DNA of 45,173 bases from Actinomycetota bacterium (lineage in GTDB: Bacteria; Actinomycetota; Acidimicrobiia; Acidimicrobiales; Ilumatobacteraceae). The DNA lies in the NCBI GenBank assembly GCA_041178585.1, contig JBEGVD010000021.1, forward strand, positions 1-45,173, written 5' to 3'. Below, piece by piece: positions 1 to 45,173 of the stretch. The translations under genes and the position numbers were made by a program. Numbering within the stretch: the first letter of the stretch is position 1; each line of letters begins with the position of its first letter. The notes beneath the pieces were generated by a model. It saw only the letters and a program-made list of their open reading frames with translations. It did no database searches and was not told where the DNA came from.

Positions 1-906
1 GCAGATGATCTTGCACATCAGTTGTACGACTCATTGCACAACAAGTTGATGATGCTTCCTGATGCAACGAAGGTGTATCCAGCTCACGGTGCCGGTTCGT
101 CCTGTGGAAAGAATCTGTCCACCGAGACGGTGTCCACTATTGGCGAACAGCGCAGAACGAACTATGCGTTGGCTCCAATGACAGTTGAACAGTTTGTGGA
201 AGCGGTAACGCAGGGTCAATCGGTTGCCCCGTTGTACTTCTCATTCGCAGCAACAAAGAACCGACAAGCTCACGAGCTGTTCGTCGACAGCAAGGAAATC
301 ACCATGATGACGCTTGATGAAGTAATCGCAGCGCAGTCAAATGGCGCTGTGGTTATTGATTCGCGTGATGATATGAGCTTTGCTGCTGGTCACCTTCAAG
401 GTTCGGTCAACGTAGGGCTGTCTGGTCGATTCGCCGAATATGTGGGCGAAGTGATGGACCCAGGTACTGCGATAGTGCTGGTTTGTGAAACTGGAACTGA
501 AGCGGAAGCAAGAATGCGTTTATCAAGAATTGGCTTTGACAACGTGCTCGGTGCGCTACGTGAACCTGTGCGCGTGTTCTTCGAGAATCCGGGCGTCGTC
601 GAACAACAGTCACGGCTGTCTGTGGATGCATTTAATGAGCGCATCTCATCAATGAGCAATGTCGTTCTGGTAGACATCCGCAATCAAGGCGAAGTTGAAT
701 TAGGAAGCATTCCGAACGCGCTTCATATCAGCTTGCCATCGCTGTTAAAGCGAATGAATGAACTTGACAAAAAGGCACCAATTGTTGTGTTCTGCAGAGG
801 TGGTTACCGGTCGTCAATCGCTTCAAGTTTGCTGAAGTCGCACGGTTTTACTGACGTTAGTGACCTAATAGGTGGCTATACGGCGTGGGTTGGCCTCGAA
901 TCGTGA
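1..906 (+). CDS. MBL-fold hydrolase (persulfide dioxygenase-like) C-terminal part fused to two rhodanese domains; 5' end cut by window edge
   Basis: The frame is open from base 1, so the listed 22 start is only an internal TTG. YPAHGAGSSCGK is the end of a beta-lactamase-fold domain. Two rhodanese-like modules follow, and the second has an intact active-site loop FCRGGYRSS. Confidence 0.8.
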   Translation, partial: ADDLAHQLYDSLHNKLMMLPDATKVYPAHGAGSSCGKNLSTETVSTIGEQRRTNYALAPMTVEQFVEAVTQGQSVAPLYFSFAATKNRQAHELFVDSKEITMMTLDEVIAAQSNGAVVIDSRDDMSFAAGHLQGSVNVGLSGRFAEYVGEVMDPGTAIVLVCETGTEAEARMRLSRIGFDNVLGALREPVRVFFENPGVVEQQSRLSVDAFNERISSMSNVVLVDIRNQGEVELGSIPNALHISLPSLLKRMNELDKKAPIVVFCRGGYRSSIASSLLKSHGFTDVSDLIGGYTAWVGLES

Positions 907-1514
907 ATTTGAAAAACCATTGGGACAGCGCTTACTCAACAAAAGCAGTAAACGATCGTTCGTGGAGTGAAAACAGCGAAAGCGATGCTCTGGGCGAATT
1001 TGATTCTGTGAGCCTGTCAAGCACAGATGGAATCATCGATGTTGGTGGTGGTGTATCAACATTTGTGAAGTCACTTGTGCAACGCGGTTACAACAACGTC
1101 ACCGTGCTTGATGTTTCACAAGAAGCTATTGCTGAAGCGAAATTGATGTTGGGTATCGCATGTGAATCTGTCAAGTGGATCGTTGCCGACGTATTGCAGT
1201 GGGAGCCAACAGAGACATATTTCTATTGGAACGATCGAGCAGTTTTTCACTTCTTAGTGAATGAAGAAGATCAACTGGCATACGTTGGCAAGGTGTTGCG
1301 TGCAACTCATCCAGGGTCACACATTGTGATTGCTACATTTGCGCCAGATGGGCCAGAGTCGTGTTCTGGCTTGCCAGTGAACCGATGGTCGCAAGAGGGT
1401 TTAGCCACGTTGTTTGCGGATTCCTGCAGCGTTGTTCGAAGTGGACAAAGAGTCCACATCACTCCTTGGGGATCAGAGCAGTTGTTTACGTGGGTGCACC
1501 TATTGCGTAACTGA
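903..1514 (+). CDS. class I SAM-dependent methyltransferase
   Basis: SAM-binding motif [11 protein letters not shown]...VLDVS. The GTG at 903 overlaps the upstream TGA (GTGA), which I prefer over the listed 885 start. Confidence 0.75.
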
Positions 1515-2390
1515 TGCCGCGTGTGATGGGCACCGAGGAATTGGATGCTGCTCAAAACAGGAATCGCAGAGCAAAATCCGTTTACGGCAATCACTCAGTT
1601 CGCAGTTGTGGAATTGGTTTGTAGCCGATTGGCAGTAATCGCACTCGCCAATTACTGATGCCGACGGGCTGAACTCAAGATTGAGACGCGCGTCAAACAC
1701 GTACAACGACCCTTCCCACAGACCGCGATCTCGGTATTTCTCGCCATAGCGAACAATGCCACCTTCCATTTGGTAAATCTCTTTGAATCCACGGTTCTTC
1801 ATGATCAGAGAAAGCACTTCGCAACGAATTCCACCCGTGCAGTAGGTGATAATCGGTTTGTCCTTGATGTGGTCGTATTTGCCGCTCTCTAATTCAGCGA
1901 TGAAATCTCGTGTCGATTCGGTTTGGGGAACGATGGCATCACGAAACTTTCCTATCTTTGCTTCAAAAGCGTTGCGTCCATCAAAAAACACCACATCGTC
2001 TCGTTTGGAAACTAGGTCGTTAACTTCTTCGGGTTTCAGATGAATGCCACCGCCGACAATTCCATTTTCATCCACAACGATTTCGTCTGGCACGCCGAAG
2101 GTAACTATCTCGCTACGAACCTTGATCTGCAGGTCGGGAAAGTCATCTTTACCGCCATCGGACCACTTGAACTCCATGGTCTTGAAGCTTGGGTAGCTCT
2201 TCGTGACCCTGATGTACTTCTTCACTTTGTCAATTGGGCCGCCAACCGTTCCATTGATTCCATGCTTGGAGATCAAGATACGACCGTGCAATCCCAGACT
2301 TTCGCACAAAGCTCTCTGCCACAGCCGAATTGCGTCAGGGTCAGCTATCGGCGTGAACTTGTAATACAGAAGGATTTTCGAGGTACTAAT
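1500..2390 (-). CDS. trhO: rhodanese-domain tRNA uridine(34) hydroxylase TrhO (YceA/UPF0176 family)
   Basis: YCTGGIRCE active-site loop, GINGTVGG, and a Cys-rich C-terminus (CDYC...CELSDC...CDSC). The conserved N-terminus [27 protein letters not shown] lies upstream of the listed TTG (2309), in an open frame that reaches 2399. The start is placed provisionally at ATT 2390 (see findings). Confidence 0.75.
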
Positions 2391-2427
2391 GACTCCAGTT
2401 TATACGCTGTATTTATGGTGATTGATA

Positions 2428-2916
2428 ATGACTGACATCATCGTTCGCGAACTGCGCGTTACTGATCTCGAGGTTGTGTGGTCAATTAATCAAGAGAACG
2501 TTCCCGCGGTGGGAGAAGAGACTCTTGCGGATCTTTCGAAGATTCACGATCAATCGACAATTGCTTTAGTTGCTGAAGTATCCGATCAGATTGTTGGTTT
2601 CTGTATGGTCTTGTTGCCTGGCGCCGACTACGGCAGTCCAAACTATGAATTTTTCTGCGATCGACTAGACAATTTCATCTACCTCGATCGAGTAGCGGTG
2701 ACCGAGAATTTCCAGGGAATGGGAATAGGGTCGGCACTGTATCGCGAAGTGGAAATGAGGGCAGATGCCGAGTGGTTTGCGCTTGAGGTCAATACAAAAC
2801 CTCGCAACGAAGGCTCTCTTCGTTTTCATGCCCGAGAGGGTTTCGTGCAGATGGAAGAATTAGAGACGCGGCCTGGGAAAACGGTCAGCCTGATGGTGAA
2901 GAAATTGAAGGGTTAG
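2428..2916 (+). CDS. GNAT family N-acetyltransferase
   Basis: Acetyl-CoA binding motif VTENFQGMGIGSALY. ATG at 2428 (TTG at 2422 is also possible). Confidence 0.8.
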   Translation: MTDIIVRELRVTDLEVVWSINQENVPAVGEETLADLSKIHDQSTIALVAEVSDQIVGFCMVLLPGADYGSPNYEFFCDRLDNFIYLDRVAVTENFQGMGIGSALYREVEMRADAEWFALEVNTKPRNEGSLRFHAREGFVQMEELETRPGKTVSLMVKKLKG

Positions 2917-2923
2917 AGACGAC

Positions 2924-3679
2924 ATGCCAAACGTTGCTGTAATTACTGGTGCTGCACAAGGTATCGGTCGCAGAACTGCGCAGGTATTAAACGAACAAGG
3001 TTGGAGTTTGTTGTTGCTCGATCTGCAATCAGTTGATGTGTCGGAATACAAATCGGCATTGGCACTTGCTGGAGACATCTCAGATGAACAGTTTGTTGAA
3101 ACTGCCGCAACCAAATGCATTGAAAAGTTTGGGCGTGTCGATGCTTTGGTAAATAACGCAGGAATCTCATGCATCAGTTCCGCCCTTGACACTTCTGCTG
3201 AGTTGTATCGCAAAGTTATTGATGTCAATTTGGTCGCTCCATTTCTTTTGGCAAAAGCATTCGGACGCGTGATGGTTGCGAACAGTTCAGGATCAGTTGT
3301 GAACGTGGCATCGGTTGCTGGTTTGCAAGGCGTTGCTGATCGTTCGGCTTACAACGCAAGCAAGCACGGACTGATTGGTCTCACTCGAACGCTTGCTGTG
3401 GAGTGGGGTGCAAAAGGCATTCGCGTGAACGCGGTGTGTCCTGGTTGGGTAAAGACCGAAATGGATCACAAGGATCAAGCTGGTGGAAGCTATAGCGACG
3501 CCGACATCATGGACCATGTGCCGATGGGGCGTTTTGCCAAGCCCGACGACATCGCCCAAGCAATTGCCTTTTTGTGTGACTCATCTAAGTCTTCATTCAT
3601 CAATGGTGTTTCGCTGCCCGTAGATGGCGGATGGACTGCCGATGGATCTTGGCAGTCCCTTCGACTGAAGCATCGATAA
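2924..3679 (+). CDS. SDR family oxidoreductase
   Basis: TGAAQGIGRRTA Rossmann motif, NNAG, and catalytic YNASK. Confidence 0.85.
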   Translation: MPNVAVITGAAQGIGRRTAQVLNEQGWSLLLLDLQSVDVSEYKSALALAGDISDEQFVETAATKCIEKFGRVDALVNNAGISCISSALDTSAELYRKVIDVNLVAPFLLAKAFGRVMVANSSGSVVNVASVAGLQGVADRSAYNASKHGLIGLTRTLAVEWGAKGIRVNAVCPGWVKTEMDHKDQAGGSYSDADIMDHVPMGRFAKPDDIAQAIAFLCDSSKSSFINGVSLPVDGGWTADGSWQSLRLKHR

Positions 3680-4977
3680 TGGGCGATAGCCCGAACGAAG
3701 ATCGATTCAATCGAGTCCTCGGGCTTCGACACCTAACTGCGAGTGGCATCGGCGTCATTATCGGCGCTGGAATCTATGTGTTACTTGGACCTGCAACTCA
3801 AGCTGCCGGCGGTTTGGTGTGGGCATCATTTCTCGTGGCTGGATTGCTGAGTGCGCTGACAGCTTTCAGTTATATGGAGTTGGCTTCCATGTTTCCAAGT
3901 GCCGGGTCGGAACATGAATTTGCTCGGCAGGTGTTTCCACGCTGGGTGTCGTTCACAACGGGTTGGGCAATGATGCTTGCGCTCATTGTTGCGGCTTCAA
4001 CGGTGTCGCTTGGGTTCGCGCGGTACCTACAGTTGTTCATTGACGTTGATGTGCGGGTAGGGGCTCTTTTCCTGCTGCTTCTTGTTTCATTTATCGCAGT
4101 GAGTGGTATGAAGCGCGCATCGTGGTTGATTATCGCATTGAGTTCGATACAAGTTGGCGGACTGGTGTTGGTCATCGTCTTAGGGGCAGACCATGTTGGA
4201 GATGTGAATTTGTTGCAAGGCAAAGGAGTCTCTGGAGTGCTTGCTGGGTCGGCGCTCATATTCTTCGCATTCATCGGGTTCGATGAGGTGATCACGCTGT
4301 CCGAAGAAACTATTGACGCGCGTCGAACCGTGCCTAGGGCTTTGTTTATTGCTCTTGCGCTTTCAACATTTCTGTACGTGCTTGTAGCAATTGTCAGTGT
4401 CAGCGTGTTGGGGGCCGACCAGCTTGCATTGTCGCACCAACCGCTTACTGATGTTGTTCGCGATGCGGTCGGCGGAGGAGCAGTAAATGTCGTTACTACA
4501 ATCGCGCTGGTAACAACATTCAACACAACGTTGCTAGTGGTGACAGCAGCGTCGCGCATGATGTACGGCATGGCGTCCAAAGGGGACTTACCTATGTGGT
4601 TTGGATCCATCAAGAATCGTCAGTCGCCTCGAAACTCCGTGGTTGCTGCCTTGTGCGGTTCGAGCGCGCTGCTGATTATTGGGGATATCCATCGGCTTGC
4701 TGCTGCCACTGATGCACTGATCTATTTGATGTTCCTGCTGGTGAATGTGATTGTGATCATATTGAGATTCAGGCGACCAGACGAGAACAGACCTTTTCGC
4801 ATTCCTGGCGATTTCGGTCAACTACCAATTCTTCCAATATTTGGTGTTCTCGCAACGGTGGTGATGGCTTCCCAGCTTGAGATTGCGAGTATCGCGTTGG
4901 CCTCTGTGCTGACAGCGATGGGACCTGCACTGTTTCTTGTAGTAAGAATGAGATATGGCAAACAAAGAACAGAATAA
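3679..4977 (+). CDS. APC-superfamily amino acid permease
   Basis: About 12 hydrophobic segments and an APC N-terminal signature GIGVIIGAGIYVL. The ATG at 3679 overlaps the upstream TAA (TAATG). Confidence 0.85.
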   Translation: MGDSPNEDRFNRVLGLRHLTASGIGVIIGAGIYVLLGPATQAAGGLVWASFLVAGLLSALTAFSYMELASMFPSAGSEHEFARQVFPRWVSFTTGWAMMLALIVAASTVSLGFARYLQLFIDVDVRVGALFLLLLVSFIAVSGMKRASWLIIALSSIQVGGLVLVIVLGADHVGDVNLLQGKGVSGVLAGSALIFFAFIGFDEVITLSEETIDARRTVPRALFIALALSTFLYVLVAIVSVSVLGADQLALSHQPLTDVVRDAVGGGAVNVVTTIALVTTFNTTLLVVTAASRMMYGMASKGDLPMWFGSIKNRQSPRNSVVAALCGSSALLIIGDIHRLAAATDALIYLMFLLVNVIVIILRFRRPDENRPFRIPGDFGQLPILPIFGVLATVVMASQLEIASIALASVLTAMGPALFLVVRMRYGKQRTE

Positions 4978-5056
4978 GAACAGCAACCAGAAAAAAGAAG
5001 CAAAGCTCACGTTGAAAGAAAAACGTGCGAAGAAAGCTGAAAAAAAGAAGTCTTAA
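4955..5056 (+). CDS. candidate 33-aa lysine-rich small protein (MANKEQNKNSNQKKEAKLTLKEKRAKKAEKKKS)
   Basis: ATG-to-TAA ORF below the 60-aa track cutoff. It fills the purine-rich gap between two convergent genes. No strong SD; no homology check was possible. Confidence 0.25.
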   Translation: MANKEQNKNSNQKKEAKLTLKEKRAKKAEKKKS

Positions 5057-5721
5057 ATTCTCTTAAAAATCACTACGCGAGCTTTATCACCGAAGTGCGG
5101 GCTGCCTTCGGCATAAATTTCAACTTCTTCATATTGCGGTTTTGTGATGCTTTTGTTGTTGACCGCTTCCGTGATTGCGGTCGCGAAATCATTTTCTTCC
5201 CAGTGCTGTTTGTTCACGCCTGCAACGATCGTTGCACCAGAGCGACACACACTTATGGCGTCAATTAATTCATAGGCCCCTAGGTGTCCAATCGTGAAGG
5301 CTCCGGCGCTAACAAGAAAATCGAAGTGGTTGGCTGCAAAGTAAATGGTTCCGGTGAGATCGGCTTCGTGTAAATCCTCATAGATCCTTGATCCATCTTC
5401 GCGAAGTTTGGATGCGGCAACAGCAAGCATCTCGGGTGAAATGTCCACGCCTTCAATCACGCAGGTGGGACGAATCTTCACAATTGCTTCACCAACTGCT
5501 CCAGTGCCGCAACCAATGTCAATCACGCTGAAGGAGCGGTCAGTGGGCATGTGTTTTGCCAGAACCTCAGCAACCTTGGTGGGGTAGACATACTTGGTTT
5601 CCTCAATAAAGGTTTTGTCGTAGGTGGGTGCCCACTGTGCGTACAACTCGCGGCTGTCTTCGGGGGTAGCGAGGTCGTATGCGTCTTTTAGGGTGATGGA
5701 TTTCTTTGCTTTTTCGGCCAC
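5053..5721 (-). CDS. class I SAM-dependent methyltransferase
   Basis: VIDIGCGTGAVGEAI SAM motif and DLLVSAGAF-type motif II. Confidence 0.8.
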   Translation of the reverse strand: MAEKAKKSITLKDAYDLATPEDSRELYAQWAPTYDKTFIEETKYVYPTKVAEVLAKHMPTDRSFSVIDIGCGTGAVGEAIVKIRPTCVIEGVDISPEMLAVAASKLREDGSRIYEDLHEADLTGTIYFAANHFDFLVSAGAFTIGHLGAYELIDAISVCRSGATIVAGVNKQHWEENDFATAITEAVNNKSITKPQYEEVEIYAEGSPHFGDKARVVIFKRI

Positions 5722-5767
5722 GCCGTTATTGTAACTGCAGTCGTTTTATGCGAGCCGGGGGGTCGTA

Positions 5768-7303
5768 ATGAAGGTGCCGTTGACTGTTGTTGATCATCTG
5801 CGTCGCGCAGAACAGGTGTACGGGCATCGCACTGCGTTCATTGATGAGCCTGATCAGCCTGCTGAGTCGTGGGGAACACAGACCTATGCAGAGATGGCGC
5901 GTAGAGCACGTGCACAAGCCGCGGCGCTAGACAAATTGGGTGTGGCTCAAGGTGCCCGCGTTGCTGTTGTGAGTCAGAACTCCGCACGGCTTCTTACCAG
6001 CTTCTTTGGTGTAAGCGCGTACGGACGAATTCTCGCTCCGATTAACTTCCGATTGTCTGCTGAAGAAGTCGCATACATCGTTGATCACTGCGGCGCAGAT
6101 GTGCTCATTGTTGATCCAGAACTGGAAGATTCGCTAAAGAATGTTTCCGCGAAACATCGCTTTGTGATCGGGGCCGAGAGCGATGAAGCTTTGTATGACT
6201 ATTCCTCAGAACCTAAACCGTGGATGCCAGATGAAGATGCAACGGCGACAATCAACTACACCAGTGGGACGACAGCCCGACCAAAGGGCGTTCAACTTAC
6301 TCATCGCAATATTTGGTTGAACTCCACGACGTTTGGTTGGCACATGGGTGTGAACGATCGCGATGTGTATTTGCATACTTTGCCCCAGTTCCATTGCAAC
6401 GGTTGGGGAATGGTGTACGCAGTAACTGCAATGGGGGGCACCCATGTGGTGCTGCGCAAAGTTGATGGAGCAGAAATTCTCCGTCGTGTAGATCAGCACG
6501 GTGTCACACTGTTGTGTGGTGCTCCAGCAGTGGCAAACGCCATTATCGATTCGTCTTCGCAGTTCGATTCAGGTGTTCCAGGAAAAGGAACTGTTCGTAT
6601 GGTTGTCGCAGGAGCACCACCGCCATCAAAGACCATTGAACGAGTAGAGACAGAACTCGGCTGGCAGTTCAACCAGCTGTACGGACTTACCGAAACATCT
6701 CCTGTGTTGACGCTCAATCGTCCTCGCTTCGAAACAGACCACCTAACGGCCGCAGAGCGTTCAGTTGTGCTCAGTGCTGCAGGATTTCCAACGATTGGAA
6801 CCGAGATGGCAACGAGTGCTGACGGCGAAGTGTTGGCGCGCAGCAACACCGTGATGGACGGATACTGGAACCAGCCCGAAGAGACAGCGAGAGCGATCGT
6901 GAATGGCTTCTTTCACACCGGTGACGGCGGAAGCATTGGGGAAGGCCATGCACTGACTATCAGTGACCGCAAGAAAGACGTCATTATTTCCGGTGGAGAG
7001 AACGTCAGTTCAATTGAAGTTGAGGATGCGTTGTTCTCGCACCCAGAGGTAACCGAAGTCGCTGTTATTGGAATTCCCGATGACAAGTGGGGAGAACTTG
7101 TACTGGGTCTAGTAGTGAAATCTCCAGGCTCGACTCTTTCAGAAGATGAATTGATTTCGTATTGCCGCACCAAGATTGCTGCGTACAAATGTCCGAAGAA
7201 AGTAGAGTTTCGGTCAGAGCTTGCACGCACAGCAACTGGAAAGTTGCAGAAGTTCAAACTTCGAGCACCATATTGGGACGGCTACACAAAGCAGGTGAAC
7301 TGA
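5768..7303 (+). CDS. AMP-dependent acyl-CoA synthetase/ligase
   Basis: Adenylate-forming motifs YTSGTTARPKGV, YGLTET, FHTGDGG, SGGENV and a C-terminal GKLQK. Confidence 0.85.
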   Translation: MKVPLTVVDHLRRAEQVYGHRTAFIDEPDQPAESWGTQTYAEMARRARAQAAALDKLGVAQGARVAVVSQNSARLLTSFFGVSAYGRILAPINFRLSAEEVAYIVDHCGADVLIVDPELEDSLKNVSAKHRFVIGAESDEALYDYSSEPKPWMPDEDATATINYTSGTTARPKGVQLTHRNIWLNSTTFGWHMGVNDRDVYLHTLPQFHCNGWGMVYAVTAMGGTHVVLRKVDGAEILRRVDQHGVTLLCGAPAVANAIIDSSSQFDSGVPGKGTVRMVVAGAPPPSKTIERVETELGWQFNQLYGLTETSPVLTLNRPRFETDHLTAAERSVVLSAAGFPTIGTEMATSADGEVLARSNTVMDGYWNQPEETARAIVNGFFHTGDGGSIGEGHALTISDRKKDVIISGGENVSSIEVEDALFSHPEVTEVAVIGIPDDKWGELVLGLVVKSPGSTLSEDELISYCRTKIAAYKCPKKVEFRSELARTATGKLQKFKLRAPYWDGYTKQVN

Positions 7304-8178
7304 TGTTGAGTAAGCAGCAAATTGAAGCAGCAATTGATCAGTTTCACGATGAGGGTTATGCAATTGTTCGTAACTTCCTTCCTGACGACGAATTGGCAGC
7401 GTTGCAGAAAAAGGCGGCTGAGTTGCGTGAGATTGCACTTGAGCATCCGGTCACGTATCGCCATGGAAACCTGACGTACGAAATCTTGCCTGAGGAGCAC
7501 TTTGGGAAGCGGTATGTCATTCAGGCGTATTGGTTCGCGTGGGCTGATGCATACTTTGACAAGTTCCGTAGCAACCCTCGATACCTGCAGCTGCTTGAGC
7601 CGCTCATCGGCAACAACGTCAAGCAAGTGACGCAGCAGATTCACTGGAAGCCACCAGGAGCTCGTCTAACCGGATACCGATTCCATCAAGACTTACGTTT
7701 CCGAGAAAGCCGCGAGTCATATGAAGATGTCGTTCGCGACACAGTCACCATGGGCTTAGCTATAGACAGAGCAACAACGGAAAACGGTTGCCTCAAGATC
7801 GTTCCTCGCAGCCACACCATGGGCTATCTCGGCCTTTCTGACAATGGCGATGGCCAAATTATGAAGGGTCTCACGCAAGACGATGAATTGGTGCAGGTGG
7901 GCATTGATCCATCACGAGTAATCGATGTAGAACTTGAACCAGGAGACCTCGTTGTATGGGGTCTGATGACCGTGCATGGTTCGTTGCCGAATGAATCGAT
8001 TCATGAGCGTGCATTTGCCATTTCAAGTTATGTACGGGGAGAAACCTCACAACGCGGTGAGTGGACGTTTAAGGACGGAAAGCCACAGATGCTTGGAGAA
8101 ACTCCTCAGTTGTGCAAGAACGAGAAACTGTTCCTTAACCTTGAGCCTCATTACGATGCGACCAAGTGGTTCCTCTGA
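7303..8178 (+). CDS. phytanoyl-CoA dioxygenase (PhyH) family Fe(II)/2-oxoglutarate oxygenase
   Basis: HxD facial-triad element RFHQD plus distal VHGSLPN. The ATG at 7303 overlaps the upstream TGA (TGATG), and the listed 7162 extension overlaps the ligase. Confidence 0.75.
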   Translation: MLSKQQIEAAIDQFHDEGYAIVRNFLPDDELAALQKKAAELREIALEHPVTYRHGNLTYEILPEEHFGKRYVIQAYWFAWADAYFDKFRSNPRYLQLLEPLIGNNVKQVTQQIHWKPPGARLTGYRFHQDLRFRESRESYEDVVRDTVTMGLAIDRATTENGCLKIVPRSHTMGYLGLSDNGDGQIMKGLTQDDELVQVGIDPSRVIDVELEPGDLVVWGLMTVHGSLPNESIHERAFAISSYVRGETSQRGEWTFKDGKPQMLGETPQLCKNEKLFLNLEPHYDATKWFL

Positions 8179-8192
8179 ACTAGCCTGCGCAC

Positions 8193-8969
8193 ATGATTTT
8201 AAATACATTGATTAACTCAGTCATTGTCATTGTTGTCAGCATGTTCCTACTGTGGGTTATCAGCGTGTTGAAAAAGAATGCATCAATAGTTGACATTTTC
8301 TGGGGTTTTGGTTTTGTCATCGTGGCGTGGGCGAGTGCAATCAATGCCGATCAAGTTTCCGTTCTAGGCAAGGTGGTTCTGGCGCTAGTGTCGCTTTGGG
8401 GATTACGACTATCGATCTATTTGGGCATTCGTAACCACGGTAAACCAGAGGATTTTCGCTATGTCGCAATGCGCAAGCACTATGGGCCGAGGTTTCCAAT
8501 AATCAGTTTGTTTACCGTGTTTTTGTTGCAGGGTGCGATCATGATGATTGTCTCGCTACCAGTTCAAATTGCTTTGTCCGATGCAAGTACTTCCTTGTCG
8601 ATTGTCAGTTATATCGGCATTGGTTTATTTGCTCTAGGAATCTTCTTTGAAGCAGTTGGCGACTGGCAGCTTGCTCATTTCAAGCGCAATCCGCAGAACG
8701 CTGGCCTAGTTATGCAAACAGGTTTGTGGAAGTACACACGACACCCGAATTATTTCGGTGATACCTGCGTGTGGTGGGGCATTGGCGTGGTTGCCCTCGG
8801 TGCAAGTTTCGGTTGGATCGGACTCTTTGGAAGTTTGTTAATGAACTTCTTCCTGGTTCGTGTTTCAGGGGTTCCGATGTTGGAGCGTTCAATGTCGAAG
8901 CGTCGCCCTGGTTACGACGAATACAAGCGACGTACCAGCAGTTTTGTGCCGCGTCCGCCGAAAAAGTAA
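8193..8969 (+). CDS. DUF1295 / steroid 5-alpha-reductase-like integral membrane protein
   Basis: Multi-TM protein with the family motif WKYTRHPNYFGD. Confidence 0.7.
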   Translation: MILNTLINSVIVIVVSMFLLWVISVLKKNASIVDIFWGFGFVIVAWASAINADQVSVLGKVVLALVSLWGLRLSIYLGIRNHGKPEDFRYVAMRKHYGPRFPIISLFTVFLLQGAIMMIVSLPVQIALSDASTSLSIVSYIGIGLFALGIFFEAVGDWQLAHFKRNPQNAGLVMQTGLWKYTRHPNYFGDTCVWWGIGVVALGASFGWIGLFGSLLMNFFLVRVSGVPMLERSMSKRRPGYDEYKRRTSSFVPRPPKK

Positions 8970-8972
8970 TGA

Positions 8973-11258
8973 CTAGCGCGGACTGCGGCCGCGAAGCTTT
9001 GCCCACTCGCCAAATTGCGTAAGCGATGCAACGGTCGCACCCATCGACTCCGGCGCAACAGGGTGGCTAATGAGGTAACCCTGTGCTTTTGCACAACGCA
9101 ATTCGGCTAGTGCTTGTAGCTGTCGAACGCTTTCAACGCCTTCTGCAACCATGTCTAAGCCCAGTGAATCGCCCATGGCGATGATGGTGCGCACGAGTGA
9201 TCGTGCACTTAAATCATCTGCAACACCATTCACGAAAGAGCGGTCAATTTTCAAACGCTGAATCGGGAACTTTTGCAATAGCGAAAGCGAAGAGTAACCC
9301 GTACCAAAGTCATCAATAGCTACTCGCACCCCAAGCGCACACAGTTTGGTTAGTGCGTCTAGTGCTTGTTCGGGTTGCGCAATCATCACGCCTTCGGTGA
9401 CCTCGAGCCATAGCTGGTCGGGTGCAATGTGCGAGCGTTGCAATGCCTCATGAACTACTGGGACGAAGTTGGGGTCGTGAAGTTGGCGAGGACTCACGTT
9501 TACCGACATGGTGGCTTCACGACTGCATACGCCTTCGTTTATCCAGCCGCGCAAGTGGGTGAGCGCTTCGAGTAGTGCCCACGCGCCGATTGGAACAATG
9601 GTGCCGGTCTCTTCAGCAATCGGAATGAACTCTGCGGGCGAGATGATGCTGCCATCATCACGCGTCCAACGCATGAGAGCTTCAAAACCAACCACATCAC
9701 CAAGTTCAATATCGACAATAGGTTGATGAACCAAACGCAACTCCCTACGTTCCAGTGCGCGATATAGAGCAGTTTCAACGGCTAGGCGTTGCGTGACACG
9801 TTCAAGCATTGACTCGTCGAAAATTGCTACGCAGTTTCTGCCGGCATCTTTGGCTCGATACATCGCTGTGTCTGCATGTCGCAGAAGGTCGTCGGCATTA
9901 GTTGAAATACGTTTGTGAAAGGTTGCGACGCCAATGCTTGTTGAAACGAATACGTCGCCTTGGCGGAGTGAAAGGGGTTCATTGAAACTCTCAAGAATTT
10001 TGTCGGCAACGATCATGGCATCGCTTGTACCGCGTGTGCCTGGGTCCAGGATGACGAATTCATCTCCCGAAATTCGACCAACAACACAACGCTCGGGCAG
10101 AGCATTTTTCAGCCGCTGTGAAACGGCAATCAGCACATTGTCTCCAGCTTGGTGACCTAGCGAGTCATTGATGTTCTTAAATCGATCAACGTCTATAAAC
10201 AAAACTGATGGGTGTCGCTGGTCTTGTTCTGCAAACTCAAGAGCAGCATTGACATGTGCGAGCATCAGACTGCGATTAGGCAATCCCGTAAGCGCATCGG
10301 TCTGGGCTGAATGAATGAGCGAGCGCTGAGTAGTTGCATTTGTGCGAACGGCGTGGATAACCCGTGCTGTCACCGCAATTGTCAAGACGAAGACAGAAAC
10401 TGCTCGTACTATGCGGTCGGTTTGATCTGCTGCTTCAGTGAGTGCAAGCACAACCACCGGAATGGTGAGTGCTGCTGTAGTTGTGATGAGGCGTCCAAGA
10501 AGCGGTCGCTGAGTGCGTGCTGTACCATGCTCGGTAATTGTTGAAATGCTGTTGTGTACAAAAGCTGCCGAACAGAGAAACAAACAGAACACATATGCAG
10601 CATTGATGTATTGAACATCTATCTGGAATCGACCCGAATCGTTTGCCGCATACAGAAAATCTCCAGCGAGCGTAAATGTTATAGCAAATGCAATGAGCCA
10701 AACAGCTGGTGTACGTGCAGCATCTCCGAATAGCAACGTTGCTAGCGAGAAGAGCACAATCGCACTGATTGCAAGTGTCGCCCCTTGAATGCCGGTAACC
10801 AGAAGAACTGTTGTGTCTTCGTTAAATGTTGGTTGAAGAAAAACCACCCAAATGAGGAACCAGGCGCCGAGCGCAACGATTAGTCCATCACCAAGAACAC
10901 TCAGCGGATCGTTGCCAATTCGGCGCCGAATAATCAGCAGCAGACCGAACGCCAGAGTGGCTTGAACCAATAAGAACAACGATTCAGGAATTGCTTGCAA
11001 GTTCACATTGGTGAATTGCTCATCCAATAACTGTGCTGTTGTCGACGCCACAGCAATGACGAAAAGTGCAGGCCACAACACCTTGTCGGGTTTATTGAAT
11101 TTCGCGGAGATGCCGAGAAACACCATGACCTGAACCGTGGCGATGAGGTAGGCGCTGTCGCTGAAGCTCGGAGAGCCACTTGTCGCAACGGCGACGGACA
11201 GGACGAGACCAACGCCAGTTAAGCCCCAAGAAAGGCGTGAAATAGGCGCAGAATTCAC
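8973..11258 (-). CDS. membrane-anchored GGDEF-EAL protein (diguanylate cyclase/phosphodiesterase)
   Basis: A polytopic N-terminal region of about 300 aa. GGDEF domain with the variant SGDEF. EAL domain with EALMRW, DDFGTGYSS, KIDRSF, EGVE and QGY. GTG start. Confidence 0.9.
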   Translation of the reverse strand: MNSAPISRLSWGLTGVGLVLSVAVATSGSPSFSDSAYLIATVQVMVFLGISAKFNKPDKVLWPALFVIAVASTTAQLLDEQFTNVNLQAIPESLFLLVQATLAFGLLLIIRRRIGNDPLSVLGDGLIVALGAWFLIWVVFLQPTFNEDTTVLLVTGIQGATLAISAIVLFSLATLLFGDAARTPAVWLIAFAITFTLAGDFLYAANDSGRFQIDVQYINAAYVFCLFLCSAAFVHNSISTITEHGTARTQRPLLGRLITTTAALTIPVVVLALTEAADQTDRIVRAVSVFVLTIAVTARVIHAVRTNATTQRSLIHSAQTDALTGLPNRSLMLAHVNAALEFAEQDQRHPSVLFIDVDRFKNINDSLGHQAGDNVLIAVSQRLKNALPERCVVGRISGDEFVILDPGTRGTSDAMIVADKILESFNEPLSLRQGDVFVSTSIGVATFHKRISTNADDLLRHADTAMYRAKDAGRNCVAIFDESMLERVTQRLAVETALYRALERRELRLVHQPIVDIELGDVVGFEALMRWTRDDGSIISPAEFIPIAEETGTIVPIGAWALLEALTHLRGWINEGVCSREATMSVNVSPRQLHDPNFVPVVHEALQRSHIAPDQLWLEVTEGVMIAQPEQALDALTKLCALGVRVAIDDFGTGYSSLSLLQKFPIQRLKIDRSFVNGVADDLSARSLVRTIIAMGDSLGLDMVAEGVESVRQLQALAELRCAKAQGYLISHPVAPESMGATVASLTQFGEWAKLRGRSPR

Positions 11259-11365
11259 TTGGCAAACGGTACAGCATCCCTTTTCACGCGCTGAGGATGG
11301 GGTACTTTTGAAGCAGGGCGGAGAACCCTAAGCCGCATTTGCGGCCTGTTTGGAGTTCCCCAAAA

Positions 11366-11974
11366 ATGTTCGTTACCCGCCACTCTCCAGTTACCGATTC
11401 GGTGCTTAAGGACCAGTTGTGGACGTTGTACAGCCGCGCATATGCGCGCACAGCTGAAGAAGCTGTCACTCACGAAATGCTGGATCGTCTGGAGTTCAAC
11501 GATCAGCTTTCGGATGCAACGAATCGTGCATGGGTGGTGTGGGAAGACAACATGCCGGTGGCTATGACCATGATCGCAACGAATGTACGTCGTACTCGTT
11601 GGCTAAGTGAGCACTACTTTAAGAAGAACTACCCGCAGCAGTTTGCGACAAATAATGTTCACTACGTGGTCTGGGCGGTTGTCGACCCGTCTTATATAAC
11701 CAAAGGTGTCAGCATGTTCATGGCGCGTCAGGCAATGGCCGTCGAAGCTCGCGAAGGTTCGTTGTTGGTTTTCGACATGCCGGAGTCCAATCAGCCAAAC
11801 GAATTGGGCGGGGCAGCTGAACTGATGCACCGAATGGCGCGTCAAGTTGGTGGCGCTCGATTGGTTCCGCTGACCGTCCAGAGGTACTACGCGCTTGATT
11901 TCTCGCCGTCGCAGGTTGAGCCTCAAGAAGTCAAAGAACAAGCACCGAACTCGTTTTCAGACTTAGTTCTTTAG
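11366..11974 (+). CDS. hypothetical protein (possibly acyltransferase-like fold; unassigned)
   Basis: Long ORF with coding-like composition and no motif I can name. The ATG at 11366 is preferred over the listed 11339. Confidence 0.5.
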   Translation: MFVTRHSPVTDSVLKDQLWTLYSRAYARTAEEAVTHEMLDRLEFNDQLSDATNRAWVVWEDNMPVAMTMIATNVRRTRWLSEHYFKKNYPQQFATNNVHYVVWAVVDPSYITKGVSMFMARQAMAVEAREGSLLVFDMPESNQPNELGGAAELMHRMARQVGGARLVPLTVQRYYALDFSPSQVEPQEVKEQAPNSFSDLVL

Positions 11975-12004
11975 CCAGTAAACCCCGCTAGATTTGGGGG
12001 CGAT

Positions 12005-12949
12005 ATGGCAGTCACGTTTGTTGTGCCCGGGGCACATCTGATGAGCGGACTCCTCGGCGAGCGAGATGAGCACCTGAGGTTCATTGAAGGCGAATTTGAA
12101 GATGTCGCTATCCGTGTGCGCGGAAACGAAGTGTCAATTTCCGGTCCTCAATCTGATGTCGTGTCCCGATTGTTCGAAGAGCTGACTGCTTTGCTGCAGC
12201 GGGGAGAGTCGCTCGATCGCTCCGTGCTCTCGCGATCAATCGTGATGGTGCAGGCAAATGAAAAGCCAAGCTTGATTCTGACCGAAGATATTCTGCGCAC
12301 TAGCAGCGGCAAGAACGTTCGCGCCAAGACTTCAGGTCAGCGAAAATATGTAGAAGCCATTCGAGACAATGTCATTACGTTTGGAATTGGCCCTGCTGGT
12401 ACGGGAAAGAGCTGGCTTGCAGTTGCAATGGCGGTACTTGCGCTAAACACAAAGCGCGTACAACGCATCATCTTGACTCGTCCTGCAGTTGAGGCAGGAG
12501 AGCGTCTCGGATTTCTGCCTGGTGATCTCACAGCGAAGATTGATCCGTATCTGCGCCCGCTTTATGACGCGTTGCACGACATGGTCGGTGCCGAAACTGC
12601 AAAGACCTATCTTGAAAAACAAATTGTCGAAGTAGCTCCACTCGCATTTATGCGAGGTCGCACCCTGAATAACAGTTTCGTCATTTTGGACGAGGCTCAA
12701 AACACCACGCCAGAACAAATGAAGATGTTTCTCACGCGTATCGGTTTTGGTTCAAAAGTTGTTGTAACGGGCGATACCACCCAGGTCGACGTGCCAGATG
12801 GGCGTAGTGGATTGCTTGGAGTCGAGCGAGTGCTCACCGGCATTAAAGACTTAACTTTTGTCCACCTGGATGCAACGGACGTAGTTCGACATCGCATCGT
12901 TGCTGACATTGTTGCTGCATACGAAAAGCAAACACCCAACCATGGCTGA
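12005..12949 (+). CDS. phoH: PhoH-like ATPase
   Basis: Walker A GPAGTGKSWLAV, Walker B ILDEAQN, and position upstream of ybeY. Confidence 0.9.
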   Translation: MAVTFVVPGAHLMSGLLGERDEHLRFIEGEFEDVAIRVRGNEVSISGPQSDVVSRLFEELTALLQRGESLDRSVLSRSIVMVQANEKPSLILTEDILRTSSGKNVRAKTSGQRKYVEAIRDNVITFGIGPAGTGKSWLAVAMAVLALNTKRVQRIILTRPAVEAGERLGFLPGDLTAKIDPYLRPLYDALHDMVGAETAKTYLEKQIVEVAPLAFMRGRTLNNSFVILDEAQNTTPEQMKMFLTRIGFGSKVVVTGDTTQVDVPDGRSGLLGVERVLTGIKDLTFVHLDATDVVRHRIVADIVAAYEKQTPNHG

Positions 12950-13541
12950 ATCGCGACCGGGTGTTTCTAAGCCTCGTCGCGTTGGTGGCGACGGGGAACC
13001 AGAAGTGTTTATGGCGGACGAGCAGCAGGATCTTGAAATTGATCTTGCGCGTTGGCAGAACCTGGCACTAGACGTTCTACGTGCGGAAGGTGTCAAGGGT
13101 TTGACTGAGATGACCGTGATGTTTATCGATGCACCAACGATGACTGAATTGAATGCTCAGTACATGGGCAAGTCGTATGCAACGGATGTGTTGTCTTTTC
13201 CTCTGGATGCTGTTGAGGCAACTCGATCACCAGGTCCTGGCGCGATGTCGAAAACTCCTGAGCCTTCACCGCTTGATGTTTCAGAGTTGCCGCTCCTGTT
13301 AGGTGATGTGGTCATCTGCCCGAGCGTTGCGGTTGAGCAGGCTCCACGTCACGCAGGAACTGTTGATGATGAACTAGCACTACTTCTGGTTCATGGCATA
13401 CTTCACGTTCTGGGAAATGACCACGACAATCCGGAAGCAGAAGCTGCGATGCATGCTCGTGAGCGAAAGCACCTAGAAGCATTTCACTGGGGCCATGCTG
13501 CGCCAGAACAATTCCGACATATCCAGGAGATAAACCAGTAA
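12942..13541 (+). CDS. ybeY: rRNA maturation endoribonuclease YbeY
   Basis: Zinc motif HGILHVLGNDH. The start is either ATG 12942 (8-nt overlap with phoH) or ATG 13011. Confidence 0.85.
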   Translation: MAESRPGVSKPRRVGGDGEPEVFMADEQQDLEIDLARWQNLALDVLRAEGVKGLTEMTVMFIDAPTMTELNAQYMGKSYATDVLSFPLDAVEATRSPGPGAMSKTPEPSPLDVSELPLLLGDVVICPSVAVEQAPRHAGTVDDELALLLVHGILHVLGNDHDNPEAEAAMHARERKHLEAFHWGHAAPEQFRHIQEINQ

Positions 13542-14821
13542 TGATGTTTGCCCAAACGCCATCGACAATTGACTATTGGATGCTTGCCGGCATTGGGTTA
13601 ATTCTTGTAGTTCTCATTTTCCTTTCGCTCGCAGAGATGAGTTTGTCTCAAATGACGAAGCCAAGAGCAGCTGCATTGGCAGAAAAAGGAGCGAAGTCGG
13701 GTAAAGCATTGGTGCGTCTCGCCGCCGAACCAACGATGTGGGTGAACCCATTGTTGCTCACGGTGAATATATTCCAAACCGTGCAGGCCACGCTCATGGG
13801 AATTGTCTCGGGTCGTTTATTTGGTCCAGCAGGAGTTGCAATCGGTGTGGTAATCAACGTTCTGTTGTTCTTTGTGCTTGCTGAGGCAGTGCCGAAGACT
13901 TATGCAGTGCTCAATCCTGTGCGTGGAGCAACTTCAACGGCACGGCCAATTTCGTTGCTTGTGCGCTTTTGGCCATTACGAGCCGCGTCAGCAGTGTTGA
14001 TCAAACTCACCAATGTCATTGTGAAGGGTGAGGGCCTTAAGCAAGGGCCATTCATTGGAGAGCAAGAGTTCTTGGGGATAGTGGAAGCTGCTGCTCAGGA
14101 GAGCGTCATTGAGCATGAAGAGCGCGAGCTCATCGAGTCCATCATCGAATTTGGTGACACCGTGGTGCGTGAGATCATGGTTCCACGACCTGATGCAGTG
14201 TTTATCGATAGCGACCTCACCGTCACTCAGGCGCTCGACAAAGCAGTAGAGGATGGCTTCAGCCGGCTACCAGTACTTCGTAAAGACGATGATGATGTAG
14301 ACGATGTTGTTGGCATTGTCTACGTGAAAGACCTTGTTATTGCAGAACGCCAAGGTAATGGTGCGAATCCGATTACCGATCTCATTCGCCAAGTTGAAGT
14401 TGTTCCCGAGAACAAATTGGTTGCCGACTTGATGCGAAGCATGCAAGCAAAGAAGTTTCATATGGTCATGGTTGCAGATGAGTACGGGATCATTGTCGGT
14501 CTTGCAACGCTTGAGGATTGTTTGGAAGAGCTTGTGGGTGAAATTGTCGACGAACACGATGATGAAGATCTCTCATTACAGACTCTCGCTAATGGCGACT
14601 ATCTCGTCATTGGGTCAATGCCAATTTCACGTCTAAACGACGAACTTGAATTGAAGGTGCCCGAGGCGGAGTACGACACCATCGGCGGCTTCATTTTCGG
14701 AATGCTCGGCCATGTTCCCGTGCAAGGCGAATCAGTTGATTTCGATGGATGGCGAATTAGCACAGAGACATTGGACGGTCGCCGCATTCAGCAAGTTCGC
14801 ATCAGCGCTATTACGCCCTAA
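13541..14821 (+). CDS. CNNM/DUF21-CBS-CorC_HlyC family protein (hemolysin-like / CorC)
   Basis: N-terminal TM DUF21 region, a CBS pair and a C-terminal transporter-associated domain. TAATG junction with ybeY. Confidence 0.85.
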   Translation: MMFAQTPSTIDYWMLAGIGLILVVLIFLSLAEMSLSQMTKPRAAALAEKGAKSGKALVRLAAEPTMWVNPLLLTVNIFQTVQATLMGIVSGRLFGPAGVAIGVVINVLLFFVLAEAVPKTYAVLNPVRGATSTARPISLLVRFWPLRAASAVLIKLTNVIVKGEGLKQGPFIGEQEFLGIVEAAAQESVIEHEERELIESIIEFGDTVVREIMVPRPDAVFIDSDLTVTQALDKAVEDGFSRLPVLRKDDDDVDDVVGIVYVKDLVIAERQGNGANPITDLIRQVEVVPENKLVADLMRSMQAKKFHMVMVADEYGIIVGLATLEDCLEELVGEIVDEHDDEDLSLQTLANGDYLVIGSMPISRLNDELELKVPEAEYDTIGGFIFGMLGHVPVQGESVDFDGWRISTETLDGRRIQQVRISAITP

Positions 14822-14838
14822 CGGCTATCGTCGGGCGA

Positions 14839-15588
14839 ATGGACATTTCGCTCGCAGGAAAAGTTGCTCTCATCACCGGTGGATCGCGTGGAATTGGTTT
14901 AGCCATAGCTAAGTCTTATGTAGATGCTGGTGCGCAAGTAATGATTACTTCACGGAAAGAGGATGCACTCCGTGATGCGGCAGCGTTCATAGGAGGAGGC
15001 ACCTCATATATTGCAGGTAACGCGGGTGACACTGAATTCGCACAGAAGTGTGTAAGTGCCACTCTTGAACAGTTCGGCAATGTTGACATTTTTGTAAACA
15101 ATGCAGCCACGAATCCGTACTCCGGACCAACGCTTGAGGTGAGTGAGTCGCAGTTCGATAAGACCTTTCAAGTCAACCTTCGCGGCCCATTGTTTTGGTG
15201 TTCGCAAGTGTGGTCCCAACACATGAAAGATAACCCTGGGGTGATCATCAACATTGCTTCTGTTGGCGGACTTCGAGCAGAGGGAAGTCTGGGTGTGTAC
15301 AACCTGACGAAGGCAGCCCTCATTCACCTCACCAGGCAATTGGCAGGGGAACTAGGGCTCACTCGAGTAGTTGGCATTGCTCCAGGGTTAGTAAAAACCG
15401 ATTTCGCTCAGATGTTGGTTGATAACTATGGCGAATCGCTTGCAAAGCGATTGCCGTGCAAGCGCCTGGGAGAGCCGCAAGATATTGCGAATCTTGCAAC
15501 GTTCCTAGCCTCGGACGCAGCAAGTTGGATTACTGGTGAAACCTATGTGATTGATGGTGGAGCAGGGGTGGCCTCTGGCGCCATGTGA
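14839..15588 (+). CDS. SDR family oxidoreductase
   Basis: ITGGSRGIGLAIA, NNAA and YNLTK. Confidence 0.85.
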   Translation: MDISLAGKVALITGGSRGIGLAIAKSYVDAGAQVMITSRKEDALRDAAAFIGGGTSYIAGNAGDTEFAQKCVSATLEQFGNVDIFVNNAATNPYSGPTLEVSESQFDKTFQVNLRGPLFWCSQVWSQHMKDNPGVIINIASVGGLRAEGSLGVYNLTKAALIHLTRQLAGELGLTRVVGIAPGLVKTDFAQMLVDNYGESLAKRLPCKRLGEPQDIANLATFLASDAASWITGETYVIDGGAGVASGAM

Positions 15589-16802
15589 TTGCGCACTTCT
15601 CGATACAGCGTTGGCCCACCTATTGCTAGAGCACCTAGTCCAATGAGTGCAGCAACTAGAAACGGCATTCGCAAGTTGGTCGAGTAGGCAATCTGACCGC
15701 CAATAAGAGCACCAATACCAATTGAGCCAGTACCAATAAATCGGTACACACTGTTTACACGGCCAAAGAGCTCGGTAGGAATAACTCGCTGCCTCAGTGA
15801 CACGGTGACAACGTTCCATGTCGTTCCTGCAAGGCCCATCAGTGATGCAGCAATAGCGACTGCCCAGACATTGGGCAGAAAGAAGTAAATGATTCCAACA
15901 GCACCAAATACGAAATACGAATAGACGATGGATTGGGCGACACCAAGTTTCTTTGCAATCTTGTCTCCTAACAAGCCTCCAAGGATCGAGCCGATTGCGG
16001 TGAGGGCAAGAAGGAATCCAAATGCGCTTCCTGTTACACCCAATTCTTCTGCCGCATACTTCACGAAAATTGCGTTACCGAACATTCCGGTCATATTGGT
16101 GATTCCAAGCATGATGGCAAGTGTGCGTATGAGTTTGTTGCTCCAAAGCCAACGAAGTCCCTCTGCGAGATCTGCCTTAAAGCTGTTTGGTATTTCCCGA
16201 GAATCGGTAGCTGATGTTGCGGCGGATGGAAGTTGAATATTTGCAACCAAAACCGCGGCAAGTGCAAACGAAGCGGCGTTAACACCGAATGGCACGCCAA
16301 CTGCAATTACAAATGCCCAGGCACCAAGCGGTAAGCCGATGAAAGTATTGGTGATCAGTTCAAGACTCGAAAGACGACCATTGGCTTTTTCGAGTAAATG
16401 ATCTGGAACGAGTTGTGGCAAAAATGCTTGAGCGGACATATCAAAAATGACCTCGCAACAGCCAACTCCAATCAGGATCGCCATGAAAATCCAAATAGAT
16501 AATGATCCAGTTGCTGCTGCAAAAGCGATAAGCCCGAATAGTGCTGCTCGGATAATGTTCGCAACGATCATGAGTTTGCGTCGATCAAACCGATCGATGT
16601 ATACCCCTGCGGGAAGTGAAAGAACAAGCCATGGAATCATGGAACAAAAGCTGACACCCGCAATCAGTCGTTCGTCACTAGTAAGCGACAGAGTGAGTAA
16701 TGGGGCTGCGGCTTGAACCATGCCGTCACCAATGTTGGAAACGCCAGTCGCTGCAAACTGTCGCCAATAGTTTGCAGGTAGCCGTTGATCGGTGATGCTC
16801 AT
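15543..16802 (-). CDS. MFS transporter
   Basis: About 12 TM segments and the MFS loop motif DRFDRRK. The 3' end overlaps the convergent SDR by 46 nt. Confidence 0.85.
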   Translation of the reverse strand: MSITDQRLPANYWRQFAATGVSNIGDGMVQAAAPLLTLSLTSDERLIAGVSFCSMIPWLVLSLPAGVYIDRFDRRKLMIVANIIRAALFGLIAFAAATGSLSIWIFMAILIGVGCCEVIFDMSAQAFLPQLVPDHLLEKANGRLSSLELITNTFIGLPLGAWAFVIAVGVPFGVNAASFALAAVLVANIQLPSAATSATDSREIPNSFKADLAEGLRWLWSNKLIRTLAIMLGITNMTGMFGNAIFVKYAAEELGVTGSAFGFLLALTAIGSILGGLLGDKIAKKLGVAQSIVYSYFVFGAVGIIYFFLPNVWAVAIAASLMGLAGTTWNVVTVSLRQRVIPTELFGRVNSVYRFIGTGSIGIGALIGGQIAYSTNLRMPFLVAALIGLGALAIGGPTLYREVRNHMAPEATPAPPSIT

Positions 16803-17917
16803 TTCAGCTTCTTTAGAACTTGAAGGTCAACCTTGCCAAGCGAAGTCATTGGGATCTCTTTCACCACACGAACTTCGGCTGGCGCACAGAAGGATGGAAG
16901 TTGAGTTTTCACATGCTGTCGAATGTTGTCAAGCGTCGGAGTAACTTCGCGTGATGAAACGATCCAGGCCACTACTCGTTGGCCCCATTGCTCGTCCTCA
17001 ATGCCACTTACGACAACTTGCATTATGCCAGGGAAAGTAGCGATGACCTCCTCAACTGCATGTGGCCAGACATTTTCACCGCCTGTAATGATCATGTCGT
17101 CAAGACGACCAAGAACCCGAATGTGATCGTGATCGAAAGTTCCGCTGTCTCCAGTTTTGAACCAACCGCCAGTTGAGTCGTTCGTGTCCAGTCCGCAGTA
17201 TGAGCGAAACAGAGAGGGTGACTTCAGCTCAATGCATTCGTTGTTGATGCGCAACTCAACACCATCAAGAGGCTTTCCGTTGTAAGCAATTCCACCGAAT
17301 GTTTCGGTCATGCCGTAGGTCGTCACAACGTTGTTCGGCAGATTCTGAGGTGCCGCTGCACCACCAAGCAAAATCGTGTTGAACAGGGTCGGATCAATTC
17401 GTTGCAATGTCGTTGGCACTAACGAGACATGCGTAGCTCCTGCGAGTGCAGCGTTCTTGACCTCAACCTCGTCAAATTTTGAGAGAACGGTGATGGGGTT
17501 TCCCAAGACAATCGAGCGGGCCACGATGCTGAAGCCTGCAACGTGGGAAACGGGGAGGCACAACAGCCAATGTGTCGATGAACTGGTATGCAGTCGCGAT
17601 TGGGACATGGCGAGCAATGATCGAATGGAGTCGTGGGTGTGTACCACACCCTTGGGCGCACCTGTTGTACCACTGGTAGCAATGACCAATGCATCGTTGT
17701 GCTGAATTGGTTCAGAGTCAGATACTTCGACGGATGTTCCTGTTGAATCAATGACAACTGACGGCTTGAACTGCTTGATAAGCGAATCTTTAGCGGCTTG
17801 GGGCAGTCGCTGGTCAATCGGAAACACCGCATCTCCTGAGTCCCAAGCATTTCGTACGTGGTTGGCGAACTCGCTGCTTGCTGGCATATCTAATGCAATT
17901 AGGCGTTTCACGGTCAT
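16799..17917 (-). CDS. menE: o-succinylbenzoate-CoA ligase (short actinobacterial-type adenylate-forming enzyme)
   Basis: TSGTTGAPKGV, YGMTET, FKTGDSG, TGGENV and C-terminal LGKV. About 370 aa, located in the men cluster. Confidence 0.7.
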   Translation of the reverse strand: MTVKRLIALDMPASSEFANHVRNAWDSGDAVFPIDQRLPQAAKDSLIKQFKPSVVIDSTGTSVEVSDSEPIQHNDALVIATSGTTGAPKGVVHTHDSIRSLLAMSQSRLHTSSSTHWLLCLPVSHVAGFSIVARSIVLGNPITVLSKFDEVEVKNAALAGATHVSLVPTTLQRIDPTLFNTILLGGAAAPQNLPNNVVTTYGMTETFGGIAYNGKPLDGVELRINNECIELKSPSLFRSYCGLDTNDSTGGWFKTGDSGTFDHDHIRVLGRLDDMIITGGENVWPHAVEEVIATFPGIMQVVVSGIEDEQWGQRVVAWIVSSREVTPTLDNIRQHVKTQLPSFCAPAEVRVVKEIPMTSLGKVDLQVLKKLK

Positions 17918-17951
17918 CAGCGTAGGCGTTCAAAAGTGAGACACTTGTTAG

Positions 17952-18839
17952 ATGGATAAACAGCCGAGCGGCGTACAACTCTGGATACTGGGTGCTCGTC
18001 CGAGAACATTGCCCGCGGCCTTTGTGCCTGTGTTTGTCGCCTTTGGTCTTGCGATTTCTCAGGAAGTGGAGACCACCAAGCTGTGGTGGTGTGGACTCTG
18101 CGCACTTGTAGTCAGTGTGGCTCTGCAAGTTGGCGTTAACTACGCAAATGATTACTCAGATGGCATCAAAGGAACAGATGCCAAGCGAGTTGGACCACTC
18201 AGGCTTGTCGGCTCTGGATTAGTTCCCGCAAAAAGCGTTAAGACAGCGGCGTTTGTTGCATTTGGTGTTGCTGCAGTGTTCGGCTTGTTAATTGCACTCG
18301 CAACAACATTGCTGCTCATACCTCTTGGTGTGTTGTGCATTGCCGCTGGTTGGTTGTACACGGGTGGACCAAAACCGTATGGTTATCTCGGTTTCGGAGA
18401 GTTGTTTGTGTTTGTGTTCTTTGGATTGGTAGCTACCTCAGGTTCGGTGTATGCCATTACCCAGACCATTGATTACAAAACAGTTATTGCTTCGTGCATC
18501 GTTGGTTTGCTTGCCTGTGCATTACTTGTCGTAAACAATCTTCGCGATATTCCAGGTGACACCACTGCGAACAAGCTGACCTTGGCCGTGCGCATGGGTG
18601 ATGGCATGACTAGGAAGTTGTATTACGCCATGTTCTTGTATGTGGTGTTACTGATTCTGCTTCTCGGTGTACGAGATCACTCAGTGCTCATTGCGCTAGT
18701 TGGCCTGGTTGCCGCTTATCCCGCATTGAAGGCAGTGAGGGCGGGAGCGCTTGGTAGAGATTTGATTCCAGTCCTAGGTGCAACTGGTAAGGCGCAATTG
18801 GCTATCGGTCTGCTACTTGCAGTTGGTTTAGCTCTGTAG
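17952..18839 (+). CDS. menA: 1,4-dihydroxy-2-naphthoate polyprenyltransferase
   Basis: UbiA-family Asp-rich motifs NDYSDGIKGTD and NNLRDIPGD; polytopic. Confidence 0.85.
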   Translation: MDKQPSGVQLWILGARPRTLPAAFVPVFVAFGLAISQEVETTKLWWCGLCALVVSVALQVGVNYANDYSDGIKGTDAKRVGPLRLVGSGLVPAKSVKTAAFVAFGVAAVFGLLIALATTLLLIPLGVLCIAAGWLYTGGPKPYGYLGFGELFVFVFFGLVATSGSVYAITQTIDYKTVIASCIVGLLACALLVVNNLRDIPGDTTANKLTLAVRMGDGMTRKLYYAMFLYVVLLILLLGVRDHSVLIALVGLVAAYPALKAVRAGALGRDLIPVLGATGKAQLAIGLLLAVGLAL

Positions 18840-19571
18840 CCACCAATTTACGGCTTGAGCAAATGCCTCTGGTTGGTCGAGATGGGCATTATGCCCGGCC
18901 TTGTCAAGGATTCTCAGTGTTGATTGAGGAATGAGTTGATTCATCCGTTTCGCAATTTCTGAAAACTTCTCATCGCGTACACCACAAATCAGCAACACGG
19001 GAATGTTGATTTCCTGAAGTTGTACCCACAGTGATTCTTGTTGGCCCGTCCCACAGGTACGCAAAGAAGTGGCCAATGAGGTTGCTGTGTTTCTGTTTCG
19101 GTCTTGAATTTCTTCTTCACTGAATTTTGACTTCGCAAATAACGGCTGTCGTATCCACTCTTGTATGAACGCCGCAGCCCCAATTGACTCAATACGTGAG
19201 GCAAGTACTTCGTCGGCTTTCACACGTGCAGCCCGCTCAGAGTCGTCTTCTATTCCGGGTGTGCCACTGACGAGAACTAAACCTGTCATTGCATACGGAT
19301 GCTGAATTGCAGCATGCAGAGCCATGCGGGCTCCCATGCTGTAGCCAACGAGCACTTTGCCGAAAGCGATGTCTGCAATCTCATCGCCGGTTTCTTGAAG
19401 TGAAAGAGAAACATTCTGGGAATCGCCATGATTTGGGGCATCAATAAATGTGTTAGTCGAATCACCGATTGCTTGTGCTGCAGTTGCCCAAGATTTTCCA
19501 GTTTGTGAAAATCCATGAACGAAACAGATCTCCCGAGATCCATTTCCGCTGGTGACGGTATGCAAGCTCAT
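18828..19571 (-). CDS. menH: alpha/beta hydrolase, SHCHC synthase-like
   Basis: Nucleophile elbow GYSMGARMA. The QPLFA and GHNAH segments match E. coli MenH. Located in the men cluster. Confidence 0.75.
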   Translation of the reverse strand: MSLHTVTSGNGSREICFVHGFSQTGKSWATAAQAIGDSTNTFIDAPNHGDSQNVSLSLQETGDEIADIAFGKVLVGYSMGARMALHAAIQHPYAMTGLVLVSGTPGIEDDSERAARVKADEVLASRIESIGAAAFIQEWIRQPLFAKSKFSEEEIQDRNRNTATSLATSLRTCGTGQQESLWVQLQEINIPVLLICGVRDEKFSEIAKRMNQLIPQSTLRILDKAGHNAHLDQPEAFAQAVNWWLQS

Positions 19572-20218
19572 GCTTTTTCAAGCATCCGTTCAATAATGCG
19601 CTCAAACATCTCAACATCCTGCGCGCCAGGTACCGACCACTGACCATTGATGATGAACGTTGGAACCGCGGTAACTCCGTATTCAGAGGCTTCTGCAATC
19701 TCAGATCGAACTTCATCGACGAATTCATCACCCGACAGGAATGTGTGTGCTTCGGTGCGGTCGATACCCGCAGACTCTGCGCAGTCCGCGAGCACATCAA
19801 TGTCGCCGATGTTCTTGCCATCAGTGAAGTAGGCATCCATGATTCGTTCCTTGAGGGGAATCTGCACAACCGAACCATGCTGTTTCAGCGCATAACTCAG
19901 CAGTCGATGCGCAAGGAATGTGTTTGCTCGCACTGCAATGTCCATATTGAACGTGATGTTGTCTTGCGCTGCGACAGAGGTGACATGATCAAGAATCTCG
20001 GTAGCGCGCTCTGGGCCACCAAACTTCTTTGCATATGCGTCCTTTGCCGGAGTTGGCGAATCGGTTGGCGCGGTTGGGTCTAGTTGGAAGGGTCGGAACG
20101 AGTAATCCACCTGAACATCGACTCCACGGTCTCGCAGACGCGAAATAGCAGTCTCAAAACGCCGTTTTCCAATAAAACACCATGGACATATGACGTCGGA
20201 GAAGATTTCTATGCGCAT
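19568..20218 (-). CDS. DsbA/FrnE-like thioredoxin-fold protein (HCCA-isomerase-like), no signal peptide
   Basis: MRIEIFSDVICPWCFIG is the canonical family N-terminus with CPWC. ATGA junction with menH downstream. The listed 20260 start is less likely. Confidence 0.8.
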   Translation of the reverse strand: MRIEIFSDVICPWCFIGKRRFETAISRLRDRGVDVQVDYSFRPFQLDPTAPTDSPTPAKDAYAKKFGGPERATEILDHVTSVAAQDNITFNMDIAVRANTFLAHRLLSYALKQHGSVVQIPLKERIMDAYFTDGKNIGDIDVLADCAESAGIDRTEAHTFLSGDEFVDEVRSEIAEASEYGVTAVPTFIINGQWSVPGAQDVEMFERIIERMLEKA

Positions 20219-20237
20219 AGATGCCACGATAGAGGGA

Positions 20238-21941
20238 ATGGCCTCATCTCCTACAACCACTGCGACCTTTTGCGCAACGATCGTGGACGAGTGGGTGAGG
20301 CTTGGGGTTGCTCATGCCGTCGTATCTCCGGGTTCCCGCAGCACACCAATGGCGGTTGCGCTGTCGAGTAATCCGAAAATTTCACTCCACGTATTTCACG
20401 ATGAGCGTTCTGCTTCTTTTGCGGCTTTGGGCATTGGATTGCATTCGGGTGTTCCCGCCGTATTGCTGTGCACATCGGGAACAGCAGCGGCCCAGTTCTT
20501 TGCCGCTGTCATTGAGGCAAATCATGCGCATGTGCCGATGCTCGTGTGCACCGCTGATCGTCCACCAGAACTACAGGGCGTTGGCGCACCACAAACCATT
20601 AATCAAACAAACTTGTACGGAAACTTCGTACGCAAGTTCATGGACGTAGGCGTTGCGGACGATACAAAAGCATCTAAATGGAGAACTGTTGCTCGGGACG
20701 CATTCTCGGCAACGGTTGGAGTGAATCGCGGGCCGTGTCATGTGAACTTCCCGTTTCGCGAGCCGCTCGTAGGTGTCGCTGAGACGCTTCCTTCCATAGA
20801 TTCGCATTCGCCGGTTCGAATGAGTGCCGATGTGGCAACAGCATCAGAACGTAAAAAGCTGTCGCTCGCACTTCGCGCAGAACGCGGGCTGATTATTGCC
20901 GGAAATGGAATAGATCAGCCGCGCTTTATTCTGGATTTAGCGTCAAAGTTGAATTGGCCAGTAATTGCAGACCCACGAAGCAATTGTCGAGTTGCACCTG
21001 AAAGCAGCCATGGTGCAACGGTGGTGACCTGTGCCGATGTCATGATGAGGCACCAATCAACTGCCGAATCGCTTAAACCAACTGTGGTCATTCGCATTGG
21101 CGACCCACCTGTAAGCAAAGTGGTGAATCAATGGCTTACGCGATGCGGTGCCGAACAGATTGCTGTTACTCAGCAACCAGCCCTAATCGATCCAGACAAG
21201 ATCGTGACCACCCACATCGTGAGTTCATTCAACGAACTGTTCATGGAATTGTCGCGCGGCACACAAGAAAAGCCCGAATCAGAGTGGATAAGTGAGTGGA
21301 AAGAGTGTGAGCGCAATGCACGCACCTCCCTTGATGCGCAGTTCTCAGAGTCAAGTCAATTGACTGAACCGCTGTGTGCGGTAACGGTGAGCGAATCTTT
21401 GGAGTCGGGGTCGAATTTAGTGGTGTCGTCTTCCATGCCTATTCGCGATTTGGAATGGTTCGCGCCTGCTCGTGACGGCCTTCGCGTGTTCAGCAATCGC
21501 GGGGTAAATGGAATTGATGGTGTTGTATCAACTGCTGTGGGAGTTGCTTTGTCGTCCAAAGCGCAAACAGCGCTTCTGATTGGCGATATTGCGATGTTGC
21601 ACGACAGCAATGGGTTACTTAACTTAATTCGACGTGATGTTCAGATGAAGATCATCGTTGTCGACAATGAAGGCGGTGGAATTTTCTCCTTCCTTCCTCA
21701 GGCGGAATCGTTAGATGCAGGTCAGTTCGAACAACTTTTCGGCACACCGCATAGCGTTGATTTTGAGTCGCTGGCCAAGACCCATGGCATTCAATTTGCA
21801 TGGGCAACGACGACAGACGAGCTTCGACGTGCACTCGAGAATGGCGGTACTTCCATTATCGGTGTGCGTACTGATCGCAAACTCAATGTTGAACACCACA
21901 ATGCCCTCTACGCAGCGGTAGCCGAGGCTTTAACGAAATAG
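20238..21941 (+). CDS. menD: SEPHCHC synthase (ThDP-dependent)
   Basis: PGSRSTP and the ThDP motif GDIAMLHDSNGL...VVDNEGGGIF. Start is ATG 20238 (20211 is also possible). Confidence 0.9.
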   Translation: MASSPTTTATFCATIVDEWVRLGVAHAVVSPGSRSTPMAVALSSNPKISLHVFHDERSASFAALGIGLHSGVPAVLLCTSGTAAAQFFAAVIEANHAHVPMLVCTADRPPELQGVGAPQTINQTNLYGNFVRKFMDVGVADDTKASKWRTVARDAFSATVGVNRGPCHVNFPFREPLVGVAETLPSIDSHSPVRMSADVATASERKKLSLALRAERGLIIAGNGIDQPRFILDLASKLNWPVIADPRSNCRVAPESSHGATVVTCADVMMRHQSTAESLKPTVVIRIGDPPVSKVVNQWLTRCGAEQIAVTQQPALIDPDKIVTTHIVSSFNELFMELSRGTQEKPESEWISEWKECERNARTSLDAQFSESSQLTEPLCAVTVSESLESGSNLVVSSSMPIRDLEWFAPARDGLRVFSNRGVNGIDGVVSTAVGVALSSKAQTALLIGDIAMLHDSNGLLNLIRRDVQMKIIVVDNEGGGIFSFLPQAESLDAGQFEQLFGTPHSVDFESLAKTHGIQFAWATTTDELRRALENGGTSIIGVRTDRKLNVEHHNALYAAVAEALTK

Positions 21942-21945
21942 TGAT

Positions 21946-23139
21946 TTATGTTCGCATGATGGCTGCGAGCATGGCTTGCAGCTTGGCCTGAGTTTCAGCT
22001 AGTTCTTCTGCAGGATCGCTGTCTGCAACGATGCCTCCACCAGCAAACAGGCGTGCCTGTGTTCGTGCGTCATTGAATTGCGCGCAACGAATAGCCACAG
22101 CAAAAACACCATTTCCATGTCGATCGAACCAGCCGATCGCACCACCGTATTTATCGCGATTCATACCTTCATGTTGGGAAATAAGTTGAAGCGCTTGCTC
22201 GCGTGGAAATCCTCCAAGAGCTGGAGTGGGTGACAAGGCAAGTGCTGCATCAAGCACATGCATGCGGGGCTCGGAGAGTTTGCCGATGAGCTGTGTTCCG
22301 AGATGCTGAACGTTTGCAACTTGAATAACAGACGGTTCCTCTTCCCAATCCAGATACGAGCAATGGGGAAGCAGCGTGTCATGAACCATGTCAATCACCA
22401 CGCGGTGTTCAATTTGGTTCTTCGTGCTCGCAACCAATTGCTTCGCTAATGCCTCATCTTTCACTGGATCACCAGTTCTTGGTGCGGTGCCAGCAAGAGG
22501 GTGGCTGCTGATTTCATCGTCGTGAATAGCAACAAGGAGTTCTGGCGAGGCACCGACAAATCCATCGAATGAGTAGCGATAACTCGTGCCAAACGAAGCT
22601 CTTAGTCGAAGGAGTAATGCATGAATATCAACTGGAGCATCTGAATCAACAAACACGTCGCGTGCGATCACCGCTTTAGTGAGCTGCCCATTGCGAACTG
22701 CATCCCTGGCTGCCTCAACAGCCTTCAGATAAATGGGCACTGCGACACCGTCGCGAACGGTGAATTGTGCATTAACTGATGTCGGCGCGAGTTCAGGCAA
22801 ATCTGGGAATAGTGCGTCATCGATAGTCGTCACCCAGGTTTCACCTTCGCGGGTCTTGCACAGAGTCACTGTCGGAAGAATGAAATCAGCATCTCGTGTT
22901 GTGTCAAAGGGGATGGAGCCAAACATGATGGGCCCCACTCCAATCGGGAGGCCTGTTGGCGGGTGCTCCATTGCGTTTAATAGTTCGCGCGCCTCGTGGG
23001 CACCTAGGCGAGCGCTAACGCCAACCGCCGCAAAGCCGACACCTTCTCGAACAAAGAGGAAGCCACTCGCACCAGCGAAATCATTTAGGTCGATTTCACG
23101 ATCGGTGATGTGTGACAACGGAAATGACGTTGCATTCAT
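21946..23139 (-). CDS. menF: isochorismate synthase
   Basis: Chorismate-binding C-terminal motifs GGAIGW and AGGGIVADSDPAEE. Confidence 0.85.
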   Translation of the reverse strand: MNATSFPLSHITDREIDLNDFAGASGFLFVREGVGFAAVGVSARLGAHEARELLNAMEHPPTGLPIGVGPIMFGSIPFDTTRDADFILPTVTLCKTREGETWVTTIDDALFPDLPELAPTSVNAQFTVRDGVAVPIYLKAVEAARDAVRNGQLTKAVIARDVFVDSDAPVDIHALLLRLRASFGTSYRYSFDGFVGASPELLVAIHDDEISSHPLAGTAPRTGDPVKDEALAKQLVASTKNQIEHRVVIDMVHDTLLPHCSYLDWEEEPSVIQVANVQHLGTQLIGKLSEPRMHVLDAALALSPTPALGGFPREQALQLISQHEGMNRDKYGGAIGWFDRHGNGVFAVAIRCAQFNDARTQARLFAGGGIVADSDPAEELAETQAKLQAMLAAIMRT

Positions 23140-23147
23140 CGGGCTTG

Positions 23148-23861
23148 CTACTTCTTCGTTGCGTGCATCAATTGTGTAAGGCCACCGGAGAGTTGCTCGT
23201 GCCGCACATGCTCAAAACCAGCATTCTGGAGCATGGCTACCAGTTGCTCTGGTGACGGCAGGTACGCCACGCTTTTAGGTAAGTAATTGTAGGCAGCTCG
23301 ATTGGAAAGCAGCCCTCCGATACGCGGGACTACCTTTCCGAAGTACACGCTGTTAACCCAACGGATAAGCGGATTGGTTGGTGTGCTCACATCGAGTAGC
23401 GCAATTCGACCACCCGATTTCGTAACACGTGCAATTTCATGAAAGAACACATCGAGATCAACCAGGTTGCGCAAGGCGAAGCCGCAGGTCACTCCATCTA
23501 CAGATTGGGTTGCAATTGGCAACCGAAGAATGTCGGCTTGAACTCGTGGCGCTTTGCTGTGGTCTGCAGCAAGCATGCCGAACGACATGTCAAATGAAAG
23601 GGGTATGAGTCCAGCCTTGCGAAGGTCAACACAGAGATCGCCGGTTCCACTAGCGAGGTCGAGTACTCGAGCACCTTTTGTTAGCGCGAGCTTGCGCACT
23701 GCAATTTTGCGCCAGCGCGTATCGAGCCGAAAGGTCATGATGCGGTTCACCATGTCGTAGCGCGGAGCAATCGCATCAAACATGTTCTGAACGACTTTGG
23801 CCTTGGCATCTCCCTGAGGAAGTTCCTGTGTGTCCCAAGCCACTTTGTCAGATTTGCTCAC
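23148..23861 (-). CDS. ubiE: demethylmenaquinone methyltransferase
   Basis: YDMVNRIMTF and VLDLASGTGD, a typical UbiE/MenG layout. Confidence 0.9.
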   Translation of the reverse strand: MSKSDKVAWDTQELPQGDAKAKVVQNMFDAIAPRYDMVNRIMTFRLDTRWRKIAVRKLALTKGARVLDLASGTGDLCVDLRKAGLIPLSFDMSFGMLAADHSKAPRVQADILRLPIATQSVDGVTCGFALRNLVDLDVFFHEIARVTKSGGRIALLDVSTPTNPLIRWVNSVYFGKVVPRIGGLLSNRAAYNYLPKSVAYLPSPEQLVAMLQNAGFEHVRHEQLSGGLTQLMHATKK

Positions 23862-23940
23862 CTCGTCAGATTACGACACTCTCGGCAATACTTAATGGTT
23901 GACCTCACCACTTTGTGGGACGGGAAAGGTTTGGGGACCG

Positions 23941-25161
23941 ATGATTGACTTTACGTTTACGCCAGAGATTGAAGCAGTGCGCCTAAAAGTGCGTGCCTTC
24001 ATGGACGAACAAGTTCGCCCTCAGTGGGACGCGATTGATCAAAATGACCGTGCGCAAGTGGTGAAGGCCATTGTTGAATTGCGTAAATTGGCTCGCGAGG
24101 ACTGGAACCTGTGGCTTCCGCATATGCCTGCTGAATGGGGCGGCATGGGGCTTGGTCCTACCGCAATGGCAGCAGTGTCGGCTGAAGCAGCAAAGGTGAG
24201 CATTGGGCCATACGTGCTGAATGCGCAGGCACCCGATGAGGGCAACCAGCACACGCTGTTGCATTGGGGAACACCGGAACAAAAAGAAAAGTATCTGCGT
24301 CCGTTGTGTGAAGGTCGCATGCGCTCCTGCTTCGCCATGACCGAACCTGAAGTAGCAGGCAGCGATCCAACGCTCATAAAAACGTTCGCATATAAAGACG
24401 GCGATGAATGGGTGATCAACGGTCACAAATGGTTTATCTCTGGTGCGCGTGGTGCTCAGTTTGCTTTGCTAGTTGCGCGCACTGAAGAGGATCCAGATCT
24501 TCCGCAAGCAGCAAACTCGTGTTTCATCGTGGACATTCCGAGTGAAGGTTGGAATATTGTTCGAGACGTAGAGACGATGTCTGGCGGACACAACCATTGC
24601 GAGATCGAAATCAAAGATCTGCGAGTATCCAATGCAAATATGCTCGGCGGACGCGGGCAAGGACACTTGCTTGGTCAGTATCGACTTGGGCCAGCACGAC
24701 TTGCTCACTGCATGCGATGGATTGCTCAAGCAGAAACCGCGCTCGACATGATGGTGGCACGTGCTTTAGAGCGTTATTCACATGGATCGCTGCTTGCTGA
24801 AAAGCAGGGCATTCAATGGCTCATCGCCGATTCTGCGATGGAGATGTATCAAGGCAAACTCATGATCTTGCATGCTGCATACAAGATCGAACACGGCATG
24901 GACTTCACAAGTGAAGTGAGCATGACCAAGCATTTCGTTGCAAATAGTTTGTGGAGAATTATTGACCGTGCAATCCAGGTTCATGGTGCTCTTGGGTACA
25001 GCACCGATACACCTCTAGCGGGAATGCTGCAACAAGCAAGGTGGAGTCGATTTGCAGACGGCGCTGACGAGATCCATCAAATGCGCATTGCACAACGCAC
25101 CATCTCGGCGTACAAAGATTTTGGAACAACGAAGAAAGCAACAGGAGACCTTCCACTATGA
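23941..25161 (+). CDS. acyl-CoA dehydrogenase
   Basis: CFAMTEPEVAGSD, the C-terminal HGALGYS, and 3-domain ACAD length. ATG at 23941. Confidence 0.85.
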   Translation: MIDFTFTPEIEAVRLKVRAFMDEQVRPQWDAIDQNDRAQVVKAIVELRKLAREDWNLWLPHMPAEWGGMGLGPTAMAAVSAEAAKVSIGPYVLNAQAPDEGNQHTLLHWGTPEQKEKYLRPLCEGRMRSCFAMTEPEVAGSDPTLIKTFAYKDGDEWVINGHKWFISGARGAQFALLVARTEEDPDLPQAANSCFIVDIPSEGWNIVRDVETMSGGHNHCEIEIKDLRVSNANMLGGRGQGHLLGQYRLGPARLAHCMRWIAQAETALDMMVARALERYSHGSLLAEKQGIQWLIADSAMEMYQGKLMILHAAYKIEHGMDFTSEVSMTKHFVANSLWRIIDRAIQVHGALGYSTDTPLAGMLQQARWSRFADGADEIHQMRIAQRTISAYKDFGTTKKATGDLPL

Positions 25162-26123
25162 GCAAACAGGACATTACGTTTGGGGTATTCATGCCGCAGG
25201 GCTGGAAAATGGAACTGGTTGGCATTCCTAGTGCTGTAGATAAGTGGAATGCGGCGGTAGATATCGCAGTAACGGCTGAACAGCTCGGGTTTGACTCGAT
25301 TTGGGTGTACGACCACTTTCATAACGTTCCTCGACCCGCTCACGAAACGGTGTTCGAGTGTTGGACAGTCATGGCGGCAATCAGCCAGCTCACCAACCGC
25401 ATTCGTTTAGGCCAAATGGTTGGTTGCAACTTGTATCGACCCCCAGCACTCTTGGCAAAAATCACCAGCACGCTCGATGTGATTTCTGGAGGGCGACTGG
25501 ACTGGGGAATTGGTGCCGGTTGGTACGAGAACGAATGCCGTGGATACGGATATGAATTTCCTGTTCCAAAAGACCGCATCGCCATGCTTCGCGAATGTGT
25601 AGAAATCGTGAAGATGATGTGGTCGCAAGAAGAGACCACCTACGACGGCAAGTACTACCAACTCGTTCGCGCAAACTGCGATCCGAAACCACTGCAAGCC
25701 CCACGTCCTCCAATTTGGATCGGTGGTGGAGGAGAGCAACTCACACTGCGCGTAGTTGCTCAGCACGCTGACTACTCAAACTTTGGCGGTTCTGCAGAAG
25801 AGTTTTCACGCAAAGTCGGGATCTTGAAGGGCCATTGTGAAAAAGTTGGTCGCGACGAGTCCGAGATCAAGAAGACTACGTCAGGCGAAATTCTTATTCG
25901 CGATACCGAAAAGGAACTTCGCGAATATCAGATCGCCAGTGGCCGCGGAGACAACTTCGAACAGTGGAGCAGTGCGAACTTTGTAGGAACGCCTGATCAA
26001 GTTGCAGAACGCATTGCTGATTTCGTAGAACGCGGATGCAGCGGATTTGTGCCGTGGTGCGTTGACTACCCAGACAAGCAAACGCTTACTGAGTTTGCAA
26101 AAATTATGAAGACGTACCGCTAA
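25158..26123 (+). CDS. luciferase-like monooxygenase (LLM) class oxidoreductase, possibly F420-dependent
   Basis: FDSIWVYDHF, GIGAGW and TIM-barrel LLM length. ATGA junction with the ACAD gene. Confidence 0.8.
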   Translation: MSKQDITFGVFMPQGWKMELVGIPSAVDKWNAAVDIAVTAEQLGFDSIWVYDHFHNVPRPAHETVFECWTVMAAISQLTNRIRLGQMVGCNLYRPPALLAKITSTLDVISGGRLDWGIGAGWYENECRGYGYEFPVPKDRIAMLRECVEIVKMMWSQEETTYDGKYYQLVRANCDPKPLQAPRPPIWIGGGGEQLTLRVVAQHADYSNFGGSAEEFSRKVGILKGHCEKVGRDESEIKKTTSGEILIRDTEKELREYQIASGRGDNFEQWSSANFVGTPDQVAERIADFVERGCSGFVPWCVDYPDKQTLTEFAKIMKTYR

Positions 26124-26127
26124 CGAA

Positions 26128-26583
26128 TTAGTAGTAGTGACGGAAGATAATTTCTGCGACGCATGAAGGCTTAGTTGCGCCTTCGCATTCAAAGGTGGTT
26201 TCAAGTACTACTTGGGCTCCGCCTGCGATCTCGGTCGCTTCAAGCAGTTTGATTCCTGCGCGAACTTTTGCACCCACCGGCACTGGTGCCATGAAACGAA
26301 CTTTGTTTGTTCCGTAGTTCACGCCCATCTTGACGCCTTCTACTTTCCAGATCTGACCGATCAACACTGGTGCCAATGAAAGCGTGAGGTAACCGTGCGC
26401 GATGGTCTGTCCAAAAGGACCGGACTTTGCGCGCTCTGTGTCTAGGTGGATCCATTGGTGGTCGCCTGTGGCGTCTGCGAAGAGTTGTACTTGTTCCTGG
26501 GTGACAGTGATGTACTCGCTGTAACCGAGATGTTGGCCAACATGAGCCATGAGGTCTGCTTGATCTTTGATGATGGTTGCCAT
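26128..26583 (-). CDS. MaoC-family (R)-specific enoyl-CoA hydratase/dehydratase
   Basis: Hot-dog hydratase motif GDHQWIHLD...GQTIAHGY. The ATG at 26583 is preferred. Confidence 0.8.
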   Translation of the reverse strand: MATIIKDQADLMAHVGQHLGYSEYITVTQEQVQLFADATGDHQWIHLDTERAKSGPFGQTIAHGYLTLSLAPVLIGQIWKVEGVKMGVNYGTNKVRFMAPVPVGAKVRAGIKLLEATEIAGGAQVVLETTFECEGATKPSCVAEIIFRHYY

Positions 26584-26634
26584 GGCTTCAGTGTTGCAGA
26601 AAAAGCAGACCAAAAACGAACTTAAGAACTCGAG

Positions 26635-27033
26635 CTAGCGGAACCACACCTTTTGGTGGGAACGGCTTTGCGTGTGCAGGAGCAGCGCGATGAGTGCAAT
26701 GTCAAAAATCGCGCCAAGGAAAGACACACCAATGAGGCGCCGATAGACAATCAGGTTTGAGACAAACGGGGTAAAAGATGCAGCAACGGCAATCTTGTAG
26801 CCAATTTTGCGTTCGTTGGCCATCAGTAAGCCTCCGAGAACGTGTGCTGCGATAACGGCAAGTCCATACACGGGGCCAAAAGTGAAGAATCGACGGATGT
26901 ATCCCAGTTCCATTCGGCTATCTACGAAATTCGCAAAAGCGAAAAATCCATTGATGTACAACAACCACGTTGCGATTTGCAACGTCTGTGGTTGCATTCG
27001 GTCAAACCACTTCTTCCAATTGATGTTCTGCAC
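26635..27033 (-). CDS. hypothetical small integral membrane protein (about 4 TM)
   Basis: Hydrophobic segments only; no motif recognised. Confidence 0.5.
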   Translation of the reverse strand: MQNINWKKWFDRMQPQTLQIATWLLYINGFFAFANFVDSRMELGYIRRFFTFGPVYGLAVIAAHVLGGLLMANERKIGYKIAVAASFTPFVSNLIVYRRLIGVSFLGAIFDIALIALLLHTQSRSHQKVWFR

Positions 27034-27064
27034 CGTTTCATTCTTGCAGAACTAGCCTGTAGAT

Positions 27065-27904
27065 ATGCGCTCGGGCTTTGTTTCACTTGTTGGACGCCCA
27101 AATGTCGGTAAGTCAACTCTTGTTAATGCCTTGTGCGGAGTGAAGGTCAGCATTGTTTCTGATAAGCCGCAAACTACGCGCACTCGAATACGTGGAGTCG
27201 TGACTAAAGACGACTATCAAATCATCTTTGTAGATACACCGGGCTTACACAAGGCTGTAAGTGCATTAGGCGAGCGCGTTAACGCCACGGCTTTAGAGTC
27301 AACAAAGGATGTGGACGTCGTGTGTTTGGTTATTGATGCAACTCAACCATTTGGTTCCGGAGATCAGTGGGTGGCTAGTCACATCGACATGTCCAAGGCG
27401 ATCGTCATTTTGAACAAGATTGATAGAGCATCACCGCAACAAATTCTGAAGCAGTTGACGAAGCTCAGCGAACTTGGTGCATCTGAGTATTTTCCTGTGA
27501 GTGCGCAGACGGGTGCGGGCATTGCAGAGTTGGCGCATCATTTAGGAAAGATGCTTCCCGAAGGTGAGCAGTTATATCCAACCGAGATGACTACCGAGAC
27601 ATCTCCTGGTGAATGGGTCGCTGAACTTGTTCGTGAGCAATTACTTGCGATCACCTTTGATGAACTGCCATATTCCATTGCCACTCGCGTTACTGAGTGG
27701 GAAGATAATAAAGTGCGATGCGAAATTGTTGTAGAGCGCGATAGTCAAAAGGGAATGGTCATTGGTAAGGGCGGACTGCTACTAAAAGAAGTCGGAACTG
27801 CCGTTCGCAAGCAACTGCCAAAAGGCACATATCTCGAGCTTGCTGTTGTTGTTGATAAAAACTGGCAGCAGCGACCTGATCGCGTCGAGCGACTTGGCTA
27901 TTAG
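27065..27904 (+). CDS. era: GTPase Era
   Basis: G1 GRPNVGKST, G3 DTPG, G4 NKID and the C-terminal KH motif VIGKGG. Confidence 0.95.
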   Translation: MRSGFVSLVGRPNVGKSTLVNALCGVKVSIVSDKPQTTRTRIRGVVTKDDYQIIFVDTPGLHKAVSALGERVNATALESTKDVDVVCLVIDATQPFGSGDQWVASHIDMSKAIVILNKIDRASPQQILKQLTKLSELGASEYFPVSAQTGAGIAELAHHLGKMLPEGEQLYPTEMTTETSPGEWVAELVREQLLAITFDELPYSIATRVTEWEDNKVRCEIVVERDSQKGMVIGKGGLLLKEVGTAVRKQLPKGTYLELAVVVDKNWQQRPDRVERLGY

Positions 27905-28513
27905 TTATTTTGCAATCAGCATTTTGTAGTCGTCAAAGGTCACAGGTGTTCCTGCTCCAGCTATGTCTCCGCGACCGCGCGGTACGCCAATTGCGTTACC
28001 TCCCACGCTGAAGGTAACTTGCCCAATACCGGGCTGGCTAGTCAGCGTGAGCACAATTTGGGCAATCGCTAATCGTTGCTCGTTGGGTTTAATCGAATCT
28101 AGGTAAACGCGTTTTGCATTCACGTTCGCTACTCCGCCTTCAACTTCGACAACCGCAACAAAGTCGACCGGCAGAAGAGTTTTCACGTTGGTGTGGGCAG
28201 GATCGGGCAATCCTGCAACAAGCGCCACGAAAACGCCTTGCAAGTCTGTTGGGGAAGGAATTTCAAGTCGTACTCGCTCTAGCGAAGATCCATCAACAAA
28301 ATACAAATCAGCTTGTTCGAAAGTAGTTCCAGTCAATGGGGAAGTCAGAACCACTGACGTTGTTGTGGCAGGAGCTGATGTCTCTGGGGAATCGAGTTCA
28401 AAGGGAATGTCGTTCGAGTTGATCTCATCGACTTCTCCCGATTTTGGAACAGCGCACGAGGCAAGCACTATGCACAGCGCGGCAAATCGGTATGGAGTAG
28501 CACGGTTGATCAT
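27905..28513 (-). CDS. GerMN-domain lipoprotein (miniature LpqB-like)
   Basis: Lipobox LASC after a signal peptide and a GerMN-like core (DLYFVDGSSLERV). ATGA-coupled downstream of the histidine kinase. Confidence 0.65.
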   Translation of the reverse strand: MINRATPYRFAALCIVLASCAVPKSGEVDEINSNDIPFELDSPETSAPATTTSVVLTSPLTGTTFEQADLYFVDGSSLERVRLEIPSPTDLQGVFVALVAGLPDPAHTNVKTLLPVDFVAVVEVEGGVANVNAKRVYLDSIKPNEQRLAIAQIVLTLTSQPGIGQVTFSVGGNAIGVPRGRGDIAGAGTPVTFDDYKMLIAK

Positions 28514-29931
28514 GATCGGGACTCGGTCCTAGCAAAGGTGATGACGAACCGTGAACCACCTTCACTTGATTCCTCCACGTGAGCACTTCCGTGAAGGGCA
28601 CGAGCGTGTTCCCTAACTATTGCCAATCCGAGCCCACTGCCTTTGCTGTTGCGAGATGCGGTTCCGCGTGCAAAGCGATCAAATACTTGATTGCGTTCGG
28701 TCACTAATACTCCAGGTCCGGCGTCGTGTACTGCGAGTGTAAACGTGTTTCCATCGCTGCTCAGTGTCACCCTTGTTGCTCCGTTGGCATGATCTCGGGC
28801 GTTCTCTAGAAGGTTGACCAAGATGCGCTCAATGCGCCGCCTATCGAGCCGTGTTTCGTCATCGGCTCGAGTTTCTCCGTCCGAGGCTTGCACCGAACTG
28901 ACAAATGGAATCTCACCAAAACCATACCGATGCATAATGCGACTGATGAGGTCGTTGAGTTGAACCTCTTCGGCCTCATGTTCCGCAACTTGGGCGTCAA
29001 GGCGCGAAAGTTCCAAGAGATCAAGAACGGTTCTGTCGAAGCGTTCGATCTGTTTCTGCATGATGTCAATTGCCTGCTGATTTCGCTCAGAGAATTCGGA
29101 CCTTCGCGAAACCAGGACATCCGCTGCTGCTGACAAAGCGGTTACGGGTGATCGCAATTCATGACTGACATCACTTGCAAAACGCTGTTCGCGTTCAATT
29201 CGTTGTTGTACGGCATCTGCCATCTCGTTAAATGAAACAACAAGTCGGTCAAGGTCGGAGTCATCTTCCTGAACCAACCGAGTATCAAGACCACCTGTTG
29301 CAATTTGGTTAGCCGCAAACGCAACTCGTGTGAGGGGCTGAAGCACCGTCCTGCTCATGGTTAACCCAAGAACACCAGCCGCGAGGGTAATGAGCACAAC
29401 TCCGATGAGCAGTGTGATTTGGATGGTGCGAAGCGTGTTTTCGACGTCGGTTACCGGAAAGGCTTCAAAGTAATGAAGTCCAATAGAGGGAACGGCAACC
29501 CCAACTGCTTCGTACGGTTTACTCTCAAATTGAAAACGTTGTCTGCTCGTCTTGTCGTTGAGTGTTCGTTCAACCAATTCTGGAGGCAAGTTCGATTGAG
29601 TGAATCGAAGTGGTTCCTGCGCATAGAACAGCGATGCTCGGCCTGGGCGTTCATCGAGCTGTACCACCGCATATCCGCCCTGTTCTGTTCGGATTTGTGT
29701 TACTAGGTCGGCGATATTCGCACTGTCTGTTTCGACGATGTTGCGCATTAGCTGCGCATTATTAAAGGCCTGTCGTTGAGCAACTTCTGATCGCTGACCA
29801 AGCAGATATGAGCGGGTGCTGGCATAGGTCACCACGCTGAGCGCTATTGCTGCTGTCATTGCAGCAAGACCGAAGAACAACACCATTCTGTGCTTCAGCC
29901 CAAGTTTTCGGGGGAAGCGCAACTGACTCAT
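28510..29931 (-). CDS. sensor histidine kinase, MtrB-like (TM-sensor-TM-HAMP-HisKA-HATPase)
   Basis: H-box FASDVSHELRSP, N-box LLENARDHA, G-boxes DAGPGV and GSGLGLAIV. Start is ATG 29931 or TTG 29958. Confidence 0.85.
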   Translation of the reverse strand: MSQLRFPRKLGLKHRMVLFFGLAAMTAAIALSVVTYASTRSYLLGQRSEVAQRQAFNNAQLMRNIVETDSANIADLVTQIRTEQGGYAVVQLDERPGRASLFYAQEPLRFTQSNLPPELVERTLNDKTSRQRFQFESKPYEAVGVAVPSIGLHYFEAFPVTDVENTLRTIQITLLIGVVLITLAAGVLGLTMSRTVLQPLTRVAFAANQIATGGLDTRLVQEDDSDLDRLVVSFNEMADAVQQRIEREQRFASDVSHELRSPVTALSAAADVLVSRRSEFSERNQQAIDIMQKQIERFDRTVLDLLELSRLDAQVAEHEAEEVQLNDLISRIMHRYGFGEIPFVSSVQASDGETRADDETRLDRRRIERILVNLLENARDHANGATRVTLSSDGNTFTLAVHDAGPGVLVTERNQVFDRFARGTASRNSKGSGLGLAIVREHARALHGSAHVEESSEGGSRFVITFARTESRS

Positions 29932-29963
29932 GGATACAGCATGGCAGTAAAAAGGCAAGACCG

Positions 29964-30006
29964 GAACCGGCGGGGCTCAAGGGGGAGCATGAACACCCGC
30001 CGGTTC
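29964..30006. repeat. perfect 11-bp inverted repeat GAACCGGCGGG-N21-CCCGCCGGTTC in the kinase/regulator divergent region
   Basis: Read directly: left arm 29964-29974, right arm 29996-30006, exact reverse complements. Confidence 0.85.
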
Positions 30007-30100
30007 GATAGGGAAATTCTGCTACCGCTACATGACAATTGCTGATGATTTGTGTGCGTTTTCTGTAACAATTTGCGCATTTCGGGCAGACTGCATAGCG

Positions 30101-30790
30101 ATGTTTACGCTGCTTTTCATTGAAGACGACGAAGCCATTCGTACCGCACTCAGGCTTGTGCTTGAGGACGAAGGCTATGAAGTTGCAGAAGCAGGCGATG
30201 GAGAGACTGGCATCAAAATGTTTGGGCAAATGGATCCTGATTTGGTTTTGCTCGATCTTCGATTACCCGATATTTCTGGTTTTGAAGTGTGCAGGGCGAT
30301 ACGGCGAACAAGTATCACTCCAGTCATCATGGTGACGGCCCAAACCGATACGTCTGATTTAGTTAACGGATTCGATGCGGGCGCTGATGACTACGTGACA
30401 AAGCCTGTAGTTCCAAAAGAACTCGCAGCACGCATACGCGCAGCGCTTCGCAGAACGCAAACAGTGGAGTCTTCTCCGTCAGGTCCAAAATCGTTGAACA
30501 AAATCGGCGATGTTGAAATAGATCGCAACCTGAGCATTGTGAAGAAGGCAGGAGTCGAGATTGCGCTTACGAAAACTGAATATCGATTGCTGGTTGAATT
30601 TGCGGATCATCCTGGAATGGTGATGTCACGAGATCAACTGCTCGAGCGAGTGTGGGGATATGAGTATCTAGGTGATTCACGTCTGGTGGATGCGCACGTG
30701 CGGCGCTTGCGAGTGAAGGTTGAGACCCAACCAGAAGAGCCGACCATGATCGTCACCGTTCGTGGAATGGGCTATCGACTACTGAACTAA
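30101..30790 (+). CDS. OmpR/PhoB-family response regulator, MtrA-like
   Basis: Receiver domain with LLDLRLPD and KP. Winged helix with VWGYEY...RRLRVKVE...VRGMGYRL, very close to mycobacterial MtrA. ATG at 30101. Confidence 0.9.
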   Translation: MFTLLFIEDDEAIRTALRLVLEDEGYEVAEAGDGETGIKMFGQMDPDLVLLDLRLPDISGFEVCRAIRRTSITPVIMVTAQTDTSDLVNGFDAGADDYVTKPVVPKELAARIRAALRRTQTVESSPSGPKSLNKIGDVEIDRNLSIVKKAGVEIALTKTEYRLLVEFADHPGMVMSRDQLLERVWGYEYLGDSRLVDAHVRRLRVKVETQPEEPTMIVTVRGMGYRLLN

Positions 30791-30794
30791 TTCG

Positions 30795-32693
30795 CTAGAA
30801 GGACTTAAGGAACTGAACGACATCGGAAAATTCAATAGTGCGTTTCATCGGCGGCAGAGTTGAAACAATTTTCTTGCCATAACCCTTAGTGGCGAGTCGC
30901 GGATCAAGAATGGCAACGACACCAGAGTCTTTACGTGAACGAATCAATCGACCTGCTGCTTGGGCGAGTTGTGTTGCAGCAAGTGGAATATCGATCTCGC
31001 TGAATGACGTTTTTCCAATCTCGTCTCGTCTGGCGCTGAGCAGAGGATCGTCGGGACGAGGAAACGGGATCTTGTCAATCACTACAAGACTGAGAGTTTG
31101 GCCGGGAACGTCTACTCCTTGAAAGAATCCGGCTGTTGCGAACAGGCACGCTGATTCCTCTGATGCAAACGCATCGACCAAAGCCATCTTTGGAAGATCA
31201 TCTTGGCGCCAAATTTTATACTCGAGACGACGCATCATTTCATCGGCGGCAGCATGCATTGCTCGATATGTGGTGAACAATGCCAATGTGCGACCTTGAG
31301 CGGCGTTGATCAATTTCTCTAACTCGTCATGAACAGCGTCATCTCTGCGAGAGTCGTTAGGCAATGGCAGGTGCTTTGCGCAGTACAACAGTGCGGAATT
31401 CTCGTAATCAAACGGGCTGCCTACGTCGATCGCGTCAACCTCGTCTTCATTCAGGCCAACACGAGTAGGCATTGCTAGCGGGATGGTTGCACTGGTGAGA
31501 ATTGCCGTTCGCTTCGACCAGACACCGTTGTTTAGTGAAGGCCCAACATGGAGAGGTGCGAGTTCAAGAATTGGTCGATCTTTACTGCCACTTACGAAAG
31601 CCACGGTTCGCGACCCGGCTGTAAGGGACCCATCGATAACTTCGATCAATCGAGTGCTCAGCGTCTGTCCTCTTAGTATCCGCTGCTTTGCCGATTCGTC
31701 GTTGCTGGAGATCGCCTTTAGTCCTGCCACCGCTTCATCAATCTTCAGTCGTAATCGGGCAAGTACATCTTGTATGTCATCGGGGAGCGGAAGCGGAACT
31801 CGTTTATCAACCTCGCCCGCGATGTAACCACCAAATTCGGATGCAAGTTGCTGAAGAGATCCGGTTAATGCATCATCTCTCACGATTGAGCGCAGTGCGC
31901 CTATTACATGCTGAATGCTTCCAGGACTAATCGCCATGCTGACTGATGCACTCATGACGTCTTCGAGTTGGTGTGCCTCGTCAAATATCACCACGTCATG
32001 TTCTGGGAGCAACGCGCCATCTGTTGCGACGTCAAGGCCGTAGATGTGTGTGTTGACAACAATGACATCCGCAATAGACGCAAAATCACGCGCGCGCTCG
32101 GTAAAGCACGTGTCACCTGATGGGCACCGACTTGCACCTGGGCACTCATCGCTACCGATGCTCACATGGCGCCAAGCGGCATCGCGAGGAGTCCATGACA
32201 AATCGCCCGAATCTCCAGTGGTCGTCGTTTCAGACCAGGCAACAAGTTTGTCAATATCAGATTTCACTTGTGCGCTGAAATCCTGAAGATCGAGCTTGTG
32301 TTGTTTTGGCTCGCGGATCTCGGCAATACGTTGTGCACACAGATAGTTATTGCGACCCTTCAGCACAGCCCATGAGATCTCGCGTCCGAGAATTGGTGTG
32401 AGCGCCGAGGACAGAATCGGTAAATCGTGTTTTGCAAGTTGATCTTGCAATGCTTTCGTGTATGTGGAAACAACAACGCGTTGCCCTGATGCAATTGCTG
32501 GTACGAGATACCCCAAAGTCTTCCCAGTACCCGTTCCAGCCTGGACGATTAAATGACGCTTATTTGCGATTGCATCCGCAATGGCATTTGCCATGGTTAC
32601 TTGGCCGGAACGTGCTTCAACATTTGGCAGAGTGTCTACAACTGCCTGAAGAAGATCTGCAACGCCAAGTTCGTGGTTTTGTTTAGCGGGCAT
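30795..32693 (-). CDS. dinG: DinG/XPD-family Fe-S ATP-dependent DNA helicase
   Basis: Walker A AGTGTGKT, DEAH box FDEAHQLED, and four Cys in the insert (NNYLC, ECPG, RCPS, DTCF). Confidence 0.85.
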   Translation of the reverse strand: MPAKQNHELGVADLLQAVVDTLPNVEARSGQVTMANAIADAIANKRHLIVQAGTGTGKTLGYLVPAIASGQRVVVSTYTKALQDQLAKHDLPILSSALTPILGREISWAVLKGRNNYLCAQRIAEIREPKQHKLDLQDFSAQVKSDIDKLVAWSETTTTGDSGDLSWTPRDAAWRHVSIGSDECPGASRCPSGDTCFTERARDFASIADVIVVNTHIYGLDVATDGALLPEHDVVIFDEAHQLEDVMSASVSMAISPGSIQHVIGALRSIVRDDALTGSLQQLASEFGGYIAGEVDKRVPLPLPDDIQDVLARLRLKIDEAVAGLKAISSNDESAKQRILRGQTLSTRLIEVIDGSLTAGSRTVAFVSGSKDRPILELAPLHVGPSLNNGVWSKRTAILTSATIPLAMPTRVGLNEDEVDAIDVGSPFDYENSALLYCAKHLPLPNDSRRDDAVHDELEKLINAAQGRTLALFTTYRAMHAAADEMMRRLEYKIWRQDDLPKMALVDAFASEESACLFATAGFFQGVDVPGQTLSLVVIDKIPFPRPDDPLLSARRDEIGKTSFSEIDIPLAATQLAQAAGRLIRSRKDSGVVAILDPRLATKGYGKKIVSTLPPMKRTIEFSDVVQFLKSF

Positions 32694-33375
32694 GAATCAA
32701 CTTGAGTGCATTATCTATTTCGTGAGAATCAAAATCGGGCCATGTTCGCTCGGTGAAGTACACCTTGGCTCCTTTGATTTGCCACAGCATGAAATTTGAA
32801 ATTCGAGATTCACCAGATGTTCGCACTACAACGTCGACAGGCGGAAGAATTGGCGCATACAAATGGTTTGAGATCTCTAGTGACGAAACATCATGCGGGG
32901 TGTGGTGACTTGCTCGAGAAAGTTGAGCGGCGCGAAGCAGCTCTGCACGACTTCCGTAGTCAAAGGCAACAGTTAGCACCATGCCAGTGTTGTGTGCAGT
33001 GTCTTCGATTGCCTGCAAAATTGCCTTCTGAATAAATCCTGGAGTCTTTGAACCTGGCTCATCGAATGGTCTGCCAATCCATTGGATTCGAACGTTGTTG
33101 GCGTTGAGCTCCTCGATACGTCCGAACAGCCGTTTATGTAAAGAGAGAATGTGTTTCACCTCAGCAGGTGGACGAACCCAGTTCTCTGTTGAAAATCCAA
33201 AAACTGTGAGCCAGCCAACATTTCGTGACGCACAGACACGCACCACTTCTGCAAGGTTTTCCTCACCGGCTGTATGGCCTTCAGTACGGGGAAGTCCTCG
33301 TCGTTTAGCCCAGCGACCATTGCCATCCATGATGCAGGCAATATGGATGGGAGATTGTTGATTCGCCGTATCCAT
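32683..33375 (-). CDS. uppS: cis-prenyltransferase (UppS family) with all catalytic motifs but lacking the C-terminal RXG motif
   Basis: IMDGNGRWAK, FSTENWVRP and RTSGESRISNFMLWQ are present. The protein ends ...WPDFDSHEIDNALKLIHAR*. Start is ATG 33375 (TTG 33417 is possible). The 3' end overlaps the dinG start by 11 nt. Confidence 0.85.
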   Translation of the reverse strand: MDTANQQSPIHIACIMDGNGRWAKRRGLPRTEGHTAGEENLAEVVRVCASRNVGWLTVFGFSTENWVRPPAEVKHILSLHKRLFGRIEELNANNVRIQWIGRPFDEPGSKTPGFIQKAILQAIEDTAHNTGMVLTVAFDYGSRAELLRAAQLSRASHHTPHDVSSLEISNHLYAPILPPVDVVVRTSGESRISNFMLWQIKGAKVYFTERTWPDFDSHEIDNALKLIHAR

Positions 33376-33994
33376 GCCGAACACCTTACTGATGTGGACA
33401 GTGATGGCGTGCGACAATAGTGATGTGGCTGACAGTTCATCATTACAACACGTTCTTGTTGTCGGGGGATCGCTCGATCAGTGGAACGAAATGTCGTCGT
33501 CGGATTGGTCGCAGTACATCGCAACATTGCGGGCATCGGTTGAGCAGATTGGAGCCGATTGGCTCACGGTGTATCCATATTCTGGTATTGCAGACTCGCA
33601 GATGGACAGTGCACTCTCTGAGAAGATCGCACAAGCATGTGGAGCTCAACTTGTGGATGGGAAGTTATTGCTTAGTGGTACAACCTCGGTAGTGATCGAT
33701 ACTTGCGCAGACGGTCAGCAAAGGTTTGTGCGAGCAGTCAACGGTTTATCTGAAGAGAAAATTACCGAAAAGAGTTTGGCGAACGCCATATTGCATCCTG
33801 CATCGTGCGAGCCAGATCTCGTGGTGATTTTTGGAGACCCCACGCAGTTGCCACCATCACTCGTGTGGGAACTTGCTTACAGCGAACTTGTGTACCTGAA
33901 CACTCATTGGCCGTACTGCAATATCGAAGATATTGAACTAGCAATAAATGACTTCCAACGCAGAGATCGTCGTTTCGGTGGGGTGGACTCATGA
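33374..33994 (+). CDS. degenerate UppS-fold paralog that retains the C-terminal RRFGG (NgBR/Nus1-like candidate non-catalytic subunit)
   Basis: HVLVVGGSLDQWNE replaces HxAxIMDGNxRWA. LTVYPYSG resembles LTLYAFS. DLVVIFGDPTQLPPSLVWELAYSELVYLNTHWPYCNIEDIELAINDFQRRDRRFGG aligns to the UPPS C-terminal half. ATGA-coupled to recO. Alternative starts at 33392 and 33404. Confidence 0.6.
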   Translation: MPNTLLMWTVMACDNSDVADSSSLQHVLVVGGSLDQWNEMSSSDWSQYIATLRASVEQIGADWLTVYPYSGIADSQMDSALSEKIAQACGAQLVDGKLLLSGTTSVVIDTCADGQQRFVRAVNGLSEEKITEKSLANAILHPASCEPDLVVIFGDPTQLPPSLVWELAYSELVYLNTHWPYCNIEDIELAINDFQRRDRRFGGVDS

Positions 33995-34710
33995 CGCTGT
34001 ATCGCGATAAAGGCGTGGTATTGAGAAGCTACAAACTCGGGGAGTCAGACCGCATTGTCGTGCTGATGACTGAGCAGCACGGAAAAGTCCGTGCGGTGGC
34101 TAAGGGTATTCGCAAGACCAAGTCGAAGATAGGCGCACGACTAGAACCGATGAGCCATGTTGAGGTTCAGCTGTACAAAGGCAGGGAACTAGACACCGTT
34201 TCCCAGGTTGAACTCATCGATTCGTCGGCGCGCTTACACAACAATCTCGACAAGCTGACCCAAGGCATGTCAATGCTTGAAGCAGTAGATCAAATTGCCG
34301 AAGACAGAGAGCCTTCGCCACACCTGTACCGCATGTTGCACGGAGCACTGAATGCCTTGATGGAGCAAGAGTCGCCAGTGATGCTCGCAGCCTTTTATTG
34401 GAAGTTACTCGCTGCAGAGGGAGTCAGCCCACAGGTTCAGGCATGCGTGGGGTGTGCTTCCAAGGACGGTTTGGTTGCCTTTGACATTTTCCATGGTGGA
34501 GTGCAGTGTCGTATGTGTCGAACAGGTATCACCATTTCACAATCAGCCATTGACCTGTTGCAGCAAGTTCTGGGAGGGCAACTAAACGTTGCGCTTGCAC
34601 AGCCAGAATCACCTGCAAGTTTTGAAGTTTCTCAACTAGCGACTCAGGCAATGGAGCATCACATTGAACGGCGACTGAGGTCAGTTGCAATGTTCAGTCC
34701 GCGTCACTAG
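33991..34710 (+). CDS. recO: DNA repair protein RecO
   Basis: N-terminal OB region YRDKGVVLRSYKLGESDRIV and the zinc motif CVGC...CRMC. Confidence 0.9.
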   Translation: MTLYRDKGVVLRSYKLGESDRIVVLMTEQHGKVRAVAKGIRKTKSKIGARLEPMSHVEVQLYKGRELDTVSQVELIDSSARLHNNLDKLTQGMSMLEAVDQIAEDREPSPHLYRMLHGALNALMEQESPVMLAAFYWKLLAAEGVSPQVQACVGCASKDGLVAFDIFHGGVQCRMCRTGITISQSAIDLLQQVLGGQLNVALAQPESPASFEVSQLATQAMEHHIERRLRSVAMFSPRH

Positions 34711-34730
34711 TCGGGTTGTAGTCTGTAGCC

Positions 34731-36038
34731 ATGCCCGCAAGCGATTTAGAGCAAGTTGTCAACCTTTGCAAACGCCGCGGCTTCGTTTTTCCAAGCGCCG
34801 AGATCTACGGAGGGTTCCGATCCTCGTATGATTACGGCCCGCTTGGGTCGCTCATGTTGCGCAATGTGAAGGATGCGTGGGTGCGCAGCATGGTGCAACA
34901 GCGTGACGATGTTGTTTTGATTGACGCCGCCATTCTTGGTCCACCTCAAGTGTTTGAAGCAAGTGGTCACTTGTCTAATTTCAGTGATCCACTGGTTGAC
35001 TGCACAGTCTGTAATCGCCGTTTCCGTGAAGACCAATTAGAAGTACGCGATTGCCCTCAGAAAATGAAGGGTTGTACCTTTACTGAAGCTCGTGCGTTCA
35101 ACCTCATGTTCCAAACTCATGCTGGTCCCGTGGAAGGTGAAGGCGCAACGGTATACATGCGCCCAGAAACTGCTCAAGGCATGTTTGTCAACTTCACGAA
35201 TGTTTTGCAAACCTCACGCAAGAAGCCGCCATTTGGAATCGCTCAGGTTGGAAAATCATTTCGCAATGAAATTACGCCTGGTAACTTCATCTTCCGTACT
35301 CGCGAGTTTGAGCAGATGGAGATGGAATTTTTTGTTCCACCTGCGGAAAGCGCAAAGTGGTACGACTACTGGTGCGAAACGCGCATGCAGTGGTATATCG
35401 ACTTGGGTATTCCGGCAGACATGCTGCGCCTGCGCGCGCATGAAGCAGACGAACTGTCGCATTACTCAAGCGGAACAAGTGATATTGAATTCAAGTTTCC
35501 TTGGGGTTGGGGAGAACTAGAAGGAATTGCGCAGCGCACAGATTTCGATCTCAATCGTCACGCTGAGTTCTCAAAACAGAAACTTGATTACTTTGATCAA
35601 GCGACAAATGAGCGTTATGTTCCATACGTAGTGGAACCTGCCGCTGGTGCTAACCGCACAATGGCAGCGTTCTTGCTTGCCGCATACGACGAAGACGTAA
35701 TCAACGACGAGCCGCGCACAGTGCTGCGTTTGCACCCTCGCTTGGCTCCGTATCAAGTTGCCATCTTGCCGTTGTCAAAGAAGGATTCACTCACGCCTCT
35801 TGCGGATCAGATTTTTTCGACACTCAGCAAGCGGTATTACTGCGATTACGACGAAACCCAAGCGATCGGCCGTCGCTATCGACGCCAGGACGAGATTGGA
35901 ACGCCGTACTGCATCACGGTTGACTTCGATTCACTTGAAGATGGTCAGGTAACTATTCGCGAACGCGACACCACTCAGCAAGAGCGAGTGTCAATCGATC
36001 GTCTTGAGCAAGTTCTTAGTGAAAAATTAGGGTTCTAA
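34731..36038 (+). CDS. glyQS: glycine-tRNA ligase (dimeric class II type)
   Basis: KRRGFVFPSAEIYGG N-terminus, class II motif 2 FRNEITPGNFIFRTREFEQME, and an anticodon-binding C-terminus. Confidence 0.9.
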   Translation: MPASDLEQVVNLCKRRGFVFPSAEIYGGFRSSYDYGPLGSLMLRNVKDAWVRSMVQQRDDVVLIDAAILGPPQVFEASGHLSNFSDPLVDCTVCNRRFREDQLEVRDCPQKMKGCTFTEARAFNLMFQTHAGPVEGEGATVYMRPETAQGMFVNFTNVLQTSRKKPPFGIAQVGKSFRNEITPGNFIFRTREFEQMEMEFFVPPAESAKWYDYWCETRMQWYIDLGIPADMLRLRAHEADELSHYSSGTSDIEFKFPWGWGELEGIAQRTDFDLNRHAEFSKQKLDYFDQATNERYVPYVVEPAAGANRTMAAFLLAAYDEDVINDEPRTVLRLHPRLAPYQVAILPLSKKDSLTPLADQIFSTLSKRYYCDYDETQAIGRRYRRQDEIGTPYCITVDFDSLEDGQVTIRERDTTQQERVSIDRLEQVLSEKLGF

Positions 36039-36049
36039 CAGGAGGAATC

Positions 36050-36355
36050 ATGAGCAAAGTAGCAGTGGCAGTCAAACTACGAATCAAAGCTGGTCAGCGT
36101 GATGCATTCACGGAAGCAGTTAAGCCAGGTCTGGCTACGGCGCAGAGTGAGTCTGGAACTCAGACGTACATTTTCCATCACGACGCTTTAGACGCCGATG
36201 TCGTGTGGTTCTACGAGTTGTACGCGAATCAAGATGCGATGAATGCGCATATGGGTAGTGATGCTTTCAAAGCATTCTCAAAATCACTTGCTGAATTCGT
36301 CGATGGAGCTCCTGAATTCAACTTGCTTACGCCGATTGGTGGCAAGGGTCTTTAA
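36050..36355 (+). CDS. antibiotic-biosynthesis-monooxygenase (ABM) domain protein
   Basis: About 100-aa ferredoxin-like ABM pattern (FYELYANQDAMNAHMGSDAFKAF). Confidence 0.7.
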   Translation: MSKVAVAVKLRIKAGQRDAFTEAVKPGLATAQSESGTQTYIFHHDALDADVVWFYELYANQDAMNAHMGSDAFKAFSKSLAEFVDGAPEFNLLTPIGGKGL

Positions 36356-36358
36356 GCC

Positions 36359-37135
36359 TTGTATCTAGACAAAATCGTTCAAAGCCACCGCGAAGTTGCT
36401 TCGCGTGACCAGCGGAATTTGGATGATCTTGTTGGCCAGGCCCGTGCACTTTCCTCGACCAGAGGTTTCGGTGAGCAACTTGTTCAAGGTTCTCGTGAGA
36501 ATCTGTGTGTCATTGCAGAGATCAAGCGAAAGTCACCGTCCAAGGGTGTGCTTCACGCAAATCTGGACGCTGCGCGTATCGCATCGTTATACGAACAAGG
36601 TGGAGCATCGTGTTTGTCGGTGTTAACCGATGAGCATTTCTTTGGTGGTTCGGTAGAAGATCTTCAAATTGCTCGTGCAAGTACGTCGCTTCCAGTTATT
36701 CGTAAAGACTTCACAGTTTCAGAATTTGATGTGGTTGATGCCCGTCTTATGGGTGCCGATTGTGTTTTGCTGATTGCTGCAGCGCTAACTGATGACGAGT
36801 TTTCACGCTTTCATAATCTTGCGGTTCATATTGGCTTGGAAGTGCTCGTAGAAACACACGATGAACACGAGCTTGAACGTGCTTTAAACATTGGCGCAAC
36901 CATCGTGGGAGTAAATCAACGCGATCTCATCACATTTGAAGTCGACCACGCACGCGCAGAACGAATGGCGTCGCTTATTCCTCCAACAGTGGTTCGAGTC
37001 GCAGAATCTGGTGTGAGGAACGCAGACGATGCTCGTCGATTACGTGATGTTGGATACGACGCGGTGTTGGTGGGTGAGTCAATTGTTACCTCGAGTGATC
37101 CAGTTGCAGCAGTTCGTGATTTGATGGTGGCATAA
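36359..37135 (+). CDS. trpC: indole-3-glycerol phosphate synthase
   Basis: IAEIKRKSPSKG, LSVLTDEHFFGG and VGVNQRDL. TTG start 3 nt after the upstream stop. Confidence 0.9.
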   Translation: MYLDKIVQSHREVASRDQRNLDDLVGQARALSSTRGFGEQLVQGSRENLCVIAEIKRKSPSKGVLHANLDAARIASLYEQGGASCLSVLTDEHFFGGSVEDLQIARASTSLPVIRKDFTVSEFDVVDARLMGADCVLLIAAALTDDEFSRFHNLAVHIGLEVLVETHDEHELERALNIGATIVGVNQRDLITFEVDHARAERMASLIPPTVVRVAESGVRNADDARRLRDVGYDAVLVGESIVTSSDPVAAVRDLMVA

Positions 37136-37137
37136 CC

Positions 37138-37746
37138 ATGTTCATCAAGATTTGCGGAATAACGAATGAGCAAGATGCTTTGCTCGCCGTGGCTCTGGGG
37201 GCCGATGCTTTGGGTTTCGTCTTTGCACCAAGCCCACGACAGATTTCTCCAGCGCTTGCCCGCGAAATCGTGAAACGTCTGCCGCCGGAAACGGTTACGG
37301 TTGGAGTTTTCCGAAACGAAATACCCGCCCGCATAATCGAGATTGTGAATGAAGCGCGCTTGCAAGGCGCCCAATTACATGGTCACGAAACTCCAGCGAT
37401 GACTGCAGAAGTTGCAACCGACATTCGATTCGTTATCAAAGCGGTTGTAGCGGGTTCACCAGATGCAGCACATGCGAACAACTTTGCATCTGATGCAATT
37501 TTGGTCGACGGATTGCACCCAGGTTCTGGCACTGCTTACGACTGGGAGTTGTTGCAGGACATACCCACAGACATTCGTCTGATGCTTTCTGGTGGTTTGA
37601 CCCCAGAAAATGTTGCAGCAGGAATCGCGCAAGTTCGACCATGGGGAGTGGACGTCAGCAGTGGCGTGGAGAAAGCTCCTGGTCTGAAGGACGCGGTAAA
37701 GATGCGTCACTTCATAACAAATGCTCGAGATGCGGTGCTCGGCTAG
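37138..37746 (+). CDS. trpF: phosphoribosylanthranilate isomerase (stand-alone)
   Basis: [35 protein letters not shown] and GVDVSSGVE. Confidence 0.85.
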
Positions 37747-37780
37747 GCCGACCCGTCAACATCGCAAGTACATTAGAAGC

Positions 37781-38932
37781 ATGTTGACAACGCCTGGTGC
37801 TGATGGTCGTTTTGGCGAATTTGGTGGGCGCTTCGTGCCTGAAACCCTTGTTCCTGCCTGCCAAGAACTTGAAGCTGCGTTTCATGATGCGTGGAATGAC
37901 ACGGTGTTTCGTACCGAGCTCAACGATCTATTACGTGATTACGCAGGTCGGCCGTCGATACTGACGGAGTGCCACAACCTGGGTCGCAAACTGGGAATTC
38001 GTTTGATCTTGAAACGTGAAGATCTGAATCACACTGGTTCGCACAAGATCAACAGTGTGCTTGGTCAGGCGCTTTTGGCGAAGCGGATGGGTAAGAAGCG
38101 CATTGTTGCCGAAACAGGCGCTGGGCAGCACGGTGTGGCATCTGCGACTGCAGCAGCCCTGCTTGGCCTTGGTTGCAAGGTGTACATGGGTGAAGTGGAC
38201 GTTGAGCGTCAGGCTTTGAACGTTTTCAGAATGCGTTTGCTTGGTGCAGAAGTTATTCCAGCTAAGTCGGGTAGTCGCACGTTGAAAGATGCAGTTAACG
38301 AAGCGATGCGAGACTGGGTGGCAACTGTTGAACACACCTATTACGCAATTGGTTCGGTGATGGGTCCGCATCCGTATCCGTTCATGGTTCGCCAGTTTCA
38401 AAGCGTGATCGGAACAGAGGCACGAGCACAGTGTCGCGAATTACTTGGAACTGATCCTGATTTCGTGACTGCTTGCGTTGGTGGTGGTTCGAATGCAATT
38501 GGAATCTTTTCAGGTTTCGTAGATACACATGCGCGTTTAATCGGTGTCGAACCTGCAGGTGGAGCAGCAGTTGGGCGCGGTGTGCCAGGAGTTGTGCACG
38601 GTATGCGCAGCTATCTGATGCAAGATGAATATGGCCAAGTGCAAGAAGCACAATCAATTAGTGCTGGACTCGATTACCCAGGTGTTGGACCAGAACACTC
38701 GTACCTCGCGTCTATCGGTCGCGCAGAATATCCAAGCGTGACCGATGCTGAAGTGATCGAAGGCTTCCAATTACTAGCGAAAACTGAAGGAATCATTCCG
38801 GCACTTGAATGTGCGCACGTGGTTGCATGGATTGCACGTGAAGCGCCAAACATGCAAGGTAAAACAGTGCTTATGAATCTGTCTGGCAGAGGAGACAAAG
38901 ACGTTGCTCAGATGATGGACATTTTGGGCTAA
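37781..38932 (+). CDS. trpB: tryptophan synthase beta chain
   Basis: [15 protein letters not shown], the PLP lysine motif HTGSHKIN, and [11 protein letters not shown] at 37781. Confidence 0.95.
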
Positions 38933-38935
38933 CGC

Positions 38936-39733
38936 ATGACTGTTCTACATACAGGGAAAATGGAGAGCCATCTTCGGGCGCGACGTGATGCAGGTCGAAA
39001 GCTGCTCGTTCCCTACATCACCGGTGGGTATCTCGGTTGGACTGATGCGGTTCGAGCTGCTGCTGCCAATGGTGCAGATGCAATTGAGATCGGTATTCCA
39101 TTTTCAGATCCCGTGATGGATGGCCCGATGATCCAGCTTGCTTCCGAGCAAGCACTTGAGCGTGGCGCAACTCCCCTGTCCATTCTTCAGGAATTGCGAA
39201 ACATCGATATTGACGTACCTCTTGCAGTGATGTGTTACTACAACACCGTGCATTCGGCTGGCAACGAGCGTTTCTCGCATTCATTGGCTGAGGCTGGAGT
39301 CTGCGCAGCGATCGTGCCAGATCTTCCACTTGAGGAAGCAACAGATTGGTGCATTGCAGCTGATAGCGCAGGTATTGAAACGGTCATGCTTGCTGCGCCA
39401 ACCGCACCAGAAGAGCGCTTGCCACGAATTCTGCAAAGGTGTAATGGTTTTGTTTATGCGGTCGGTTTGCTTGGTGTAACCGGAGAGCGTGACGAATTGG
39501 CCAGTACGGCTACCAAACTTGCAGCTCGCCTAAAAGCATTGACAGACGTTCCAGTACTCATTGGTGTGGGTGTATCGAATGCGGCTCAAGCAGTTGAAGC
39601 TTCAACGGTGGCAGATGGAGTCGTTATGGGCGCATCAGTAATGCGTCGTCTCATCGAACACGATGCAGACGCGGTTGGTGAATATGTAGGGGAAGTTCGT
39701 AAGGCGCTCGATGCTGCAGCCGGTTTGAAGTAA
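38936..39733 (+). CDS. trpA: tryptophan synthase alpha chain
   Basis: GADAIEIGIPFSDPVMDGPMIQ and position after trpB. Confidence 0.9.
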   Translation: MTVLHTGKMESHLRARRDAGRKLLVPYITGGYLGWTDAVRAAAANGADAIEIGIPFSDPVMDGPMIQLASEQALERGATPLSILQELRNIDIDVPLAVMCYYNTVHSAGNERFSHSLAEAGVCAAIVPDLPLEEATDWCIAADSAGIETVMLAAPTAPEERLPRILQRCNGFVYAVGLLGVTGERDELASTATKLAARLKALTDVPVLIGVGVSNAAQAVEASTVADGVVMGASVMRRLIEHDADAVGEYVGEVRKALDAAAGLK

Positions 39734-39742
39734 GTTCTTTCC

Positions 39743-40195
39743 ATGTTGAAAGAAGGATCTGTAGCTCCGGCTATTGAATTACTCGATCAGTACGGCAAGA
39801 AGCTTTCGTTGAAGAAGTATGCAAAACGCAAGGTTCTTGTCTACTTCTATCCCAAAGCCGACACGCCTGGTTGTACACAACAGTCCTGCGGGCTACGTGA
39901 CATTGCCAGTCAGATCGGTCGGACGGCAATCATCGGAATTAGCCCAGATTTGCCAGCGAAGCAATTGAAGTTTGATGAGAAATATGAATTGGGATTTCCG
40001 CTTTTGTCAGACGCTGATAACAAAGTTGCTAAGGCATACAAAGTGTGGAAGAAGAAATCTATGTATGGGCGTGAGTACATGGGTATTGAGCGCTCGGCCT
40101 TTCTCATTGGCGCAGACGGCTCCATTGTGAAGGCGTGGTACAAGATCTCACCGAAAGACACTCCAGCAAAACTGTTAGAAGCTCTGGGGAAGTAA
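39743..40195 (+). CDS. bcp: thioredoxin-dependent peroxiredoxin Bcp
   Basis: FYPKADTPGCTQQ peroxidatic Cys motif; about 150 aa. Confidence 0.9.
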   Translation: MLKEGSVAPAIELLDQYGKKLSLKKYAKRKVLVYFYPKADTPGCTQQSCGLRDIASQIGRTAIIGISPDLPAKQLKFDEKYELGFPLLSDADNKVAKAYKVWKKKSMYGREYMGIERSAFLIGADGSIVKAWYKISPKDTPAKLLEALGK

Positions 40196-40620
40196 TGACA
40201 TTTCCAAATCCGACTGATCTCATTGCTCATCGGGACCCGTTCATCTTTGTTGATGAAATTACCGAGTTGACACCTGGCGTTTCGGCCTCAACTATTTGGA
40301 AGTTGTCGGGCGACGAGTGGTTCTTTGCGGGTCACTTCCCGGGTCGTCCAACGTTGCCGGGTGTGTTGATGTGTGAAGCCATTGCACAAACTGGAGCTCT
40401 TGCGATTGTGAGTGACCCAAAGTTTGCGGGCAAGTTGCCGCTCTTCGGAGGTCTCGATGGAGCCCGCTTTAGACGGCAAGTACTTCCAGGAGACACGCTT
40501 GAGATCTCTGCGAGCATTGGTCGCATGTCTGCACGTGCTGGTAAAGGCACCGGAATTGCAAAAGTGAACGGCGAAATTGCTTGCGAGTGTGAATTGCTTT
40601 TCGTCGTTGTTGACGCGTGA
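40195..40620 (+). CDS. fabZ: 3-hydroxyacyl-ACP dehydratase FabZ
   Basis: HRDPFIFVDEI and the catalytic HFPGRPTLPGVLMCEAIAQ. The ATG at 40195 overlaps the bcp TAA (TAATG). Confidence 0.85.
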   Translation: MTFPNPTDLIAHRDPFIFVDEITELTPGVSASTIWKLSGDEWFFAGHFPGRPTLPGVLMCEAIAQTGALAIVSDPKFAGKLPLFGGLDGARFRRQVLPGDTLEISASIGRMSARAGKGTGIAKVNGEIACECELLFVVVDA

Positions 40621-40621
40621 A

Positions 40622-41806
40622 CTATTTGTAAGGCGAAATAATCACGGAGCCGTTATGGCCACCGAAACCAAAGTTGTTAGAAATGGTTGGTCCTGGTTCC
40701 CATGGTCGGGCCGAGCCAATGACAACGTCAATGTTCATGTCTTCGCTAATCAGTTGAGTTCCTGCTGTTGGCGGGATCAACTTCTTTTCCATGCTGAGCA
40801 GTACTGCAGCAGCCTCTAACGCTCCGGCAGCTCCTAGCGGGTGACCAGTAACGCCCTTAATTGACACAACGGGAACGGTATTTTTTCCAAAGACAGTTTC
40901 GATCGCTTGCGATTCAGCGGCGTCATTCAGTGGAGTGCTAGTGCCGTGCGCATTGATTTGTTTGATGTCGCTCGGTTGCAACCCTGCGTCGTCAAGCGCT
41001 AACTGCATGCAGCGCGATGCGCCTACGCCGCCAGGTGATGGCGCAGTGATGTGGTGGGCATCGGCATTACTTGCCGCGCCAACAATTTCGGCGATGATGG
41101 TGGCGCCGCGTGCAACTGCGAGATCCATGCGTTCAAGCACAAACACTGCGGCACCTTCGCCCATGATGAAGCCATCGCGCGTTGCGTCAAACGGTTTGCT
41201 CACCAAGGTGCTGGATAGTGCGGTCATGTTGCTAAACCCTGCGAGTGCAGTGATTGTGGCAGCGCTTTCAGCTCCGCCAGTAACAACTGCGTCGCATCGG
41301 CCCCAAGCAACAAGTCGTGCTGCATTACCAATGGCGTGTGTAGCTGCCGCGCATGCTGTGCAAATAGTCTCAGCCGGACCTTGGAATCCGTAGCGCATGG
41401 AAATTGCTGCGCCAGAAGCGTTCGACATCATCATGGGTACAAGAAATGGCGAAACACGACGTTCGCCCTTTTCGACTCGAATAATGACATTCTCTTCAAG
41501 TGTGCGTAGACCACCAATGCCCGTTCCGAAAATGGTGCCAATGCGGGAGCGGTCGTAAGGCAATTCGCCAGACTGCGCAATTGCTTCACCTGCAGCCGCA
41601 AGAGCGAATTGTTCGCAGCGGTCGGAACGACGCGCATCTTTTGGATTGTCGAAATAGGGAAGTGGATCCCAATTTTCAATCTCGATGGATTTCGAACCAG
41701 AGAAACCCGGCCCAAGGAGTCCTGTCCAAAAAGCTTCCTTCCCGATACCACACGGAGCAACCACTCCGTAACCAGTTATGGCAACGCGGTGACCAGCTCC
41801 TTGCAT
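40622..41806 (-). CDS. fabF: beta-ketoacyl-ACP synthase II
   Basis: Cys-His-His triad contexts TACAAATHAIG, NAHGTSTPLND and GHPLGAAG. Confidence 0.9.
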   Translation of the reverse strand: MQGAGHRVAITGYGVVAPCGIGKEAFWTGLLGPGFSGSKSIEIENWDPLPYFDNPKDARRSDRCEQFALAAAGEAIAQSGELPYDRSRIGTIFGTGIGGLRTLEENVIIRVEKGERRVSPFLVPMMMSNASGAAISMRYGFQGPAETICTACAAATHAIGNAARLVAWGRCDAVVTGGAESAATITALAGFSNMTALSSTLVSKPFDATRDGFIMGEGAAVFVLERMDLAVARGATIIAEIVGAASNADAHHITAPSPGGVGASRCMQLALDDAGLQPSDIKQINAHGTSTPLNDAAESQAIETVFGKNTVPVVSIKGVTGHPLGAAGALEAAAVLLSMEKKLIPPTAGTQLISEDMNIDVVIGSARPWEPGPTISNNFGFGGHNGSVIISPYK

Positions 41807-41827
41807 AGGTAGCGAGACTTAAGGGGC

Positions 41828-42067
41828 TTACTTGACTTTTGACGTGACGAGCGCGAAGGCTTTACCGACAGTGTCGACACCTTCAAGGTCGGACTCAGGT
41901 ACTTCAATGCCAAACTCTTCTTCAAGCGCCATAACGAGTTCAACCAAGTCAAGGCTGTCTGCATCGAGGTCGTCACCGAAACTTGCCTCTGGGGTGATCT
42001 TCGAAGCATCTACTGACAACACGTCTACCGCACACTTGGTGAAGCGTTCAAACAATTCCTGGCTCAT
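41828..42067 (-). CDS. acpP: acyl carrier protein
   Basis: Phosphopantetheine attachment motif LDADSLDLVELVMALEEEFG; 79 aa. Confidence 0.9.
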   Translation of the reverse strand: MSQELFERFTKCAVDVLSVDASKITPEASFGDDLDADSLDLVELVMALEEEFGIEVPESDLEGVDTVGKAFALVTSKVK

Positions 42068-42073
42068 GTTTTT

Positions 42074-42079
42074 CTCCTT
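42074..42079 (-). promoter_or_regulatory. Shine-Dalgarno AAGGAG, 6 nt upstream of the acpP ATG
   Basis: Minus-strand AAGGAGAAAAACATG read directly. It is one of the few strong SD sites in the window. Confidence 0.6.
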
Positions 42080-42126
42080 GGTTTTCGTTGCGCTCTTACA
42101 GTACTACGCGGCAAAATCAAAAGGGA

Positions 42127-42849
42127 TCAATGGCCCATGCCAAGCCCGCCATCAACGGGAATTACCGCACCCGTGATGTAGGCCGCTGCTGGGCTTGCAA
42201 GAAATGTCACAACTCCTGCAATTTCGTCCACAGTTCCTGTTCGACCGAGTGGTACCGCAGAAGCGATCTCCTCGAGTCGTTTTTCTCCGAGTGCCGCGGT
42301 CATATCGGTATCAATTGGGCCAGGAGCAACCACGTTGACGGTGATTGAGCGCGAACCCAATTCACGCGCCAACGAACGGGCAAGTCCAACTAAGCCTGCC
42401 TTGCTTGCTGAGTAATTTGCTTGCCCAGCAGAGCCCAATAACGCGACAACGCTCGACATCAAGATGATGCGACCGGATCGTGCGCGCAACATGCCTTGCG
42501 TTGCTCGTTTGCATACGCGATACGCGGCAGTGAGATTGGCATCAATAACGGATGCAAAGTCGTCTTCTCCCATGCGTAGAAGAAGTCCGTCACGCGTTAT
42601 TCCAGCATTCGAAACGAGAATTTGCACAGGACCGAATTTCTCTTCGATTGCCTTAAACGCGTTGTCTACGTCTTCGTTGTTTGTTACGTCGCACTTCACC
42701 GCGAAAAACTCGCCAGGTGGAGGAGATGAGTTGTAGGTAACTGCAACGTGATCACCGAGTGCTGCGAAGTGGCGTGCGCAGGCAAGACCGATGCCGCGAG
42801 AGCCGCCAGTTACCAAAACCACTCGTGGTGATGTTGTTTCAGAGGTCAT
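42127..42849 (-). CDS. fabG: 3-oxoacyl-ACP reductase
   Basis: VTGGSRGIG, NAG and YSASKAG. The ATG at 42849 forms an ATGA junction with the fabH stop. Confidence 0.9.
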   Translation of the reverse strand: MTSETTSPRVVLVTGGSRGIGLACARHFAALGDHVAVTYNSSPPPGEFFAVKCDVTNNEDVDNAFKAIEEKFGPVQILVSNAGITRDGLLLRMGEDDFASVIDANLTAAYRVCKRATQGMLRARSGRIILMSSVVALLGSAGQANYSASKAGLVGLARSLARELGSRSITVNVVAPGPIDTDMTAALGEKRLEEIASAVPLGRTGTVDEIAGVVTFLASPAAAYITGAVIPVDGGLGMGH

Positions 42850-43823
42850 GCTCGGAGTCCCTTTCCGTTCCAACGCAACACGGCACTTGCTGCGGTCATT
42901 CCAGCGCCGAATCCAACAACCAAAACCAAATCACCTTCGCGTAATGTGCGTCCGCTCATGGCGCCACCGTTGGCAGCATCAAATAGAGCAAGTGGAATTG
43001 AAGCAGAAGAAGTGTTGCCTGTTTCGTGCAACACCGTGCTGGTGCGATCCATTGGAATTCCAAGGCGCTCGCAAGCTGCACTAATAATCCTGGTATTTGC
43101 TTGGTGGGGGACGATGAGTGCAATGTCGTCAGCGGTAACACCAGCAATATGCATGGACTTTTGTGCGGAGTCAACCATGATGCGCACTGCGCGACGGAAC
43201 ACCTCTTTGCCGTCCATATGAATGTTTCCGCCAATTTCGGCGTAGAGCAACTCTTCGGCTGAGCCATCGGCATCTAAGTCCCAGCCAAGCAATTCCGATT
43301 CACCACTTGTTGCTTCGATAACTGCTGCACCAGAACCATCGGCAAACAAAATTGCTGTATTGCGATCGGTCCAGTCTGTAATGCGCGAAAGAGTGTCGGT
43401 GCCGATGAGCAGAACTTTCTTCGAGCCCATAGCAATAAGACCATGAGCAACAACGAGTCCGTACACAAAACCGGAGCAGGCAGCGTTGATGTCGAACGCC
43501 CCACACTTCAAGCCGAGCAAATTCTGAACTGTCGCTGAAGTTGCAGGAACTTGACGGTCTGGGGTGGTGGTCGACAGCACAAGAGCGTCAATTTGGTCTG
43601 GTGAAACACCAGCCATCTCCATGGCAATTCGCCCGCTCTCTACTGAGAGTTCAGCCGTGCTTCCGCCAATGTGGCGGCGATGAATACCGGTTCGCTCGCG
43701 GATCCATTCGTCGGATGTCTCCATGGTCCTTGACAAATCATCATTCGTCACAACCTTCGAGGGAAGTGCGGTGCCCCAGCCTGTGATGACACCACCGATG
43801 GCGTTCGCGGGAATGGTTGGCAT
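42846..43823 (-). CDS. fabH: beta-ketoacyl-ACP synthase III
   Basis: NAACSGFVYG (Cys), PHQAN (His) and GNTSSASIP (Asn). The ATG at 43823 is preferred over TTG 43853. Confidence 0.9.
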   Translation of the reverse strand: MPTIPANAIGGVITGWGTALPSKVVTNDDLSRTMETSDEWIRERTGIHRRHIGGSTAELSVESGRIAMEMAGVSPDQIDALVLSTTTPDRQVPATSATVQNLLGLKCGAFDINAACSGFVYGLVVAHGLIAMGSKKVLLIGTDTLSRITDWTDRNTAILFADGSGAAVIEATSGESELLGWDLDADGSAEELLYAEIGGNIHMDGKEVFRRAVRIMVDSAQKSMHIAGVTADDIALIVPHQANTRIISAACERLGIPMDRTSTVLHETGNTSSASIPLALFDAANGGAMSGRTLREGDLVLVVGFGAGMTAASAVLRWNGKGLRA

Positions 43824-43834
43824 GCAAGTAAACC

Positions 43835-45022
43835 TTAGTGAGTTCGCAACCAAGCGATTGGTTGATGCGCAGTCACGCGTTCTCCGTCAACCGCAATGAA
43901 GTTTTGCAACACACCAGAGAATGGGGAGCGAACTTCGGTTTCCGCAACATGACCGATGATCTGTCCAACTTCGATTCGTGATTTATTTGTTACAGATGAG
44001 ACTTTTTGAAACAAACCAGCGGCTGGAGAGACCACCATGCGTTCAACTGCAAAGAGATGTTCGCCTTCATGCACAGAACCAGGTGGCAATGTGGCAGTTG
44101 GCTGAAGCGCGTCAATCCATTCGATTAATTTGTCAAGATCATCGGGCGTGGCGACGCTGATTGATTTTGATCCCTCGATGGTCCGCTTGGCCATTCCGGT
44201 GAGAACTCCACCTGGACCAAGTTCAATAAATCCGACGATGCCAGCCTCCGCCATGGTGAGCAAGCAATGTTTCCAGCGCACTGGCGATGAAAGCTGCGCT
44301 GACAACAAGGTTGACCATTCTTCGCCGCTGTCGTGCGCACGTGCATCAACATTGCTGATAACCGGTACGTCAATGTTGCGCGGTTTGGCAAGCGCAATTG
44401 CCTCGCGCAGCCGTTCACGCGCGCTTGTCATGTACGGGGTGTGGAATGCACCTGAAACGGGAAGTGCCATCACGCGCTTTGCTCCGAGCGCCTTTGCTTG
44501 TTCCGTTGCTTTTGCAACTCCTTCTACGGAACCAGCAATAACGATTTGTCCAGGTGCATTAAAGTTGGCAACCCATACATCGCTGTCGGCAAGTCGGCAA
44601 GCTGTTTCAACTTCATCATCATCGAGACCAAGAACTGCAGCCATCGTTCCGGGCGATTCGTTTCCCGCATCGTGCATCGCATCTGCTCTGGCAACAACAA
44701 GACGAATACCTTCATCGAAACCAAGTGCTCCAGTTGCGGCAAGTGCCGTGTACTCACCGAGGCTGTGTCCCGCGCACAGGCTGGGCTCAATACCCAAACG
44801 CTCAACAGCGTCGAGCACCATCAGCGATGACACAAAAGTGGTCAACTGGGCGTTGCGAGTGTCCTTCAACTCCTCGGCATCGGCTTCTAAGAGGAGACGG
44901 CCAACATCTCGGCCAGAAATATCGGAAGCTTCGGTAACGAGTTCCCAGCTGTCATGGCCAACCCAGGGCTGGCCCATACCAGGGCGTTGTGAACCCTGAC
45001 CCGGAAAGGTGAACGCAAGCAT
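43835..45022 (-). CDS. fabD: ACP S-malonyltransferase with an extra C-terminal domain of about 90 aa, biotinyl/lipoyl-like
   Basis: FPGQGSQ, GHSLGEY and the FabD core of about 305 aa. An in-frame extension follows: RMVVSPAAGLF...IEVGQIIGHVAETEVRSPFSGVLQNFIAVDGERV. The ATG at 45022 is preferred over GTG 45076. Confidence 0.85.
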   Translation of the reverse strand: MLAFTFPGQGSQRPGMGQPWVGHDSWELVTEASDISGRDVGRLLLEADAEELKDTRNAQLTTFVSSLMVLDAVERLGIEPSLCAGHSLGEYTALAATGALGFDEGIRLVVARADAMHDAGNESPGTMAAVLGLDDDEVETACRLADSDVWVANFNAPGQIVIAGSVEGVAKATEQAKALGAKRVMALPVSGAFHTPYMTSARERLREAIALAKPRNIDVPVISNVDARAHDSGEEWSTLLSAQLSSPVRWKHCLLTMAEAGIVGFIELGPGGVLTGMAKRTIEGSKSISVATPDDLDKLIEWIDALQPTATLPPGSVHEGEHLFAVERMVVSPAAGLFQKVSSVTNKSRIEVGQIIGHVAETEVRSPFSGVLQNFIAVDGERVTAHQPIAWLRTH

Positions 45023-45080
45023 GTCGGGGTCAAGCGTAGAACTTCCAAGGGGTCGGTACGCTGTTTCCCACTTCACTCAA

Positions 45081-45166
45081 GCCCGAGTGGCGGAATGGCA
45101 GACGCGACGGACTCAAAATCCGTTATTCGAAAGGGTGTGTGGGTTCAACTCCCACCTCGGGCACCA
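45081..45166 (+). tRNA. tRNA-Leu (anticodon CAA), type II with long variable arm, CCA encoded
   Basis: Folded by hand. Acceptor GCCCGAG/CTCGGGC. Anticodon stem ACGGA/TCCGT with loop CTCAAAA. Long variable arm. T-arm GTGGG-TTCAACT-CCCAC. Discriminator A plus CCA. Confidence 0.9.
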
Positions 45167-45173
45167 ACATGGA

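Follow-up and report, generated by a model that had tools for sequence, protein, structure and literature searches.

Two divergent genes in a freshwater actinobacterium (GTDB lineage Acidimicrobiia, Acidimicrobiales, Ilumatobacteraceae) probably encode the subunits of a heteromeric cis-prenyltransferase, for which we propose them as a candidate. In canonical undecaprenyl diphosphate synthase (UPPS), the catalytic residues, Glu213 (E. coli numbering) and the C-terminal RXG motif lie in one chain, whereas here they are divided between two. One gene encodes a catalytic protein without the RXG tail, and the other a paralogue, here called the partner, that is predicted to be catalytically dead but retains this tail.

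Locus organization

The window, meaning the whole stretch of DNA that was analysed, is 45,173 nt long (GCA_041178585.1, contig JBEGVD010000021.1, positions 1 to 45,173, forward strand); the features discussed are collected in Table 1. The two genes are back to back with essentially no intergenic region, and no sigma-70 consensus promoter was found. An earlier sequence-only reading of this DNA had proposed that the divergent start codons can share a CATG and that the partner gene is coupled to recO through an ATGA, and both sequences are present as claimed, the latter at 33991-33994. The 2-nt overlap of the starts is possible but uncertain, since many partner homologues are 200 aa long and begin at the second Met. 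For the catalytic gene, the longest reading frame reaches a TTG at 33417, but homologues (230 aa, 93% identical) favour the ATG. The start of dinG overlaps the catalytic-gene stop by 11 nt (32683-32693), and these two genes therefore probably form one operon. Both proteins are currently annotated as either "undecaprenyl diphosphate synthase" or "hypothetical protein".

Table 1. Genes and sequence elements of the cis-prenyltransferase locus (window coordinates)
Feature	Position	Strand	Remarks
DinG-like helicase gene	30795..32693	-	PF13307, PF00270, PF06733
Catalytic cis-prenyltransferase subunit gene	32683..33375	-	230 aa from ATG at 33375
WQIKGAKVYF codons	32755..32784	-	K204 at the E. coli Glu213 position (canonical AYAEL), by alignment
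P-loop DGNGRW codons (D17-W22)	33310..33327	-	Aligned to E. coli D26-W31; includes the catalytic Asp (E. coli D26)
CATG	33373..33376		Overlap of both divergent start codons by 2 nt
Accessory, predicted catalytically dead cis-prenyltransferase paralogue (partner) gene	33374..33994	+	206 aa
Partner alternative start	33392	+	Second Met
WELAYSELV codons (W165-V173)	33866..33892	+	Beta-strand linker; retained E171 = E. coli E213
C-terminal tail RDRRFGGVDS codons	33962..33991	+	RXG = R200-F201-G202, by alignment
recO	33991..34710	+	PF11967, PF02565; start coupled to partner stop via ATGA

The catalytic protein

By sequence, the catalytic protein (MDTANQQSPIHIACIMDGNGRWAK...FSTENWVRP...RTSGESRISNFMLWQIKGAKVYF...KLIHAR*, minus strand) is a typical member of the homodimeric UPPS/CPT group (E. 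coli UPPS 1jp3, T. fusca 7cpn, M. tuberculosis Rv2361c 2vg2). Among solved structures, it comes closest to the T. fusca CPT 7cpn (E 1e-52), and 1jp3 matches at E 6e-44. It scores 203 bits against TIGR00055 (cut-off 109.55) but does not reach the cut-off of any of the 15 PRK-type models, which include 14 equivalogs. The match to PF01255 covers positions 1-209 of 219 (E 3e-64); the missing last ten profile positions are those that hold the RXG tail, which is thus absent from the match.

The sequence-only reading had described a minus-strand uppS that carries every catalytic motif, stops just before the RXG tail, has no RFG in the downstream frames and has lost the Glu of AYAEL (KGAKV), and each of these points stands. 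All 11 catalytic or substrate-binding residues of E. coli UPPS that we compared are kept, and DGNGRW is invariant across 32 homologues. The protein ends in KLIHAR, 2 residues past the last helix (residues 217-228 of 230 in an AlphaFold2 model with pLDDT 84.2), and R[FYL]G is absent from 3/3 downstream frames, one of which is the dinG start. A Lys occupies the Glu213 position; most of 75 related loci encode K or R there, and just 3 encode Glu.

The partner

Significant matches to PF01255 were found for both proteins. For the partner, the match is confined to profile positions 136-219 (46 bits, cut-off 27), and the protein lies under every NCBIfam cut-off. Its C-terminal 85 residues match the bacterial homodimeric UPPS/CPT proteins at E ~1e-10. 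The earlier proposal that this neighbour has the same fold held for its whole length: the AlphaFold2 model (pLDDT 89.8, pTM 0.83) retrieved only cis-prenyltransferases among the top 50 Foldseek hits (probability 1.0, TM 0.54-0.61), with all of the best-matching solved structures being UPPS-type, and hhalign aligned the partner to E. coli UPPS over 189 columns (probability 99, E 9e-18).

The invariant residues of the partner cluster in PDL, WELAYSELV and R-RRFGG. In WELAYSELV, W165, E166, Y169, E171 and V173 do not vary among 36 diverse family members; in the C-terminus (RRDRRFGGVDS), R197, R199, R200, F201, G202 and G203 are invariant in the family alignment. When modelled as a monomer, the tail has a low pLDDT (52), as a segment that orders only on a partner would. 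Residues 1-25 show little conservation, are polar and also have low pLDDT, and no hydrophobic N-terminal membrane anchor of the NgBR kind is visible in the 206-aa sequence.

Complementary loss of residues

To map the residues, both proteins were aligned to E. coli UPPS. The catalytic protein keeps the equivalents of D26, N28, R30, R39, H43, S71, N74, R77, R194, R200 and S202, but E213 is replaced by K, and R242-G244 have no counterpart. At the same eleven positions, in that order, the partner has G/L/Q/gap/S/S/A/Q/I/Q/P, while it keeps E213 (as E171) and R241-G245 (as R199-G203). This bears out the claim that the P-loop, the ENW segment and the RTSGE arginines were lost from the neighbour but AYSEL and RRFGG retained. 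The loss of catalytic residues extends to partner homologues, in ~60 clusters at 50% identity. Neither chain combines the catalytic residues with a C-terminal RXG. In solved homo- and heterodimers, an active site is completed by the RXG tail of the opposite subunit (PMC7573591; 10.1101/2020.06.03.132209), and the complementary loss seen in the alignment would argue for a heteromer.

Distribution and conservation of the pair

The degenerate partner is encoded in 394 GTDB species genomes, and the best 80 of its loci are all from Acidimicrobiia. The order dinG(-) catalytic(-) <> partner(+) recO(+) glyS(+) was found in every locus long enough to show it; partner-recO adjacency is kept wherever a locus reaches past the partner gene, and dinG lies downstream of the catalytic gene in related loci as well. 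Extrapolated start-to-start distances fall between -24 and +115 nt in 70/75 related loci.

Among the best homologues of each protein, the C-terminal R.G is absent from 120/120 catalytic proteins (69-93% identity), with the truncation at an identical position, and kept in 120/120 partners. In the related GTDB loci, none of the 74 complete catalytic ORFs has a real RXG tail (one ends coincidentally in RRGT), and RRFG is present in the partner at 80/80 loci. The truncated uppS and the paralogue had been expected to co-occur, and they do so in 74/74 complete pairs when searched from the partner; the reverse look-up, from two divergent catalytic homologues, found the partner in 2/2. In relatives whose partner is 39-93% identical, the locus never has an RXG-bearing uppS, and three distant lineages (GC 63-70%, partner ~40% identical) have the same pair. 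Since it recurs in the 120 best homologues of each protein and in 74 complete pairs, the pattern is more than chance, and the truncation is ancestral to a large clade.

The partner evolves with a dN/dS of ~0.1 overall (0.08-0.17), which separates into 0.02-0.06 for the C-terminal half and 0.15-0.53 for the N-terminal half. It is thus under strong purifying selection, concentrated on the half with the interface and the tail. A predicted dead enzyme would then be constrained exactly where a trans-acting subunit would need it, which argues for the heteromer. Pairwise protein distances of the catalytic protein and the partner correlate at r = 0.87, and the partial r, controlling for recO, glyS and dinG, is 0.60, which ranks second among ten gene pairs. 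The coupled evolutionary rates, uncorrected for the non-independence of these distances, lend the heteromer weak support. The computational checks run from among those proposed with the sequence-only reading all gave what a heteromer predicts.

Comparison with known heteromeric enzymes

In the human complex, whose yeast counterpart is Rer2/Nus1, the NgBR tail completes the catalytic site of DHDDS in trans, and the beta-strand linker forms the dimer interface (PMC7573591). A parallel with this eukaryotic split had been drawn before, and the residue alignment makes it closer than was stated, such that the two systems would match residue for residue. Like DHDDS, the catalytic protein keeps all of the catalytic residues and has lost RXG and the Glu213 equivalent (Cys224 in DHDDS, Lys204 here). 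Like NgBR, the partner has a cis-prenyltransferase fold with the P-loop lost, a stretch deleted internally behind the third strand, RTSGE replaced by (V/I)(F/L)GP, and the Glu and C-terminal RXG retained. However, the partner lacks the N-terminal membrane anchor of its counterpart and the catalytic protein the C-terminal helix-turn-helix, so a heterotetramer would not be expected here.

The comparison speaks against membership of the partner in the NgBR/Nus1 lineage. Its sequence is nearer to bacterial UPPS (hhalign against NgBR, E 7e-7 over 149 columns; phmmer, E 0.02 for NUS1 vs 7e-11 for canonical cis-prenyltransferases), the membrane anchor is absent, and its tail is the bacterial RRFGG instead of the RLGK of NgBR. 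The likeness to DHDDS/NgBR is therefore most simply explained as convergent.

Archaeal heteromers are also known, for example M. mazei MM_1083/MM_0618 and A. fulgidus Af1219/Af0707, which make C45-C60 glycosyl-carrier lipids (PMC13586052; PMC12998183; PMC8131916). By their published description, they resemble the present pair as prokaryotic, cytosolic two-subunit enzymes with the same RXG split, but they belong to Euryarchaeota, have been proposed as the source of the eukaryotic system, and are not reported to be encoded by divergent neighbouring genes. Heteromeric enzymes are placed by reviews as originating in Euryarchaeota, on the line to eukaryotes (PMC12998183). According to reviews up to 2026, all characterised bacterial cis-prenyltransferases are homodimers (PMC13586052), and in the literature that we searched the bacterial enzymes were homomeric only, with no heteromeric one among them.

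Proposed mechanism and origin

The product of the enzyme would be a polyprenyl diphosphate lipid carrier, probably C50-C55. The 230-aa protein would hold the only working active site, with the allylic S1 site, the IPP S2 site and the hydrophobic tunnel, but, being tailless, would be unable to close its own S2 site or that of a sister subunit. The 206-aa paralogue may dimerise with it via the usual interface, i.e. the last helices and the WELAYSELV linker, such that the RRFGG tail crosses into the catalytic subunit's site. There, as with NgBR in DHDDS, the tail Arg could contact the Mg2+/diphosphate cluster while backbone amides of Phe-Gly bind the beta-phosphate of IPP, giving one active site per heterodimer. 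The analysis shows the sequence anatomy, fold, conservation, selection, synteny and co-occurrence of the pair, and from these we infer that the proteins heterodimerise, that the tail inserts in trans and that activity depends on the partner. The back-to-back starts and the operon links, catalytic gene to dinG and partner to recO, would ensure that both genes are inherited and expressed together.

The partner may be the degenerated descendant of an ancestral recO-linked uppS. In the higher-GC Acidimicrobiales loci L081, L092 and L093, a single canonical recO-linked uppS occupies the partner's position, which suggests an independent bacterial origin of the pair. In addition to the recO linkage, both WELAYSELVF and RRDRRFGGVD are common to the partner and the canonical uppS at the same locus in other Acidimicrobiales. 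We lean, if only slightly, towards the broader proposal of an obligate two-subunit cis-prenyltransferase that arose independently in Acidimicrobiia, from an ordinary bacterial uppS, and is their sole polyprenyl-diphosphate synthase. In this proposal, the ancestral recO-linked gene became an RXG-donating pseudoenzyme, and a second copy kept catalysis but lost RXG and Glu213.

Alternative explanations

The heteromer could be real but accessory, making a specialised polyprenyl product while a canonical homodimeric uppS elsewhere supplies the cell-wall carrier. Actinobacteria often have two cis-prenyltransferases, for example Rv1086 and Rv2361c of M. tuberculosis (PMC7839719). We nevertheless consider this explanation unlikely: no third cis-prenyltransferase homologue was found in the 45-kb window or within +-10 kb of 80 genome loci, and the partner sits precisely where L081, L092 and L093 have their one canonical recO-linked gene, which suggests that the housekeeping gene was replaced by the pair, not supplemented with it.

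Somewhat less probable still is that the catalytic protein works by itself as a homodimeric UPP synthase without RXG, with the paralogue in a non-enzymatic role as a regulator, lipid-binding protein or scaffold. The absence of RXG is by itself no proof of dependence on a partner, because M. mazei MM_0014, likewise a prokaryotic cis-prenyltransferase without RXG, is active as a homodimer (PMC8131916). The K or R found at the Glu213 position in most lineages could also add positive charge near the IPP site and might in part make up, in cis, for the missing Arg. However, MM_0014, which has an unusual O-prenylation activity and no dedicated degenerate partner, keeps a Gly-containing C-terminal TLGG tail that closes its site, whereas the present catalytic protein is entirely tailless and always encoded next to the partner. 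The pairing is strict, with 74/74 complete loci including lineages at ~40% identity, and an unrelated role for the paralogue would hardly explain why constraint is highest on the RXG tail and the dimer-interface linker.

That the paralogue is a decaying pseudogene and the missing tail a frameshift or assembly artefact is refuted: although a frameshifted uppS does occur in noisy long-read contigs (L081, L092, L093), the partner ORF is intact and selectively constrained in 80 loci from independent assemblies, the truncation is shared by 120 homologues, and the DNA downstream of the stop is the start of dinG.

Implications

If the two-subunit reading is correct, this would be the first bacterial heteromeric cis-prenyltransferase, clade-wide and independently derived, and would overturn the view that the characterised bacterial enzymes are all homodimers. 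It would amount to a natural replicate, making the transition from homodimer to heterodimer a recurrent path and not a single archaeal/eukaryotic invention. It would also provide a second, simpler model for the splitting of a homodimer, which is soluble and has neither a membrane anchor nor a tetramer. Since Glu213 and RXG were lost together from the catalytic chain and retained together in the accessory chain, the residue pattern hints that Glu213 may work with the tail of its own chain.

On the same reading, current annotation miscounts the enzymes of acIV Actinobacteria, which are abundant in fresh water. Antibiotics can be directed at UPPS, and a heteromer interface would be a trait of this target that is specific to the lineage.

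Gene layout and neighbourhood

The window has a G+C content of 50.8%, and the closest relatives of its genes are freshwater acIV MAGs labelled Ilumatobacteraceae (a family in the order Acidimicrobiales, class Acidimicrobiia), Acidimicrobiia or Actinomycetota. Two divergent genes for cis-prenyltransferase-type proteins, here called the catalytic gene and the partner, lie within it. The sequence-only reading had taken both for members of this family, and each matches Pfam profile PF01255: of its 219 positions the catalytic protein covers 1-209 (E 3e-64; TIGR00055 was also passed), the partner 136-219 alone (46 bits, E 6e-12). The junctions are as that reading had described them. The two start codons share the CATG at 33373-33376, the partner stop is coupled to recO via ATGA, and no R-x-G-like tail is encoded in any of the three frames 3' of the catalytic stop, which the start of a DinG-like helicase gene overlaps by 11 nt. 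A scan of 32400-34900, of a kind that is uninformative for Actinobacteria, gave no sigma-70-type promoter.

A histidine kinase and a putative response regulator, the latter named from its translation, are encoded beside dinG. Since such a pair also adjoins dinG in the distant loci L087, L089, L094 and L095, retrieved from related genomes, the arrangement dinG-catalytic<>partner-recO-glyS-trpC is maintained throughout the class.

Coordinates of the features discussed, in the window and in related loci (L-numbers)
Feature	Location	Strand	Remarks
HAMP/HisKA histidine kinase	window 28510-29958	minus	near dinG
Putative OmpR-type response regulator	window 30032-30790	plus	near dinG
Catalytic cis-prenyltransferase gene	window 32683-33375	minus	230 aa; PF01255 and TIGR00055
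Partner gene	window 33374-33994	plus	206 aa; partial PF01255
ABM-family protein (antibiotic biosynthesis monooxygenase, PF03992)	window 36050-36355		small; between glyS and trpC
trpC (IGPS)	window 36359-37135
Polytopic membrane protein	L043:7827-9911	partner's strand	694 aa; no Pfam match
Canonical uppS	L081:5598-7062
Canonical uppS	L092:5795-6375
Canonical uppS	L093:5573-6330
Less degenerate paralogue	L082:359-1042
Less degenerate paralogue	L084:1914-2576
Less degenerate paralogue	L085:160-822

Residues and predicted folds

Both proteins were aligned with E. coli UPPS and with human DHDDS and NgBR, using reference sequences 100% identical to the PDB chains. The catalytic gene had been read as complete in its motifs and lacking both the C-terminal RXG tail and a conserved Glu, and its neighbour as the reverse; the residue map agrees on each count. 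In E. coli numbering, the catalytic protein retains all 11 of D26, N28, R30, R39, H43, S71, N74, R77, R194, R200 and S202, carries Lys at E213 and ends before R241. All 11 are missing from the partner, which retains D190, W207, E213 (its own E171, in AYSEL), W221 and R241-G245 (its own R199-G203, RRFGG). Neither protein combines the catalytic residues with RXG in one chain. The human heteromer is divided in a similar manner. Like the partner, NgBR has lost the P-loop and the segment after the third strand, has FGP in place of RTSGE, and keeps the Glu and RXG; DHDDS, like the catalytic protein, lacks RXG and has lost the Glu, with Cys at E213.

The AlphaFold2 model of the partner, built from a 36-sequence family alignment (pLDDT 89.8, pTM 0.83), is of low confidence at the first 25 and last five residues. 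When it was compared with the PDB in Foldseek, the top 50 matches were all UPPS-type cis-prenyltransferases (probability 1.0, TM 0.54-0.61), so that the partner is predicted to have the fold first proposed for it. In the model of the catalytic protein (pLDDT 84.2) the last helix spans residues 217-228 of 230, which leaves the chain without any tail.

Conservation and distribution

No full-length, RXG-containing uppS was seen at the locus in close relatives: R.G is absent from the last 15 residues in 120/120 of the best catalytic homologues (69-93% identity, 215-245 aa), and all 120 of the best partner homologues end in RRFGG. When 1.84 billion cluster representatives were searched, 106 relatives of the partner reached E <= 1e-10; full-length clusters at 50% identity make up about 60 of them, every one lacking DGNxR, RTSGE and ENW and nearly all ending in RRFGG. 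The invariant residues in the 36-member alignment are G32, W37, D148, L149, W165, E166, Y169, E171, V173, R197, R199, R200, F201, G202 and G203. With the window as reference, the catalytic gene has a dN/dS of 0.03-0.08. The partner gives 0.08-0.17 overall, with 0.02-0.06 in its C-terminal half and 0.15-0.53 in its N-terminal half. By these sequence comparisons, the interface linker and the tail appear to be the constrained parts of the partner.

When GTDB was surveyed with a single genome for each species, 394 genomes encoded a partner relative. The best 80 loci are all from Acidimicrobiia MAGs, some with plainly wrong species labels, and every one that is long enough has the order dinG(-) catalytic(-) <> partner(+) recO(+) glyS(+). 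RRFG is kept in 80/80 partner ORFs, and among 75 catalytic ORF ends 73 lack R.G, one is truncated where its contig stops and one has RRGT directly after the helix, which is coincidental. The position equivalent to E213 is mostly K or R in the catalytic proteins of these loci. The divergent pair with a tail-less catalytic gene recurs in three distant lineages (GC 63-70%, partner ~40% identical), and two divergent catalytic homologues, taken as the starting point instead, each had the partner as neighbour. The anticipated co-occurrence of a truncated uppS with the degenerate paralogue is thus seen from either side. Across 61 loci, the pairwise distances of one protein correlate with those of the other (r = 0.87; partial r = 0.60 controlling recO, glyS and dinG), which is no more than suggestive of coupling.

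Several of these loci have peculiarities of their own. In L043, L048 and L050 the pair is split by a 2.2-kb insertion between the cis-prenyltransferase genes, which in L043 encodes a polytopic membrane protein. Because it is encoded amid genes for lipid-carrier synthesis, this protein is a candidate polyprenyl-phosphate-dependent transferase. Two contigs of a single MAG (L069 and L070; JBDSBE01, cluster1_bin.126) both contain a complete dinG-catalytic<>partner-recO locus and score almost identically, probably from strain heterogeneity or a duplicated bin rather than a true second copy. The records of L022, L026, L027, L048-L050, L054 and L060, all freshwater Acidimicrobiia MAGs, bear implausible organism names (Bifidobacterium breve, Ferrithrix thermotolerans DSM 19514, Acidimicrobium ferrooxidans DSM 10331), and such titles are unreliable as taxonomy.

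A probable heteromeric enzyme

In solved structures one subunit's RXG tail reaches across the dimer interface and completes the active site of the other; this interface is formed by the last helices together with the linker that precedes the final strand. The Arg of the tail contacts Mg2+ and the diphosphates, and the two residues that follow it bind the IPP beta-phosphate through their backbone amides (PMC7573591; 10.1101/2020.06.03.132209). In the present pair, the catalytic chain would have no tail to donate and the partner would be unable to use one, so the only productive assembly would be a heterodimer in which the RRFGG of the partner closes a single active site. The pair is probably a heteromeric cis-prenyltransferase.

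That the pair is accessory, with a canonical uppS also present in the genome, is a minor possibility, weighed separately since it is compatible with a heteromer; no third cis-prenyltransferase was found in the window or within +-10 kb of the best 80 loci. It is improbable that the catalytic protein acts as an autonomous homodimer and that the partner has an unrelated function. There is a precedent in MM_0014, an active homodimer without RXG, but that protein still keeps a TLGG tail (PMC8131916). An artefact or pseudogene is scarcely credible, given the tail loss throughout the best catalytic homologues and the low dN/dS of the partner.

A 2026 review counts all characterised bacterial cis-prenyltransferases among the homomeric enzymes and gives heteromers for eukaryotes, Methanosarcina and Archaeoglobus alone (PMC13586052), and according to a 2025 paper on Paramecium, heteromers originated in Euryarchaeota (PMC12998183). 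We found no bacterial case in the openly readable full-text literature; an earlier report elsewhere is possible.

Origin of the pair

Three loci from higher-GC Acidimicrobiales (L081, L092 and L093) have a single canonical uppS at the exact position of the partner, divergent from dinG and immediately upstream of recO, with the motifs DGNGRW, STENW, RTSGE, WELAYSELVF and RRDRRFGGVD. This single recO-linked gene is likely the ancestral state. The three are noisy long-read assemblies with several frameshifted genes, and because of the frameshifts gene callers either split uppS into pieces (68-143 aa and 109-124 aa) or report a UppS-RecO fusion (P0344, P0493). Short "UppS" proteins of 108-184 aa from high-GC Acidimicrobiales were first taken for a third, C-terminal-only form; this was rejected, as they are fragments produced by contig ends and by frameshifts in noisy long-read contigs, in which dinG and glyS are split too. 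A charge swap favouring the heterodimer (partner Q208->E pairing with catalytic E213->K) was likewise dropped, since the single canonical uppS found in other Acidimicrobiales has WELAYSEL as well and the Glu is therefore not partner-specific.

Contigs of ~73% GC carry a second, less degenerate family of recO-linked paralogues (proteins P0303, P0309, P0329, P0335, P0359 and P0371), with the motifs VPxHVAWVAG..., QTGGDRRVP, WEVAYSELVF and RRDRRYGGL, followed by an ORF of 110-120 aa, recO and a radical-SAM gene. No catalytic uppS lies beside the paralogue in L084. This family could be transitional, or a partner with its catalytic subunit encoded at another locus.

The catalytic protein is 36-49% identical to canonical Acidimicrobiales UppS fragments and 38% to E. 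coli UPPS. Being scarcely nearer to the former than to E. coli speaks against a recent tandem duplication, and an old paralogue, transfer or fast divergence are candidate sources. The partner shares the strings WELAYSELV and RRDRRFGGVD with the canonical Acidimicrobiales uppS, and its C-terminal part is 39-42% identical to the local canonical uppS as against 28% to E. coli. In profile comparison its family matches E. coli UPPS over the full length with E 9e-18, and is much more distant from NgBR (E 7e-7). From these comparisons we infer that the partner would be a degenerated ancestral uppS, and that its likeness to NgBR would be convergent.
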